Part shown: positions 1 to 64,000 of the stretch, piece by piece
Layout: every line of letters starts with the position of its first letter
Position numbering within the stretch: the first letter of the stretch is position 1
Source of the DNA: an uncultured Candidatus Actinomarina sp.
GTDB taxonomy: Bacteria; Actinomycetota; Acidimicrobiia; Actinomarinales; Actinomarinaceae
Length of the DNA stretch: 64,000 bases
Direction of reading: 5' to 3'
Assembly (NCBI GenBank): GCA_902613615.1
Contig: CACMHQ010000001.1
Location: 204,567-268,566 of the forward strand
The notes under the pieces: generated by a model
Told to the model about the DNA's origin: nothing
The model's input: the letters and a program-made list of their open reading frames with translations, nothing else
Database searches by the model: none
Program-made: the position numbers and the translations under genes

Positions 1-908
1 AGAATAGCAACACAGAAGTTATCGGTCATAAAAATATTGTTAATAGGTTTGATCGCTATAAAAAAACTATTGGATATAACGGTATTATTAACCAAAGACA
101 GTTCGGATTACCTTCTCCGGTTTTTCCTAATGAATTTACTTATCCTGATACAACATACGATGATAGTTATGAACTTGAATTTAACAATTCCGTACTAAAG
201 TTGTTTCACGGTAAAGGTGAAACTGATGACGCAACCTATATTTATTCAGAAAAAGACAATGCTCTATTCACAGGTGATTTTTTTATATGGTCCTTACCTA
301 ATGCTGGAAATCCATCCAAATCTCAAAGATATGTGGGTTCGTGGGGAGAAGTGCTTAAAAAAATGTCTGAATTAAATCCGGAATATCTTTTTCCTGGTCA
401 CGGTCCATTGATCAAAGGAAAAAAAGAAATTACTAAAGTACTTCTTGATACAAGTAATTGTATGTTGTGGATTGAGGACAATGTTTTATCTTTGATGAAT
501 AGTGGACATTCTCTTCGAGAAATTCATTCAAAATTATCACTTCCTCCTGAATTTCAACAGCCATATTTAGTTTCTGTATATGATGACTTCAAATTTCTAA
601 TTAATTCTGTATGGAGACAATATGGAGGTTGGTACTCAGGAACTCCATCGGAATTAAAACCTCCTGCTCTTGATGAAATAGGAAAAACCTATATTGACAT
701 GGCCGGAGGAGAAGATAATTTACTTGAATTCTTAAACTCATTAGTTTCTTCAGAAAAATATAGAGAAGCGTCTGTTATTGTTGACGCCGTCTACACAGTA
801 AACAAAGAGTTATTTAGTGAGATTAAAAATGAGATTTATCTTAAATTATCTGAACAAGAAACTTCACTAATGGCAAAAGGTATTTACAAATTTGATCTTG
901 ATTCATGA
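1..908 (+). CDS. alkyl/aryl-sulfatase-like metallo-beta-lactamase-fold hydrolase (5' end cut by window edge)
   Basis: Frame stays open from nt 3 to the ORF listed at 201. HGKGETDDA..FTGDFF..LPNAGNP..PGHGP resembles the MBL core of SdsA1/Bds1-type alkylsulfatases. TGA stop at 906-908. Confidence 0.6.
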   Translation, partial: NSNTEVIGHKNIVNRFDRYKKTIGYNGIINQRQFGLPSPVFPNEFTYPDTTYDDSYELEFNNSVLKLFHGKGETDDATYIYSEKDNALFTGDFFIWSLPNAGNPSKSQRYVGSWGEVLKKMSELNPEYLFPGHGPLIKGKKEITKVLLDTSNCMLWIEDNVLSLMNSGHSLREIHSKLSLPPEFQQPYLVSVYDDFKFLINSVWRQYGGWYSGTPSELKPPALDEIGKTYIDMAGGEDNLLEFLNSLVSSEKYREASVIVDAVYTVNKELFSEIKNEIYLKLSEQETSLMAKGIYKFDLDS

Positions 909-1424
909 TTAAAGGTTATGAATTACGCTGGTAACAACACCCCAGATTTGTGCTTCCCTTTTTCCATTCAACTCTATAGGCTCATAGTCTTCATTCTCAG
1001 GTTGCAAGACAACTGATGATCTTTTTTTAATATATCTTTTTACTGTTAGCTCACCATCAATTATTGCTATTACCACATTCCCATTTTCGGCTTTGATGCT
1101 TTTATCGACTACCAAAATATCATTTGGGAATATTCCAGCGTTTATCATTGAATTTCCTGATGCCCTTACCAAAAATGTTGATGCAGGATGTTTTACTAGA
1201 TATTGGTTGAGGTCAATCTTGTCTTCTAAGTAGTCATCTGCAGGGGATGGGAAGCCTGCTGCAACTCGGTCTCCGTATAGAGGAATTTCGTAAAGGCCTT
1301 TACTTACTATTTCTGAAATGTACTTAACTTTACTTTCGGGTACACGAATCGCTTTAGTTGCTTCGCCATACTTGCCCTGACCTCTAGGCCTTCCTGCTCC
1401 TTTTCTTGCTCCACCTTTTGGCAT
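909..1424 (-). CDS. umuD: UmuD-like S24 self-cleaving peptidase (translesion polymerase V accessory subunit)
   Basis: Colinear with E. coli UmuD as I recall it: VAAGFPSPADDY..IDLNQYLVKHPASTF..ASGNSM..GELTVKR. Shows the Ala-Gly cleavage site and the Ser/Lys dyad. Has an extra Arg/Gly-rich N-terminus of about 30 aa. Confidence 0.85.
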   Translation of the reverse strand: MPKGGARKGAGRPRGQGKYGEATKAIRVPESKVKYISEIVSKGLYEIPLYGDRVAAGFPSPADDYLEDKIDLNQYLVKHPASTFLVRASGNSMINAGIFPNDILVVDKSIKAENGNVVIAIIDGELTVKRYIKKRSSVVLQPENEDYEPIELNGKREAQIWGVVTSVIHNL

Positions 1425-1447
1425 AAAAATGTCTTTCTTTTATCTTA

Positions 1448-1465
1448 GAATAGTGTACAGTATTC
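1448..1465. promoter_or_regulatory. 18-bp near-perfect palindrome GAATAGTGTACAGTATTC in the umuD/umuC divergent promoter region (candidate operator)
   Basis: 16 of 18 positions are self-complementary (GAATA-N-TGTACA-N-TATTC). It sits in the middle of the 58-bp divergent spacer. It does not fit the GAAC-N4-GTTC boxes seen at recA and lexA. Confidence 0.35.
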
Positions 1466-1482
1466 AAAGAAATAAATAAAGA

Positions 1483-2748
1483 ATGAAAAATAAAATTTTT
1501 GCTTTAGTCGACTGTAATAATTTTTATGCATCTTGTGAGAGGGTGTTTAATCCAAAACTGGAAGGAAAACCTATCGTTGTTCTCTCAAACAACGATGGAT
1601 GCATTGTTGCAAGGTCAAATGAGGCAAAAGCATTAGGCATTCCAATGGGCGCTCCACTATTTAAATATGAACAATTGATAAAGAGAAACAATGTCCATGT
1701 ATTTTCATCGAACTATACATTTTATGGAGACATGTCAGCAAGAGTAATGACATCTTTACGATCAATAGTTGGAGACATCGAAATCTATTCAATTGATGAA
1801 GCTTTTTTAGATATTAGCAAGTTTTATTATTGCGACTTAACGGAGACAGCGAATGAAATACGGAGACTAATAAAGCAGTGGACAGGGATACCAATCTCGA
1901 TTGGTATTGGACCCTCAAAAACTCTGGCAAAAGCTGCAAACAGACAAGCAAAAAAATATGAGGAATCAAATGTCTTTGATATACGTGAAGAGTCAGAGAG
2001 AGTAAGAGTTCTAAAAGACCTCGAACTAGAAGATATATGGGGTATCTCAACAAGATGGGGTAGAAGACTAAGAAAAATTGGTATCAATTCAGCATATGAA
2101 CTCTCAACAGGAGATCCAAGACAGATACGAAAGACTTTGAGCATTGTAGGAGAGAGAATCTATCATGAGCTAAATGGCATATCATGTATGCAAATTGAAG
2201 AAGTTAAAAATAAGAAAAACATAATTTCTTCAAAGTCGTTTGGGAAAAAAGTAACAAAAGTATATGAACTTGAAGAAGCTGTTTCAACATACGTTGCAAG
2301 AGCTTGTGAAAAGTTACGAGCTCAGAATTCAAGAGCTGGAGGTATTCACGTATTTTTAAGAACAAGTCCATTTATAGAAGATGAAAGAAAATATAGCAAT
2401 GGAATGAGCTCTTTCTTTACAATTCCAACTAGTAATACTTCAAAAATAATCAAAGAAGCGAAAAGATTAACAAATAAACTCTTTTTGCCAAATTATGAGT
2501 ATCAGAAAATAGGCGTAATACTCTTGGATATATCTGATGCCAAATATGAACAGTTTAGCTTCTATGAGCATGAGAATTATGAGAGATCCGATATTCTTAT
2601 GGATTCACTAGACCAGTTAAATGATAGATTTGGAAATGGAACTCTATTTATGGGAGCACAGGGAATTCAAAAAAACTGGAAAATGCGAGCTGATAGAAAA
2701 TCAGCTGCTTACACAACCAAATTGATAGACATTCCTAAAGTTGATTAA
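1483..2748 (+). CDS. umuC: Y-family DNA polymerase, UmuC-like (Pol V catalytic subunit)
   Basis: N-terminus [44 protein letters not shown] is typical of UmuC. The 421-aa length also fits, and it lies divergent from umuD. Confidence 0.9.
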
Positions 2749-3974
2749 CTTTCGATTGTTTTCCAGAAAGATCTTGTTCTAATAAACCAAAAAAGTCCAA
2801 CGGAAAATCCTAAAGTTGGAAATATTTTAAATAAAGTTAAGACGTCATACTGAGTAGCCAAGTATCCAATAATAAGATTTGAGTTTGTAAACATTAAAAA
2901 ATAAAAAGAGTAATCCAAACCTGCAATTCGTCCTCGAATATTATCAGGGGTCAAAATTTGTATACCGTAAGATGAAAAAGCCCATTGTGCACCTCCACCA
3001 CAGTGACCTAGGACAAGAAGAAGAGTTGTTATATATAAGCTAGGTGAGAAGGTTATTAGAAAGTAGAAAATACCCCAGATCATTATGCAGGGACCAATAG
3101 TTGAAAGAAGTTTCTGATCTGTTTTTCCAAAAAAGTACCTAAACATTACTGGCCCTATAAATGCACCAACGCCACGAGCACTCCACATTAAACCTGCTCC
3201 AAAATCACCAGTGTTGTATATGTCTAATGAAAGTATTGTAAACAATGAAAGTAAGCCAGCAGCTGAGATACCAAACATTCCCTTTGTTACAGTTAAATAG
3301 AATATTTTTTTATCTGATAAAACAAAATTCAGTCCATCTCGAAATTTAACTCTATTGGTATTGTCAACATTTCCTGAATTTTCATTTAAGTTTGTTTTAA
3401 TTAGAAATACAAGGAATGCTGAGAACATAAAAGACAGAAAGTTTATTGTGAACAATTGATTTCTTGATAAAAATTCAGATAAAAATCCACCAAGTCCAGC
3501 TCCAAGTCCAGCAGCAATTCCCCAAGTTGAAAAATTTAGTACATTTGCTTCAGGTAAATTTTCTCTTAATACTACATTTGGCAAGGCAGCGTCTGAAGCA
3601 GGCATATAAGCACAATTTACAACGCCTAAAAGGGAAAAAGAAATAAGGATAAATAAAACATTTTCCGTAGATACAGAATACATAATCAATAAGACAGCAC
3701 ATCCGGATAGAAATTCCGAAACAGCAATTACAACTTTTCTGTCGAATTTATCAGCAAGATATCCTCCAAAACTACCAAGTATGACATAGGGAGCACTTTG
3801 TACTACAAGAACAATTGAAGTTATCAGCGGACTATTGGTTAGTTCATAAATAATGCTTAAAAGTGGAACTGTTAAAAACCAGTCACCCATATAAGTTATA
3901 AACTTCGCATAAAAAAGTTTTTGAAAATCTTTATTTTTAGTTAATAAAAAAGTGTATTTCTCAAAGTTATCCAT
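2745..3974 (-). CDS. MFS transporter (EntS/macrolide-efflux-like)
   Basis: About 12 predicted hydrophobic helices. Loop motif [14 protein letters not shown] is typical of MFS loop 2-3. Confidence 0.75.
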
Positions 3975-4004
3975 GACTCATTTACTGTAACTGCTCACTG
4001 ATTT

Positions 4005-4757
4005 ATGAGTGTTATAATTAATTTTATGAAAACTGTACTTATCACAGGAGGGACCAGGGGTATTGGTCTTGCAATCGCTGAAAAATATTTAAGTGATGGA
4101 GAGTCTAATGTAGTTGTTACAGGAAGAAAACCTGACACCTTAGAAGAACTTCAAAATTCTGTAAATAACGATAATTTTCATACAATTATGGCAAAAGCTG
4201 ATGACGAAGAAGCCGCTGATCGTACTTGTAAAGAAATAAATGAAAAATTTGGATCTCTTGATATTTTGATCAACAATGCAGGAACAAATCCTGCTGGTGG
4301 AAACTTAATGGATGTTGATATGGGAGCTCTTGAAAAAACATGGGCAGTAAATCAAAAAGGTCCTTTACTTTGGGCAAGAGCAGCATACAAAAATGAATTA
4401 AGCACAGCTATTATGAACATCTGTTCTGTAGCAGGATATTTTCCGTCTGATCTAATGGGGGCATATAATATTTCTAAAGCTGCTCTAATTTACATGACAA
4501 AGCAGCTTGCTTATGAATTAGCACCTGATATCAGAGTAAATGGTGTTGCTCCGGCAATTGTTAGAACAAGGCTCTCACAACTTTTATGGGAAAATGAAGA
4601 ATATTCAAAAAATCTTCATTTGCTTCAAAAACTTGGAGAACCAGAAGATATTGCAGAAGCGGTATATTTCTTGTGCTCAGAAGAAGCTGGCTGGATAACT
4701 GGGGAAATACTAACTGTTGATGGTGGGTTTAGTATTAACGGAAATTCTTTATCCTAG
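4005..4757 (+). CDS. SDR-family oxidoreductase (FabG-like)
   Basis: TGGTRGIG Rossmann motif, NNAG, and YxxxK (YNISK). The alternative ATG at 4026 (MKTVLITGG) may be the true start. Confidence 0.85.
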   Translation: MSVIINFMKTVLITGGTRGIGLAIAEKYLSDGESNVVVTGRKPDTLEELQNSVNNDNFHTIMAKADDEEAADRTCKEINEKFGSLDILINNAGTNPAGGNLMDVDMGALEKTWAVNQKGPLLWARAAYKNELSTAIMNICSVAGYFPSDLMGAYNISKAALIYMTKQLAYELAPDIRVNGVAPAIVRTRLSQLLWENEEYSKNLHLLQKLGEPEDIAEAVYFLCSEEAGWITGEILTVDGGFSINGNSLS

Positions 4758-5197
4758 TCATTCCAAACATTCAAACATAATTCTTCATCAAAGTATCTAT
4801 TTATATAACTTTTTCCTATAAATGTAGGTTGCTTTATGATGGCCTCTATCAGCCAAATTTTTGTACCATTAACTAAATGTCCTCCAAATGCCTTTCCATC
4901 TTTATCAGATACAGATATATGGATATGGACCAATGGTTTATTTTCAAATAATGTGATGTTTCCAAGACCACTCAGTACCTCAAAACCACCATCAAAAAAG
5001 TGATCTTCGTATTCTTTAGTTTCTTGGTTAAAGTAAACAACATTTAAATTTTGAACAGCACCTATAAACGAAATTTCAGCAGTCTTTATTTTATTGTTGA
5101 TTGCATATTCAGTTAATGATTCGAGTAAATAGGTATCCTTATCAAATTTTACATAGTGAACTTTTTGTCTATTTACTTTATATTTACGGGTGTACAT
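4754..5197 (-). CDS. PPC (DUF296) domain protein
   Basis: FEVLSGLGNI..HIHISVSD.DGKAFGGHL pattern is typical of the PPC/DUF296 fold. Confidence 0.6.
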   Translation of the reverse strand: MYTRKYKVNRQKVHYVKFDKDTYLLESLTEYAINNKIKTAEISFIGAVQNLNVVYFNQETKEYEDHFFDGGFEVLSGLGNITLFENKPLVHIHISVSDKDGKAFGGHLVNGTKIWLIEAIIKQPTFIGKSYINRYFDEELCLNVWND

Positions 5198-5211
5198 TTA
5201 TTACAGCTTAA

Positions 5212-6150
5212 CTAACCTATAAAATATTTTGCAAGCTCGTGATAGACGGGTATGCCAATGATTATGTTAAAAGGAAAAGTCACACCTAAGCTCAAACCAA
5301 GATAAATTGCTGGATTTGCATCTGGAATTGCATCTTTAACTACTGCTGGAACAGCAATATAGCTTGCACTGGCCGTCAAAACCATAAGTAATGTTGCATT
5401 TCCAATTGAAAGTGCAAAATAGTTTGATGCAAATAATGCTAAGAGAGATCCTATAAGGGGAGTGATCAATGCAAAAAGTATTAAAGTTTTACCTTTACCC
5501 TTTAGCTCTTTAAGTCTTTTAGCTACACGAGTGCCCATCACAAATAAAAATAAATATAAAACATATTCAAACAGAGTATCAGTGAAGAATTCAACATTAT
5601 CTGAAATTGTGCCTTCGATACTAAAGCCAATTATCAGTGAGGATATTAACAATACATTTGGCACTTCTAAAAATGCTGTTTTTATTATTTCAAAATTATT
5701 TTGGTCAACGTTACGTTTTCTTGTAATAAGAAATAGTGCCATAAAAATTGCAGGGAATTCCATTACAACGAGAACAGCTGACATATAGTCATCAAATGCT
5801 TGAGAGTTTGTCGATAAATAGGATATTGCAGTAACAAAAGTGATTGCACTTACAGAACCGTATGTGCCAGAAAGAGCAGCTGCATCATCAATATTTAAAT
5901 TATTTCTTAAATATAAATAAGAAAGTATAGGAATAAGCAATGCAAAAAATATTCCAAGGGATATAGCGTTAACAACTTCGCTAGTGAATCCGTTTTGTTG
6001 CAAACTGATACCACCTTTTAGACCCAATGAAAGAAGCAAGTAATATCCTAAATATTTTGATAGAGCTGGTGGCAGTGTATCGTTAAATATTCGTCCAATG
6101 ATGATCCCAGAAATAAATAAAATAATTGCTGGATTAAGTATGGCTTCCAT
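5212..6150 (-). CDS. SbtA-family (PF05982-like) sodium-dependent bicarbonate/anion permease
   Basis: YLLLSLGLKGGISL, GTYGSVSAITF and the C-terminal ASASYIAVPA..IPDANPAIYLG..GIP resemble cyanobacterial SbtA segments as I recall them. Confidence 0.65.
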   Translation of the reverse strand: MEAILNPAIILFISGIIIGRIFNDTLPPALSKYLGYYLLLSLGLKGGISLQQNGFTSEVVNAISLGIFFALLIPILSYLYLRNNLNIDDAAALSGTYGSVSAITFVTAISYLSTNSQAFDDYMSAVLVVMEFPAIFMALFLITRKRNVDQNNFEIIKTAFLEVPNVLLISSLIIGFSIEGTISDNVEFFTDTLFEYVLYLFLFVMGTRVAKRLKELKGKGKTLILFALITPLIGSLLALFASNYFALSIGNATLLMVLTASASYIAVPAVVKDAIPDANPAIYLGLSLGVTFPFNIIIGIPVYHELAKYFIG

Positions 6151-6202
6151 TCAAATAGAAATGATAGTAAGCAAATCAATATTTAAGAGTTTTATTAAAA
6201 AT

Positions 6203-6967
6203 TTATTTTAATTGATCAATAACTTCTTTTGCCGTATCAATATCAACTGGATTTTCAACATTTCCATCTTTTTTAAAACTTGTTCCAATAATCAAAATAT
6301 CTGCAATATTTTCATATTGATTAATGTTTGTATGATCAACTCCTGATCCAATTGCTAATTTTCCAACAGGAACTATCTCTCTAACCTTTGTAAGGTCATC
6401 CATATTTATTTGATGACCAGTTCCATCACCCGTTACAATAACAACATCTGCACCAGCTCTGTTTATTAATTCTTCTGCATGATTTTCTATTTTCGAACCC
6501 TCTGGTGGTACTGCATGTTTAACAAACACATCAGCATATATTTCAATATCATTATTTAGATTTTTTTTAAAATCAGAAATTTCATGTGCTTCACCTTCAA
6601 TTATTCCCTGGTCGGTAAACATCATTACATTATTTAAAACATTAATCCTTACAAAATCTGAATTCGTAGCTTCTGCAATTGATAGAGCTGCTATTCCATC
6701 ATTTCTTAAAACATTTATACCAACTTTTAAATCTGAATTTATTTCTAACTTTTGTACAACAGAAGTAAAACTAGCAAGAGTTCTTTTTGAAATATCATTT
6801 TTAACAAAAGGTACATCGCCAAAATTTTCGATAATAATTCCATCAACCCCAGCAGTATATAAATTTTCTACATCTTTTTGGGCAAGTTTGGTGATCACAT
6901 CTAATCCTAAGGAATTTGACGGTGAACCCGGCAAAGCTTTTAAATGAACTACGCCATGGATGATCAT
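6203..6967 (-). CDS. BtpA/SgcQ-family TIM-barrel protein
   Basis: N-terminal GVVHLKALPGSP and DGIIIENFGDVPF are typical BtpA-family motifs. Confidence 0.65.
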   Translation of the reverse strand: MIIHGVVHLKALPGSPSNSLGLDVITKLAQKDVENLYTAGVDGIIIENFGDVPFVKNDISKRTLASFTSVVQKLEINSDLKVGINVLRNDGIAALSIAEATNSDFVRINVLNNVMMFTDQGIIEGEAHEISDFKKNLNNDIEIYADVFVKHAVPPEGSKIENHAEELINRAGADVVIVTGDGTGHQINMDDLTKVREIVPVGKLAIGSGVDHTNINQYENIADILIIGTSFKKDGNVENPVDIDTAKEVIDQLK

Positions 6968-6970
6968 AAA

Positions 6971-7708
6971 TTAAATTTTTGCGTGCTGTAGTTTTAGATA
7001 TTTTTTTGCAAAATCACCCTCAACTGAAAGAGTTGGTTTGAATCCCTTATTTGTCCTACCAGTTACAATCCTACACCAGTCACTTGCATTTCCTTTAATA
7101 CTATTTTCTGACTTCTCATTTCCAAATTGCCATGCTCTGTATTCAGGACCAATTAATTCAATTCTCAAATCTTTAAACTTGACTTTGTTCTGTTTACTTG
7201 TGTTTTCGGCATTTAGCCATCCAAATAATGCAACATGTTCAATTCTTACTGTATCTTCATAATCTTTTTTCATACTGTCGTAAATGTCTAAGCCATGAGC
7301 CCAAGTTTCAGCTAATTTTGTAGATGAAAATGTGAGATAATCAATTTCGTTATTCCACCATTTTATTTTTTTCCCAGGAGATCCTTTAGCTAAAATTTCT
7401 ACAACCTTTGCTCTTGAGAGTCTCCACCACTCAATAACATCTTGTGGTCTCATCTCATTTCCTTTTTTTATACATTCTTTTTCAAATTTTTCTAACCCTT
7501 TTGGCCCCCTGTATTTATTGAAATCGGTACCTTTTTTTTTCATTGCATTAAGCGCTAGATCTTCCAGTCCTGCTAAATAACTTACATGATTTGTGATGTT
7601 CCAATTCTTAAAGGTTGTTTTGGTATCCCAATTTCTTACAGGAATACTTTGTAAGTATTGATCTAGAAGTTGCTGTTCAGCTACAAGACTGCTTAATAAA
7701 TCTTTCAC
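6971..7708 (-). CDS. DinB-like / mycothiol-dependent maleylpyruvate-isomerase-N-terminal family protein
   Basis: The N-terminal helix-bundle pattern (LVAEQQLLDQYL..W...T....W.I..HV.YLA) resembles the actinobacterial TIGR03083/03084 type. The assignment rests on resemblance only. Confidence 0.45.
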   Translation of the reverse strand: MKDLLSSLVAEQQLLDQYLQSIPVRNWDTKTTFKNWNITNHVSYLAGLEDLALNAMKKKGTDFNKYRGPKGLEKFEKECIKKGNEMRPQDVIEWWRLSRAKVVEILAKGSPGKKIKWWNNEIDYLTFSSTKLAETWAHGLDIYDSMKKDYEDTVRIEHVALFGWLNAENTSKQNKVKFKDLRIELIGPEYRAWQFGNEKSENSIKGNASDWCRIVTGRTNKGFKPTLSVEGDFAKKYLKLQHAKI

Positions 7709-7799
7709 AATTTAATTTTAATTGTGAAACTCTCTTACTCCAATAGGAACATCAAATAAAATACTTTATTTATGATTTAAATCTACGTATTATCTATAT

Positions 7800-8009
7800 A
7801 TGAAGAAAATCATAAAATTAGCAATATCAACAATTTTAATAAAAGTATTTTATGACGTTTTTAATGAAAACAAGTTTGTTAAAGAACAGATTGATAAATT
7901 AAAAGAAGAAGTTACAAATTTAGAAATGTCTGATATTGATCAGAAAATTAAAGATTTTCAAAATAAAATCGACGGTTTTAAAAATAAAAATCAAGACTCT
8001 CCGGAGTAA
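7800..8009 (+). CDS. small hypothetical protein (N-terminal hydrophobic helix plus coiled-coil)
   Basis: ORF only; no recognisable family. Confidence 0.3.
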   Translation: MKKIIKLAISTILIKVFYDVFNENKFVKEQIDKLKEEVTNLEMSDIDQKIKDFQNKIDGFKNKNQDSPE

Positions 8010-8093
8010 AATATCTGGAAATTACTAGGTAAAACATTCTCATATTGGCCAACTTGGCTCGTCAAGTTCATAACAACTGCCCATTCAAATATT

Positions 8094-8462
8094 ATGAAAT
8101 TCAATCATACTTTTATTGGCAGAAAGCTAATAGGGGAGAATATTTTACTCCTAGAAACTGTTGGACGTAAATCAAATAAATTAAGAAAAACACCTTTGAC
8201 TTATGTTGTAATTGATGAAGGATATCTTGTTGCAGCCTCATATGGAGGGAGAGACAAAACTCCTGATTGGTTTTTCAACATAAATACAGACAAAGTAAAA
8301 ATACTCGTTAATAAAGAATACAAAGATGCAAAGCCTTTAATTGTTGATGAACTTGAAAAGGAAGAGTATTGGAAACTATTAACTGATTTCTATCCTACTT
8401 TTAATCTTTACAGGTCAAAAACAGAGAGAGATATTCCTTTAGTAAAACTTGTTACAAACTAG
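8094..8462 (+). CDS. deazaflavin (F420H2)-dependent nitroreductase-family protein (DDN/PF04075-like)
   Basis: LLLETVGRKSNKLRKTPL..VAASYGG..K.PDWFFNI matches the DDN-family signature. Confidence 0.65.
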   Translation: MKFNHTFIGRKLIGENILLLETVGRKSNKLRKTPLTYVVIDEGYLVAASYGGRDKTPDWFFNINTDKVKILVNKEYKDAKPLIVDELEKEEYWKLLTDFYPTFNLYRSKTERDIPLVKLVTN

Positions 8463-9441
8463 GTTTTATATTTGGACCGTTTCTTACCACGGTATTCCAT
8501 AGTGTTGAATAATGATCAAGGTCTTCAGGATTTACATGAGGAAGAACCATATTTTTCCATGTTTCATGCAAAGGATCTGAAGCATTTTTGTACAAATCTA
8601 ATCCAACGGGAATTCTTTCTACAACTGTTCTAAGACTCATTGGTGTTTCAATATTGATGCTTATGTCATCAGATAAAAATGAGTTATTAATTTCAATAGC
8701 CAATTTGATTATTAGATCTGTGAATTCATTTTGTAATTTTGGATATCGTTTTTTAAATATTGATTCAAGCTGTTCTTTGTTAGGAAAAGGTTTATCCCAA
8801 ATAACCCATCGATCAGCAAATGCTTTGTTTAGAGTTTGTGTTCCTGCATAATCCCTTAAGCTCGTTGGATTCATTGTTCCAAAAATATATGAATCATTTC
8901 TTAATTCAATTACTTCTCCATTAGGAAGCTCTAGTTTTTTGTGTCTATCTAATAGTGAATGTAAAGCAAATAAAACTTCTGGTCCAGCTGCATTTAATTC
9001 TGATAGATTAATAATGGAAGGTCCTCTTAGTGCTCTGGTTAATTCGCCATCCTGCCATTTGGAATCTGTTCCACCAACTCCATCTCCATATAATTGAACT
9101 GAACCAAGTAAAGTCACGTCTCTAACTTCACCTGATAAAGGAATCCGATAGTATGGATAATTTAATTTTGCAGCTAATTGCTCTATATCGTGATCCTTAC
9201 CTGTTCCCATATGTCCTTTAAGTGCAATATGAATCGGGATTTCATTTTTAAACGTATCTTCTTTGCTCTTAATAATTTGAGCTAATTTATATTGAATTCC
9301 AAAGTCTACATAATTTTTATCTAACTCAGGTATCCGTTCGGCTCTAGATTCATAATCAGGAATTGATTTTGATAGCTTACATTCATTTAGCTTTATATCG
9401 CCCTTACCAGTTGGGTTTTTAAATATTTGTTCAGCCATCAA
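8452..9441 (-). CDS. CobS-like AAA+ (MoxR/dynein-related AAA_5) ATPase
   Basis: Walker A in GHMGTGKDHDIEQLAAKLNYPYYRIPL parallels CobS GYHGTGKSTHIEQVAARLNWP. The 329-aa size is as in CobS. Overlaps the upstream VWA gene by 4 bp. Confidence 0.75.
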   Translation of the reverse strand: MMAEQIFKNPTGKGDIKLNECKLSKSIPDYESRAERIPELDKNYVDFGIQYKLAQIIKSKEDTFKNEIPIHIALKGHMGTGKDHDIEQLAAKLNYPYYRIPLSGEVRDVTLLGSVQLYGDGVGGTDSKWQDGELTRALRGPSIINLSELNAAGPEVLFALHSLLDRHKKLELPNGEVIELRNDSYIFGTMNPTSLRDYAGTQTLNKAFADRWVIWDKPFPNKEQLESIFKKRYPKLQNEFTDLIIKLAIEINNSFLSDDISINIETPMSLRTVVERIPVGLDLYKNASDPLHETWKNMVLPHVNPEDLDHYSTLWNTVVRNGPNIKPSL

Positions 9442-11390
9442 GCCACTCCTGTAGATTCTTCAATATTCTTTATAAGTATATCCTTTGTGATGTTTACTAT
9501 TGAATGAATTAACTCTTCAGGTTCATTTATCTGGGTCTTATTGATATATTCTTTCCAAGTGCCTCTTTCTCCAATACCTATCCCAATTACATCAATCCCA
9601 ACTTTGGAAGCATAATTGATAGAACTTTTTAAATCCTCAAGTGATCCTCTTGTCATACCGTCTGACAGTACTGCTAAAAGTTTTGTTTTAGAACCTTTTT
9701 CTAGAAGTCTTTTTGTAGAAAACATTATATTTCTTTCGTCAACATTGGTTCCTCTTTCAAACATGCTTGCAGGAGGGTGATCCAAATTAGATTCTATTTT
9801 GTCTAATGACTCCCTTAAGTTTCTTGAAAATTCAATTAAACCTATAAACTTTTCATAATTTTCTTTCCATGAATCATCAAACTTTTTAATAAAATAATGA
9901 TTTGTTGTATTGAAGTAATATTCAGCATTCGATCCATAATTTGTATTTAGCATCGAGGAAACAGCCATCTTTCTTTTTAAATATAATTCTTCATTTTCTA
10001 ATTCATCTGCCGCAAAGCTCCTATTAAAAATTGCTACTTCAAAATCAATATCTAATTCATGGCAGATTTGTGCAAGATAACTTGCTCCTATTAATGCCGC
10101 TGAGAGAGACCAGGGATAGAAATCACCTTTATCTCTTTCAAGCATTGATCCACTTCCATCAATTAGTAAAGATACTGCATAAGATTTGTTTGAAAGCCTT
10201 TGTTTTTGTTCAAACATTCTTTCATACCTACCTGATGCAAGCATTAAAGGAACATGTGGTGATAAATCTCCCTGATCATAACCACTGATTCTGAGCCTTT
10301 TTTTGTTATGTATAAAGTAAGGTTTTATTTTGTTTGTAACTTTGAATACGGGGAGATCCCATTCTTCCAAGAGGGAGTTATAAGTATTTAAGCCATTTGT
10401 ATATAAATTTTTAAATGATTTTGGTAAATTAGTACTCAGTAATTTTGATACTTTACCATTTGGAAGATAGACGGTTGAGGATGTTCCAACTTTTGAAACA
10501 TGATCATCCATAAAGTTAAGCTTTTCATCTTCTGAATCTGCACCCTTTTTACCTAAGAATTTTTCTAAGGTATTACCTGAAGTAATGTTTGTACTAGAAG
10601 GAATTAAGACTTTGTTTAAATCGTCAATTACGGAGTCTTCAAAATTTTCTATTGATTCTCTACGTTCTCCCAATGTTTGGTTATCAACATCTGGTAATAG
10701 ATTGTATCTTCTACAAATATCTGTAATTTCTATCGTTATATCAATAGTGTCTTCTATCAAGTTTTTATCATATGAAAAATTATCTAATACTCTTAAAGTC
10801 TCTTTTAAGGGTTCTTTAATATTTTTTGGATACTTTTCTATATCTAATTCAACATATCCTGTGATGTTATGAAAAAGCAATGTTAAAAATTTATTGAAAG
10901 GCTTTAAATTTTTTATGTTGATACTAGATTCTTTATAAATATCCTCGAGGATTGATCTAAGCCCGTTAAAGTTTTTTACAAATTGAAACTCATCATAGGA
11001 ATGTACAAGTATTTCAAAAATGTATTTTCCAAATGGACCCGCGAGAACTTCAAGAACTTCATCAACGTTAGTTAACCCTTCAGTGTCATCTTTATATTTT
11101 GTGAGATCTTCATCAACATTGAAATTATATTCTTCCATAGAATGTATAGCCTCATGAACTACAGTTCCAATTATTAATTCCTTAAATTCAAGTTCTGAAT
11201 CTGAAACTGCATTAACCAAAATAGATGGATTTATGTTTATCTCGTTTTTGTTTTTGCTTTTAGTTTTACCTAGATTAATGACGATATTTGCATTATCAGT
11301 TTCGGATTGTATTAGTCGTGTAATTGCTGGACTAATTTTTTGAAATATTTCAATAATTTGAGTTTCTAAAGTTTTTTTCTTAAATTCCAT
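9438..11390 (-). CDS. CobT-like von Willebrand factor A (VWA) protein with N-terminal HExxH motif
   Basis: MIDAS LLIDGSGSM, LLAVLSDGM and VIGIGIG in the C-terminal third are CobT/NorD-like. VVHEAIHSMEE lies near the N-terminus. Length is 650 aa. Confidence 0.7.
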   Translation of the reverse strand: MEFKKKTLETQIIEIFQKISPAITRLIQSETDNANIVINLGKTKSKNKNEININPSILVNAVSDSELEFKELIIGTVVHEAIHSMEEYNFNVDEDLTKYKDDTEGLTNVDEVLEVLAGPFGKYIFEILVHSYDEFQFVKNFNGLRSILEDIYKESSINIKNLKPFNKFLTLLFHNITGYVELDIEKYPKNIKEPLKETLRVLDNFSYDKNLIEDTIDITIEITDICRRYNLLPDVDNQTLGERRESIENFEDSVIDDLNKVLIPSSTNITSGNTLEKFLGKKGADSEDEKLNFMDDHVSKVGTSSTVYLPNGKVSKLLSTNLPKSFKNLYTNGLNTYNSLLEEWDLPVFKVTNKIKPYFIHNKKRLRISGYDQGDLSPHVPLMLASGRYERMFEQKQRLSNKSYAVSLLIDGSGSMLERDKGDFYPWSLSAALIGASYLAQICHELDIDFEVAIFNRSFAADELENEELYLKRKMAVSSMLNTNYGSNAEYYFNTTNHYFIKKFDDSWKENYEKFIGLIEFSRNLRESLDKIESNLDHPPASMFERGTNVDERNIMFSTKRLLEKGSKTKLLAVLSDGMTRGSLEDLKSSINYASKVGIDVIGIGIGERGTWKEYINKTQINEPEELIHSIVNITKDILIKNIEESTGVA

Positions 11391-11431
11391 TTTTTATCAT
11401 TATCATTAAAGACTGATAATACAAGTATAAG

Positions 11432-12190
11432 GTGAATATTAAGTTGAATGAAATTGCAAACAAGACTGTAATCGTTTCCGGTGGTAAAGGAAGCATGGGA
11501 GTGATGGTCTCAAATTTTATTAATGATCTAGATGATTTTGAAGTAATTGGGATAATTGATCCTGGAGAAAATGACTCAACATTTAAGAACTTTTTGATAT
11601 CAGATGATCTTGTATGTGACTATATTTTTGAATTTGCTCCAGCATCTGTTGTTAATGAAAATATTAAGATTCTTGTAAATAACGATGCCAAATTAATAAT
11701 TGGATCATCAGGTGTGAATGATGAATCAATTAAACTATTAAAAAATTCTGAAAAAGGAGTTGCACTTATTCCTAATTTTTCAGCGGGTGCAGCTTTCCAA
11801 AAAGTTTTTTCTGAGCAGTTATCAAATACATTTAAGAATGTACACATAGTAGAAAAACATCATTCAAATAAGGAAGATGCACCATCTGGAACTTCAAAAG
11901 ATGTTGCTTCAAGTTTAGAAATGATGAACTCAGAAGATATAGAGGGGGACTATTTTGCAAAAACAGAGGAAAATTCAATCAATATTTACTCATTAAGGTC
12001 GGATGATTATCTAGCTGAACAAGAAGTCGTATTTTCTAATACTTTTGAAGAATTTATTCTTGATCATAAAGTTAATGATAGAAAAGCATATTTAACAGGT
12101 ATCGAGATAGTATTACGTGAAATGGAAAATCTGAATTCTTATGTTTATGGACTTGAAACTCTTATGAAAGAAGCAATGGACCGATCATGA
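11432..12190 (+). CDS. dapB: 4-hydroxy-tetrahydrodipicolinate reductase
   Basis: E-HH-K-DAPSGT motif (VEKHHSNKEDAPSGTS). GTG start. Its stop overlaps the dapA start (ATGA). Confidence 0.8.
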   Translation: MNIKLNEIANKTVIVSGGKGSMGVMVSNFINDLDDFEVIGIIDPGENDSTFKNFLISDDLVCDYIFEFAPASVVNENIKILVNNDAKLIIGSSGVNDESIKLLKNSEKGVALIPNFSAGAAFQKVFSEQLSNTFKNVHIVEKHHSNKEDAPSGTSKDVASSLEMMNSEDIEGDYFAKTEENSINIYSLRSDDYLAEQEVVFSNTFEEFILDHKVNDRKAYLTGIEIVLREMENLNSYVYGLETLMKEAMDRS

Positions 12191-13068
12191 CTGAGTTTGG
12201 TAGTTTATTAACAGCTTCAATTACTCCATTTGATTCACGAGGTGTATTAAATACTGAAACTCTTTGGAGACTTTGTAGAAAATTGGTGCATGACAAATCG
12301 GAAGGACTTGTACTTACTGGAACAACAGGAGAATCACCAAACCTTTCAATTAAAGACAGAGAGATTATTTACTCTACTGCTATTGATTCTGTGAGTGATA
12401 AAGCAAAGATTATTGCTGGTACTGGAACATATTCAACTTCTGAATCAATTGAAATTACTAAGATGGCAGATTCTCTTGGAGTAGATGGAATAATGATTGT
12501 TACTCCGTATTATTCAAAACCTTCTCAACATGGAATTTTGCGTCATTTTGAAGAAATATCAAAAATAACAGATCTTCCAATAATGGCCTACAACATTCCA
12601 GGTCGTACAAGTACATTAATTGAACTTGAAACTCTTCAGACACTTGTTGAGGATATCGGCATTCACTCTATTAAAGATGCAGTTGGTGATTTTGAATTTT
12701 CTAAAAAGCAACTTGAATTGTTAAAGGATAAAGTAGATATTTATTCTGGAAACGATAACCAAACATATGATTTTGTAATAAATGGTGGAGTAGGAGTAGT
12801 TTCAGTTGCATCACATGTTGTTGGTGATGAGATTTCTGAAATGATAAGTTTTGCTAAAGATAATGATTTAGAAAAAGCTGAAGAGATCAATATGCAATTA
12901 TCTAATTTATTTGAAGCAATATTTGAAGAGCCAAGTCCAGGACCAATTAAAAAAATCTTATCTGAAAGTTGGGAGGAAGTTGGAGAGCCTTTACTTCCAA
13001 TAACCTCAATAACACCTGAATTAGCCAATAAAATTAGGGGTTTTTACAAAAAAATAAAGGAAAATTAG
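12187..13068 (+). CDS. dapA: 4-hydroxy-tetrahydrodipicolinate synthase
   Basis: GTTGESPNLS, PYYSKPSQ and AYNIPGRT motifs. Confidence 0.9.
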   Translation: MTEFGSLLTASITPFDSRGVLNTETLWRLCRKLVHDKSEGLVLTGTTGESPNLSIKDREIIYSTAIDSVSDKAKIIAGTGTYSTSESIEITKMADSLGVDGIMIVTPYYSKPSQHGILRHFEEISKITDLPIMAYNIPGRTSTLIELETLQTLVEDIGIHSIKDAVGDFEFSKKQLELLKDKVDIYSGNDNQTYDFVINGGVGVVSVASHVVGDEISEMISFAKDNDLEKAEEINMQLSNLFEAIFEEPSPGPIKKILSESWEEVGEPLLPITSITPELANKIRGFYKKIKEN

Positions 13069-13103
13069 GCTTTTTTTACTATTTTTTATGGTATAATTCA
13101 CAT

Positions 13104-15470
13104 GTGGCTGTTAAGACATCCACTCGCAAAAGGGTTGATGGGCGTAAGCGGGTGTCTAAACCGAAAAATTTAATAAAAGTACCTCAAACTTTAAGAGGTA
13201 TTTCAGATACTTCAAAAAATATCACTAGTTCATTTTTTAAGTCTTACCAAGCTGTTGCTGTGTTTATGACAGGTTTAGGCATTCTTGTAGGATTATCTTC
13301 TTTTGGCAAAGCTGGTCCAATAGGAGAGTTTGTAAATAATTTACTTACATGGTCGTTTGGCTATGGTGTATATTTATTTCCTCTACTTTTAATTTATGGT
13401 GCTGCAATTCTTATAAGAGATAAAGACTTTATAAATACCCAAAAAGTATTTATTGGAACGATCTGGGTACAAATATTCACTTCAGCGTTATTTCACTTTT
13501 ACATACACTCTGAACCATTGTCAATAAGTGTTGGGAGTGCTGCTCTACAAAAATCCGGAGGTTTTATTTCTGCATTCATTGTTTACCCATTAAATAATTT
13601 ACTAGCTGCAGAAATGACGCATGTTGTGCTTTTATTCGGTTTGATCATTTCTGTTTTATATATGACGGATATAGAACTAAAAGATCTCATTGGTGGAGTT
13701 CAGGCAATTTTTGTTTACTCATATAGGTTTATTTTTGCATTTTATAAAGCTAGGAGAGAGGCATCCAAAATAAATTTTGATCTTATTAATAGTGAAACTA
13801 TGACTCCATCAGAAGAAGTTGAAACTAATAATGTTGTTACATTGAAAAAGGAAAAAGTCAAAAAATCAGTTAATTCGAAGAAGCCTAAGTCAAAAGAACC
13901 TTCATTGCCTAAATCGAAAAAACCAAATACAAAATCATCCAACTATGTACTTCCACCATTGAAATTATTAAAAATGGGTACTGATGTTTCTACCTCAAAA
14001 AAACTTTTACAACAAACGGCAACAGATTTACAAAATCTCTTAAAAGAACATGGTGTAGAAGCTGAATTAACAAAAATTGTTCCTGGACCAACTGTCACAA
14101 GATATGAGATTGAGTTATCACCTGGTGTTAAAGTATCTAAAGTTACATCGCTTTCACACGATATTGCCTATGCATTAGCTACACCAGATGTAAGACTTTT
14201 AGCCCCTATTCCTGGAAGAAGTGCGATTGGTATTGAGATTCCAAATAGGCAAAGAAGACTTGTTTCATTGGGAGATGTTCTAACCTCTCCAGAGGCAAAA
14301 AAATTAGATCATCCTTTAAATGTAGGACTTGGATTAGATATTTCAGGTCAAGCAAGATTAATTAACTTATCTGAACTACCTCACGTTTTGATAGCAGGTC
14401 AAACTGGTGCAGGTAAATCATCCTGTATTAATTCAATTGTTACATCTCTGTTAATGAGGACTAATCCAGATGAGGTAAAAATGGTAATGGTTGATCCAAA
14501 AAGAGTCGAGTTAGGACAGTACAACAATGTACCTCATTTACTTACAAAAGTAATTACAAACCCAAAGAAAGCTGTTGATGCATTAACTTGGGCTGTTTCT
14601 GAAATGGATAGAAGATATGATTTATTAGCTGATGGGCAAGTACGAGACATTAATGGATATCATGAGAAATTTGATGCCGGACTATTAGATACAGAAAAAT
14701 TTGATAGATTTCCATACATAGTTGTGTGTATTGATGAATTGAATGATTTGATGATGGTTGCTGGTAGGGAAGTAGAATCAGCAATTGTAAGACTTGCTCA
14801 AATGGCTAGAGCAATTGGAATACATTTAGTTGTTGCAACTCAAAGACCTTCAGTAGATGTTATAACTGGTGTAATGAAAGCAAACATTCCTTCAAGACTT
14901 GCATTTTCTGTTGCTTCAACAACAGACTCAAGAGTTATCCTTGATCAGTCTGGTGCTGAAAAATTAATTGGACTTGGAGATATGCTGATTGTTACAGCTT
15001 CGAATCCTAGATTAGAAAGAATCCAAGGTGCTTGGGTTACTGAGGAAGAAATAAAAGATGTAGTCTCATGGGTTAAGTCACAAAAAGAAGCTGAATACAA
15101 TCCTGCTGTTATTGAAGAACAAAAATCTTCAACTGTTCAAAGCGACGATGATTTAGGTGAAGATGAAGAATTAATTAAAACTGCTACAGATCTTGTTGTT
15201 AGATCACAGTTAGGATCTACTTCAATGTTACAAAGAAAACTAAGAGTTGGATTTGCTAGAGCAGGTAGATTAATGGATATTCTTGAATCTCAAGGAATTG
15301 TTGGACCATCTGAAGGATCAAAAGCAAGAGAGGTTTTGATTACAGTTGAAGAATATGAAACAAGCAATCTTTCTTCAATTAATGATGATAATGAAATTTC
15401 TGATACAGATCATACATCTGAAGTAATAGATGAAGAAGAGACTACTGACGATAGTTGGTACGAAGAGTAA
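13104..15470 (+). CDS. ftsK: DNA translocase FtsK
   Basis: N-terminal TM helices, a Lys/Pro-rich linker, Walker A GQTGAGKS, DELNDLMM, and a C-terminal gamma winged-helix (LQRKLRVGFARAGRLMD). Confidence 0.92.
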   Translation: MAVKTSTRKRVDGRKRVSKPKNLIKVPQTLRGISDTSKNITSSFFKSYQAVAVFMTGLGILVGLSSFGKAGPIGEFVNNLLTWSFGYGVYLFPLLLIYGAAILIRDKDFINTQKVFIGTIWVQIFTSALFHFYIHSEPLSISVGSAALQKSGGFISAFIVYPLNNLLAAEMTHVVLLFGLIISVLYMTDIELKDLIGGVQAIFVYSYRFIFAFYKARREASKINFDLINSETMTPSEEVETNNVVTLKKEKVKKSVNSKKPKSKEPSLPKSKKPNTKSSNYVLPPLKLLKMGTDVSTSKKLLQQTATDLQNLLKEHGVEAELTKIVPGPTVTRYEIELSPGVKVSKVTSLSHDIAYALATPDVRLLAPIPGRSAIGIEIPNRQRRLVSLGDVLTSPEAKKLDHPLNVGLGLDISGQARLINLSELPHVLIAGQTGAGKSSCINSIVTSLLMRTNPDEVKMVMVDPKRVELGQYNNVPHLLTKVITNPKKAVDALTWAVSEMDRRYDLLADGQVRDINGYHEKFDAGLLDTEKFDRFPYIVVCIDELNDLMMVAGREVESAIVRLAQMARAIGIHLVVATQRPSVDVITGVMKANIPSRLAFSVASTTDSRVILDQSGAEKLIGLGDMLIVTASNPRLERIQGAWVTEEEIKDVVSWVKSQKEAEYNPAVIEEQKSSTVQSDDDLGEDEELIKTATDLVVRSQLGSTSMLQRKLRVGFARAGRLMDILESQGIVGPSEGSKAREVLITVEEYETSNLSSINDDNEISDTDHTSEVIDEEETTDDSWYEE

Positions 15471-16295
15471 TTAGCTCTTTACAGTTTTACCTTTTATAAT
15501 TCTATTTCTAATTGCAGCAGAAATCGTATCTGCAGTTAGTACCAATAAAATAGTACAAATCAGTACTGTACCTGCTCTTGGAAAATCCCTAAATCTAAGT
15601 TGATTAATCAATTCTTGTCCAACACCACCTGCTCCTACAACACCAAGAACTGCTGATGCTCTTAAATTAATTTCAAAACGATATAGCCAATACGATGTAA
15701 TTGTTGGCATAACTTGAGGTATTACTCCAAAAGTAAGTTCATTAATTTTTGATCCTCCTGAAGCTTTTATTGACTCTAGTGGTCCTTCATCGATACCCTC
15801 TATAACTTCCGAAGAAAGCTTTCCTAAAGTTCCTATTGAATGAATTCCTACAGCAAGTGTTCCAGTTAACGGACCAAGTCCGGTTATTGGTAAGAAAACA
15901 AAAGCTAATATCAATTCAGGAAAAGCTCTTATGCCGTTAAGTATTTGCTTAATTACCCTGTTAACAGAACCAATTGTTATATTATTAGCTGCCAAAAAGG
16001 ATATGGGAAAGCTAAATATTGCTCCAATAACTGTTCCCGCCCACGCAATAAATAAAGATTCAAAAACTTTTGGTATTATTCTATCAAATGCTTCTGAGCT
16101 TAAATCTAATGGAAACATAGCACCAACCAAAGTTGCAATTTGTGCTGGAGCATTAAGTATTCTATCTAGAGTTATTTCTAAACCTGATGCAGACCAGATT
16201 GCAGAAACGACAATCAAACTAGTTAATGAATACTTAAATATTCTTTGATTTAATGGCTGCTTTGGAACTTTCACAATATTTTTCTTCTTAACCAA
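15471..16295 (-). CDS. phnE: phosphonate ABC transporter permease
   Basis: PhnE-type permease (ESIKASGGSK.., GVVGAGGVG). Last gene of the phn transporter operon. Confidence 0.8.
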   Translation of the reverse strand: MVKKKNIVKVPKQPLNQRIFKYSLTSLIVVSAIWSASGLEITLDRILNAPAQIATLVGAMFPLDLSSEAFDRIIPKVFESLFIAWAGTVIGAIFSFPISFLAANNITIGSVNRVIKQILNGIRAFPELILAFVFLPITGLGPLTGTLAVGIHSIGTLGKLSSEVIEGIDEGPLESIKASGGSKINELTFGVIPQVMPTITSYWLYRFEINLRASAVLGVVGAGGVGQELINQLRFRDFPRAGTVLICTILLVLTADTISAAIRNRIIKGKTVKS

Positions 16296-17053
16296 ACACT
16301 AAATTGTTCTATCAATATGACAACAACAAGAATAAGAACAATTATCGGTGAGATTCTGTCAAATCTAAGAAAAATTCTTTGTGTTTCAATTATTCTTCCA
16401 ACACCACCAGCACCAACTAATCCTAGAATCACACTTGCTCTAATGCATAATTCAAATATATATAAAAAATAAGCAGTAAAGTTTGGCAGTACTTGTGGCA
16501 AAGCAGACGTAAATACAGATTGATTATGTGATGCACCAGTAGCTTTTGCAGCTTCCATAGGACCGGGATCAATGCTATCTATTGTTTCTGATAATAATTT
16601 ACCCATTATCGCGAGTGAAAACATTAATAATGCAAGAACACCAGCAAATGGTCCAATGCCTACAGCAACAGTAAAAATCATAGCCCAGAATAAATCAGGA
16701 ATTGTTCTCACTAGATTTAAAAATGACTTGTATACGAAATAGGAATATTTATTTAGATTTGTAGCTCTCGATGCATAAAAAGATAATGGCAAAGCAATTG
16801 CACAACCTACAATACTTGCCAATATAGCAATTTGTATAGTCTCTATCAATGCCTCTGATGAATTTTCCCAAGCCCATGCCCATTTAGGATCAAATAAAGG
16901 ATCAGTGACGAGATATCTGTTTGACAAGTTATTTTTAAAGTCTTCAAAATTAAAGCCTATCTGAAGAAATGAAAATATTGAAAAAAGTATTCCAGTCGGT
17001 ATTCCTATTAAAACTAATAATGAAGGATTTGGTTTTTTGGGATAATTAATCAT
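16271..17053 (-). CDS. phnE: phosphonate ABC transporter permease (second copy)
   Basis: Paralogue of the downstream permease (MEAAKATGAS.., GLVGAGGVG). Confidence 0.8.
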   Translation of the reverse strand: MINYPKKPNPSLLVLIGIPTGILFSIFSFLQIGFNFEDFKNNLSNRYLVTDPLFDPKWAWAWENSSEALIETIQIAILASIVGCAIALPLSFYASRATNLNKYSYFVYKSFLNLVRTIPDLFWAMIFTVAVGIGPFAGVLALLMFSLAIMGKLLSETIDSIDPGPMEAAKATGASHNQSVFTSALPQVLPNFTAYFLYIFELCIRASVILGLVGAGGVGRIIETQRIFLRFDRISPIIVLILVVVILIEQFSVWLRRKIL

Positions 17054-17813
17054 TACCTATTAAATCTGATTGTTTGATTGATCTTCCATAAATATTTTCA
17101 AAGTCTTCATCTGAAACGTCGTCAACTTTGCCATCATAAACTAGTTCACCATCACGTAAACCAATAAGTCTGTCTCCAAATTCTTTAGCTAAATCAAGAA
17201 AATGTAAATTTACAATTGTTGTAATTCCAAGCTCTTTATTTATTTTTTTAAGATAACTCATTACAACTCTTGATGTGATTGGATCAAGCGAAGCAACAGG
17301 TTCATCTGCAAGCATTACTTTTGGTTTTTGAGACAAAGCCCTGGCAATACCTACTCTTTGTTGTTGTCCACCGGAGAGATTAGAAGCTCTCACATATGCT
17401 TTTTCAAGAATCTCAACTTGATTTAATGCTTCAAATGCCATTTGTTTTTGATCTTTTGGCCATAATCCAAAAATTGACCTTATAGTGGAGACTTTACTTA
17501 ATCTACCTGTCAGTACATTTTTTAAAACTGTTGACCTATTTACTAGATTAAAAGTTTGAAATATCATACCAATTTCTGATCTAATTTGTTTTAGTTGCTT
17601 TTTATTTGCATTAGTTATATCTTTGTTGTCCAAAAAGACAACACCATTGCTTGGTTTGACTAAATTATTGATTGTTCGAAGTAGAGTTGATTTACCCGCT
17701 CCAGATAAGCCGACAATAATTAAAAAATCGCCTTCATTTATTTCTAGATCAAGATTTTTTAGCGCTTCTACGCCACCTGGATAGGTAACACTTACATTTT
17801 TGAATTTGATCAT
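17046..17813 (-). CDS. phnC: phosphonate ABC transporter ATP-binding protein
   Basis: Walker A GLSGAGKST, signature LSGGQQQR and Walker B MLADEP. The PhnC-type N-terminus is followed by two PhnE genes. Confidence 0.9.
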   Translation of the reverse strand: MIKFKNVSVTYPGGVEALKNLDLEINEGDFLIIVGLSGAGKSTLLRTINNLVKPSNGVVFLDNKDITNANKKQLKQIRSEIGMIFQTFNLVNRSTVLKNVLTGRLSKVSTIRSIFGLWPKDQKQMAFEALNQVEILEKAYVRASNLSGGQQQRVGIARALSQKPKVMLADEPVASLDPITSRVVMSYLKKINKELGITTIVNLHFLDLAKEFGDRLIGLRDGELVYDGKVDDVSDEDFENIYGRSIKQSDLIGND

Positions 17814-17820
17814 ATAAAAA

Positions 17821-17853
17821 TTTTAACCGGGCTGAAGAACAACCCGGTTAAAA
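17821..17853 (-). terminator. intercistronic hairpin plus U-run between phnD and phnC (partial terminator or mRNA stabiliser)
   Basis: 11-bp stem UUUUAACCGGG/CCCGGUUAAAA with an 11-nt loop. On the minus strand it is followed by UUUUUAUAUG, which runs into the phnC start. Confidence 0.5.
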
Positions 17854-17860
17854 CTAAGAT

Positions 17861-18979
17861 TTAATCGTCGTATAGACCGAATTCTTCCGCTGCTTCTCTT
17901 ACAACGTCGAATTCAGAGTTAACTGCTGGCACTAAATCAGTCCAACCATAAATTTCATCCATTATGGCTAAACCTTCATCAGTGGCAATATATGCAGATA
18001 ATATGTCATAAATTTGTTGTTTAATGTCTTCAGGTAGATCTGTTCTAACTGCTATGACATCATTAGGAATTTCTTCTGTAATAGCAAAAGCAATTACCTT
18101 TTCACCAACATCTGCATTTGTTTTTCTTAGAGTTCTTCTTGCATCATCATAAGTGACACCAAATTTTGCATCACCATTATACAATCCAGAAATAACTCCA
18201 TCATGAGAACCAGCAAATCTTTGAACTATATCACTGGTGTAATCGATACCAGCTTTTTTCAATTGTAATGATGGATATAAATATCCAGATGTAGATCCTT
18301 CTTCAACGAAAAGAACTTCTTCACCAATCATTACAGATAAGTCAGCTTCACATGCAAGACCTGGACTAGTTGTAACACCATCTCTTACTTCAGGTATAAG
18401 TCCGTCATCTCCAAAACCCCATCCAACTTGTAATGCTTTAACATCTGGTGGTGTTGTTGCTGAACCTTCAACTAAGGTTGCAACTCCATCGATGTTTTCA
18501 AAAGCACCTATCACTGGTGTTGTTTCACAAATGCTTGCATCTGTTGTCCAGAACGTACCATGGTATGATCCAGAACCGAATCTTACAGATTTGGCAATCG
18601 CCTCAAATCTTGTAGGGAATGCGTTCATAGCTGTAACGTAACCCAATGTGGCAAATGCTCCAACATCTGCTTGACCGGATCCCATTGCAACTAATAATCC
18701 CGAATAGTCACTTGTAACAAAACCTTCAACTTCAATTCCTAATCCCTCTGATAAAACTTTCATCATCGGTTGAATATTGTCTAAAAGTTCTGCTTGCTCT
18801 GCACTTGGCACAAAACCGAAAACTATTTTATCTAGTACTTCAGCTGTAGTAGTAGCTGGTGCATCTAGGCTTTCTGTTTCTTCAACAACTGCAGGTTCTT
18901 CTACTGTTTCCTCTTCTGCAGTACCGCAAGCAGCAAACACAAGAGAGAGACATAATAGAATTAAAATTGTTTTTTTCAC
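17861..18979 (-). CDS. phnD: phosphonate/phosphite ABC transporter substrate-binding lipoprotein
   Basis: Lipobox LVFAACG, an acidic E/T-rich linker, then a PhnD-like body (FGFVPS..). GTG start is preceded by GGAGG. Confidence 0.8.
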   Translation of the reverse strand: MKKTILILLCLSLVFAACGTAEEETVEEPAVVEETESLDAPATTTAEVLDKIVFGFVPSAEQAELLDNIQPMMKVLSEGLGIEVEGFVTSDYSGLLVAMGSGQADVGAFATLGYVTAMNAFPTRFEAIAKSVRFGSGSYHGTFWTTDASICETTPVIGAFENIDGVATLVEGSATTPPDVKALQVGWGFGDDGLIPEVRDGVTTSPGLACEADLSVMIGEEVLFVEEGSTSGYLYPSLQLKKAGIDYTSDIVQRFAGSHDGVISGLYNGDAKFGVTYDDARRTLRKTNADVGEKVIAFAITEEIPNDVIAVRTDLPEDIKQQIYDILSAYIATDEGLAIMDEIYGWTDLVPAVNSEFDVVREAAEEFGLYDD

Positions 18980-19059
18980 AATTTCCTCCGCTTGATTACA
19001 CTCTCATCATACAATTTATGACAGAAACTGCTCGGGTATTAAGTTAAATTTTTGTAAAT

Positions 19060-19521
19060 TTATAAGTCGTTTGGAACGTATCCATATTCTCTTGAAAGAA
19101 TATTTCCATCTGTATCAATAATTAAAGAAATTGGTTGACCAATAATTTTTAAATCATCTCTCATTTCAGATGTAGAAAAACCAATTGTGATTTCGCCTTT
19201 TAGATTTTCTGAAACCCAAGTCATAGTGGAATCTACATCACTATGGGCTAATGCGATTACATCATAGTTTTGGCTAACTGCTGCTAGATTAGCTTCTAAG
19301 AGAGGCAACTCCTCTCTACAAATTCCTCAATAATCAGCCCAGAAAACAACAAGTGTTTTCTTATTAGTTAGGTCTTCGTTTACTAAATTTCCATTTGCAT
19401 CTTCATATACAAGTTGTTCAATTGATGATGCCGCTGCACTTTGTGTTGGTTCATCTGTGGCAGAATCAGATCCTGACGAACAAAAAGATAGTAAAAGTAA
19501 AAGTATGAATGCTTTTCTCAT
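19060..19521 (-). CDS. TlpA/ResA-like thioredoxin-fold lipoprotein with one in-frame TGA at the first active-site Cys position (candidate Sec codon; alternatively a nonsense pseudogene)
   Basis: ORFs 19327..19521 and 19060..19308 share one frame. Read-through gives VVFWADY-[TGA]-GICREELPLLEANL, matching the WxxWCxxCxxElP redoxin motif. The N-terminus has the lipobox LLLSFCSSG. Confidence 0.55.
19299..19317 (-). other. SECIS-like stem-loop 9 nt downstream of the in-frame UGA
   Basis: mRNA AGAGAGG-AGUUG-CCUCUCU forms a perfect 7-bp stem. The apical loop contains G/U and starts 16 nt after the UGA at 19329-19327. Confidence 0.4.
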
Positions 19522-19568
19522 ACATTTATCATAGTTATATTTAAATTAAACATTGCTAACCTAAAAAT

Positions 19569-20777
19569 ATGAAAATTGGTTTCTTAACAATTGGTACGGA
19601 AATACTACTAGGGGATACAGTCAATACAAACCTAACGAACCTTGGTAAACGCTTATATGAAAATGGATTTAAATTAGATAAAGATATTACAATTTCAGAT
19701 CAGCAAGATGAAATTCATAATGCACTTAATTTTTTACTTAAAGATTGTGATGTTGTTATCACTTCAGGAGGTCTTGGTCCAACAGAAGATGATATAACAA
19801 AGGAAACAATTTCTGAATCTTTATCAATGGAACTTGAGCTAGATAATGATCATCTAGAGTGGATGAAAGAACGTTGGAAAGCTCGTGGGTTAATTATGCC
19901 TGATACAAATATAAAGCAAGCTTATATTCCAATTGGAAGTGAAAAACTCACCAACACTCAGGGAACAGCACCTGGTATAAAAATTAATCATGATAATAAA
20001 TTCATTTTTATCTTTCCAGGACCGCCAAGAGAATTTATACCTCTTGTTGAGGATGAGTTGATCCCTTTTCTAAGTAAAAATTATGAAAAAGAAAATACAG
20101 AATATCAATTTGTTATGTTTTTCAATCAAGCAGAATCATCATTGGCTGCTGAAATAAATAAATTTAAACCAGAAGGATTAGATATTGCTTATCTTGCAAG
20201 TAAAGGGATCATTAAATTACGATTTGATAAAAACTCTGTCTCAAATGATCAATCTGATATGTTTCTGCAAAAAATAGATGAAACGTTTGAAGATGATATT
20301 TTATCTTACGAAAATATAACAGTCGAAAAAGTACTTGGAAATTTAATTACTGATTCAAAGCTTCAAATCTCTTTTGTTGAAAGCATCACTGGGGGTTTGA
20401 TTTCCTCATTGCTTGTTAAGAATCCAGGGATAAGTAAATATTTTATTGGATCTGACATTGTTTATACAAATGAGTCAAAAAAAATATTATTAAACGATGA
20501 AAATATTAATTTTGAAGATTGGGAAGAGTTAACGTATAACCTAACCGAATCCTCATTAAATAAATATAAATCTAATATAGCTCTTACAATTTTAGGAGAG
20601 GCAGGACCAATATCATCTAGTCAATATCCTGTAGGAACAATCTTTATTTGTATTTCAAATGGAAAGAAAACATTTATTTCAGACCATAAAATGAATGGAA
20701 ATAGAGCCGAAATCTTAGAAAGAGCAGCAAATAAAGCTCAATGGGAATTGATTAAATTCATAAAAAACTTGTATTAG
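19569..20777 (+). CDS. cinA: CinA-family competence/damage-inducible protein (NMN amidohydrolase)
   Basis: MoCF-type N-terminus (GTEILLGDTVNTN) plus a CinA C-terminal domain (ESITGG). Sits in the classic position upstream of recA. Confidence 0.85.
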   Translation: MKIGFLTIGTEILLGDTVNTNLTNLGKRLYENGFKLDKDITISDQQDEIHNALNFLLKDCDVVITSGGLGPTEDDITKETISESLSMELELDNDHLEWMKERWKARGLIMPDTNIKQAYIPIGSEKLTNTQGTAPGIKINHDNKFIFIFPGPPREFIPLVEDELIPFLSKNYEKENTEYQFVMFFNQAESSLAAEINKFKPEGLDIAYLASKGIIKLRFDKNSVSNDQSDMFLQKIDETFEDDILSYENITVEKVLGNLITDSKLQISFVESITGGLISSLLVKNPGISKYFIGSDIVYTNESKKILLNDENINFEDWEELTYNLTESSLNKYKSNIALTILGEAGPISSSQYPVGTIFICISNGKKTFISDHKMNGNRAEILERAANKAQWELIKFIKNLY

Positions 20778-20790
20778 AACAAATGTTCTA
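20775..20790. promoter_or_regulatory. LexA (SOS/Cheo-type) box TAGAACAAATGTTCTA upstream of recA
   Basis: Perfect GAAC-N4-GTTC with palindromic flanks, 62 bp upstream of the recA ATG. Overlaps the cinA TAG stop. Confidence 0.75.
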
Positions 20791-20851
20791 GTAAAATTGT
20801 CTTACTTAGATGTTTTAATATAAATTAATTATTGTTAATTAAGGAGAAAAA

Positions 20852-21922
20852 ATGGATAAAGACAGGGCAAAAAAACTAGATACAGTTTTTGATCAAATAG
20901 AAAAACAATTCGGTGAAGGCTCGTTAATGAAGCTTGGTGCCGATAACATCAAAAAAATACCAGCTATTTCGACAGGAGCACTCTCAATTGATTTAGCTTT
21001 AGGTATCGGCGGAGTTCCAAAAGGTAGAGTTATTGAAATTTATGGACCTGAAGCTTCAGGTAAAACAACATTATCTCTCCATGTTGCAGCTGAAGCACAG
21101 AAAGCAGGGGGTGTGGCAGCATTTATTGATGCTGAACATGCTCTTGATCCGGTATATGCGAGAGCATTAGGTGTTGATGTTGATGAACTACTTGTTTCTC
21201 AGCCAGATACTGGTGAACAAGCGCTTGAAATTGCAGACATGTTAATTCAATCTGGAGGTGTAGATTTAGTAGTCATTGACTCTGTTGCAGCATTAGTTCC
21301 AAAAGCTGAGATTGAAGGCGAAATGGGAGACACTCATGTTGGTCTCCAGGCTCGATTGATGTCTCAAGCTTTGCGTAAATTAACTGGTTCAATCAATAAA
21401 TCTGGTACAACTGTGATCTTTATTAATCAAATCCGTGAAAAAATTGGTGTTATGTGGGGATCTCCTGAAACAACCAGTGGTGGTAGAGCTCTTAAATTCT
21501 ACTCATCTGTAAGGATTGATGTAAGAAGAATAGAAACGTTAAAGGTTGGACCAGAACAAATAGGAAACCGAGTAAGAGCCAAGATAGTTAAAAATAAAGT
21601 CGCTCCACCATTTAAGGAAGCAGAGTTTGATATTATGTTTGGCCAAGGTATATCCAGAGAAGGTAGCCTTTTAGATGTTGCAGTTGAGCACGGTATTGCT
21701 AGAAAAGCAGGAGCTTGGTTTACATATGATGAAGTACAACTTGGTCAAGGTAAAGAGAATTCTAAGCGTTTTTTAAGAGAGAATCCTGACCTTGCTTTAC
21801 AGCTAGAAACAGATGTCTATAAAGCTGTAGGTCTTATTGAATCAGATGAAGTTGAGGTTGTAGAAGATGAAACAACTGAAAATGAAGATGAATCTGCTAA
21901 AGAGACTAAAAACAAAAAATAA
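20852..21922 (+). CDS. recA: recombinase RecA
   Basis: Walker [22 protein letters not shown] and [21 protein letters not shown] 5 nt upstream. Confidence 0.97.
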
Positions 21923-21958
21923 CTTAATTTTCCTTATAATTTTTTTATAATTTGTTAT

Positions 21959-23332
21959 GTGAAAACTTCTATACATATAGAAAATAAAATCAGACCAAAA
22001 GCATCTAGGAATGGTCTTAAATATCATATAAAAACTTTTGGTTGTCAGATGAATGAGCATGACTCAGAAAAAATAGCTGGAATATTTAACAATGATGGTA
22101 TGACAAAATCTGATGATATTGATAATGCTGATGTACTTTTTGTTAATACATGCACAATCAGAGAAAATGCGGATGATAAATTATATGGAACATTAGGTCA
22201 TTTAAAAAAATGGAAATCACTTGCACCAAATAGACGATTACTTGTTGGTGGTTGCGCAGCGCAAAAAGATAAAGAATTAGTTCGAGAAAGAGCACCTTGG
22301 GTAGACGTTGTTATTGGAACACACAATACGACAGACATTATTAATTTACTCAACCAAGCAGAAGACTGGGGTCCGATTACAGAGATTATTGAAGAAACAA
22401 CAAATATTGAAACAGAAATCGCCGCTATAAGAGAGTCAAGTGTCAGTGCCTTTGTTACAATTCAAATTGGTTGCAACAACAGTTGTACATTTTGTATCGT
22501 ACCTTCTGTAAGAGGTGTAGAGATAAGTCGAAGACCCTCAGACATTATCAATGAAATTAAAAGTCTTGCTCATGATGGAGTTAAAGAAATAACATTGCTT
22601 GGTCAAAATGTAAATTCTTACGGTAGAGATTTAATGATCAATAATAGGAGAAAACCATATTTCACTGAACTTCTTTACAAAATTCACGATATTGAAGGTA
22701 TTGAACGTATTAGATTTACATCACCACATCCCAAAGATTTTAAAATAGAAACATTAAAAGCCGTTGCAGAATTACCAAAAGTAGCGAATCAAATTCATAT
22801 TCCACTTCAAAGTGGTAGTAATAAAATATTATCTTCAATGCATAGAGGTTATAACCAAAAGAGATTCCTTGAAAAAATAGATTTAATTAAATCATTAATT
22901 CCTAATGTCTCCATATCATCTGATATTATTGTTGGCTTTCCTGGTGAAAGCGAGGACGACTTTCAACAAACAATGGATGTAGTTAATTACGCTGAATTTG
23001 ATTTGATCTATATGTTTAAATTTTCACCTAGACCTGGAACAGTTGCATCCGATTATGTCGATAAATTTGTTGAAAAAGACCTTATTGATGATAGATTTAT
23101 GAGATTAAAAGTTAGACAAACTGAAATCAGCGAAAAAAGGTATAAAAGATACCAAAATACGAAACAAACGATGCTTGTAGAGAAAGTTTCAAAAAAAGAT
23201 AATAATATTTTGACTGGTCGTATTGAAGGTGGTCACATAGTACATTTGGAATCTAGTAATGAAAATATTGGGAAACTTTTAAATGTGAACATATATGATT
23301 CCACACCTTTTTTCTTGAAAGCCACTTTGTAA
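21959..23332 (+). CDS. miaB: tRNA-i6A37 methylthiotransferase MiaB
   Basis: IKTFGCQMN N-terminal cluster, radical-SAM CNNSCTFCIVP, and a TRAM-like C-terminus. The GTG start is uncertain. Confidence 0.9.
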   Translation: MKTSIHIENKIRPKASRNGLKYHIKTFGCQMNEHDSEKIAGIFNNDGMTKSDDIDNADVLFVNTCTIRENADDKLYGTLGHLKKWKSLAPNRRLLVGGCAAQKDKELVRERAPWVDVVIGTHNTTDIINLLNQAEDWGPITEIIEETTNIETEIAAIRESSVSAFVTIQIGCNNSCTFCIVPSVRGVEISRRPSDIINEIKSLAHDGVKEITLLGQNVNSYGRDLMINNRRKPYFTELLYKIHDIEGIERIRFTSPHPKDFKIETLKAVAELPKVANQIHIPLQSGSNKILSSMHRGYNQKRFLEKIDLIKSLIPNVSISSDIIVGFPGESEDDFQQTMDVVNYAEFDLIYMFKFSPRPGTVASDYVDKFVEKDLIDDRFMRLKVRQTEISEKRYKRYQNTKQTMLVEKVSKKDNNILTGRIEGGHIVHLESSNENIGKLLNVNIYDSTPFFLKATL

Positions 23333-23334
23333 TC

Positions 23335-24162
23335 TTGCTTTATTTTCTTACAGGGATTACTGCATCAGGAAAATCAAGACTTGCTCACGAACTTGCTATC
23401 GAAAGAAGCTTTGATATAATTTCTCTTGATTCAATGGCAGTTTACAAAGGATTGGATATTCTTACTGCTAAACCAAATGATGTAATGAGATCACAGGTTT
23501 TATATTACGGTCTTGATATAGCTGAACCTGATCAAAATTTTTCTGTAGTAGATTATCTTAATTACTTAATCGAGATGGAAATTCCAGAAAAATCATTTAA
23601 AAAAGATTATCTAGTTGTTGGTGGTACCGGTTTATATTTTCGTTCACTAATTAATAGTTTTGAGTTTAGACCTACTGATCCAGCTATACGATCTGAATTA
23701 GAACAATTGAATGTTGATCAATTACTAAAGTTCCATGAAATGTATGAAATTAAAACACCTGATGTTGAAATTAATAAAAGAAGACTTATACGTAATATAG
23801 AAGATTCAATTTTAGAAGATGTAAAGTATGTTTTCCCACCAATAAACATTCCAGAAAATATTGTTGGGATATTTTGGAATCATCCTGATTATAAAAACAG
23901 AATTAGTAAGCGTACCGATGAAATGATACAACAGGGTGTCATAGATGAGATGAATGCTATTTCTAATCCTTCTAAAACTGTATTACAAGCTATAGGAATG
24001 AATTTAAGTAATGACCTTGCTGAAAATATTAATTTAAAAACTAACAGGTTAGCTAAAAAACAACTTACATGGTTTAAACAAGAAGATAGAATAAAAATTG
24101 TTGACACCGATGATGAAAAAGTTATTCGTAAAGAGATGGAAAAGATTATAGATGGTAAATGA
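23335..24162 (+). CDS. miaA: tRNA dimethylallyltransferase MiaA
   Basis: P-loop GITASGKS, SMAVYKGLDILTAKP and VGGTGLYF. Non-ATG (TTG) start. Confidence 0.8.
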   Translation: MLYFLTGITASGKSRLAHELAIERSFDIISLDSMAVYKGLDILTAKPNDVMRSQVLYYGLDIAEPDQNFSVVDYLNYLIEMEIPEKSFKKDYLVVGGTGLYFRSLINSFEFRPTDPAIRSELEQLNVDQLLKFHEMYEIKTPDVEINKRRLIRNIEDSILEDVKYVFPPINIPENIVGIFWNHPDYKNRISKRTDEMIQQGVIDEMNAISNPSKTVLQAIGMNLSNDLAENINLKTNRLAKKQLTWFKQEDRIKIVDTDDEKVIRKEMEKIIDGK

Positions 24163-24883
24163 ATCTTATATGTCAGGAACAGGCAATGATTTTTTATGTA
24201 CTGAGTATGACCGGGACTTGTCAGATATAGAAATTATTTCGATTGTAAGTGATTCACTTTTTCCTATTGATGGAGTCATATTGGTAGAGTGTATAGATAA
24301 TTCAACAGTGAAAATGCACTATTTTAATAATGATGGAACTCCTGCTGAACTGTGTGTAAATGGTGTACGTTGTACAGCAAAATATGCAGTAGACAATAAC
24401 TTAGTGAATACTAAAAATTTAATTGTTAAAGCTCCAGTTGGTGATATAAAGGCTTTTGTAGAAAATGATTATGTAAAAATTGAGGCACCTCTTCCTACGA
24501 CTGGTGAGAGTATCGAAATTGATAACTATATATGTACCACTAGTGAAGTTGGAAATCCTCATCTTATGGTTGAAGTAGATGATGTAGAGAAATTTGATCT
24601 CGATAAATTTTCAATAAATGCCAGAAAGCTAGAAGTATTTTCTAATGGTGTAAATATTGAAATCTTTTCAGTTGTTGAACGAAAATTTATTTACGCAAGA
24701 GTAAACGAAAGGGGAGTTGGCGAAACAGATGCTTGTGGATCTGGAGCTTTAGCTTTGTTTACTTATTTAAGAGAAATTAATAAAGTTGATGATGATGCAG
24801 TCGTTTTATATCCTGGTGGAGAACTCGAACTGTCTTATGAAAAAGAAAAGTTGTATCTAAAAGGTGAAGTTACATATCTCTAA
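24152..24883 (+). CDS. dapF: diaminopimelate epimerase
   Basis: GTGNDF, GNPH and the catalytic C in CGSGA and NGVRC. Unusually short at 243 aa. Confidence 0.8.
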   Translation: MVNESYMSGTGNDFLCTEYDRDLSDIEIISIVSDSLFPIDGVILVECIDNSTVKMHYFNNDGTPAELCVNGVRCTAKYAVDNNLVNTKNLIVKAPVGDIKAFVENDYVKIEAPLPTTGESIEIDNYICTTSEVGNPHLMVEVDDVEKFDLDKFSINARKLEVFSNGVNIEIFSVVERKFIYARVNERGVGETDACGSGALALFTYLREINKVDDDAVVLYPGGELELSYEKEKLYLKGEVTYL

Positions 24884-25457
24884 TTAACGAAACAACTTTT
24901 CCTATAGGTTGTATATTTTCATTAACTGGAATTTTTTCATAGTTTTTATTTGCAGGCACTAAATATTGTCTACCCTGAATATTTTTGAGAAATTTAATAG
25001 TACCTTCTGAATTATTTATAAGAAATGCACCTATATCACCATTTTTAATTGGCTCATTTTTATTAATAATAACTAAATCTTTTTCATGAATCCCCTCATC
25101 GATCATCGAATCTCCTGAAACTGATAAAGCAAATAGATCAGATTTTTCATCAGTATCTGGATAATTCACAGTTCCAATAACGTTTTCTTCAGCCATGAGT
25201 AAAGAACCTGCAGCAATTTCTCCTAGTATCGGAATTTTTTTATTTGATAGCTGGTTGTTTACTGTCAATGCACGAGATTTTTTATAGTTTTTTTGGAGTA
25301 ATCCCGATTGGATTAGTTTTTCAAGGTGATATTGGACTGTACTTGTTGATTTAAGACTTACTCCTTCGCAAATTTCTCTTACTGATGGGGCATATCCATT
25401 TTTTTCGATAAATATATTTATAAAATTTAAAATATTTTTTTGTTTTTCAGAAACCAT
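24870..25457 (-). CDS. lexA: SOS repressor LexA
   Basis: Winged-helix N-terminus, cleavage site IAAGS, and the Ser/Lys dyad (SGDSM, TIKFLK). Confidence 0.92.
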   Translation of the reverse strand: MVSEKQKNILNFINIFIEKNGYAPSVREICEGVSLKSTSTVQYHLEKLIQSGLLQKNYKKSRALTVNNQLSNKKIPILGEIAAGSLLMAEENVIGTVNYPDTDEKSDLFALSVSGDSMIDEGIHEKDLVIINKNEPIKNGDIGAFLINNSEGTIKFLKNIQGRQYLVPANKNYEKIPVNENIQPIGKVVSLIRDM

Positions 25458-25467
25458 AATTATATAT

Positions 25468-25483
25468 TAGTACATATGTTCGA
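25468..25483. promoter_or_regulatory. LexA box TAGTACATATGTTCGA in the lexA / LysM-gene divergent region
   Basis: Has a GTAC-N4-GTTC core, and about 11 of 16 positions are identical to the recA box. Lies 11 bp upstream of the lexA start. Confidence 0.6.
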
Positions 25484-25521
25484 GTAAAAAAAGTGTCATA
25501 CACGGTTTTTAATATATTTTT

Positions 25522-25779
25522 ATGAAAGAAAAGTTGATATTATTTACATTTTTGACAATATTTTCACTAATTACAACACCAATAATTAAAAATAATTCCT
25601 TAATTACCCCAACAAACAATCGACTTATTACATATCAGGTCCAGAAAGGTGACTCCCTTTGGGATATAGCTTTAAAGTATGATTCAAATGATATTGAAAA
25701 TTTCTTATTTGAGGCAAAAAAATTAAACAATCTTGATAATTCGACTATTTTTGAAGACCAAATATTAATAATTCCTTAA
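25522..25779 (+). CDS. small membrane-anchored LysM-domain protein (position equivalent to mycobacterial ChiZ)
   Basis: N-terminal TM helix plus LysM (YQVQKGDSLWDIALKY...NL). Divergent from lexA and upstream of nrdR. Confidence 0.7.
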   Translation: MKEKLILFTFLTIFSLITTPIIKNNSLITPTNNRLITYQVQKGDSLWDIALKYDSNDIENFLFEAKKLNNLDNSTIFEDQILIIP

Positions 25780-25813
25780 ATTATTTGTTAGAAATTTTTA
25801 AGATTTCTATAAT

Positions 25814-25829
25814 ACACAATATATGGTAT
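25814..25829. promoter_or_regulatory. NrdR-box-like palindrome ACACAATATATGGTAT overlapping the nrdR start codon
   Basis: 14 of 16 positions match the published NrdR-box consensus acaCwAtATaTwGtgt as I recall it. Only a single copy is present. Confidence 0.3.
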
Positions 25830-26263
25830 GTCCTTTTTGCAACGCAGAAGATACTGCAGTTGTAGATTCAAGAAAAAATGTTGATGGTGACGCTATAAGG
25901 AGGCGTAGACAGTGTTCTGTGTGCAATACAAGGTTCACAACATACGAAAAATCAGAAATTGAACTCATCGTAAAGAAAAGAAATGGTAATTTAGAAGAAT
26001 TTCAGTACGAAAAGCTATTCAGTGGTGTAGAAAATGCTTTTGGAGGACAAGAATTAAGTGATAAAAAATTAAAAAACCTTGTTGAAACTATATATATAGA
26101 TCTAAAGAATCATGGGAAAAAAATTGAAAGCAAAATTATCGGTGAAACTGTTCTTTCACACTTAAAAGACATTAATGAAGTAGCATATCTACGATTTGCA
26201 TCAGTTTATAAGGAATTTTCAGCTGTCTCAGACTTTGAAAAAGAAGCTGCGGAATTAAATTAG
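25823..26263 (+). CDS. nrdR: transcriptional repressor NrdR
   Basis: Zn-ribbon CPFC...CSVC followed by an ATP-cone. Confidence 0.92.
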   Translation: MVCPFCNAEDTAVVDSRKNVDGDAIRRRRQCSVCNTRFTTYEKSEIELIVKKRNGNLEEFQYEKLFSGVENAFGGQELSDKKLKNLVETIYIDLKNHGKKIESKIIGETVLSHLKDINEVAYLRFASVYKEFSAVSDFEKEAAELN

Positions 26264-27321
26264 GGTAAAATTTCTATATTTTCTAATATTTTCGAATAAT
26301 TATCGTTAAAAATCTTTAATGAAGAATTAAAAAAGGCTGTTTCTGTTTCTTTATTTAGTTCGATGGCACTTATTAATGTTAAAGCAACTTCATTTTCGTT
26401 ATTTCTTAAAGATGCAACTAATCGGCCATGAAGGTCTTGAGCTGTAGCTAAAGCAGAATTAACGACTTCTTTATGATCTCTAAATTCTTCTAGATCAGGT
26501 AATGTCTCACCATTTAAATTACTTTTTGCACCAATTAATGACAATTCAGTGGCAAGTGTATCGATATTTGTATCTTCATCTATTTGAAGAATATCATCGT
26601 AAATAAGGATTTCTGAATGCATAATTCTATAAGTAAATAATTGATCGAGCTTATTAACAATATCAAAAAGTGTATCTAATGATGCAGAGACAGTTTCTGA
26701 GTCTGGAATATCTCTATTTTCTAAATTTTCTTGATATTGCAGTAAGGAAGTTTCAATAATCTGTAAATTTGCGCTGGCATTTGATACGTCATAACGGGAA
26801 TAAAAAGGATTAGTTGCAACATCTAATAATTGAGGGATTTGACCAATATTATTATTCGTATTCTCTGTAATTGAAACAGCAATAGTTTCATTTTGAATAT
26901 TATTATTTCGCATATTAATAAAAAACACTGATACAAAACTTATGATGCTTATTGTAGCTATTACTAACAGTGTTGGAACAACCCACTGTCTTCTCATTTC
27001 TAAATCTGTCCAAATTTTCTTTATTTGTGAAGTTATGTTTAATGGAACAAACGTCTGAGTGTCTGGATTAGATTCTTCAATTTCAGGTGTATCAAAAATA
27101 TTCTCTTTCGTCGTAACAAGTTCTCGACCTATTTCTATAGATTCAATCTCTTCATCTACGATCTCAAATTCATTGGTAATTCTTAAATTATCCATCTCTT
27201 TAATAATGTCTGGTGTTTGGATAATTGTTGTATCAGCTTCAAAACCGAGTACATCAAGAATTTTGATTTTATTTGAGGATTTCGCTTTCCTTATAAAAAG
27301 ATAATCTCTAATATTCATCAA
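26260..27321 (-). CDS. hypothetical single-pass membrane protein
   Basis: Acidic N-terminal region, one TM helix (VVPTLLVIATISIISFVSVFFI), and a helical C-terminal region. No family recognised. Confidence 0.4.
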   Translation of the reverse strand: MMNIRDYLFIRKAKSSNKIKILDVLGFEADTTIIQTPDIIKEMDNLRITNEFEIVDEEIESIEIGRELVTTKENIFDTPEIEESNPDTQTFVPLNITSQIKKIWTDLEMRRQWVVPTLLVIATISIISFVSVFFINMRNNNIQNETIAVSITENTNNNIGQIPQLLDVATNPFYSRYDVSNASANLQIIETSLLQYQENLENRDIPDSETVSASLDTLFDIVNKLDQLFTYRIMHSEILIYDDILQIDEDTNIDTLATELSLIGAKSNLNGETLPDLEEFRDHKEVVNSALATAQDLHGRLVASLRNNENEVALTLISAIELNKETETAFFNSSLKIFNDNYSKILENIEILP

Positions 27322-27334
27322 TGAAAGGTTACCA

Positions 27335-27772
27335 TTGAATAAAAATATTGAGATAGAAATACAACTTATAAACCCAAATGGAAAAGTACCTTCACAAAAG
27401 TATTCGTCCGATATCGGCTATGACATTAGTGCCTCTGATGACGTCACATTAAAATCTAGTGAAGTCACTCTCGTTAATACTGGAATTGCAATAAATCTTC
27501 CACAACAATGTGCAGGTTTTGTTTTACCACGATCTGGACTCTCAACGAAACATAAAATTACTCTTATAAATAGTCCTGGATTAATTGACCCAGGCTATAC
27601 AGGTGAACTATTAGTGCCATTAATAAATCATGGAGTCAAAGACTACGAGATAAAAGCTGGTGATAGAATTGCTCAACTCGTTCTTGTTAATACACATGGT
27701 GTTGATTTTAAAGTAGTCGATTCATTGCCAGAGACAGATAGATCATCTGGTGGTTTTGGATCCACTGATTAA
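27335..27772 (+). CDS. dut: dUTP diphosphatase
   Basis: GYDI, PRSGL, GLIDPGYTGE and C-terminal RSSGGFGSTD motifs. TTG start. Confidence 0.9.
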   Translation: MNKNIEIEIQLINPNGKVPSQKYSSDIGYDISASDDVTLKSSEVTLVNTGIAINLPQQCAGFVLPRSGLSTKHKITLINSPGLIDPGYTGELLVPLINHGVKDYEIKAGDRIAQLVLVNTHGVDFKVVDSLPETDRSSGGFGSTD

Positions 27773-27815
27773 TTTCTTTTTAAAAAACTCAGATATAAAC
27801 TATCATTAATTTATT

Positions 27816-27888
27816 GCGGAAGTAGCTCAGCTGGTAGAGCGTAACCTTGCCAAGGTTAAGGCCGCGGGTTCGAACCCCGTCTTCCGCT
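27816..27888 (+). tRNA. tRNA-Gly (GCC)
   Basis: Manual cloverleaf: acceptor GCGGAAG/CTTCCGC, anticodon loop TTGCCAA (GCC at 27849-27851), T-loop TTCGAAC. CCA is not encoded. Confidence 0.9.
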
Positions 27889-27891
27889 CAC

Positions 27892-27962
27892 GGCGACGTG
27901 GCGGAGTGGCTACGCAGAGGTCTGCAAAACCTTGTACACCGGTTCGATTCCGGTCGTCGCCT
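27892..27962 (+). tRNA. tRNA-Cys (GCA)
   Basis: Acceptor GGCGACG/CGTCGCC, anticodon loop CTGCAAA (GCA at 27924-27926), T-loop TTCGATT. Lies 3 nt after tRNA-Gly. Confidence 0.9.
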
Positions 27963-27971
27963 CAAATAAAT

Positions 27972-28649
27972 ATGATTGCTATTACTGGTGCCGGAGAATA
28001 TTTAGACACTATTCGTCCTTACGACAAAGTGTTATTAGATAAATTAGATGAAGAACCTTATGTAATATCATTTCCCACTGCAGCAGGTCTTGAAAGTGAT
28101 GAGAGAATCCAATACTGGCTAAATTTAGCTGATGAACATTTTGAAAAATTAGGCGTACAACATAAATCTCTAAGAGCCCTTAATGTAACCGATTTCAACA
28201 AACCTGAGATTATAGCTGAGATCGAGAAAGCAAATTTTATATATTTTTCTGGTGGAAACCCGAATCATCTTTATGAGACACTTAGCAATTCTTTAGCTCT
28301 GGAAAAGATAATAGCTATTCATAATAATGGTGGTATTCTGGCTGGCTGCAGTGCAGGAGCAATGATTATGGGTGAGAAAATGAATAAGGGTAGAGGTTTT
28401 GGTTTTTTTAAAAACTCTATGGTTTTACCTCACTGGAATGAAGTATTGTACAAAGCAATACTTACCTCATCTAAACAGATTCATAAATCAAAATATAAAA
28501 TTCTTGGATTAGAAATGAATACGTATCTCGTACTCAATGGTGATAAGTTAGAGATTATAGGTGACCAAGAAGTGCATATTATGCACAAGAAAGATGAGCA
28601 ATCATTCAAGAATGGCGACATATTAGAATTATCAGTATTGGATTTTTAA
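27972..28649 (+). CDS. peptidase S51 (dipeptidase E / cyanophycinase-like) family protein
   Basis: FSGGNPNHL and the nucleophile elbow GCSAGAMIMG. Start moved to the ATG at 27972 because the listed ORF start (27906) lies inside tRNA-Cys. Confidence 0.7.
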   Translation: MIAITGAGEYLDTIRPYDKVLLDKLDEEPYVISFPTAAGLESDERIQYWLNLADEHFEKLGVQHKSLRALNVTDFNKPEIIAEIEKANFIYFSGGNPNHLYETLSNSLALEKIIAIHNNGGILAGCSAGAMIMGEKMNKGRGFGFFKNSMVLPHWNEVLYKAILTSSKQIHKSKYKILGLEMNTYLVLNGDKLEIIGDQEVHIMHKKDEQSFKNGDILELSVLDF

Positions 28650-29294
28650 ATGTGTGGACGATATTACTTATCAATTGATCTTGGCAACTTATCTTTTGTA
28701 GATAATCTCAGCAATTATAATTTTGAAGATAACTTCAATATTGCACCACAGGCCAGTGTCCCGGTTGTAATTGATAATAGTTTAGTAAATTGTACTTGGG
28801 GTTATTATCCACAGTGGTTGAAAGACCAAAGTAATTCTAAGCCATTGTTTAATACGAGATTTGAGTCATTACTGGAGAAGAAAACATTTATATCTGCATT
28901 TAAGAAGAGTAGATGCTTAGTACCAATATCTGGCTGGTATGAATGGAAAGTAATTGACGATGCAAAACAACCATTTTTCTTTAAAAATATAGATAATGAA
29001 AATATGTTTGCCGCAGGATTATATTGGCAGAGATCAGATGGAACTATAGAGTTTACGATCATAACAACTGCTGCACCGATAGAAATTAATGAAGTACATG
29101 ACCGCTCACCTTTAATTCTTGATGATGTATCTATGGGTATTTGGTTATCAGACGAAAACCCAGAAAATATTCATGAAAATATCTCACATGATTTTGGTAG
29201 CACCATTGAATACTATCAAGTGACAAGATCAGTTAATAATCCAAAGAACAATAATGCATCGCTTATTGAGGAATTCAACGAGGTTCCTTTTTAA
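28650..29294 (+). CDS. SOS-response-associated peptidase (SRAP/YedK, abasic-site DNA-protein crosslink protein)
   Basis: Invariant N-terminal MCGRY, plus NIAP, FNTR.E, P..GWYEW and HDR.P motifs. Confidence 0.85.
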   Translation: MCGRYYLSIDLGNLSFVDNLSNYNFEDNFNIAPQASVPVVIDNSLVNCTWGYYPQWLKDQSNSKPLFNTRFESLLEKKTFISAFKKSRCLVPISGWYEWKVIDDAKQPFFFKNIDNENMFAAGLYWQRSDGTIEFTIITTAAPIEINEVHDRSPLILDDVSMGIWLSDENPENIHENISHDFGSTIEYYQVTRSVNNPKNNNASLIEEFNEVPF

Positions 29295-29497
29295 TGAATA
29301 GTCAGTCACCAATTTATTCACTGAAGTTTACGATCTCTTGGATAATTGTTTATGGTGCAATAGTTTTTCTTCTTTTTCAAATTATCAATTTCTTTATTGC
29401 TCTCTATCTCGGCCTTTGGGTTTTAAATTTAATAATTGAGTTAACAGAGAGATTGTTTCTTCGATTTGGTAAAAGAATCGTTACTGTAGAGAAATAA
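29294..29497 (+). CDS. small two-helix membrane protein (hypothetical)
   Basis: ORF with two hydrophobic helices. Its start overlaps the SRAP stop (TAATG). Confidence 0.35.
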   Translation: MNSQSPIYSLKFTISWIIVYGAIVFLLFQIINFFIALYLGLWVLNLIIELTERLFLRFGKRIVTVEK

Positions 29498-29539
29498 TCA
29501 TTCTACAAATTTGATTTATACTGCTATATTTTTTTATAC

Positions 29540-29613
29540 GGGAGATTAGCTCAGTCTGGCAGAGCACTTGCTCGACACGCAAGGGGTCACAAGTTCAAAT
29601 CTTGTATCTCCCA
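29540..29613 (+). tRNA. tRNA-Val (GAC) with C instead of U at position 33
   Basis: Acceptor GGGAGAT/ATCTCCC, anticodon stem CTTGC/GCAAG, 7-nt loop TCGACAC (GAC at 29574-29576), T-loop TTCAAAT. Confidence 0.8.
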
Positions 29614-29618
29614 CAAAT

Positions 29619-30740
29619 ATGAACAAATCTTTTTTGATATTATTATCTTTGTTTATTTCATTTTGCACTGTAGGTTCAGATGAAAGCACAACAATAAATT
29701 CAGATGATTCAACATCAGAAGCTTCTGAAATTACTAACAACCAGACAGTTAATAATATTGATGGAGATATCAAGTATTTTATCGCTTCAACTGTTTCTAA
29801 TGAACATGAGGAAATGTTAAAAGAATGGGTCAAAAGAGCTGAACGGCTTTATTTTTCAAGATCTAGTGCAATTGTTGACAATCTTTATCCAATTTATATT
29901 GTTCAATTAGATCGAGATAACGCTCAATCAGCTTCCGAGCTAGAGGAAATTTTTTGTCAATTTCTAGAAGATGAACATAAGAAGCCACTTAGATGGGATG
30001 GCTATGACGCTAGTAGATGTGCTGATAATAAATGGTCTCAAGAGGAATATGAAAGAGATGGATTTTTTGTACAACCAAATGGTGATGTTGCTGGTTCAGC
30101 CATAATGAGTATTAGACAACGAGATGGATATTCATTATTTTTAAGCCGAACACATGACTTACCAGAACATGCCTCATCGATGGGTTTTGTTACCCTACAC
30201 GAGATGTTCCACATATTTCAAAATTCACACATAACTTCTACAGATGATTACGACGAACAAAGAATCATCAATGGAAGAAAATCAGGTGATAATCCAGATC
30301 ATGACGTACCTTGGTGGCATGAGGGTGTTACGGTATATTTCAGTTATATAGATTATGCTCGTGAGACAAACGATCCATCTTGGTTTAAAGATGAAATGGA
30401 ATGTACATTGTTTTGTGAATATGATATGTATGGCAATAAAAGTAGATTGCAAGTTTACAAGGAATCTGGAATAAAATTAAATAATATAAGATATGATGAA
30501 AATCCAGAACCAGTAGATTCACAAATTGGTTATGAAGTAGGTGCATGGTTCGTTGCATATCTTGTTCAAGAACACGGTGAAGAAAAAGTTCTCAACATTT
30601 ATTCTCTGCTTGATGAGTACGGATTTGAAGAAGCATTCATAATGCAATTTGGAAATGACTACAAATCATATCTTGTGGAATTTGATAAATTTTTAGATTT
30701 ACCTAAAGAGAATATTTTAAATATCTTGCAGAGTAATTAA
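29619..30740 (+). CDS. secreted lipoprotein with HExxH motif (putative Zn-metallopeptidase-like)
   Basis: Start moved to the ATG at 29619 because the listed ORF start lies inside tRNA-Val. Lipobox LFISFCTVG, a S/T/D-rich linker, and TLHEMFHIFQNSH. Confidence 0.5.
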   Translation: MNKSFLILLSLFISFCTVGSDESTTINSDDSTSEASEITNNQTVNNIDGDIKYFIASTVSNEHEEMLKEWVKRAERLYFSRSSAIVDNLYPIYIVQLDRDNAQSASELEEIFCQFLEDEHKKPLRWDGYDASRCADNKWSQEEYERDGFFVQPNGDVAGSAIMSIRQRDGYSLFLSRTHDLPEHASSMGFVTLHEMFHIFQNSHITSTDDYDEQRIINGRKSGDNPDHDVPWWHEGVTVYFSYIDYARETNDPSWFKDEMECTLFCEYDMYGNKSRLQVYKESGIKLNNIRYDENPEPVDSQIGYEVGAWFVAYLVQEHGEEKVLNIYSLLDEYGFEEAFIMQFGNDYKSYLVEFDKFLDLPKENILNILQSN

Positions 30741-32014
30741 TTATTTGTAATTTCTAGAACCTGATTACTAAGACTTTTTAAATTTTTATTTTGGTAATTC
30801 ATCAACCAAACACAGATATATAAAATACCAACTAATAAAAACAATAAAGCATAACCTCTTCCAGGCCCTGTTCCAATGATTGGTGAAAGCAATTCTATGT
30901 TGTCTGGATAAAATGAAAACTCTAAATAATCTCCTAGAGGTCCAGCAATAAGTACACCAATTGGGCGTAACATTTGGGCAATGGTTCCACGAAGTGCTAA
31001 TGCTCGACCTCTAATATTTTTGTCTGTTATAGCTAGCCATGCGCCTGAAGAAATTGTATATTGCACAGTTCCGCTTACGCCGCTAATTATTCCATATATG
31101 CAAAGAAGGAGGATACTTGGTCGAAGTGAGCCAAATATTAAACTAACACCACCTAACAGTCCACATTGTATAGCTAGCTTTAAGTTTCCCTGAAGGTGTT
31201 CTGAGTTACGTAGAGAAATAATTGAACCAATCAGAAATGCTAATCCTATGGTTGACTCAATTATTCCAAGACCTCTCGCATCTGAAAAAGTTAAAACCAT
31301 TGGTGGTAAAAGAACAGTTGTAAAACCCCACAAAAAATTGGAAATGCTCAGAATAGAGACAAGTGTTAGTAATCCTTTTTGATTTTTTAACCATACATAT
31401 GCTTCTTTTAAGTCAAAGTACACATTGTTGAAATTTAATTTATTGCTGTTTTCATTTTTTTCACTTTTGAAAAAAGAGATAGTTACAATCCCGAAAATAC
31501 ATGTAATAAGATCAACAAGAATTACTCCAGGCAGGCCGAAATACGAATAAATTAATGCTCCACCAATTGGCCCAAGCAAAACAGAAAATGCCTCAGCACT
31601 TTCGAACAATGCAGAGATTTTTGTAACATGTTGTTTTTTTACAACATCTCCAAGATAGGCACTCCAAGTTGTCCAATGAGCTATTTCAAATATCCCAAAT
31701 GCTAACGCAAATGGAATGAGCATTATGAGTGTTAATTTATCGTTTATTGCAAAGTAGCCAATAAGACACATTAAAAATGCAATTATAAGATCAAAACTTA
31801 TAATTAATTGTTTTCTTGGAAATCTATCAGCGAGAACACCTCCAAATGGTCCAGTGATAACTCCGACTATGCCTACAGTAAACAATATTGAAGATAATGC
31901 ACTTGCTTTGCCTGTTGTTTCAAATATCCAGACACCAATCGCAAAAAAAGACATTGCCGATCCTGTCCATGATAAAGTTTGACCAAACCAGAGAATATAA
32001 ATTTTTTTACTCAT
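30737..32014 (-). CDS. MFS transporter
   Basis: 12-helix profile. GGVLADRFPRKQLI loop motif. Confidence 0.75.
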   Translation of the reverse strand: MSKKIYILWFGQTLSWTGSAMSFFAIGVWIFETTGKASALSSILFTVGIVGVITGPFGGVLADRFPRKQLIISFDLIIAFLMCLIGYFAINDKLTLIMLIPFALAFGIFEIAHWTTWSAYLGDVVKKQHVTKISALFESAEAFSVLLGPIGGALIYSYFGLPGVILVDLITCIFGIVTISFFKSEKNENSNKLNFNNVYFDLKEAYVWLKNQKGLLTLVSILSISNFLWGFTTVLLPPMVLTFSDARGLGIIESTIGLAFLIGSIISLRNSEHLQGNLKLAIQCGLLGGVSLIFGSLRPSILLLCIYGIISGVSGTVQYTISSGAWLAITDKNIRGRALALRGTIAQMLRPIGVLIAGPLGDYLEFSFYPDNIELLSPIIGTGPGRGYALLFLLVGILYICVWLMNYQNKNLKSLSNQVLEITNN

Positions 32015-32034
32015 GATAAGGTCCTTAAGCCTAT

Positions 32035-32409
32035 TTAGTCAGCGTATTTCTCTGCACCCATAAAATGAATTGAGACATAATCCTCGTCTCCAACAACCCA
32101 GCTATCGTGTGGGGTATTTGACACATAAAATATATCTCCAGGACCAATTATCTTTGGCTCTTCATTTTCAAATGCAACTGTAGCATTTCCACTAATAACC
32201 ATTCCTAAGTGTTCCGTCTCGCAAAACTCTGTTCCAGAAAGAGGGGAGACATCATCTGACCATTTCCACCCTTTATGATAAGTTGCCTTACCGATAGTCA
32301 TATGTGGAAGATTTACTACTTCATATTTTCCTTTATCAAACTCTCTGACTTCATCAGGGTTTTCAAATCTTTTAATAATGTAATCATCCATCTGCTTATA
32401 ATAATTCAA
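32035..32409 (-). CDS. cupin-domain protein
   Basis: Small beta-barrel pattern (GPGDIFYV..TPHDSWVVGDE). Confidence 0.6.
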   Translation of the reverse strand: MNYYKQMDDYIIKRFENPDEVREFDKGKYEVVNLPHMTIGKATYHKGWKWSDDVSPLSGTEFCETEHLGMVISGNATVAFENEEPKIIGPGDIFYVSNTPHDSWVVGDEDYVSIHFMGAEKYAD

Positions 32410-32410
32410 T

Positions 32411-33283
32411 ATGAATAAACAGACTCAAAATATCATAAACGTTTCGTTAACTCTTATCGCAATATATCTTTATAGTTTTACTGCAAACAATATAAAAACA
32501 GAAATACTTGGATTTAATTCTTTTAAATTCCTGATAAGCATTGCAGTATTAATCCAATTTTTAATTTTTTTACCTTCTTTTATATTTAAAACAGAAAAAT
32601 TTTATGATCTTACAGGTAGTCTTACGTATATATCAGTAACAAGTTTTGCTTACTTTTCACTTGATAACCCTACGACAACTGATACGATACTTTATCTTTA
32701 TGTCATTATTTGGGCTGGAAGACTTGGAATATTCCTCTTTAGAAGAATTAATAAAGTTGGTAAAGATGTACGATTTGATAAAGCTAAAAAGAAATTCTTT
32801 TGGTTCTTGCAGTACTGGATGGGACAAGCTGCATGGGTTGTATTCACCGCAGGCGCATCTGTCTTAGCCATTTTATCACCAGTAGAAACAGAGTTAGACA
32901 TTATTGCATTTGTTGGAATATTTTTATGGTGGTCAGGGTTCTTAATTGAAGTTATCGCTGATTATCAAAAAAGAAAATTCAGAGAAACATCTGATCCAAA
33001 AACTGAGTTTATATCAAGTGGTCTCTGGGCAAGATCTCGACATCCAAACTATTTTGGGGAGATCACGCTTTGGATTGGTATGGCTGTATTATCTCTAAGT
33101 TCTTTATCTGGAATTGAGTATGTGACAGCTATTGTATCTCCAGTTTTTGTGTATTTACTCTTAAGAAAAGCAGAAGGTGTCCCTATGTTGGAGCGTATCG
33201 CTGAAGAGCGTTATGGTGATTTATCTGAATACCAACAGTACAAAGAAAACACCCCTGTATTAATGATGAAAATCTTTAAGTAA
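32411..33283 (+). CDS. DUF1295 / steroid-5-alpha-reductase-like membrane protein
   Basis: SGLWARSRHPNYFGEITLWIG motif and a polytopic membrane profile. Confidence 0.7.
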   Translation: MNKQTQNIINVSLTLIAIYLYSFTANNIKTEILGFNSFKFLISIAVLIQFLIFLPSFIFKTEKFYDLTGSLTYISVTSFAYFSLDNPTTTDTILYLYVIIWAGRLGIFLFRRINKVGKDVRFDKAKKKFFWFLQYWMGQAAWVVFTAGASVLAILSPVETELDIIAFVGIFLWWSGFLIEVIADYQKRKFRETSDPKTEFISSGLWARSRHPNYFGEITLWIGMAVLSLSSLSGIEYVTAIVSPVFVYLLLRKAEGVPMLERIAEERYGDLSEYQQYKENTPVLMMKIFK

Positions 33284-33306
33284 GTTTCTTAGTATTTAAA
33301 TAACAC

Positions 33307-35871
33307 TTAAGGTACTAATTCAGAAAATATGTAAAAATCTTTCTGATTGCTAGATCCATCTTCTTGATCAGTAGTTGAATTCCATGAAGGAGCTGTGATT
33401 GCCTGTCCAATAAACTCAACAAAACCTTTTTGATATGCGAAGTAAGCCCCTGGAACAATTCCACATGTAAATTGAGAATAATCAAAATAGTCTTCTACAT
33501 CAACACTACTGTCACCGTTGTCATATTCACCGGTTAATGCAATGAGTGCAAACATGTAATCTTTGGCTAAATCATAATCACCCCACCAGGGATTAGCCCG
33601 AAACCTTACTTTTGTAGTGTTATTCCATTTTTTGCATTCTACGTCCAAAGAATATGTATTCGAACCATCAACATTTACGTAGTAACCATCAGGACAATCT
33701 ATTGTATTAGAGGTGTTCTCGGTATAATAATCAGAATCTGAAAAACTAACATTAGTACCTGCTGTAAAACCTTTATGAGACTGCCATATAATTGATCCTC
33801 CATTAGGTACGGTGTAATTAGGACCGCTCACTGTTGCTCCGGCTGAAATAGTAGTTAAATCATTACTTGACCAAGTAGAACCGCCATTTGTAGAGTATCT
33901 GGTGACCACATATGCTGTTTCGCTTTCATTATTAGTAAAACTTAATGAGGAAATTCTTGTTCTAGAACCCTTACTACCAGCGCATGACGCCAAACTATGT
34001 GTGATGTCAATATCAGCTTGACAATCTAAGTTGAAATTTCTTGTAATAAATTCGGTATCATTCAATCCAGCTTGACTAGATGCTACTTTATACTGTCTTG
34101 AATTTGCACCATGAGTAGCAGTATAGGTACTAAAATTTCTAGTTTCACCTGGAGTTAACTGTGTGGGCGCAACCCCCATTGAGTTTTGATGCAAAATATA
34201 AATGGATTCACTTTCATTATTTGTGAAATAAGTTCCATATTGCCTAACTCCAGCGGTACTGTCATTGTAATAGCACGTTCCAGAATATGTTTCACCTGTT
34301 GTCATGTTTATGCTAGAAGGAAGAGTAGTTGTAGTAGTTGAAGTTGTTGCAGTAGGTGCTGGAGCTGGTGGTTCGGGAAGAGTTGTTGTGGTAGTTGTGG
34401 TAGTTGAAGTCGCATAAACGTCAATTATACAATATCCTAAATAGACACTTCCATCTCCTATGATCTCATTGTATTCATCAATAGGGTATGGTCCGAACTC
34501 ATTACAATCACGGTCATAGACTATATACGTAGGCTCAGGAATAGTCGTAGAGGTAGTTGTAGAAGAAGTTGTTGTAGAAGAAGTTGTTGTAGTTGAAGTT
34601 GTTGTAGTTGAAGTTGTTGTAGAAGAAGTTGTAGAAGAGGTAGTTGATGGTGGTATCGTATTGTTTGGTGTTATCGCATTCAAATCATCGGTAAAATTTA
34701 ATCTTTCCTGTTTTTCAACAACACTTTTTTTTGTGCTATTAGGATTTATAAAAGCACATGGAATATCCTTTTCCCAAGCAAAAATCTCTGTTGTCTTTTC
34801 AAATGTGCCAACTTTGTTTCGATATGTAAATTCATATTCGAAGCTTGAAATTGCATTTTTTTTGTTTTTAGCAACTTTTTGAATTCTAATTTTTAATTTA
34901 TTATTCTTACCTCCTATTGATTTAAAATTTCCTCTTTTCCAGTCTTTCCATTTATTTCCATTAAATCTAAATCTTAATTTATACTCATACTCTTTAATAT
35001 CACTGGTAAAAACTGCTTGATACTGAAATTTATTTTTACCTATGTTATTTCCTACAGTCATTGGTCTACAAAAAGAAGATTCCCTTACATTATCATCTGT
35101 TGGAATCTCATCTATTAATGATCCAAGAGTTGTTGTGGTTGTCGTTGTGGGGGCAAGAGTTGAAGTAGGTGCAGTAGGTTTTGGATTAACAGTATATATA
35201 AAACCAGCATCAAAAGCATCCTGTTCATTTCGACAAGTTAATACTGTATTTGCGTTTCCTTCTGAATCGTAAAGCGTGTAAGGTTGAAAATTTTCATCGT
35301 TACATTCTGGAATTGTTGTAGAAGTTGTTGTGCTGGTAGTCATTGTTGTGCTGGTAGATGTTGTTGAAATTGATTTATTGGATAGTGGTAAGTTAACAGA
35401 TTCAACTTCAATTATTTCATCATTCTCATCTGTTATTAGCAATAAAATATTCAGATCTTCCTCAAAACAGCACTCGACAACATTTCCAATACTTTCATCA
35501 ATTTCAATAATTAATAATTCTGATTCAGATTCAACTAATACAGCACCTTCTTCAATTGATTCATAAATTTCCCAATCTATTGTTAATTCTCCAACTTCAT
35601 CTACAGAAGCGTCTATTTCACCAGATACAACTGACTGGGGATAGATAATAAAAAATAATATTGTTATAAAAAAAATTAAAAGTAACAGTGTTAGGTATTT
35701 TTTAAAAAAGAATATAAACCTTCTTTTTCTAAAATATCTAATGATTTCTCTAATTTCTTCGTCATTTAAAGTTGATAAATGTGATTTAACTTTTATATTT
35801 AAAAATTCTGCAGCCGAAAGGATTTCTTTTGATTTTTTATTTAATTTTTTAGCTAATTCAAATACTTTCAT
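33307..35871 (-). CDS. membrane-anchored protein: cytoplasmic IF2_N-like domain, TM helix, and a large extracytoplasmic region with poly-Thr/Ser linkers and duplicated Cys-containing modules
   Basis: N-terminus MKVFELAKKLNKKSKEILSAAEFLNIKVKSHLSTLNDEE matches the IF-2 N-terminal motif. TM helix LTLLLLIFFITILFFII. Four T/S-rich tracts. The FTNNESE module occurs twice. Confidence 0.6.
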   Translation of the reverse strand: MKVFELAKKLNKKSKEILSAAEFLNIKVKSHLSTLNDEEIREIIRYFRKRRFIFFFKKYLTLLLLIFFITILFFIIYPQSVVSGEIDASVDEVGELTIDWEIYESIEEGAVLVESESELLIIEIDESIGNVVECCFEEDLNILLLITDENDEIIEVESVNLPLSNKSISTTSTSTTMTTSTTTSTTIPECNDENFQPYTLYDSEGNANTVLTCRNEQDAFDAGFIYTVNPKPTAPTSTLAPTTTTTTTLGSLIDEIPTDDNVRESSFCRPMTVGNNIGKNKFQYQAVFTSDIKEYEYKLRFRFNGNKWKDWKRGNFKSIGGKNNKLKIRIQKVAKNKKNAISSFEYEFTYRNKVGTFEKTTEIFAWEKDIPCAFINPNSTKKSVVEKQERLNFTDDLNAITPNNTIPPSTTSSTTSSTTTSTTTTSTTTTSSTTTSSTTTSTTIPEPTYIVYDRDCNEFGPYPIDEYNEIIGDGSVYLGYCIIDVYATSTTTTTTTTLPEPPAPAPTATTSTTTTTLPSSINMTTGETYSGTCYYNDSTAGVRQYGTYFTNNESESIYILHQNSMGVAPTQLTPGETRNFSTYTATHGANSRQYKVASSQAGLNDTEFITRNFNLDCQADIDITHSLASCAGSKGSRTRISSLSFTNNESETAYVVTRYSTNGGSTWSSNDLTTISAGATVSGPNYTVPNGGSIIWQSHKGFTAGTNVSFSDSDYYTENTSNTIDCPDGYYVNVDGSNTYSLDVECKKWNNTTKVRFRANPWWGDYDLAKDYMFALIALTGEYDNGDSSVDVEDYFDYSQFTCGIVPGAYFAYQKGFVEFIGQAITAPSWNSTTDQEDGSSNQKDFYIFSELVP

Positions 35872-35927
35872 TTTTTGTGCGGTTATTGGAAAATTGACAA
35901 ATTACATTCTAGTATTTCAAGTATCAT

Positions 35928-36716
35928 ATGAAAAAATCTTTAATTATTCTAATCATTCTCTTTGTAGCATGTGGAGGATCTCAAGGGAACATATCCGATA
36001 TGACATATCAAGAACCATTTATATCTGATTCAATCCAGGAAATCGGTACATCCAGATCAATGGACATGTCTTCAGGTGATTACATTATTAAAACTGCCTA
36101 TGGAACTATAGAAGTTTCATCATCCAATTTTCAAAATACAATAAATGAATTTGAGACATTAATTTTGACTTATAAAGGATCTATATCGAACACATACTTA
36201 TCGACTAATTATCAAGGATTACAAAGTTATACAGTAACAGTAAATGTACCGGCAGAACAATTTGATAAATTTATAAGTGATATAGAGGATATATCAGAAT
36301 TTAAAAATATCAGTATAAATGCAAATGATGTGGCGACATATGTGTTAAATATTGATTCTCGTCTCAACGCACTTATAAATGAAAAACAAGATCTTGAAGA
36401 GATAAAATCTAATGCATTATCTACGTCGGAAAAACTCGAGGTTCAGTCACAGTTGAGGTACATCAATCAGGAAATTGAAATTTTACAAGATCAAAAAGAG
36501 TTTTATGAAACATCTGTAAACTATTCAACACTTTCCTTAGAGATAAGGGAGGGTGCCGGAATCTCACTATTTTCCTGGAATTATTATGTTGAAAGAGCTC
36601 TGAGCTGGCTAGAGTCGCTAATTGGATATCTTGTATCTATCTCAATAGTTGGTATCCCAATCGTTATATTTATATATTCTGTAAGAAAATTTTTAATTAA
36701 GAGAAATAATATATAA
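35928..36716 (+). CDS. DUF4349-like lipoprotein (lipobox, coiled-coil, C-terminal TM helix)
   Basis: LFVACGG lipobox, a coiled-coil centre and a C-terminal hydrophobic helix, as in DUF4349 proteins. Confidence 0.5.
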   Translation: MKKSLIILIILFVACGGSQGNISDMTYQEPFISDSIQEIGTSRSMDMSSGDYIIKTAYGTIEVSSSNFQNTINEFETLILTYKGSISNTYLSTNYQGLQSYTVTVNVPAEQFDKFISDIEDISEFKNISINANDVATYVLNIDSRLNALINEKQDLEEIKSNALSTSEKLEVQSQLRYINQEIEILQDQKEFYETSVNYSTLSLEIREGAGISLFSWNYYVERALSWLESLIGYLVSISIVGIPIVIFIYSVRKFLIKRNNI

Positions 36717-36727
36717 ACATAAAAGAT

Positions 36728-37933
36728 ATGAGTCAAAATATTGTCGAGACTGAATATCAACCTACAGTACCTATCAAGGGAATGTGTCATGAAGATTTCC
36801 AAAATGTAGCTGAAATATTTGCTGTAAATTTTGATAAATATTCTGAAATAGGTTCTTCATTATGCGTTATTGCTGATGGGGAAGTTACCGTAGATTTATT
36901 TACAGGTCATACAACAAACCAGAAACACGAAGAGTGGAACGAAAACACGTTAGCTGTTGCGTTTTCATGCACAAAAGCTGCTGTTGCTTTATGTGCTCAT
37001 ATTTTAATTGATAAAGGACTTCTTAATGCACAAGATAAAGTAACAAAGTATTGGCCTGAATATGGCAAAAATGGAAAAGAAGACACAACAGTAGAGATGA
37101 TACTGAATCATTCAGCTGGATTACCTGCTTTAAAAACCAAAGTAAAAGATGGTGGCTTTTTAGATTGGGATTATGTAGTTAATTTATTGGAAAATGAAGA
37201 ACCATTTTGGAAACCAGGTGAACAAACAGGTTATCACATGATGACAACAGGATGGTTAATAGGAGAGATTATACGAAGAATTTCTGGTAAATCTCTGGGT
37301 CAATTTTTCAAAGAAGAAATTAGTGATCTACTAAATCTTGAGTATTGGATTGGACTACCTGAGAGTGAAGATCAAAGAGTTGCTAAAGTTACTCCTTTCA
37401 CATCTAGTCCATCAGATAAACCAAGTGCATTTGCCGATGCATTTAGAAATGATCTATCTTCTATGCAGAGACTATCACTTACAAATACCGGTGGCTACGA
37501 TTACAACTCTCCAGCCACTTATAGATCCGAATTAGGGGGAGTTGGAGGTATAACTAATGCACGGTCCCTAGCTAAAATGATGTCTCCATTAGCACAAAAC
37601 AATGAGAGAATTATTTCGAAAGAAGGAGTTAAGCGTTTAAGTCATTCCAATATTAGATCAGATATTGACAGTATGCTTTTACTTCCTACAAACTTTTCTG
37701 AAGGATTTATGTTAAATATGGACAATAGAGGAAATTTTGAAGGCGAAGGTGGATCTTTTTTAATTGGGAACAATGCGTTTGGTCACGTTGGCTTTGGTGG
37801 AAGTAGCGCAACTTTTGCTGACCCTGATTGTAAATTAGCTTTTGGTTACCTTGTAAACAAATTAGGTGGTGAATATTTAATTAATGAAAGAGGTCAAAGC
37901 CTAATTAATGAAGCATATAAATCAATAAGCTGA
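36728..37933 (+). CDS. serine hydrolase, class-C beta-lactamase/esterase family
   Basis: SxxK motif (FSCTKAA). LNHSAGLP also present. Confidence 0.8.
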   Translation: MSQNIVETEYQPTVPIKGMCHEDFQNVAEIFAVNFDKYSEIGSSLCVIADGEVTVDLFTGHTTNQKHEEWNENTLAVAFSCTKAAVALCAHILIDKGLLNAQDKVTKYWPEYGKNGKEDTTVEMILNHSAGLPALKTKVKDGGFLDWDYVVNLLENEEPFWKPGEQTGYHMMTTGWLIGEIIRRISGKSLGQFFKEEISDLLNLEYWIGLPESEDQRVAKVTPFTSSPSDKPSAFADAFRNDLSSMQRLSLTNTGGYDYNSPATYRSELGGVGGITNARSLAKMMSPLAQNNERIISKEGVKRLSHSNIRSDIDSMLLLPTNFSEGFMLNMDNRGNFEGEGGSFLIGNNAFGHVGFGGSSATFADPDCKLAFGYLVNKLGGEYLINERGQSLINEAYKSIS

Positions 37934-37966
37934 TTTATCTTTAATCAGACAGACCCGCTAAAACCA

Positions 37967-38422
37967 ATGACGATTTCAAATGTTAAAATTATCAATATGG
38001 AAGAGATTAAACCAGATAATAAAGACTTTAGAATTGCTGAATTACACGTTGAAGGATTATCTAACCCACAGATTGCTGTTGCATTAGGTATTAATAGATC
38101 TACTGTTTATAGAAGATTACAAACTCCACAATGTAAAGCCGTTGTAAATGAAATTCGAAATATATACCATAATTCATTAATTGCAAGATTGCACAATCTA
38201 GCTTCAAAAGTTATCACTGCTTATGAAAAAAAAGTTTTAGATGGAGATGTAACTGCTGGAGAATTAAACGGATTTTTAAGAGTATTATCTAATCTCTTTA
38301 TAAAAGATACAACCATGTATGAATTTGAAAATCCAGAAATTGTAAGTTATGTACAATTTCAAAGAGATCTAGATGTTACACCTGTCGAAAGATTTAAGAA
38401 TGGTGAGAAAGAACAATTTTAG
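37967..38422 (+). CDS. helix-turn-helix DNA-binding protein (hypothetical)
   Basis: GLSNPQIAVALGINRSTVYRRL is a clear HTH. The rest is unassigned. Lies 2 nt upstream of the LLM oxidoreductase gene. Confidence 0.45.
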   Translation: MTISNVKIINMEEIKPDNKDFRIAELHVEGLSNPQIAVALGINRSTVYRRLQTPQCKAVVNEIRNIYHNSLIARLHNLASKVITAYEKKVLDGDVTAGELNGFLRVLSNLFIKDTTMYEFENPEIVSYVQFQRDLDVTPVERFKNGEKEQF

Positions 38423-38424
38423 GT

Positions 38425-39459
38425 ATGGAAATCGGAATAGATTCATTCGCTAAAAAAACTCAAACTAATGACGGTGGGACAGTGGATGATGATGCAAAAG
38501 CAATGTCTGAATTAATTGAAAGAATTGTACATGCAGATAAAGTGGGACTTGATGTTTTTGGACTTGGAGAGCATCACAGAGAAGAATTCCTAGATTCAGC
38601 AGCTCATAATATACTTGCAGCAGCTGCGGCAAAAACAGACAATATAAAACTTACAAGTGCAGTGGCAGTTATCAGTGCAACAGATCCTGTCAGACTTTTT
38701 CAAAATTATGCAACCTTAGATCTTATTTCAAATGGAAGGGCCGGCATTGTCGCTGGTAGAGGTTCTTTTACCGAAGCTTTTCCTTTGTTTGGGTTAGATT
38801 TCGGTGACTATGATGATTTATACGCTGAGAAGCTTGATCTTTTGTTAAAAATTAGAGATGAAGAAAATGTTACTTGGTCTGGTAAATTTAGACCTCCTTT
38901 AGTTAACCAAATCGTATATCCAAGACCTGTACAGGATAAATTACCGATATGGGTTGGAGTTGGAGGAACACCTGCTTCTTTTGTTCGAGCAGGAACTCTT
39001 GGTTTACCATTAATGATCGCTGTTATTGGTGGTGAAACACATAGGTTTAGACCACTAGTAGATCTTTATTACGAGGCGGCAGAAAAAGCGGGACATGATA
39101 AATCAACTTTAAAGGTTGGATTACATTCTTTAGGTTTCGTTGCCAATTCTAAAGAGGAGGCTATTGAGAAATATTACCCTGGTTACAGAATCTGGTTCAA
39201 TCAAATTGGTAAAGAACGAGGATGGCCACCCGTCACAATGGAGAGATTTGAAGAACAAATAGGCGATCTGGGTGCATATGTAATTGGAGGCCCCGAAGAA
39301 GTTGCAGATAAGTTAGTAAGACATAGTAAAGCTTTAGGAGGGTTATCACGTTTTACATTTCAGATAGACAATGCAGGTTTAAGTCACGATGATTTATTAC
39401 AAACATTTACGCTTATTGGAGAAGTGGTAAAACCACTTGTTAATGAACGGATTCAATAA
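38425..39459 (+). CDS. luciferase-like (LLM class) flavin/F420-dependent oxidoreductase
   Basis: GEHH, TLDLISNGRAGIVAGRG and WVGVGGTP patterns of the LLM family. Confidence 0.8.
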   Translation: MEIGIDSFAKKTQTNDGGTVDDDAKAMSELIERIVHADKVGLDVFGLGEHHREEFLDSAAHNILAAAAAKTDNIKLTSAVAVISATDPVRLFQNYATLDLISNGRAGIVAGRGSFTEAFPLFGLDFGDYDDLYAEKLDLLLKIRDEENVTWSGKFRPPLVNQIVYPRPVQDKLPIWVGVGGTPASFVRAGTLGLPLMIAVIGGETHRFRPLVDLYYEAAEKAGHDKSTLKVGLHSLGFVANSKEEAIEKYYPGYRIWFNQIGKERGWPPVTMERFEEQIGDLGAYVIGGPEEVADKLVRHSKALGGLSRFTFQIDNAGLSHDDLLQTFTLIGEVVKPLVNERIQ

Positions 39460-39533
39460 GAAAATTTAAATTATTCAATTGGATTTAATTATTAATTGTG
39501 TAATATTTGTTTAGGTAATAAGCCTGTTACCTC

Positions 39534-39565
39534 AAAAAAGAGTTCAGGAAACTGGACTCTTTTTT
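39534..39565. terminator. bidirectional intrinsic terminator between convergent genes
   Basis: A-run, then stem AGAGTTCAG/CTGGACTCT (9 bp, one G-T pair) with a GAAA loop, then a T-run. Confidence 0.6.
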
Positions 39566-39584
39566 ACGTGTTGAGACTATATTT

Positions 39585-39959
39585 TTAGCTAAGCCCACCT
39601 TTATATCTTTTAGATATTGGATTCATGGGTGCAAGACTTTCCATTAACTCATCAGATACATCACCAAGAACTGTCATTTTTTCAATATTTGCAATCTCTC
39701 GAAATTTTAAATTAACAGGTGTTCCCATTACTTTTCCAGCTAACCCTTGAAAATTTTCTGATTTCTCAAAAACCTCAACCAAAGTTCCTGTGTTGGAATC
39801 TTCATCAAGGAACCATTCAAACTTAATCAAACCTTCAGGATCGACACTATCAATAAACTGGCATTGTTCATTCAATATGAAATCTGTAAACATGTCTCTG
39901 TCATCGAATGACACATCAATAATTACTGTTATGTTTCCACTGTTATTATGTAATTGCAT
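39585..39959 (-). CDS. hypothetical protein (possibly ABM/Dabb-fold)
   Basis: ORF of 124 aa. The alpha+beta pattern is only weakly reminiscent of antibiotic-biosynthesis-monooxygenase-like proteins. Confidence 0.3.
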   Translation of the reverse strand: MQLHNNSGNITVIIDVSFDDRDMFTDFILNEQCQFIDSVDPEGLIKFEWFLDEDSNTGTLVEVFEKSENFQGLAGKVMGTPVNLKFREIANIEKMTVLGDVSDELMESLAPMNPISKRYKGGLS

Positions 39960-39975
39960 TTTTCTCCTTTTATTT

Positions 39976-41505
39976 TTATTTAATTATAGAACTTGCTGTA
40001 TCAACCCTAATGTCATGTGAAGCTTTCCAACTTTCACCAGTATTAACAATTGCTGATATAGGTCCATAGCTATTTTGCAAATCGTTAAGTTGATTTACTT
40101 TATGACCTCTCTTAATTAGATCATTAATAATTTTTTCATCTATCCCAGGTTCAATATTTAGTTCAGATACTGATTCTTTTCCGAATTCATCAATATTCCA
40201 TCTAGGAGAGATCATTGCATGTTCTAAATTTTCATTTTTAAGTATTTTTAAAATGAAATGGCTTAATAGTTGTGGTTGATACCTTCCACCTCTTGTACCT
40301 ATGACCATATCAAGATTTCCATCTACACTCCACATAGTTGGGGATAATGTATGAAGTGGTTTTCTTCCTGGCTTTAATGAGTTTGGATGATTCTGTATTA
40401 GATTAAATCCTGCCCCTCTATTGTGTAAAAAGAATCCTAAATCATCAACACCAATAGTGCTACCAATCCCATGAAAATTAGATTGAATTAGTGAGACTGC
40501 ATTCCCATCATTATCTTTAGTGCACATGTATGCCGTTCCACCACCTAGTTCTTTTGGCTGACCGAATACTGATGTCGTATCTTTATTTATCAGTTTTGAA
40601 AGATTTTTAAGATATTCAAGATCAAGACCATTAAATTGATCAATATTTTCACCATAATCATACGTCAGGTCATCTCGATCAGATGCAATTGCTCTATATG
40701 ATTCAACAAGTGTATGAAAGTCAATATAATCTGATCCATCATCTAGGAGCTCATAAATTTTTAATGTTCCAAGTGTTAGATAACTTTGTGTATGAGGGGG
40801 AGTAACCCAGCCTGTTTTGCCGTAGATATCTATCGATAAAGGTTCAATCCACTTTGATTCAAAAGATCTCAAATCGTCTTCAGTAATTACATGATTAAGC
40901 GTTTCTGAAATTTTCTTTGCAACTGATCCTCTATAAAAATATTCAGGGCCATCGATACTTAAACGTTTTAAAGTTTTACCAAGTAAGCTTCTTTTAATAA
41001 TTGCTCCAATTTCTGGTGACTCACCATCAGGAAATAATTCGGTACCAGATTCCTGTTTAATTAATGTATCTTTATGAAATGAAAGAGAATGATGTAGTTC
41101 AGTTGAAACTTTGAAACCTTCATCACATATCTTAATTGCATGACTAAAAATATTATCAATACTTAACTTCCCAAATCGTTCATGCATACTAAACCAGCCT
41201 TTAACAGCTCCCGGAACAGTTACCGACATTGGGTGATCCAAAGGAATACTTTTTTGTGTAGATAATTGTGAAATATCTACATTTGAACCAGCATATCCTG
41301 AAGAATCTAAACAAAAAGGAATTTTCTCACCATTAATCCAAATTAATGAAAATAAATCACCACCTATTCCACAAGTCTCAGGTGCTACGACTCCTTGGAC
41401 AATATTGGTACCGATTGCTGCATCAATAGCGTTCCCACCATTTTGAAGAATTTCTATTCCGGCATTAGTTGAAAGATAATGTGGAGAAACTACGATATTA
41501 GACAT
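39976..41505 (-). CDS. ggt: gamma-glutamyltransferase family protein
   Basis: GIGGDLF, the autoprocessing region GGGTAY, and PLHTLSPTM motifs. Confidence 0.85.
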   Translation of the reverse strand: MSNIVVSPHYLSTNAGIEILQNGGNAIDAAIGTNIVQGVVAPETCGIGGDLFSLIWINGEKIPFCLDSSGYAGSNVDISQLSTQKSIPLDHPMSVTVPGAVKGWFSMHERFGKLSIDNIFSHAIKICDEGFKVSTELHHSLSFHKDTLIKQESGTELFPDGESPEIGAIIKRSLLGKTLKRLSIDGPEYFYRGSVAKKISETLNHVITEDDLRSFESKWIEPLSIDIYGKTGWVTPPHTQSYLTLGTLKIYELLDDGSDYIDFHTLVESYRAIASDRDDLTYDYGENIDQFNGLDLEYLKNLSKLINKDTTSVFGQPKELGGGTAYMCTKDNDGNAVSLIQSNFHGIGSTIGVDDLGFFLHNRGAGFNLIQNHPNSLKPGRKPLHTLSPTMWSVDGNLDMVIGTRGGRYQPQLLSHFILKILKNENLEHAMISPRWNIDEFGKESVSELNIEPGIDEKIINDLIKRGHKVNQLNDLQNSYGPISAIVNTGESWKASHDIRVDTASSIIK

Positions 41506-41638
41506 TAGTTAAAGTATCTATAAAATGCTAAGACAATAAATGATCCCCATATTATTTTCTCAAATCGTTTCGAAACCCAGAGTCTGCCATATGATTTGTG
41601 AAAACCAAATAATAAAAAAAATCTTTTTATGAATGTGC

Positions 41639-42469
41639 TCATTCTTTATTTAGCTCGTTAATTAACTTATCTAATTCACCATCATCCATAGATATAGTGT
41701 GTTCAGAATTTGGATAGCTACTATTCTGTACATCAGTTTTAAATGCTTTGATTGCTTTACTTCTTTCTTGATTTAATTTATTTAAAATTTTATTACCATC
41801 GCCCCATGATTTTGCATGTCTAGGCATTTTTATTTCTTTTGTTTCACCAACAATGTCTTCAAAGAATAAAAATATAACATCACCACCAGAACCTGCTCCA
41901 AGTGAATTTAATACAAGATTGGTATGTTTACTTATTTCAATCAAAGCGTCTTCTGCAACACATTCAACTTCAGCTCCAAATGCTCCTGCATTCTCAAGAT
42001 CTTTTAAATCTTTTAGTATTCCAAGCGCTTCATCTACTGTTTTCCCGACAGTCCTTATCCCACCAAATTTTGTAGCATTCGATGGAACCATACCTACATG
42101 ACCTTGAACATGCATACCTTCATTTGCTAACATCTCAACTATTTCTGGACTACGTGGTGTTAATACCGAATCAGCACCTTTCATTGCTACTTCAATTGCG
42201 CCTTTTAATATATCCTCTTTTGTTATAAATCTTCCAGCAAATAAAGCTGCTGTAATAAATGTATTAGGAGCACCACTTCTTACATCCTCATATGCATCAC
42301 TTCCAGTGATAATCATGTCAATATTTTGGTCAGAAAGGATTTCCGCTTCTTCTTTATTTTGTGCAGTCACCTGTGTCATTTTTATACCATTTTTTTTATT
42401 TTCTATGATGTCCCCAATAGTTATATTTCTTTGAACTTGTTCATGACCATAGGTGTAAATTCTTTTCAT
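41639..42469 (-). CDS. PanB-like (3-methyl-2-oxobutanoate hydroxymethyltransferase family / ICL-PEPM superfamily) TIM-barrel protein
   Basis: The C-terminal half (GHVGMVP..GG....GKT.DEA..L.D...LE.AGAF..E.ECV) parallels PanB. The N-terminal GDS motif is replaced by GSD, so the function is uncertain. Confidence 0.45.
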   Translation of the reverse strand: MKRIYTYGHEQVQRNITIGDIIENKKNGIKMTQVTAQNKEEAEILSDQNIDMIITGSDAYEDVRSGAPNTFITAALFAGRFITKEDILKGAIEVAMKGADSVLTPRSPEIVEMLANEGMHVQGHVGMVPSNATKFGGIRTVGKTVDEALGILKDLKDLENAGAFGAEVECVAEDALIEISKHTNLVLNSLGAGSGGDVIFLFFEDIVGETKEIKMPRHAKSWGDGNKILNKLNQERSKAIKAFKTDVQNSSYPNSEHTISMDDGELDKLINELNKE

Positions 42470-42540
42470 AGCTACATTGTAGATTCAAGCTATCTTGAGG
42501 TTCAAATTTTAAACGTAAATCATAGTGATAACATATATGT

Positions 42541-43488
42541 ATGAAGATTTACTTACAGGCAAGAGGTAACTATCAAACATTACTTGACTTATCAACATGG
42601 TGCGAAAGTAATAACATAGAACGTATCGGATTGCCAGATCATTACATCGTGGGTAAGCAACGAAAAGATAAAGATGAACCAGCACCAGCATTAGATTTAT
42701 TAACCGCAATAGCTGGCTTAGTACGCGATACAGAGTCAATGATATATTCCGTTTTAGTATCTCCAATTACATTTAGACACCCAAGTGTTCTTCTTAAAAT
42801 GGCTACGACAATTAATGAGATGGCAAAAAAAAGACTTAGATTAGGTGTTGGCACTGGTTGGTTAGAAATTGAACATGAAGTATTTGGTATCAATTTTCCC
42901 GATCTTAAAACGAGGTTTGAAATGTTAGACGAGGCACTTGAATATTTAACTCAAGCCATGTTTGGAGAAAATAATGGATTTAACGGTAAATATTATCAAC
43001 TTGATAGTGTTCCAATACTTCCAAGCGCTAAAGGCGAAGTACCAATAATTATTGGAGGCGGTGGAAAGAAGAAGACTCCAACTCTTGCTGGTAAATATGC
43101 TGATGAATTTAATATTTACGCAGGACCTGAAGATGTATTAAAAAACAGTATTTCTCTTTTTTATGATGTTGCTACCCAGAATAATAGGGATGTAGAAAAA
43201 CTTGAAGTCTCCACTGCATGTCCACCTGTTGTTGGATTTACAAAAGACGAAGTTGATCAATCTTTAGTCGATGCAGCAAAATCTCTGATTCAGCCTAAAG
43301 ATGAAATTGCTAAAAACTGGAAAGATAGAAGTTATCTTTATGGAACTCCTGAAGAAATAGCTGAAACAATTGGTATGTGGAAGGATGCTGGTATTCAATC
43401 TGTCTATCTACAGCTGCTTGATCTAGATAAATATAAAAGAGAGAACGATATCGAAGTTATCAGAAAAGCTGTTGAACTAGCTTGTTAA
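42541..43488 (+). CDS. LLM-class F420-dependent oxidoreductase
   Basis: Luciferase-like TIM-barrel pattern (LGVGTGW, IIIGGGGKKKT). Confidence 0.75.
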   Translation: MKIYLQARGNYQTLLDLSTWCESNNIERIGLPDHYIVGKQRKDKDEPAPALDLLTAIAGLVRDTESMIYSVLVSPITFRHPSVLLKMATTINEMAKKRLRLGVGTGWLEIEHEVFGINFPDLKTRFEMLDEALEYLTQAMFGENNGFNGKYYQLDSVPILPSAKGEVPIIIGGGGKKKTPTLAGKYADEFNIYAGPEDVLKNSISLFYDVATQNNRDVEKLEVSTACPPVVGFTKDEVDQSLVDAAKSLIQPKDEIAKNWKDRSYLYGTPEEIAETIGMWKDAGIQSVYLQLLDLDKYKRENDIEVIRKAVELAC

Positions 43489-44265
43489 GATTCTAAGAGA
43501 TAACAAAATTGATACTATAACAAGTATCGGTCTAATTAATTTATCACCAATCTTTATTGCAGATTTTGAACCTAAATAAGCACCACTTATTCCACCTACG
43601 GCCATAATTAATCCAAGTTCCCAGATAACGTAACCTTGAATCGCAAAGATGATAAATGCTGCAAAGTTAGAAGCAAAGTTCAATAATTTTGAGGTTGCTG
43701 TTGACTCAAGTAAAGTTTGATTTTTAAAGACTAGAAATAACATAACAAAAAATGAGCCTGTTCCCGGTCCAAAAAAACCATCATAAAAACCAATAAGAAA
43801 AATTAATGGTGTTAATAAAATTATATAATTACTTAAGTCTGTTTTGACCTGTCTATTAATGACAAAAAATATAGCAACTGATATTAATAGGATTGGAATT
43901 AATGTTCTTAATATGTCATCTGAAAGCCTACTAACCATTAACGTTCCAGCTGATGATCCAATAAAAGACAATATAAAATATTTATTCTTATTTATATCTG
44001 TCAGATATCCATTAACGTAGTAATTTCTTGATGATGTAAAAGTACTAAATGAGGATTGAAATTTATTTGTACCCAACACAGTCAATGGATTTATTCCTAC
44101 CAACAACATAGATGGTGTAGTTAATAGCCCACCGCCGCCTGCGATTGAGTCTATAAACGAAGCAAGAATTGAAACCCCAAAGAGAAATAAATATACCGTA
44201 TTAGTGTCTTGAGTAATGTCCATAAAAAAATTTTTGAAATCGTTCTTGTTTATTTGATAATACAA
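43477..44265 (-). CDS. TauE/SafE (DUF81) family anion exporter
   Basis: Polytopic membrane profile. The GGGGLL and GPGTGSF motifs are typical of TauE. Confidence 0.75.
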   Translation of the reverse strand: MYYQINKNDFKNFFMDITQDTNTVYLFLFGVSILASFIDSIAGGGGLLTTPSMLLVGINPLTVLGTNKFQSSFSTFTSSRNYYVNGYLTDINKNKYFILSFIGSSAGTLMVSRLSDDILRTLIPILLISVAIFFVINRQVKTDLSNYIILLTPLIFLIGFYDGFFGPGTGSFFVMLFLVFKNQTLLESTATSKLLNFASNFAAFIIFAIQGYVIWELGLIMAVGGISGAYLGSKSAIKIGDKLIRPILVIVSILLSLRILTS

Positions 44266-44279
44266 CTAGATTTTTAATA

Positions 44280-44540
44280 ATGTTGACAATAGTTTCAGAA
44301 AGAATAGCTCAGGGATTCCTGTCAGGTATAGGTGTTGGCGCACTTTTTTACTTATATCCTGTCATGAAACATATTTTTAATGATAAATATCGAAGGACAT
44401 TTAAAATATCTGAATTTGGTGAAGAACTATTCAAAATTGAAACTATTAAATATCTAAGAAAAGGACTTATATATGGATTCCTTTACGGTGCAATTGTAGG
44501 TACTGTAATTGGTCCATTTGGTGCTGTCTTAGGTATTTAG
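44280..44540 (+). CDS. small membrane protein (hypothetical)
   Basis: ORF with two Gly-rich hydrophobic helices. Confidence 0.3.
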   Translation: MLTIVSERIAQGFLSGIGVGALFYLYPVMKHIFNDKYRRTFKISEFGEELFKIETIKYLRKGLIYGFLYGAIVGTVIGPFGAVLGI

Positions 44541-45064
44541 TGAAATACAAACCCCCTAAGTACATTCTTTTTTATGTTTATATCTTTTTTCTTTTGTACA
44601 CATTTTTATTCATTAGGCCACAACAGTCAGAACGTGTTCAACTTGGAGTTTATGAGTTGGAAAAATACAATGAGACGAAAGTTAATTTAAATATTTTTAA
44701 TATTCGTGAATTAGAAATAGAAATTATTGATACTTATACAACTCCAGATGACAAGATATGTAAATTTGAAGAAATATATATATTTGGCTCACTTCCTTCA
44801 TTTAATAGGTTTGTTCGTTTAAGAATTCAAGATGTTGATGTGAGTAGTGGTTTAAAGGTCACAAACGAAATAGAAAGTGAAAATTACTCTCGAGTTGATT
44901 ATCAAGATCCAATAAGTGTCATTTCCAAGACCTTTACGTGTATAAATGAATCTATATATATTGAATTTGAAGAAAATATAGACATTGAATACTTGAGAAT
45001 TATTCAAGACGATAGCGATACTTACAGAAGCGTTAAATTGATAAATATAGACGCGTACTCATAA
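44540..45064 (+). CDS. hypothetical N-terminally anchored protein
   Basis: GTG start overlaps the upstream stop. One TM helix, then a domain of about 140 aa with no recognised family. Confidence 0.35.
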   Translation: MKYKPPKYILFYVYIFFLLYTFLFIRPQQSERVQLGVYELEKYNETKVNLNIFNIRELEIEIIDTYTTPDDKICKFEEIYIFGSLPSFNRFVRLRIQDVDVSSGLKVTNEIESENYSRVDYQDPISVISKTFTCINESIYIEFEENIDIEYLRIIQDDSDTYRSVKLINIDAYS

Positions 45065-45085
45065 CATTTTTTCTAATATTTAATT

Positions 45086-46549
45086 ATGGATTATTTTTTA
45101 TCAATTGATCAAGGAACAACTAGTACACGGTGTATCTTGTTTGATCAAGATGGTGGCATAAAGTCAACTCATCAAGTTGAATTTAAACAGATCTTTCCAG
45201 ATAATAAATCAGTTGAACACGATCCTTATGAAATATTAGATACAGTAAAAGCTTGTATTCAATATGTAACAAAAGATACAGATATAAAGAGTATCAAGAG
45301 TATTGGTATAACAAATCAAAGAGAAACTACTGTTGCCTGGAGTAAATCTACTGGGAAACCTTTTTATAACGCTATCGTTTGGCAAGATACAAGAACACAG
45401 GATATCTGTGATGAATTAATTGCTGATGAGAGTCTTTCAAGTCTTTTTGAAAAAACCGGACTTCCTGTTGCTACTTATTTTTCTTTATCTAAGATTTTAT
45501 GGCTTATACGCAATGTTCCTGATATTAAAAAGTCTTTAGAAGATGATGTTTGTTTTGGAACGATTGATAGTTGGTTGATTTATAATTTAACCGGAAATTT
45601 CTATACTGATGTAACAAACGCATCCAGAACTCTTCTATATAACTTATATGATATGGAATGGTGCAGTGATCTACTAGAAAAATTAGATATACCTATCAAC
45701 TCTTTACCACAGGTAAAACCATCTTTCTCAAACTTTGGAGAGATGAAGGAGATAATACCTGGTGTTCCTGTTACAGCAATTTTAGGAGATCAACAAGCTG
45801 CATTATTTGGACAAAACTGTATTAACAAAGGTGATGTTAAAAATACATATGGTACTGGTTGTTTTGCACTCACAAACACAGGAAAAGATATTGTTAAATC
45901 AAACAATGGATTGTTAACAACTATTGCTTACCAAAAAGAAGGAGAAGATCCAATGTTTGCATTGGAAGGGTCAGTTCCGATTGCTGGAGCTGCAGTCCAA
46001 TGGTTAAGAGATAATTTAAATATTATCGATAAAAGTGAAGATATTGAATCATTAGCAATGCTGGAGAAAGATAACGGTGATGTATATTTTGTACCTGCTT
46101 TCTCTGGATTATTTTCTCCTCATTGGGACGAAACAGCAAGAGGTTCTTTATTTGGGTTAACAAGATTTTCAAATAAGTCACACATGGCAAGAGCGGTACT
46201 TGAATCTGTTGCATTTCAAACATACGAGTTGCTTGAAAGTATGGAAAAAGATCTTGATACTGATTTTGAAAGTCTCAAAGTAGATGGGGGAATGGTTGCA
46301 AACAATCTATTAATGCAATTTCAATCAGACATATTGGATAAATCTATTCATTCACAGGAAATTAATGAAATAACTGCTCTTGGAGTTGGTGTGGCAAGTT
46401 TTCTTTATGTCATGGATTTGCCACTTTCATCAATGGGAAATTATATTACGTCATCAAAGACTTGGAATCCCAATATGAGTAATGAGAAAAGAATTAACTC
46501 TCTTGAATCTTGGTATAAAGCAATTGAAAAAGCTAAAAATTGGTTATAA
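45086..46549 (+). CDS. glpK: glycerol kinase
   Basis: IDQGTTSTR, ITNQRETT and GDQQAALFGQ motifs. Confidence 0.95.
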   Translation: MDYFLSIDQGTTSTRCILFDQDGGIKSTHQVEFKQIFPDNKSVEHDPYEILDTVKACIQYVTKDTDIKSIKSIGITNQRETTVAWSKSTGKPFYNAIVWQDTRTQDICDELIADESLSSLFEKTGLPVATYFSLSKILWLIRNVPDIKKSLEDDVCFGTIDSWLIYNLTGNFYTDVTNASRTLLYNLYDMEWCSDLLEKLDIPINSLPQVKPSFSNFGEMKEIIPGVPVTAILGDQQAALFGQNCINKGDVKNTYGTGCFALTNTGKDIVKSNNGLLTTIAYQKEGEDPMFALEGSVPIAGAAVQWLRDNLNIIDKSEDIESLAMLEKDNGDVYFVPAFSGLFSPHWDETARGSLFGLTRFSNKSHMARAVLESVAFQTYELLESMEKDLDTDFESLKVDGGMVANNLLMQFQSDILDKSIHSQEINEITALGVGVASFLYVMDLPLSSMGNYITSSKTWNPNMSNEKRINSLESWYKAIEKAKNWL

Positions 46550-46905
46550 AGTTTATCACGCTTGGTTATGTCGGGTTTTTCGTAGTTGCTGGAATAAACC
46601 ATTTTATAAATCCAATTTTTTACGACAAAATTGTACCTGATTTTATTCCATTCCCACGTTTTGTTCATTTAGCAACAGGTGTAATCGAAATAATTCTCCC
46701 ATTGTTTTTTTTTACAAGATTCAGAAAAGAGGCAGCTATTTTGATGATAGTTTTTCTTGTTGTTATTTATATTGGAAATTTAAATGTATGGATAAATGAT
46801 CTACCTTATGGAAATCGATATTTATCAAATTACCAACATTTTTTAAGACTTTTGTTGCAGTTCTTTTATATAGGTGTTGCATACTTAATTTTTTTATTTG
46901 ATTAA
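46540..46905 (+). CDS. small polytopic membrane protein (DoxX-like?)
   Basis: Four hydrophobic helices. TTG start overlaps the glpK end. Family assignment is tentative. Confidence 0.35.
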   Translation: MVIKFITLGYVGFFVVAGINHFINPIFYDKIVPDFIPFPRFVHLATGVIEIILPLFFFTRFRKEAAILMIVFLVVIYIGNLNVWINDLPYGNRYLSNYQHFLRLLLQFFYIGVAYLIFLFD

Positions 46906-46936
46906 TGATTTTATAAAATTTGTGATTTAATAACCT

Positions 46937-48229
46937 ATGTCATATTTCAAATTTATTGTATTATTAACATTTTTAGCATGTAACAGTCCTACCACTACAG
47001 TCCCAGAAACTACCACTACAGTCCCAGAAACTACCACTACAGTCCCAGAAACTACATTTGGTGAATTATCTAATAGAACTTATTCATTTGATAATTGCCT
47101 CGATATGAATGCATCTAATTTAAAAATTTCATGTAAAACTGGTGCAAAAATACGATCTATTGTTTCATTTGGTGATGATACGATAAGTTCTGTTACAAAA
47201 TTTAATAATAAGTTATATATTTCAATAAAAAAAGGTCTTTTAATTGAATATGATCCAGTTTCAGGAGAACAAAACGAATTGTTCAATAAAGTTGGTATGT
47301 TAGCAATTAATAATGAAGGCGGCCTTTTAAGTTTTGCTGCATCACCTATTGAAAATAATTACGTAATTTCTTATAGTGACTCTTCCAAAAACCTTATATT
47401 TGAAAAATTTACATATGATGGCGAACTATCAAATGTAACAAATTCTGAAATATTATTTTCAGAAAACAATGAATCAGATTTTCATTACGCAGGGGGTGTC
47501 ATATGGTCAAATTATTATAATAATTATATTGCATCAATCGGCGATTTCACAAAGGCAACACCAACAGCCATATTTCAGACTAATTCTGTTAACACAACAA
47601 TCTATCCAGGAAAAGTGATATTACTAAATGAAAATGTAGATGTATCATCCGATATTATTCACACTGGAAATAAAAATATTTCTCCAAAAAATAATATAAT
47701 TGCATTTGGTTTTCGTAATCCATGGAGAATTCTTGAGTATAAGAACCGCATTATTGTTTTTGATGTTGGTATGAATGTTTATGAAGAAGTAAATATTTTA
47801 AAATATGAGAATACACCTGCCTATTTTGGATGGCCTTTTTATGAGGGAATAAAACAAACATCAGACATTTATAATATAAATAATTATTCTTTATCTATAG
47901 ACGTTATCTCTGATTCAAAAAATTCTAATCTTTTAGGTTTTATTGAAACTGAATCTATTTTCCCAAAATTTACATATACACATAATCCTGGTCCAAGAAC
48001 TGCAATTATTGGTGGCGATGTGGTTGATAACTTTGATAGTAAATATAATTACAACATTTTTTTTACAGACTTTATATCAGAAGAGATAATGTCTTATAAC
48101 ATGATAAATTCTGAGGTTAACATTTATCCTGTTAGTGATACTTGGGGTATAACTTCTTTAATTTTGTACAATGAAGAAATTGTAATTTCAACACTATCCG
48201 GTAATCTTATTTTTATCACGCTACCATAA
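46937..48229 (+). CDS. lipoprotein, PQQ-dependent/soluble sugar dehydrogenase-like beta-propeller
   Basis: Lipobox LTFLACN, a (TTTVPET)x3 linker, and the FGFRNPWR motif typical of the glucose/sorbosone dehydrogenase family. Confidence 0.55.
   Translation: MSYFKFIVLLTFLACNSPTTTVPETTTTVPETTTTVPETTFGELSNRTYSFDNCLDMNASNLKISCKTGAKIRSIVSFGDDTISSVTKFNNKLYISIKKGLLIEYDPVSGEQNELFNKVGMLAINNEGGLLSFAASPIENNYVISYSDSSKNLIFEKFTYDGELSNVTNSEILFSENNESDFHYAGGVIWSNYYNNYIASIGDFTKATPTAIFQTNSVNTTIYPGKVILLNENVDVSSDIIHTGNKNISPKNNIIAFGFRNPWRILEYKNRIIVFDVGMNVYEEVNILKYENTPAYFGWPFYEGIKQTSDIYNINNYSLSIDVISDSKNSNLLGFIETESIFPKFTYTHNPGPRTAIIGGDVVDNFDSKYNYNIFFTDFISEEIMSYNMINSEVNIYPVSDTWGITSLILYNEEIVISTLSGNLIFITLP
46991..47056 (+). 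repeat. perfect 21-bp tandem repeat x3 (accactacagtcccagaaact) plus a partial unit
   Basis: Read directly from the sequence. Encodes TTTVPET x3 in the lipoprotein linker. Confidence 0.95.
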
Positions 48230-48236
48230 GTTTCTA

Positions 48237-49508
48237 ATGAACGATTTTAAATTTCCCGACAATTTTCTTTTTGGTACTGCTGTTGCTTCATATCAAGTAG
48301 AAGGCGGTATTTATAATAATGATTGGACTATATGGGAAAACAAAAATAATTCAGTGTGCATAGAGCCATGTAATGAAGCATGTAAACATTTTGAAATGTT
48401 AGATCAAGACATTGAACTACTTAAAGATCTTGGCATAAAAGCTTTTCGATTCTCAATAGAATGGAGTAGAGTTGAGCCTACCAAAGGAAATTTTGACATT
48501 GAAGCAATTAATCATTACGTAGAAAAAGCCAAAAAATTAATTGCTAGCAACATAATACCTATAATTACTTTTCACCATTTCACCACCCCTGAATGGTTAT
48601 ATGAGAAGGATTCTTGGCTCAACCCAAATGCTGATAATTATTTTGATAATTATGTTAAGAAATTAATGGAGCACTTACCAAATGAAATTGAATTTTTTAA
48701 TACAATAAATGAGCCAGGAATATTTGCCTTCTTTGGATATTTTTCAACAAATAAATTCCCTCCAGGTATAGCTAATGAAACAAAATTCATACAAGCATCA
48801 GAGAATATAATGTCTGCTCACAAAAAGGCATTAAAGACAATAAAGAAATATAATCAAAATGCAAAAGTAGGTATGACTCATGCTTTACAAGAATGGGAAG
48901 ATGATGATAATAATAAATTAAAAGAATATTTGAAGTATCATCTTGAGGATAAATTTTTAGATGCTTCAGTAAATGACGACTTTATAGGTTTACAAACATA
49001 TACAATCGTAAGATATCCCAAAAATATTTTTTTAAAAATCTTTAATTCTTTACTTTTAAATATTGGATTTATTAGAAAATTTTTATTACCTCGTATTATT
49101 CAAATTTTTGCAGGAAGAAATGGTGCAATTACAAGCGAAACCCGTACAACAAAAATGGGGTATGAATATAGACCAGAAGCTGTTCTATACAACTTAAGGA
49201 GATTAAATGAAATATTTCCTGATAAAGAAATTTTTATTACTGAAAATGGCATAGCAACAGACAATGACGATGAGAGAATCGAGTTTGTAACTACTGTATT
49301 ACAGGATGTCCACCGATTTCAAGCTGAACACAATAATGTAATTGGTTATCTGTATTGGTCATTGTTAGATAATTTTGAATGGGACCTTGGGTATCAAATG
49401 AACTTTGGTTTAGTAGAGGTTAATAAGGAAACATATGAACGAATACCTCATCAATCAGCATCTTGGTTTGGCAATATTTCATCTACAAACGTTTTATCTA
49501 TTAAATAA
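48237..49508 (+). CDS. glycoside hydrolase family 1 (beta-glucosidase-like)
   Basis: FGTAVASYQVEGG, acid/base TINEP and nucleophile ITENG. Confidence 0.85.
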   Translation: MNDFKFPDNFLFGTAVASYQVEGGIYNNDWTIWENKNNSVCIEPCNEACKHFEMLDQDIELLKDLGIKAFRFSIEWSRVEPTKGNFDIEAINHYVEKAKKLIASNIIPIITFHHFTTPEWLYEKDSWLNPNADNYFDNYVKKLMEHLPNEIEFFNTINEPGIFAFFGYFSTNKFPPGIANETKFIQASENIMSAHKKALKTIKKYNQNAKVGMTHALQEWEDDDNNKLKEYLKYHLEDKFLDASVNDDFIGLQTYTIVRYPKNIFLKIFNSLLLNIGFIRKFLLPRIIQIFAGRNGAITSETRTTKMGYEYRPEAVLYNLRRLNEIFPDKEIFITENGIATDNDDERIEFVTTVLQDVHRFQAEHNNVIGYLYWSLLDNFEWDLGYQMNFGLVEVNKETYERIPHQSASWFGNISSTNVLSIK

Positions 49509-49529
49509 TTTTCTTTTAAACTATATATT

Positions 49530-50243
49530 ATGGTCTATATCATTGCAGGAGCTACAGGAGTTGTAGGTAGTGCTATTTCAAAAGAATTAGCCAAAGAAAA
49601 CGAAGTTCATCTAATTGGAAGAGATGTAGAAAAACTTTCTGCATTAAGTGAAGAAATCGATGCACAGTATTCACTTATTGACTTAACTAACACCATAGAA
49701 CAACGTGAATTTTCTAAAATAATTCCTGATGATAAAGAAATTAAAGGTCTTGTAAATTGCATAGGTTCAATTTTGATAAAACCTCTACACGGAACTAAGA
49801 CTGAAGAGTTTGAAGAAGTTCTTAGAGTAAATCTTTTTTCAAGCTACTATCTCTTAAGCTCTTTTGCTAGACGTATGAAAAATGGATCTGCAATATTTTT
49901 CTCATCTGTTGCTGGAACTAAAGGACTTTCTAATCACGAAGCTATTGCAGCTGCTAAAGCTGGATTAGAAGGTATGGCAAGATCAGCTGCGGCTTCTTAT
50001 GCAAAAGATAATCTCCGAGTAAACGTTATTGCACCGGGACTTATGGATACGAATATGAGTCAACGATTACTGGCAACAGAACAAGCCAGAGAATTATCAA
50101 AATCAATGTATCCAATACAAAAAATTGGTGATTTTAATGATATACTTCCTGTTGTAAAATGGTTGTTATCAGAAGACTCAAAATGGGTTACTGGTCAAAC
50201 TATACATGTTGATGGGGGTCTATCAACGGTTAAGCCGAGATAG
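49530..50243 (+). CDS. SDR-family oxidoreductase
   Basis: GATGVVG Rossmann motif and a catalytic region with AAAKAG. Lies 6 nt upstream of gcvH. Confidence 0.75.
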   Translation: MVYIIAGATGVVGSAISKELAKENEVHLIGRDVEKLSALSEEIDAQYSLIDLTNTIEQREFSKIIPDDKEIKGLVNCIGSILIKPLHGTKTEEFEEVLRVNLFSSYYLLSSFARRMKNGSAIFFSSVAGTKGLSNHEAIAAAKAGLEGMARSAAASYAKDNLRVNVIAPGLMDTNMSQRLLATEQARELSKSMYPIQKIGDFNDILPVVKWLLSEDSKWVTGQTIHVDGGLSTVKPR

Positions 50244-50249
50244 GAGAGT

Positions 50250-50612
50250 ATGTCAGATATAAAATATTTAGAAACTCATGAGTGGTATCTCATGAAAGAT
50301 GACGAAATCACAGTTGGTATTTCCGATTTTGCTCAAAACGAGCTAGGGGATATTGTTTATGTAACTTTGCCTGAAGTCGGACAAGAGTTTGAAAAGGGTG
50401 CTGCAGTAGTTGAAGTTGAAGCAACTAAAACTGTTGCAGATGCATATGCGCCTATGGATTGCATAATTACAGCTGTAAACTCACAACTCGAAACTGAGCC
50501 TGAAACCATTAATAATGATCCATGCGGTGATGGGTGGATGTTTAAAGCAAAAGTAAATACTGTTGATGATTCAGGAATGTCTTATCAAGAGTATGAAACT
50601 TTTGTATCTTAA
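50250..50612 (+). CDS. gcvH: glycine cleavage system H protein
   Basis: Lipoyl-lysine context VEVEATKTVADAYAP. Confidence 0.9.
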   Translation: MSDIKYLETHEWYLMKDDEITVGISDFAQNELGDIVYVTLPEVGQEFEKGAAVVEVEATKTVADAYAPMDCIITAVNSQLETEPETINNDPCGDGWMFKAKVNTVDDSGMSYQEYETFVS

Positions 50613-51631
50613 TGGACAAAAAAACTACTCAACTTCATAAATACCATTTATCTCAAGAAGCTAAATTTATTGATTTTGGTGATTGGTCGATGCCTTTTTC
50701 CTATGAAGGTACTTTAAAAGAACATGATATTGTAAGAACATCATCAGGTTTTTTTGACGTATCCCATATGGGTCGTTTAGAGATCCAATATTCTGAAATT
50801 AAAAAAATATCTAAATTAATTTGTTCTGAAATCATTGATATTCCTACTAACAAGGCGCTTTATTCTATTTTTACAAACGCAGATGGTAATGCTCTTGATG
50901 ATGTTATTTTTTGGAAATTTGATGACAAGATCATACTGATTCCTAATGCATCTAATTTAGAAAAGATTAAATCTCACTTAGTTGCACACAATGTTGAATT
51001 TATTGATAAATCACCAGACACTGTTCTTATAGCTGTACAAGGACCAGATACTATTGAATTAATCCAAGATAGATTTGAGATTCCAAAAAAATTTTCTACT
51101 AATTTTACAGAAAGCTTTCTTTACGCTCGAACAGGTTATACGGGAGAAGATGGAGTCGAAATTATGGCGAATAATGAAGACGCAGAGTCATTATTAACAT
51201 ATTTAACTGAAAAAGGTGTAAAACCTTGTGGATTAGGTTCTAGAGATACACTTAGGTTAGAGGCTTCACTTCCTTTGTATGGTTTTGAATTGACAGAAGA
51301 TATAACACCTGTTGAAGCATCTCTAAATTGGACAATTAATAATAAAAATGAGTATTTAGGTTCAAATAGAATAAATGATCAATTGTCGGGTGAAAGCCAT
51401 AAAGTTTTAAAGAAATTTACAATTAATTCGAGAAAGATAGCAAGAACAGAAACTGTTGGTATTGCTGGAGAAACCAAGGGTTTAGTTACTTCTGGCAACT
51501 TCTCCCCAGTATTAAATAAAAGTATCGGCTTTATATTATTTGAAAATATGCCCTCTCACGATTTAATAGAGTTTGATATTCGTGGTAATTTAATAGAAGG
51601 TAATATTGTTAATAAAAGGTTTTTAAGTTAA
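50612..51631 (+). CDS. gcvT: glycine cleavage system aminomethyltransferase T
   Basis: FDVSHMG, RTGYTGEDG.E and RDTLRLEA motifs. Confidence 0.9.
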   Translation: MDKKTTQLHKYHLSQEAKFIDFGDWSMPFSYEGTLKEHDIVRTSSGFFDVSHMGRLEIQYSEIKKISKLICSEIIDIPTNKALYSIFTNADGNALDDVIFWKFDDKIILIPNASNLEKIKSHLVAHNVEFIDKSPDTVLIAVQGPDTIELIQDRFEIPKKFSTNFTESFLYARTGYTGEDGVEIMANNEDAESLLTYLTEKGVKPCGLGSRDTLRLEASLPLYGFELTEDITPVEASLNWTINNKNEYLGSNRINDQLSGESHKVLKKFTINSRKIARTETVGIAGETKGLVTSGNFSPVLNKSIGFILFENMPSHDLIEFDIRGNLIEGNIVNKRFLS

Positions 51632-52938
51632 TGTTTGTACCACATTCTGAATTAGATTTAAAAAAGATGTTCGATGAGTTAAAAATTAATTCATTAGATG
51701 ATCTTTTTACCCATATTCCCGACGCATTACTGCTGGAAAATGGTCTTGATTTGCCAGAGTCCTTATCAGAACTTGAATCCATTGATTATTTTGACGATAT
51801 TGCAGCTCGTAATAAATCAGAATTAGTCTGTTTTGCTGGTGGAGGTCATTACGATGTATATCTTCCACAAACAGTCAAATCTCTAACTATGAGACCTGAA
51901 TTTATGACATCATATACTCCATATCAAGCAGAAATATCTCAGGGGATTCTTCAAGTTTTATTTGAATTTCAATCATTAGTATGTGATTTAACTGACATGG
52001 AATTAGCTAATGCATCTTTATACGATGGTGCAACTTCTATAGCTGAAGCGATATCAGTTGCAATTAACAAAACAAAACGTGATGGAGTTGTTATATCATC
52101 GGGTTTAAATCCAAACAGTAAAGAAGTTATCAATACATTAATTGATATGAATAAATTTAATTTAAATTATGTAGATTTAGAAAATTATTTATTTCCAACA
52201 AATTTTGAATTTGATGATACTCAAGCTGCATTTGTTGTTTCATACCCACACTACGAAGGTTCATGTCAGGATTTAACTGTACTTGTTGAACGTGCAAAAG
52301 AAAAAGGCCTTGTAACTATTTGTTATGTTGACCCATCAATGTTGGGAGTACTTACTACACCTGGACAAATGGGCTTTGACATAATTGTTGCTGAAGGCCA
52401 GTCATTAGGATCCCCATTATCTTTTGGTGGTCCAACAGTTGGTTGGTTTGCTACCAAGAAAGAGTTTGCTCGTTTAGTTCCTGGAAGACTAATAGGTGAG
52501 TCTAGAGACAAAGACGGTAATAAATCTTATGTTATGACATTACGAGCAAGAGAACAAGACATACGTAGGGAAAAAGCATCCTCTAATATATGCACAAATC
52601 AAACTCTCAATGCAATCGGTTCAGCTATACATCTCTCGTGGCTTGGACCAGAGGGTATCTTTGAAATGGGATACCATGCTATACAAAAAGCTAACTATAT
52701 GAGAAAGCAGCTCATTAAAAATGGTTATGTAATTCCAAATGATGATTCAAGTTTAAGAGAGTTCCTGCTTGAAGTTAAAACTGATGCAGCTGAAGTAATC
52801 AGCAAAATGGGTGATAAAGGTTTTCTAGCAGGAATTTTATATGATGAAAAGCACATACTTGTAGCTATTACAGAAAAACGCAAAAAAATTGAGATTGATA
52901 ATTACATAGAATCATTAATGGAGGTTGATAATGGTTAG
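51631..52938 (+). CDS. gcvPA: glycine dehydrogenase (decarboxylating) subunit 1
   Basis: YTPYQAEISQG and SLYDGATS motifs. Confidence 0.9.
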   Translation: MFVPHSELDLKKMFDELKINSLDDLFTHIPDALLLENGLDLPESLSELESIDYFDDIAARNKSELVCFAGGGHYDVYLPQTVKSLTMRPEFMTSYTPYQAEISQGILQVLFEFQSLVCDLTDMELANASLYDGATSIAEAISVAINKTKRDGVVISSGLNPNSKEVINTLIDMNKFNLNYVDLENYLFPTNFEFDDTQAAFVVSYPHYEGSCQDLTVLVERAKEKGLVTICYVDPSMLGVLTTPGQMGFDIIVAEGQSLGSPLSFGGPTVGWFATKKEFARLVPGRLIGESRDKDGNKSYVMTLRAREQDIRREKASSNICTNQTLNAIGSAIHLSWLGPEGIFEMGYHAIQKANYMRKQLIKNGYVIPNDDSSLREFLLEVKTDAAEVISKMGDKGFLAGILYDEKHILVAITEKRKKIEIDNYIESLMEVDNG

Positions 52939-54436
52939 TGGAGGTAACGCAAGTTCATTACCATTAGTTGGTGGTAAGCCTGAACCTACAATAAAGGAAC
53001 TTTCAAGTCCTGGACGTCGTGCATCTAAATTTCCAAAGTTAGATGTACCTGAAGTAAAAATTAACCACGAGTCTCTTAAAAAAGAAAAAGCTAGACTTCC
53101 TGAAGTATCTGAGCATGACTTGGTTATGCATTATTCAAGACTAGCTCATAGGAACTTTGCTGTAGATCTTGGTTTCTATCCGCTTGGGTCTTGCACAATG
53201 AAATACAATCCCAGGTTTGCAGATTCTATTGCTTCTGATACAAGATTTGCAAATATGCATCCTTCAATGCCTGAACAATTTACGCAGGGCTGTTTAAAGG
53301 TTTATTACGAAATTGGAAACTATCTTTGTGAAATTACTGGTATGGACGATGCTAGTTTTCAACCACCTGCTGGTGCTTCTGGTGAACTAACAGGATTGTT
53401 AATAATAAAAAAATACTTAGAAGTAAACAATTTGAATCACAAAACAGAAATCATTGTTCCAGATTCAGCACATGGAACTAATCCAGCATCAGCAAGAATG
53501 GCTGGATTTACAGTATTAGAAGTGGAAACGGACTCACGTGGAATGGTAAATATTGATAAATTAAAAGAGATTGTGAATGATAACACTGCGGGATTAATGC
53601 TTACAAACCCTAATACAGGGGGACTATTTGAGGAAGAAATCCTAACAATTTCTCAAATAATTCATAATGCTGGCGGTCTTTTATATTATGATGGTGCGAA
53701 CCTTAATGCAATAGTTGGAGCTTCAAGACCTGGTGACATGGGCTTTGATATAGTTCATTCAAATTTACATAAAACATTTGCTACACCTCACGGAGGTGGT
53801 GGACCTGGTTCTGGTCCTGTAGCTGTAAAAGGTTTTTTAAGAGAATATTTACCAGGACCAATAGTTGAGAATAAAGATCGTAAATATAACTGGTATCAAC
53901 CTGAAAACAGTATCGGTAGAATGCACGGTTACCATGGAAACTTTTTGGTTACACTAAGAGCATTAGTTTATATGAAATTACTTGGTAAAGAAGGACTTGA
54001 TAAACTCGGTGCTTATGCTGTTTTAAATGCTCGATACTTAAGTAGCAAAGTATCACAAATTATTCCACTTGCATATGATGAACCGTGTATGCATGAGTTC
54101 GTAGCATCTGTCAGAAATTTAAAAAAATCACATAAGATCAAAGCTTATGATGTTGGAAAAGCCTTGCTTGATAAAGGATTTCATTCTCCAACAATTTATT
54201 TTCCTTTAATAGTTGAAGAAGCTTTGATGTTCGAACCAACAGAAACACAATCAAAAGAAACATTAGATGATTTAGCAGAAAATTTAAAACTTATAGTTGA
54301 TGATCTACAGAAAGATGACACTGTTCTTGAGGATTATCCCAAAAACCTTCCAGTTGGAAGACCAAATGAGCTTATTCCTGCAAAGTATCTAACAGTTAAT
54401 TGGGGAGATTTTGAACTTCTTGAAATAACTGAATAA
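52925..54436 (+). CDS. gcvPB: glycine dehydrogenase (decarboxylating) subunit 2
   Basis: PLGSCTMKYNP and the PLP-lysine context NLHKTF. The true start is probably the ATG at 52931. Confidence 0.9.
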   Translation: MIMVSGGNASSLPLVGGKPEPTIKELSSPGRRASKFPKLDVPEVKINHESLKKEKARLPEVSEHDLVMHYSRLAHRNFAVDLGFYPLGSCTMKYNPRFADSIASDTRFANMHPSMPEQFTQGCLKVYYEIGNYLCEITGMDDASFQPPAGASGELTGLLIIKKYLEVNNLNHKTEIIVPDSAHGTNPASARMAGFTVLEVETDSRGMVNIDKLKEIVNDNTAGLMLTNPNTGGLFEEEILTISQIIHNAGGLLYYDGANLNAIVGASRPGDMGFDIVHSNLHKTFATPHGGGGPGSGPVAVKGFLREYLPGPIVENKDRKYNWYQPENSIGRMHGYHGNFLVTLRALVYMKLLGKEGLDKLGAYAVLNARYLSSKVSQIIPLAYDEPCMHEFVASVRNLKKSHKIKAYDVGKALLDKGFHSPTIYFPLIVEEALMFEPTETQSKETLDDLAENLKLIVDDLQKDDTVLEDYPKNLPVGRPNELIPAKYLTVNWGDFELLEITE

Positions 54437-54445
54437 TATGTAAGT

Positions 54446-56092
54446 ATGTCCCTTACAAAGTTAGACATTGATAGATTTATTACTACATTAAGGACGAAAT
54501 CAAAAGAATATAATTCAATTAATAATATTCAATTGGCCTCTATGTTGGAAGAAACTATATTGAATATTAAAGAAGTTTCATTTTTCTGGGCAACTATTTG
54601 TTCTGATAACAAAGGAACAACAAAAACTCCTGCAGAAGGTGAAGAGTGGTTAGGTGGTCCTTTTGCCTCAGTATTAGCAACTCAATATTACATAAAAAGT
54701 CTCACCAATGATGATGACTTAGTTGAAAAAAAATACAACAGTGAAGAAAATAGTTATGAGGTTTTCCCAAACAATTTTACAGAGCGAATTACTTTCCCTT
54801 TTATTGATGCGAAAGTTATTTTTAATAAATCCATGTCTTTTGATGATATTAATAAATACAGAGGATTTTCAAAAAGATATGATATTGAACCATCAATAAC
54901 TTTAGTTTTGGGTGCTGGAAATTTTTCTTCTATTCCTTATCTAGATGTCCTTTATCATCTGATAACTAGAAAATCTGTAATTTTGTTAAAGCTAAACCCA
55001 GTAAATGAATATCTAAAACCTGTATTTGAAAAAGTATTTCAAAACTTTATTGAACGTGGATACATTATTGTTACGACAGGTAATATTGATGAATCGAAAT
55101 ATATGGCTACCCATCCAGGCATAAATCATATTCACTTAACTGGTTCAGATAAAACATTTGAAGATATTGTATATGGTAGAGAACTTACAGAAAAAGAAAG
55201 AAAATCTAAATCTCTTTCAAAAATAAACAACAAACCTATTACATCAGAACTTGGGAATGTAACTCCGATTATTATTCACCCAGGCAAGTGGTCAACTTCA
55301 GATATTAAATACCAAGCAAGAAAAATTGTTACAGCCAAATTAAATAACAATGGTTTCAATTGTATTGCTGCACAGGTAGTTGTTTTACCAGATGGATGGG
55401 GACAAACTGAAACTTTAATTAAATTTGTAAAACATTACATGAGTAAGGCAAAAGAACGTAAAGCTTATTATCCAGACAGTATTGAACGTTTAGAAAAACT
55501 TGAAAAAGACAAAGGATATGAGAGAGTTAATGCGTTGAGTTGTGTTACTCCTCACTTAACTCGTGAAATTAAAGCCTATAGTAAATTTGAAATTGATGAA
55601 GTTTGGTCTTCAACGATATATTTTAAAAAAATTGAGTACACAAGTGTTGAAGACTTTGCAAATAAAGCTATTAATTATTGCAATGATGAACTTTGGGGAA
55701 ATCTCGGAGTATCAGTAATCATAAAAGATCACGATAGAAAATTTAACAAGCATATTACTAATTTGTATGTTGATAAGTTGAACTATGGTACAGTCGCTAT
55801 TAATGAATGGGCAGCAATTGGCTACATAATACCTCAACTTCCTTGGGGAGGTTTTCCTGGTAATAGAGATAATGATATACAAAGTGGTCAGTCAGTAGTT
55901 CATAATTCAATGCTTTTTGAATCTCCATTAAAAGGTGTTGTTAATACTAAATTTAGAATATCTAGAATTATTGATCCGCCTTGGTTCGTTACTAACAAGA
56001 AGGCAAGAAGATTATTTAAAAATTTGACGTACTATCAAATTCAAAATTCAAATATAAATTTCTTAAAATTAATTTTTGCTGCACTAGTATAA
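54446..56092 (+). CDS. aldehyde-dehydrogenase-superfamily protein (atypical 548-aa form)
   Basis: LTGSDKTFE, ELGNVTP (general-base Glu) and the Cys in GFNCIAAQ are arranged as in ALDHs. Confidence 0.6.
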   Translation: MSLTKLDIDRFITTLRTKSKEYNSINNIQLASMLEETILNIKEVSFFWATICSDNKGTTKTPAEGEEWLGGPFASVLATQYYIKSLTNDDDLVEKKYNSEENSYEVFPNNFTERITFPFIDAKVIFNKSMSFDDINKYRGFSKRYDIEPSITLVLGAGNFSSIPYLDVLYHLITRKSVILLKLNPVNEYLKPVFEKVFQNFIERGYIIVTTGNIDESKYMATHPGINHIHLTGSDKTFEDIVYGRELTEKERKSKSLSKINNKPITSELGNVTPIIIHPGKWSTSDIKYQARKIVTAKLNNNGFNCIAAQVVVLPDGWGQTETLIKFVKHYMSKAKERKAYYPDSIERLEKLEKDKGYERVNALSCVTPHLTREIKAYSKFEIDEVWSSTIYFKKIEYTSVEDFANKAINYCNDELWGNLGVSVIIKDHDRKFNKHITNLYVDKLNYGTVAINEWAAIGYIIPQLPWGGFPGNRDNDIQSGQSVVHNSMLFESPLKGVVNTKFRISRIIDPPWFVTNKKARRLFKNLTYYQIQNSNINFLKLIFAALV

Positions 56093-56096
56093 AGTT

Positions 56097-57221
56097 ATGA
56101 AAAAGTTCGGATTTATCTTATTAGCTTTTTTACTTGTTTTATGCAATTCTTCAAATGAATCTACAGAAGTTGTTGACACAACTACATCATTAACTAAAGG
56201 AGATAACTCAATTGAAGAAGAAGATGTTACAACAACTTCACCGACAGACAACTCTTCAGATACATCTATCGTTGAAAATTACGAATATGATAAGGAAAAA
56301 ATGTCACCATTTACAGGTTTAGAACTCAGTCCAGAATTGTGGTTGAAAAGACCACGAAGAGTTATTGCTTTTAAAGTTGATAATAATCTAAATGCAAGAC
56401 CTCAATCTGGCCTTCAAGAAGCAGACTCTGTAATGGAAATTTTAGTTGAGGGTGGTATGACAAGGTTTCTAGCTTTTTATATGGATAAAACCAGTTCTTA
56501 TGTTGGTCCTATCCGATCAGCTAGACCTACTGATCCAAACTTAGTAAGACCTTATGGAGGCATCCTCGTTGTTTCTGGTGCAACAGCTGGTTTAATTCCA
56601 GCAATTAGAGAATTAGGTGTTCCAGTTCTGGAAGAAGTATCTGCTCCAATAATGTTTAGAATTGCAAATAGAAAAGCTCCACATAATTTATATGCTGATA
56701 CTGAATTAGTTAGAGAATATATTGATCAAAAAGGATTTCTTTTCAATCAAGATGTTGATCCATTGTACGAATTTGGTAATGATCAATCTAACTGGACAAC
56801 AGGTGCTGGTAGAGTAACTGTTAAGTACAGTGACTTTACAACAGTAATTTGGAAACTTGATAATGATAAATATATTAGATTTATTGTTGATGGTTACTCA
56901 CCTGAAGACGATGCAGTCGCTCATAACTTCATTACTCGAGATGGTTACACTGACATACTTCAAATTCCTACAGTAGTGGTTATACAAGGCCCACTTTATA
57001 ATGACGAAGTTACAACCTTACCAAGCGTTCTTACAGTAGGTGTTGGACCAGTAACAATATTTAGTGATGGAAAATACATTGAAGGAACATGGAGACGCAA
57101 TGATATAACTGACCCATTCGAATTCATTGATGCTAATCAAAATCCTATAGAAGTTCCACCAAGCAAGCAATGGATACATATATTACCATTGAATGGTGAA
57201 ATACTTATCTCAGATAATTAA
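56097..57221 (+). CDS. DUF3048 (YerB-like) lipoprotein
   Basis: Lipobox FLLVLCNSS and an acidic/T-rich linker. NARPQSGLQEADSVMEILVEGGMTRFLAFY..GPIRSARPTD is the DUF3048 core. Confidence 0.7.
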   Translation: MKKFGFILLAFLLVLCNSSNESTEVVDTTTSLTKGDNSIEEEDVTTTSPTDNSSDTSIVENYEYDKEKMSPFTGLELSPELWLKRPRRVIAFKVDNNLNARPQSGLQEADSVMEILVEGGMTRFLAFYMDKTSSYVGPIRSARPTDPNLVRPYGGILVVSGATAGLIPAIRELGVPVLEEVSAPIMFRIANRKAPHNLYADTELVREYIDQKGFLFNQDVDPLYEFGNDQSNWTTGAGRVTVKYSDFTTVIWKLDNDKYIRFIVDGYSPEDDAVAHNFITRDGYTDILQIPTVVVIQGPLYNDEVTTLPSVLTVGVGPVTIFSDGKYIEGTWRRNDITDPFEFIDANQNPIEVPPSKQWIHILPLNGEILISDN

Positions 57222-57272
57222 AATCTTTTAATTATATAACTTTTTACATAAATCACTAAAATATCTATAGGG

Positions 57273-59282
57273 TTGTGTATGCATAAAAAATTACATAAAG
57301 ATTTATTTACAAAAAGAAATAAGAAAAGAAACTATCCCCCTGTAAATAAAATAACAATTTTTCCATCAGATAAAGAGGATATTGAAATTGAAGAAAGTGT
57401 CGTTGTTGTTAATAAGAAAAAATATAATCGTTTAGCTTTACTTACAACAATTATTGCCTCAGGTCTAATTATTTTTGGTTATTCATTTTTTTATAGTAAT
57501 TCTCAGAGTGCAATAAATTTATTATCTGTTGAGCAAAATGAAACAATTTCTGAAGACTTTAACGCGACAACATCCTCAACATCCTCAACATCAACAACAA
57601 CAACTTCAACATCCTCAACTTCAACAACAACAACTTCAACAACAACTACTGTGCCTGTTATTGTTCAAAACATTACAGATGCTCAGAATCAACTTACAAT
57701 TCTTGGTTTATATACCGGTGAAATTAATAATGAACTTAATAATGAAACTAAAGCTGCATTAAAAGAGTTCCAGAGGCTTGCTGGACTCACTGTTGATGGT
57801 ATTTTAGGACCAAACACTAAAGCAGCATTAGAAAAAGGCGAGGATTCATATATTGATATTGGTGGTGCTGATGTTAATAATGTTGAAATTATTATTTACT
57901 CTAAAGAAATTGAAAATGCTCAAAAAACACTAAAAGAGTTGAGTCTATACACTGGTGAAATAGACGGTATTAATGGAAAAGATACCAAATCTGCAATCAA
58001 GGAATTTCAAAAATTAGCTGGGTTAACCATTGATGGTGTACTTGGGCCAAACACTAAAGCAGCATTAGAAAAAGGCGAGGATTCATATGTATCTGTAAAT
58101 ACAATTAAAGGCAGTTCTTCATCTAATAACGGGGCATTAACTGTTGATTTGATTAACTATGACCCAAATGGTACATGTATTGATGGATATGTTAATGACT
58201 CACGAATTTGGGTTCCTGATCCTTGTTTTTATCCTGTACTTGTTTTTAGATATGGAAAAACTGCGCAGGTAAATTCACAAGCTGAATTAGACGCTTATTT
58301 AAGTCAAAATTGGTCAACAACTAAAGAAACAACATATAGTTCTCTTGGTGAAGTTCCTACACAGAACTATACAAGAGGTGTTAATTCTCCTGTAAATGGA
58401 TTAATAATGCCATCTGGTTCAAATAACTCAATTGTTATTGGTATTAAGAATGACAATAACGTTAATGCTAGACCACAATCTGGACCTCAAAATGCAGATG
58501 CTGTTTTTGAAGTACTTGTTGAAGGTGGTATGACAAGGTTTATTAACATATTTTATCAGAGTGATACAAATTATCACGGTCCAATTAGATCTGCAAGACC
58601 AACTGATCCTACAGTTTTAAGACCTATCGGTGGTGTACTTGTAGCTAGTGGAGCAACTGGTGGATTGATTCCTGAAATAGTTGATATGGGAGTACCTGTT
58701 ATAACAGATAGAAGACCAGATTATTTTAGGATTTCTTCTAGAAGAGCCCCACATAATTTGTATGCAGATACAACCAAATTGAAATCTACAGCAATGTCTA
58801 GAGGATATAGAAAAACCAATACACCACAACCTTTGTTTCCTTGGGGTGAACCTTCTTTTGATAATTGGAAAACAAATTCATACTTAACATTAACTTTTTC
58901 TGGATACACAGAGACAACATGGACATGGAATGGATCAAATTATGTTAGGACATATTATGATGCCTACAAAAATCAAAAGAATGATAATGTTCATTACTGG
59001 TCTGATATAAATGGAAATAAAGGACAGATCGCATTTAAAACTGTAATTGCATTATTTTGTGAACCATATGTTCATCCTTTACAGCTACCTTCAGTTAAAA
59101 CTGTTGGTGAAGGTAGAGCAATAATTTTACATGGTGGAAAAATGTTGGATGCTAAATGGAAACGAGGATCAAATTTAGATCCATTTCATATTGTTGATAG
59201 TAACAACAACATATTGTATGTTCCTAAAGGAAAAGTATGGATTTCTCTTGTTCCGAACACAAAAAATCCTTCTTTTGGCTAA
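57273..59282 (+). CDS. membrane-anchored protein: S/T-rich linker, two PG_binding_1 domains and a DUF3048 domain
   Basis: TM helix LALLTTIIASGLIIFGYSFF. Contains 2x LKEFQ.LAGLT.DG.LGPNTKAAL and NARPQSGPQNADAVFEVLVEGGMTRFINIFY..GPIRSARPTD. The likely start is the ATG at 57279. Confidence 0.7.
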   Translation: MCMHKKLHKDLFTKRNKKRNYPPVNKITIFPSDKEDIEIEESVVVVNKKKYNRLALLTTIIASGLIIFGYSFFYSNSQSAINLLSVEQNETISEDFNATTSSTSSTSTTTTSTSSTSTTTTSTTTTVPVIVQNITDAQNQLTILGLYTGEINNELNNETKAALKEFQRLAGLTVDGILGPNTKAALEKGEDSYIDIGGADVNNVEIIIYSKEIENAQKTLKELSLYTGEIDGINGKDTKSAIKEFQKLAGLTIDGVLGPNTKAALEKGEDSYVSVNTIKGSSSSNNGALTVDLINYDPNGTCIDGYVNDSRIWVPDPCFYPVLVFRYGKTAQVNSQAELDAYLSQNWSTTKETTYSSLGEVPTQNYTRGVNSPVNGLIMPSGSNNSIVIGIKNDNNVNARPQSGPQNADAVFEVLVEGGMTRFINIFYQSDTNYHGPIRSARPTDPTVLRPIGGVLVASGATGGLIPEIVDMGVPVITDRRPDYFRISSRRAPHNLYADTTKLKSTAMSRGYRKTNTPQPLFPWGEPSFDNWKTNSYLTLTFSGYTETTWTWNGSNYVRTYYDAYKNQKNDNVHYWSDINGNKGQIAFKTVIALFCEPYVHPLQLPSVKTVGEGRAIILHGGKMLDAKWKRGSNLDPFHIVDSNNNILYVPKGKVWISLVPNTKNPSFG

Positions 59283-59357
59283 ATAGCTTTACTTTTTAGA
59301 AATGTTCGTGGTAATCTAAGAGTGCGTTTCAATTAAGTGTGATACGCAGCCCTGTTG

Positions 59358-59388
59358 GGAAGCCTCCTTTTTGGGGGCTTCCGTTTTT
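59358..59388 (+). terminator. GC-rich intrinsic terminator
   Basis: 10-bp stem GGAAGCCTCC/GGGGGCTTCC (one G-T pair), a TTTTT loop, then GTTTTT. It abuts the stop of the convergent gene at 59389. Confidence 0.7.
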
Positions 59389-60330
59389 CTAGAGCTTCTC
59401 AGATAATATATCTAATGTATCGCCCCAAACTATATCAGGGACATATGCTATTAAGTAATCACAGTCAACAGAAGAAAATTCATCAATCGTTTCAAATACT
59501 TTATCTTTTACTCCAACAAGTGGTTTGCTTGTATACATCTCCTCAGGAATACCTGTAACTTGGACAATTTTACTTAATTTGTCATCTAAATCTTTCTGAT
59601 TATCTCCAATAATCACATTCGTATGAAGAGTTTTTTTTATTTCTGAATAACCACGTTTTTGTACTTCACAATGCTCTTTTAATATTTTTGATTTATGTAC
59701 AAAACCCTTTACGTCAACATCCCAATTTCCATAATCACCGTATTTTGCAAGTAATTTCAGAGTAACTTTTTCTCCACCGCCACATACCCAAAGTGGTGGA
59801 TATGGTTTTTGTAAAGGTTTTGGTTGGTTTATTGCCTCTCTTATTTGATAGTATTCTCCTTCAAATGTTGCTTTCTCTTGTGTTGTCATAGCGATATATA
59901 TTTGTAAAGCTTCTTCCAGCATTTTTAATCTCACACCTGCGGATGGATATTCATATCCATAAGCTTTATATTCTTGATCATACCAACCTGCACCAATTGC
60001 AAATTCTAATCTTCCTCCAGACATTGCATCGATACTTGAAGCTACCTTAGTTAAATATGCAGGATTTCTATAAGAATTACAAGTACACATTTGTCCAATT
60101 CTTACTTCACTTGTAACTTGGGACAATGCAGCCATTAATGACCAACATTCGAATGTAGGATCTTGTGATGGTGATGGTACAGTATGGAAATGATCATAAA
60201 CCCATACAGACTCAAATTTTAGTTTTTCAATTTTTGTTGATGCTTCAAGAATTGCATCCCATTGTTTTTCTGGTTTAATACCATTTAAATCCATTCTCCA
60301 ACCTTGTGGTACCATAGCTCCTATTTTCAT
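59389..60330 (-). CDS. LLM-class F420-dependent oxidoreductase
   Basis: Luciferase-like pattern (SVWVYDH, GRLEFAIGAGW, LWVCGGGEK). Confidence 0.8.
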   Translation of the reverse strand: MKIGAMVPQGWRMDLNGIKPEKQWDAILEASTKIEKLKFESVWVYDHFHTVPSPSQDPTFECWSLMAALSQVTSEVRIGQMCTCNSYRNPAYLTKVASSIDAMSGGRLEFAIGAGWYDQEYKAYGYEYPSAGVRLKMLEEALQIYIAMTTQEKATFEGEYYQIREAINQPKPLQKPYPPLWVCGGGEKVTLKLLAKYGDYGNWDVDVKGFVHKSKILKEHCEVQKRGYSEIKKTLHTNVIIGDNQKDLDDKLSKIVQVTGIPEEMYTSKPLVGVKDKVFETIDEFSSVDCDYLIAYVPDIVWGDTLDILSEKL

Positions 60331-60716
60331 TTTTTATTCATCCTTTTTAGTATTGATAATAAGTCAGTTATATCTTCTTGTTTTGGTTTTTTCTTATATA
60401 AATATATCAAAAAGATCAAAACAGTAGCCAGAAAAATTAGGCTAATTCCAGAAGTTATTAGTACTATATAAGCTTTTTGTTGGCAATACTTCCAATTCAC
60501 TCTTTTTTCTTGGGTAAAATCGACAATATCTACAGTGTTAATAACTTCATATATATTCCCACATTGAACTTCATAGGTTCTGAAAATTTCATAAGAAATA
60601 CCAAAATATTCAATAGTTATAGTCGAAAAAACGTTAACTATCACCGTAATAATGAGAAAAATTATTATTCCTATAGGAAATTTTATATTAAACATTATCA
60701 ATATAAACTTTAACAA
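60327..60716 (-). CDS. hypothetical membrane protein
   Basis: Two TM helices. The listed start is a TTG at 60716; an ATG at 60695 (MFNIKF) is equally plausible. Confidence 0.35.
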   Translation of the reverse strand: MLKFILIMFNIKFPIGIIIFLIITVIVNVFSTITIEYFGISYEIFRTYEVQCGNIYEVINTVDIVDFTQEKRVNWKYCQQKAYIVLITSGISLIFLATVLIFLIYLYKKKPKQEDITDLLSILKRMNKK

Positions 60717-61295
60717 ATGGAAAAATTAACCGTTTATCTAGATCAATTAAAAAGAATGAGATCAATGAATAGGTATTATCATGATCAATTTTTATTAGAT
60801 GTCAGAATATTATTTATATTAAATACAGTATTTTTATTTATTTCATTACAGAATATTTACGCTCTATATGTACTTCCATTAATTTCACTATTCGGATCAG
60901 TATTATTAAGTTTTCATGCATATTTTTTGATATTTTCTAGACAATACAGTGAATACATTGAATTAAAAATAAATAATGAATTAGGAGAAGATGTTTTAAT
61001 TGGACATGAACTCGAAAATGATTACTTCTTTCCGATTAATGATAAAAAGATTGTAGTTGCAGTATTAGGAAGAGGATTTACATGGTTTAGTTTTGTAACA
61101 TTTTTTATAACAGCTTATGGTCTTGGAACTTTTTTATATTCTATTTATCAAATTTATTCAAAATCTTTAAATTTCACTTTTCTTGTTTTAATTATTATTG
61201 TTTTAATTGTGACTGTTATTATCGGTATTTGGTGGTTTGTATCCGGTACTGGTGAAAAAAGATTAAACAAGATTTTTGAGAAGTATGGAAAATAA
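60717..61295 (+). CDS. hypothetical polytopic membrane protein
   Basis: ORF with four hydrophobic helices and no recognised family. Confidence 0.35.
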   Translation: MEKLTVYLDQLKRMRSMNRYYHDQFLLDVRILFILNTVFLFISLQNIYALYVLPLISLFGSVLLSFHAYFLIFSRQYSEYIELKINNELGEDVLIGHELENDYFFPINDKKIVVAVLGRGFTWFSFVTFFITAYGLGTFLYSIYQIYSKSLNFTFLVLIIIVLIVTVIIGIWWFVSGTGEKRLNKIFEKYGK

Positions 61296-61665
61296 AAATT
61301 TTACAGAAGGTACTTTTGATGATTTCATAAATCATGAAATATTAGAGATTAGTGAAAATTATATTAAGAGTTCTTTAGTCGTTGAAGATTATCATAAACA
61401 ACCAATGGGAATGGTTCATGGTGGTGTGATTGATACTATGGCAGAAGCGTCAATTTCTTATGCTGCATACTACACCCAAGAAGGAACATGGGTTGGAGTT
61501 AATAACAATACTGACTTTATCAAAGCAGTTACTGAAGGTACGATAATTTGTGAAGCTACTCCAATTAAGTTAGGTAAAAGATCTCAGATTTGGGAAGCAA
61601 TACTAAGTAATAATGACGAAGTGTGTGCAAGGTCAACTGTAAGATTGACTAACATAGATAAATAA
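61276..61665 (+). CDS. PaaI-family hotdog-fold thioesterase
   Basis: HGGVIDTMAEAS motif. Size 129 aa. Confidence 0.75.
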   Translation: MRSMENKNFTEGTFDDFINHEILEISENYIKSSLVVEDYHKQPMGMVHGGVIDTMAEASISYAAYYTQEGTWVGVNNNTDFIKAVTEGTIICEATPIKLGKRSQIWEAILSNNDEVCARSTVRLTNIDK

Positions 61666-62288
61666 TGAAAAAGTTTTTGATATTATTTTTGTTAATTACT
61701 TTTTGTGGTGATGACGAAAGTATTCAAGAGGATAGTGTAATTGAAACAGAGGAAACAATAATGACATACGATAAAACATACGATAGTAAACCTGAATTTA
61801 CGATAGATACTAGTAAGCAATATACAGCAGAAATTAAAACTTCCTCTGGTGACATGATAATTGAGTTATTTACTGAAACTGCGCCTAATACCGTTAATAA
61901 TTTTATTTCATTATCACAGGATGGATATTACAACAATGTTATATTTCATCGCGTTATCAAGGATTTTATGATACAGGGTGGAGATCCTAGTGGTACTGGA
62001 CATGGACAAATGGGCAAGTATCCAGGTTATGAATTCGAAGATGAACTGAATAATCCGATTCCTTATGAGAAGGGAATTTTAGCAATGGCAAATCGGGGGC
62101 CTAATACTAACGGTAGTCAATTCTTCATAATGCATGCTGATTACCCTTTGCCGTATCAATATACAATATTTGGTAAGGTAACAGATGGTTTTGATGTTAT
62201 TGATACCATTGCAAGTGTTGAAACAGATACTTCTGATAAACCTTTGGATGATATAGTAATAAATTCGATTGTAATTAAAGAGAATTAA
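61665..62288 (+). CDS. cyclophilin-type peptidyl-prolyl cis-trans isomerase, lipoprotein
   Basis: Lipobox LLITFCG. FHRVIKDFMIQGGDP and GPNTNGSQFFI motifs. Confidence 0.9.
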   Translation: MKKFLILFLLITFCGDDESIQEDSVIETEETIMTYDKTYDSKPEFTIDTSKQYTAEIKTSSGDMIIELFTETAPNTVNNFISLSQDGYYNNVIFHRVIKDFMIQGGDPSGTGHGQMGKYPGYEFEDELNNPIPYEKGILAMANRGPNTNGSQFFIMHADYPLPYQYTIFGKVTDGFDVIDTIASVETDTSDKPLDDIVINSIVIKEN

Positions 62289-62841
62289 GAAATTTTAAAG
62301 ATTTTTTAGTTAATATTCCTCCAGCTAAACCTTTTTTTGAACCTTTAAGATATCCTTTTGTGAAACATTCTTTTGTAAGATTCTTGACATAAGATTCTTT
62401 ATATATAATTTTTTCACTAATTTTTCTTGATATATTTTCACCATATTCTCTTTCAGTGTTTAAGTACAATAAAGAATAGATAGCTAACAAATCTGATCTT
62501 TTGTTGTATTCCTTCTTATTTATTCTTTTTATTAAATCCTTTGATTTAAGTATTGGATCGTAAATCGGTGAGCTATTTTTATATGTTTTTTTATCTAAAT
62601 CAATATTTTTATCAATTAATTTAATACTTGTTTTGACCAAATTGTGGATATTTATTTTCCTTAAATCTGTTGAATTAATATTGGTGGATTTCTCTTTATT
62701 TTCAATAACTATTTTATTACATGTCAGCTGATATTGATTTATTGGTATAAATTCAAGTTTTACAATCTGGTTTTTTATTAATTTTTTAAAAGAAACTACA
62801 ATCTTGTTTAGTTCAAATATTACATCTGTAGTTTTATTCAT
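62275..62841 (-). CDS. hypothetical Lys/Asn-rich protein
   Basis: ORF only. Very AT-rich, with no recognisable motif. Confidence 0.3.
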   Translation of the reverse strand: MNKTTDVIFELNKIVVSFKKLIKNQIVKLEFIPINQYQLTCNKIVIENKEKSTNINSTDLRKINIHNLVKTSIKLIDKNIDLDKKTYKNSSPIYDPILKSKDLIKRINKKEYNKRSDLLAIYSLLYLNTEREYGENISRKISEKIIYKESYVKNLTKECFTKGYLKGSKKGLAGGILTKKSLKFLNSL

Positions 62842-62917
62842 ATATTTATTAAAACAGATGTTTAATTAATTTATAGTTTCTTAGGTAGAATAAATAAATA
62901 ATTAATATACAAAAGTA

Positions 62918-64000
62918 ATGATAAATATAACATTTCCTGATAAATCAGTTAGAAAATATGATTCAAGCATCACTGGTTATGATTTAGCTAAATCAATTAG
63001 CAATAGTCTTGCTAAAAATGCTATTTGTATTGAAATTAACGGTGAATTGAAAGACCTTTCATTTGTAATTGATAATGATTCAGTTTGTAAAGTTTTTACT
63101 AAAGATGATCAATATTCCCTTGATACATTACGTCATTCAACAGCACATGTATTAGCACAAGCTGTCTTAAACCTATATCCAGGCACTGAGTTTGCAATTG
63201 GTCCATCCATTGATGATGGTTTTTACTATGATTTCCTCTTTGAAGAAAATATTAAAGAGTCTGACTTAATAAAAATTGAAAATGAAATGAGAAGAATCAG
63301 TAAATCTCAGCAAGATTTTGTCAGAAAGGAAATTACGAAAGATCAAGCACATAAAATGTTTAGTAAACAATCATTTAAACAAGAACTAATTAATTCAACT
63401 GACAAAAGTGAAGGTGTTTCTGATGAAAATATTTCAATTTATACAAATGATAAATTTAATGATTTATGTAGAGGACCACATGTTCAAAATACTAGTTTAA
63501 TAAATCATTTCAAATTAACTAAACTTGCCGGAGCTTATTGGAGAGGTATAGAAACAAATCCACAGTTGCAAAGAATTTATGGTACAGCTTGGTTTACCAA
63601 AGATGATTTAGATAGTTATTTAAAAAGACAAGAAGAAGCTGAGAAGCGTGATCATAGAAAATTAGGAAACGAATTAGATTTATTTATTAGTACTGAAGAA
63701 ACTGGTCCTGGACAATTTTTGTGGAAACCAAAAGGAGCTGTATTAAGGCAAATCATAGAAGACTACTCAAAAAAAGCACACTCTGAAAATGGTTATGACT
63801 ATGCTTACACTCCACATATTGGTAGATCTGTCTTATGGGAAACATCCGGCCATTTAGATTATTACAAAGAGGGGATGTTTCCTCCATTAAAGAATAATGA
63901 AAACGATGAAGAGTATTATCTCAAACCAATGAATTGTCCATTTCATATTCTTATATATAAGAGTGATATTCGGTCTTACAAAGAGCTACCTCTTAGATAT
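62918..64000 (+). CDS. thrS: threonine--tRNA ligase (3' end cut by window edge)
   Basis: Not in the ORF track because it is open to the window end. TGS-domain N-terminus (MINITFPDKSVRKY), editing-domain HS.AH, and the class-II motif region (PMNCPFH). Confidence 0.9.
   Translation, partial: MINITFPDKSVRKYDSSITGYDLAKSISNSLAKNAICIEINGELKDLSFVIDNDSVCKVFTKDDQYSLDTLRHSTAHVLAQAVLNLYPGTEFAIGPSIDDGFYYDFLFEENIKESDLIKIENEMRRISKSQQDFVRKEITKDQAHKMFSKQSFKQELINSTDKSEGVSDENISIYTNDKFNDLCRGPHVQNTSLINHFKLTKLAGAYWRGIETNPQLQRIYGTAWFTKDDLDSYLKRQEEAEKRDHRKLGNELDLFISTEETGPGQFLWKPKGAVLRQIIEDYSKKAHSENGYDYAYTPHIGRSVLWETSGHLDYYKEGMFPPLKNNENDEEYYLKPMNCPFHILIYKSDIRSYKELPLRY

Follow-up and report, generated by a model that had tools for sequence, protein, structure and literature searches.

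Introduction

Is the in-frame TGA in a redoxin gene of an uncultured Candidatus Actinomarina a stop, or is it read as an amino acid, and if so, as which one? In the surface ocean, Actinomarina is one of the most abundant groups of photoheterotrophs, and its order consists of abundant, tiny marine bacteria. The gene lies on the minus strand of the window, by which we mean the whole 64,000-nt stretch of DNA that was analysed. An original prediction had read it as a candidate selenoprotein, a TlpA-like lipoprotein in which TGA takes the place of the first Cys of a CxxC motif and is followed by a SECIS-like hairpin. Here, the locus is compared with its orthologues, with solved structures and with known selenoproteins.

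A redoxin gene interrupted by a single TGA

Read on the minus strand from 19521 to 19060, the locus is one frame of 153 codons in which the sole internal stop is the TGA at 19327–19329. The complete gene (19060..19521) starts with ATG and has 64 codons before the TGA and 88 codons after it, followed by TAA. The ORFs 19327..19521 and 19060..19308 on the minus strand, originally described as two parts of one frame split by this one TGA, do share the frame when the sequence is read through, and the readthrough product is MRKAFILLLLLSFCSSGS...KTLVVFWADY-TGA-GICREELPLLEANL...GQPISLIIDTDGNILSREYGYVPNDL. This product is a 153-residue TlpA/ResA-like thioredoxin-fold protein. The TGA, a putative selenocysteine (Sec, U) codon, is codon 65 and takes the place of the nucleophilic first Cys in a U-G-I-C motif. 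It is followed by a 9-nt spacer, GGAAUUUGU (19318..19326, minus strand), which includes the TGT codon of the resolving cysteine, Cys68 (19318–19320).

The window has a G+C content of 32%. TGA was said to be a normal stop elsewhere in it, at 906–908 and 12188–12190, and this is the case: it is the terminator of 8 of the 57 long ORFs, including those two. A scan of the window for frames that were open on both sides of a TGA returned only shadow frames and one adjacent-gene pair, and no second gene split by an in-frame TGA was found within the window. The redoxin gene lies among dapB, dapA, ftsK, phnEECD, cinA, recA, miaB, miaA, dapF, lexA and nrdR. This neighbourhood consists only of housekeeping and phosphonate-transport genes, with no redox-partner gene and no cytochrome-c maturation, Sco or Msr gene adjoining the redoxin gene, and it offers no hint of a substrate.

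Conservation of the TGA among orthologues

The codon was compared in 113 syntenic orthologues: besides the window itself, there were 21 from species genomes, 80 from metagenome contigs that had been scanned and 11 from further assembled contigs. These sequences come from independent SAGs, MAGs and metagenomes and extend to ≈47% protein identity. The site is TGA in 112 of them and TGC in one, the contig LUMQ01006488.1 (L009), with no scattered stops or frameshifts; the comparison of TGA with TGT/TGC that the original prediction had proposed thus comes out in favour of TGA. The genome scan, with one genome per species, found the redoxin gene in 21 species genomes, all classified as Candidatus Actinomarina, Actinomarinales or OCS155, with protein identities of 53–96%, and each of the 21 carries its TGA at this position. 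The metagenome scan was targeted at a divergent branch and yielded 80 loci with 52–95% identity to the protein P0121 and TGA in every one. These loci share with the window the gene order recA-cinA / redoxin / phnD-phnC and a RecA that is ≈90% identical, and are therefore considered orthologues. Three orthologous loci are on AACY02 contigs, an accession series that we take to be GOS/Sargasso data.

In 32 distinct full-length sequences, dN/dS was ≈0.21 before the TGA and ≈0.10 after it, and none of the 32 contained a frameshift or a second stop. The codons 3′ of the TGA are under strong purifying selection, and this region is thus translated in the redoxin frame. An exhaustive search of representatives also identified natural Cys forms with 40–43% identity, P0126 (FWADYCPTC) and P0128 (FWADYCITC), so that Sec/Cys pairing at the site is represented by TGC in L009, TGC in P0126 and TGT in P0128, the last two in an FWADY-C-xx-C context. 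Two marks of a selenoprotein are present: an in-frame UGA that is conserved in orthologues and followed by sequence under coding selection, and homologues in which a Cys is aligned to the UGA.

Trp in the public translations

A database search with the Cys-substituted protein gave a different picture of this residue. Among the best 120 full-length relatives (78–96% identity), it is Trp (FWADYWGIC) in 119 and Cys in one, P0009, which is encoded by locus L009, where the codon is TGC. Taken literally, the database Trp would make the TGA in the window a plain TGG-to-TGA nonsense mutation. We went to the DNA of these “W” proteins and found TGA in 9 of the 9 loci checked, from which code 11 does not give the query protein, and a genuine Trp at the site was rejected. 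In P0118, TGA is also rendered as W in an out-of-frame stretch 5′ of the gene (MINVWEK). The W residues arose because gene callers had picked code 4 on short, low-GC contigs. Gene callers using code 11 split the redoxin into fragments of 63 and ≈80 residues (e.g., P0125, P0129 and P0130). The result is a systematic database error, in which most public translations place Trp at the catalytic position while code-11 pipelines halve the gene, and either annotation would conceal the selenoprotein.

Thioredoxin fold and active site

When Cys was substituted for the TGA, the protein scored above the cut-offs of three Pfam families, AhpC-TSA (31.6 bits), Redoxin (30.7 bits) and Thioredoxin (27.1 bits). 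In alignments with the solved DsbE/TlpA-like structures 3gl3, 3ia1 and 2lja, the TGA aligns to the first Cys of WCxxC, bearing out the proposal that the stop falls on the nucleophilic Cys of a TlpA/ResA/DsbE-type site. Farther downstream, the E-x-P and the cis-proline loop GxP are matched as well. In the redoxin this loop is G-Q-P130, whose proline codon (19132..19134, minus strand) is invariant in the alignments and coincides with the GxP loop in the structures 3gl3 and 3ia1.

An AlphaFold2 model was built from the natural Cys form and shows a single thioredoxin fold that runs across the TGA, with a mean pLDDT of 85 and >95 in the core. The TGA separates the β1 strand from the active site, and the Sec position immediately precedes helix α1 (U65-G-I-C68 in the window numbering corresponds to residues 64–67 of the model, in which the helix spans residues 65–76). 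The nearest structures identified by Foldseek were pneumococcal Etrx2, ResA, DsbE, M. tuberculosis DsbF and DsbE, TlpA, CcmG and StoA, with E ≈ 1e-9 and TM scores of 0.65–0.74 over a fold that includes the N-terminal β-hairpin. The nearest solved structures are extracytoplasmic reductases that are either membrane-anchored or lipoproteins. Like the TlpA-like family (cd02966; Redoxin/AhpC-TSA clan), the redoxin has a thioredoxin fold with an N-terminal β-hairpin and a central insertion, its U65-G-I-C68 motif sits at the N-terminus of α1, and the G-Q-P130 loop is invariant.

Membership in the narrower NCBIfam equivalogs was rejected, since the scores were far under every cut-off: 36 against 230 for TlpA (NF047696), 32.3 against 123 bits for DsbE (TIGR00385), 32.1 against 170 for ResA (NF002854) and 29 against 210 bits for StoA (NF041202). 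The redoxin probably functions like these families yet belongs to none of them. Its U-x-x-C-x-x-E-x-P layout and its structural neighbours suggest, by analogy, that it acts as a reductant, like ResA, CcmG, TlpA and Etrx, and not as an oxidant like DsbA.

The N-terminal sequence, MRKAFILLLLLSFC (19480..19521, minus strand), has the appearance of an export signal. It begins with the charged MRK, continues with a hydrophobic core and contains Cys14 (19480–19482), which is invariant, as are the flanking F13 and S15. Residues 1–29 have low pLDDT in the AlphaFold2 model, consistent with a signal peptide and linker. Bacterial lipoboxes follow the pattern [LVI][ASTVI][GAS]C. In Actinomarina the sequence is L-S-F-C, with a non-canonical Phe at residue −1, while relatives have canonical lipoboxes at the equivalent place (IIAC in P0121 and LLSC in P0126). 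The original description as a lipoprotein needs a qualification here: a signal peptide and an unvarying Cys are present, but the lipobox itself is non-canonical. The N-terminus is a probable lipoprotein signal with this unusual lipobox, or else a signal anchor.

A conserved hairpin downstream of the TGA

A SECIS-like hairpin is located at 19299..19317 on the minus strand, with the 5′ arm AGAGAGG at 19311–19317, the loop AGUUG at 19306–19310 and the 3′ arm CCUCUCU at 19299–19305. The coordinates were verified, and the perfect 7-bp stem indeed starts 9 nt 3′ of the TGA, as originally described. The window hairpin has a ΔG of −9.5 kcal/mol. Its conserved core comprises 6 bp (19300–19305 with 19311–19316), and across the orthologues the hairpin starts 9–10 nt after the TGA and has a stem of 6–7 bp. 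Of 73 distinct sequences, 70 have a ΔG between −7.6 and −10.0 kcal/mol; the other three (L034, L039 and L065) form weaker hairpins of −5.4 to −5.9 kcal/mol. The loop is AGUUG or AGUUA (AGUUR) in every orthologue sequence. The 9-nt spacer to the stem is equally long in every sequence, while at its third codon positions any base is tolerated or exchanged freely.

The published consensus for bacterial SECIS elements has a loop of 3–9 nt with G in the first two loop positions, then G or U, an upper stem of 4–16 bp, a distance of 16–37 nt from UGA to loop and a ΔG of ≤ −7.5 (PMC13188914). The hairpin fits this consensus, its UGA-to-loop spacing being 16 nt, or 17 nt where the 6-bp core alone pairs, at the lower edge of the 16–37 range. 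The near-bacterial SECIS geometry ascribed to it from the window alone is thus upheld in loop, stem and spacing.

Covariation had been proposed as a check on the hairpin, and it is present: four of the six core pairs vary (GC/GU; AU/GU/GC; CG in 58 and GC in 15 sequences; GU/AU/GC) with pairing kept, and standard pairs occupy 438 of the 438 cells of the 6-bp core in the 73 distinct sequences. Control registers slid by 1–3 nt were 48–64% paired, and none of 500 shuffles matched the observed core pairing or covariation score. The G-C/C-G exchange changes the encoded residues from Glu to Gln or Arg and from Leu to Val. Since these compensatory changes alter the peptide while the pairs are kept, it is the RNA that is constrained, not the peptide. 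The G-C to C-G swap falls mostly along one deep split between branches, and therefore represents few independent events. RNAalifold recovered the hairpin from the alignment and no other conserved structure. A longer lower stem enclosing the UGA, seen in the minimum free energy fold of the single sequence (z = −1.26), was absent from the alignment folds and was rejected.

The synonymous sites tell the same story. The stem is the least variable synonymous stretch of the gene, for which the mean synonymous entropy was 0.99 bit in 102 sequences, and its codons are nearly fixed (GAG in 102/102, CCT in 101/102, CGG in 55/55 and GTC in 66/69). GAG, CCT and CTC account for 21%, 41% and 4%, respectively, of their codon families in the window; the stem synonymous sites are frozen on codons that are rare in the Actinomarina genome. 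(A second, upstream stretch with low synonymous variability vanished once 102 sequences were used.) The hairpin could in principle be a by-product of the conserved peptide REELPLL, but such a by-product would have neither the frozen synonymous sites nor compensatory changes that alter the peptide. In the distant Cys forms the hairpin cannot form, even in L035, which encodes the similar peptide IRELPVI. By these comparative measures, the hairpin is a selected RNA element.

Chance alone rarely gives such an arrangement: 21 of the 2812 TGA trinucleotides in the window (0.75%) precede a comparable hairpin, defined as a perfect stem of at least 7 bp that meets the SECIS spacing and loop rules. When the GGAGTTRCC core was sought elsewhere, 113 of 117 matches were the redoxin gene, and the other four had no upstream TGA context. 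Rfam at gathering thresholds returned only three tRNAs and no match to a SECIS family.

Sec genes reported in Actinomarina

In a search for Sec machinery, ARAGORN was applied to the window and the loci, and the E. coli proteins SelA, SelB and SelD (from NC_000913) served as tblastn queries. Neither the window nor ≈950 kb of Actinomarinales DNA yielded a tRNA-Sec, SelA, SelB or SelD; since all of this DNA comes from the same chromosomal neighbourhood, the negative result holds for that neighbourhood alone. For complete genomes, an unreviewed preprint, “Actinomarina, resolved”, which covers the genus Actinomarina and not the whole order, reports selC (anticodon UCA), selA and selD in 84 of 84 complete Actinomarina genomes, together with a selB that is present but divergent and below profile threshold, and no selenouridine synthase (10.64898/2026.04.03.716425). 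According to the same source, deep-Sep predicts ≈5 selenoproteins per Actinomarina genome, in 69 families, and Rfam SECIS models found no SECIS in Actinomarina (10.64898/2026.04.03.716425). The only selenoproteins named there are SelD, a 78-residue unknown protein and a K07090 protein; the words “thioredoxin” and “redoxin” are absent from the text, and the supplement has no list of selenoprotein families (10.64898/2026.04.03.716425).

A model for decoding of the TGA

The original reading as a candidate selenoprotein is supported by the conserved TGA, the Cys forms and the covarying hairpin that fits the SECIS consensus, and the in-frame TGA very probably encodes Sec at the active site of a cell-surface thiol–disulfide reductase. 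From the sequence comparisons taken together, we put the probability at roughly 0.88 that the gene encodes an exported, membrane-anchored thiol–disulfide reductase whose attacking residue is selenocysteine, specified by a SECIS-read UGA (U-G-I-C-R-E-E-L-P). In this model, the ribosome would not take the UGA at 19327–19329 as a stop. Instead, the hairpin 9–10 nt downstream, with its 6–7-bp G+C-rich stem and AGUUR pentaloop, would act as a bacterial SECIS element, by which SelB, with GTP and Sec-tRNA(Sec), would be recruited to the ribosome for insertion of Sec at UGA 65. The finished Sec protein would then be exported and tethered to the membrane, probably as a lipoprotein. By analogy with the structural neighbours, its electrons might come from a CcdA/DsbD-type membrane protein, and its substrates might be disulfides of exported proteins such as apocytochrome c, Sco, the CuA subunit of cytochrome oxidase or methionine-sulfoxide reductases at the cell surface.

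The alternative that survives best, although we consider it unlikely, is that the UGA is read through without Sec, the hairpin either aiding a near-cognate tRNA (Trp or Cys) or slowing termination, so that Trp or Cys is inserted. The inserted residue cannot be told from sequence data alone, SelB is reported to be divergent in Actinomarina (10.64898/2026.04.03.716425), and the DNA from the redoxin neighbourhood contained no Sec machinery, all of which this alternative would accommodate. It sits poorly with the nature of the site, which is that of the catalytic nucleophile and is Cys in relatives: Trp would inactivate the enzyme, while Cys could be had by a one-base change to TGC or TGT and yet is seen in only 1 of the 113 orthologues. 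Moreover, the G-U of the loop sits where the SECIS consensus requires it (PMC13188914), and dedicated Sec genes are reported for every complete Actinomarina genome (10.64898/2026.04.03.716425).

Considerably less probable is a scheme in which the TGA is a true stop and the locus makes two products, a 64-residue exported peptide and an 82-residue protein starting at an internal TTG at 19308. Both pieces do appear as ORFs, and code-11 gene callers have deposited fragments of this kind, including P0125, P0129 and P0130. Against this, the AlphaFold2 model is one compact thioredoxin domain with β1 and the active site across the TGA from each other, the downstream piece would be left with neither export signal nor nucleophile nor strand β1, the two pieces stand in the same frame relation in every orthologue, and the proposed TTG start lies within the hairpin loop.

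A change of the code in the organism, in which TGA would stand for Trp (code 4) or Gly (code 25), might be suggested by the W in 119 of the best 120 database homologues, but we give it next to no weight: those W residues go back to TGA in all nine loci checked and to a gene caller's choice of code 4. A global reassignment was rejected because TGA acts as a stop in the window, ending 8 of 57 long ORFs, and interrupts no other gene there. The remaining rivals are a pseudogene and the two alternatives named in the original prediction, a nonsense mutation that recently turned TGY into TGA and an error of assembly. They have the one-base distance from a Cys codon and the TGC of contig L009 in their favour and are refuted by the comparative data, namely a TGA common to 112 independent sequences in lineages down to ≈47% identity, a downstream dN/dS of 0.10 and the absence of frameshifts.

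If the TGA is indeed decoded as Sec with the help of the hairpin, a broader role may be considered, which we regard as speculative and rather less probable than not. The surface-exposed Sec-redoxin could be a universal, order-wide core selenoprotein of Actinomarinales and a main reason that a 1.1-Mb genome retains the whole Sec pathway, with the hairpin serving as the recognition element for the divergent SelB. Were this true, a 6-bp stem with an AGUUR loop 16–17 nt past the UGA would represent an unusually small class of SECIS and a probe for the remaining selenoproteome.

Comparison with known systems

The closest published relatives of the redoxin gene are the TlpA-like and Prx-like selenoproteins of marine metagenomes. 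The Sargasso Sea study described a “thiol-disulfide isomerase-like” UXXC family with four sequences (PMC1088965), and several abundant marine Prx-like and Trx-like UxxC families were found in the GOS study (PMC2398784). A 2026 review placed the Sargasso family in cd02966 (TlpA-like) and listed a separate UGC-containing TlpA family (PMC13188914). The prominence of thioredoxin-fold Sec proteins in marine data, to which the original prediction had appealed, is real, as they dominate the published marine selenoproteomes (PMC1088965, PMC2398784). Like the redoxin, this class combines a thioredoxin fold in which UxxC replaces CxxC with weak matches to PF00578/PF08534, Cys homologues, a downstream hairpin and an origin in surface-ocean metagenomes. 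The likeness is one of description, the texts in question giving neither sequences nor accessions (PMC1088965). While the published families are not tied to an organism, the redoxin is placed in Actinomarinales, where it is order-wide and syntenic and has a defined SECIS consensus.

ResA of Bacillus subtilis, CcmG/DsbE, TlpA of Bradyrhizobium, M. tuberculosis DsbE and DsbF and pneumococcal Etrx1/2 have the same fold as the redoxin, and have in common with it the W-x-x-[WY]-C-x-x-C-x-x-E-x-P layout, the GxP cis-Pro loop and extracytoplasmic membrane anchoring. They use a Cys nucleophile, whereas we infer Sec in the redoxin, which also has Tyr rather than Trp before the nucleophile. The NCBIfam family NF041054, “ResA-like WAxxUGC motif-containing protein”, resembles the redoxin in being ResA-like with a Sec after W-A-x-x. 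It differs in being a 354-position model with the motif U-G-C, compared to 153 residues and U-G-x-C, and membership was rejected at a score of 26.3 bits against a cut-off of 300. The existence of NF041054 means that Sec-containing ResA-like proteins are already curated.

The hairpin shares with bacterial SECIS elements such as that of E. coli fdhF a position in the coding region just past the UGA, a small apical loop in whose 5′ part a G precedes a U, and an upper stem rich in G+C. It differs in being very short, with 6–7 bp and a pentaloop, and in lacking both a bulged U and a conserved lower stem. With the U of UGA as position 1, its loop G-U is at positions 21–22, compared to 23–24 in fdhF.

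Selenocysteine use in Actinomarina has been reported only in the 2026 preprint, in which few targets were named and no SECIS was found; its deep-Sep selenoproteome (10.64898/2026.04.03.716425) concerns the same organism as the redoxin gene. The redoxin adds a functionally interpretable candidate Sec target, a putative extracytoplasmic thiol–disulfide reductase that is conserved throughout the order, and its comparatively validated SECIS motif could be used to seek other Actinomarina selenoproteins. In relation to the systems above, the redoxin gene is a well-supported new example of an already known kind of gene, to which the present analysis adds its assignment to Actinomarinales, its order-wide conservation and synteny, comparative support for a compact SECIS with an invariant AGUUR loop, and the exposure of the code-4 mistranslation that has hidden the gene in databases.

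Database Translations of the TGA Codon

The redoxin gene (window 19060–19521, minus strand), which encodes a TlpA/ResA-like protein, has an in-frame TGA codon at 19327–19329, the inferred selenocysteine (Sec) site. In 119 of its 120 closest database homologues (P0001–P0120), this position is occupied by Trp. The underlying DNA was checked at nine loci (L001–L008 and L010), and all nine carried TGA. The Trp residues are thus explained by metagenome gene callers having applied genetic code 4 to contigs with a G+C content of 32%. One of the homologues, P0118, has a further TGA translated as W; it lies upstream of the redoxin gene, where the translated stretch is out of frame. Callers using code 11 split the redoxin into pieces of 63 and ≈80 residues (P0125, P0129 and P0130).

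In a set of 32 sequences, synonymous variability was also low in a second region, codons ≈−26 to −20 counted from the TGA, but this signal was lost with 102 sequences and was therefore rejected as a sampling effect.

Other Features of the Window

Two long minus-strand ORFs of 651 residues (9438–11393) and 385 residues (26260–27417) lie within an otherwise well-annotated housekeeping block, and neither had a Pfam match at E ≤ 1e-5. A tRNA-Gly(GCC)/tRNA-Cys(GCA) pair is located at 27816–27963, ≈8.5 kb from the redoxin gene. Its position was kept in 18 of 21 species genomes (L011–L031); in the remaining three, the flank was too short.

Cysteine Codons at the Probable Sec Site

Among the syntenic orthologues, a single one (L009:287–745, LUMQ01006488.1) has TGC (Cys) at the Sec site, while all others have TGA. 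L009 is near-identical to the TGA-bearing relative P0023 and retains the SECIS-like hairpin (19299–19317, minus strand, in the window), with the loop AGUUA. Either the TGC codon reflects a very recent switch from Sec to Cys in a natural population, or an error arose in the reads or the assembly.

Natural Cys forms with an FWADYC..C context were found in more distant relatives with 40–43% identity (L035:117–602, L036:3001–3453 and L038:829–1281), on contigs with a G+C content of 35–37%. They may be paralogues of the window gene or its sister-lineage orthologues. The hairpin was absent from these three loci. Unlike in the window, the redoxin gene there follows an 824-residue gene and a DUF3566 gene, in that order.
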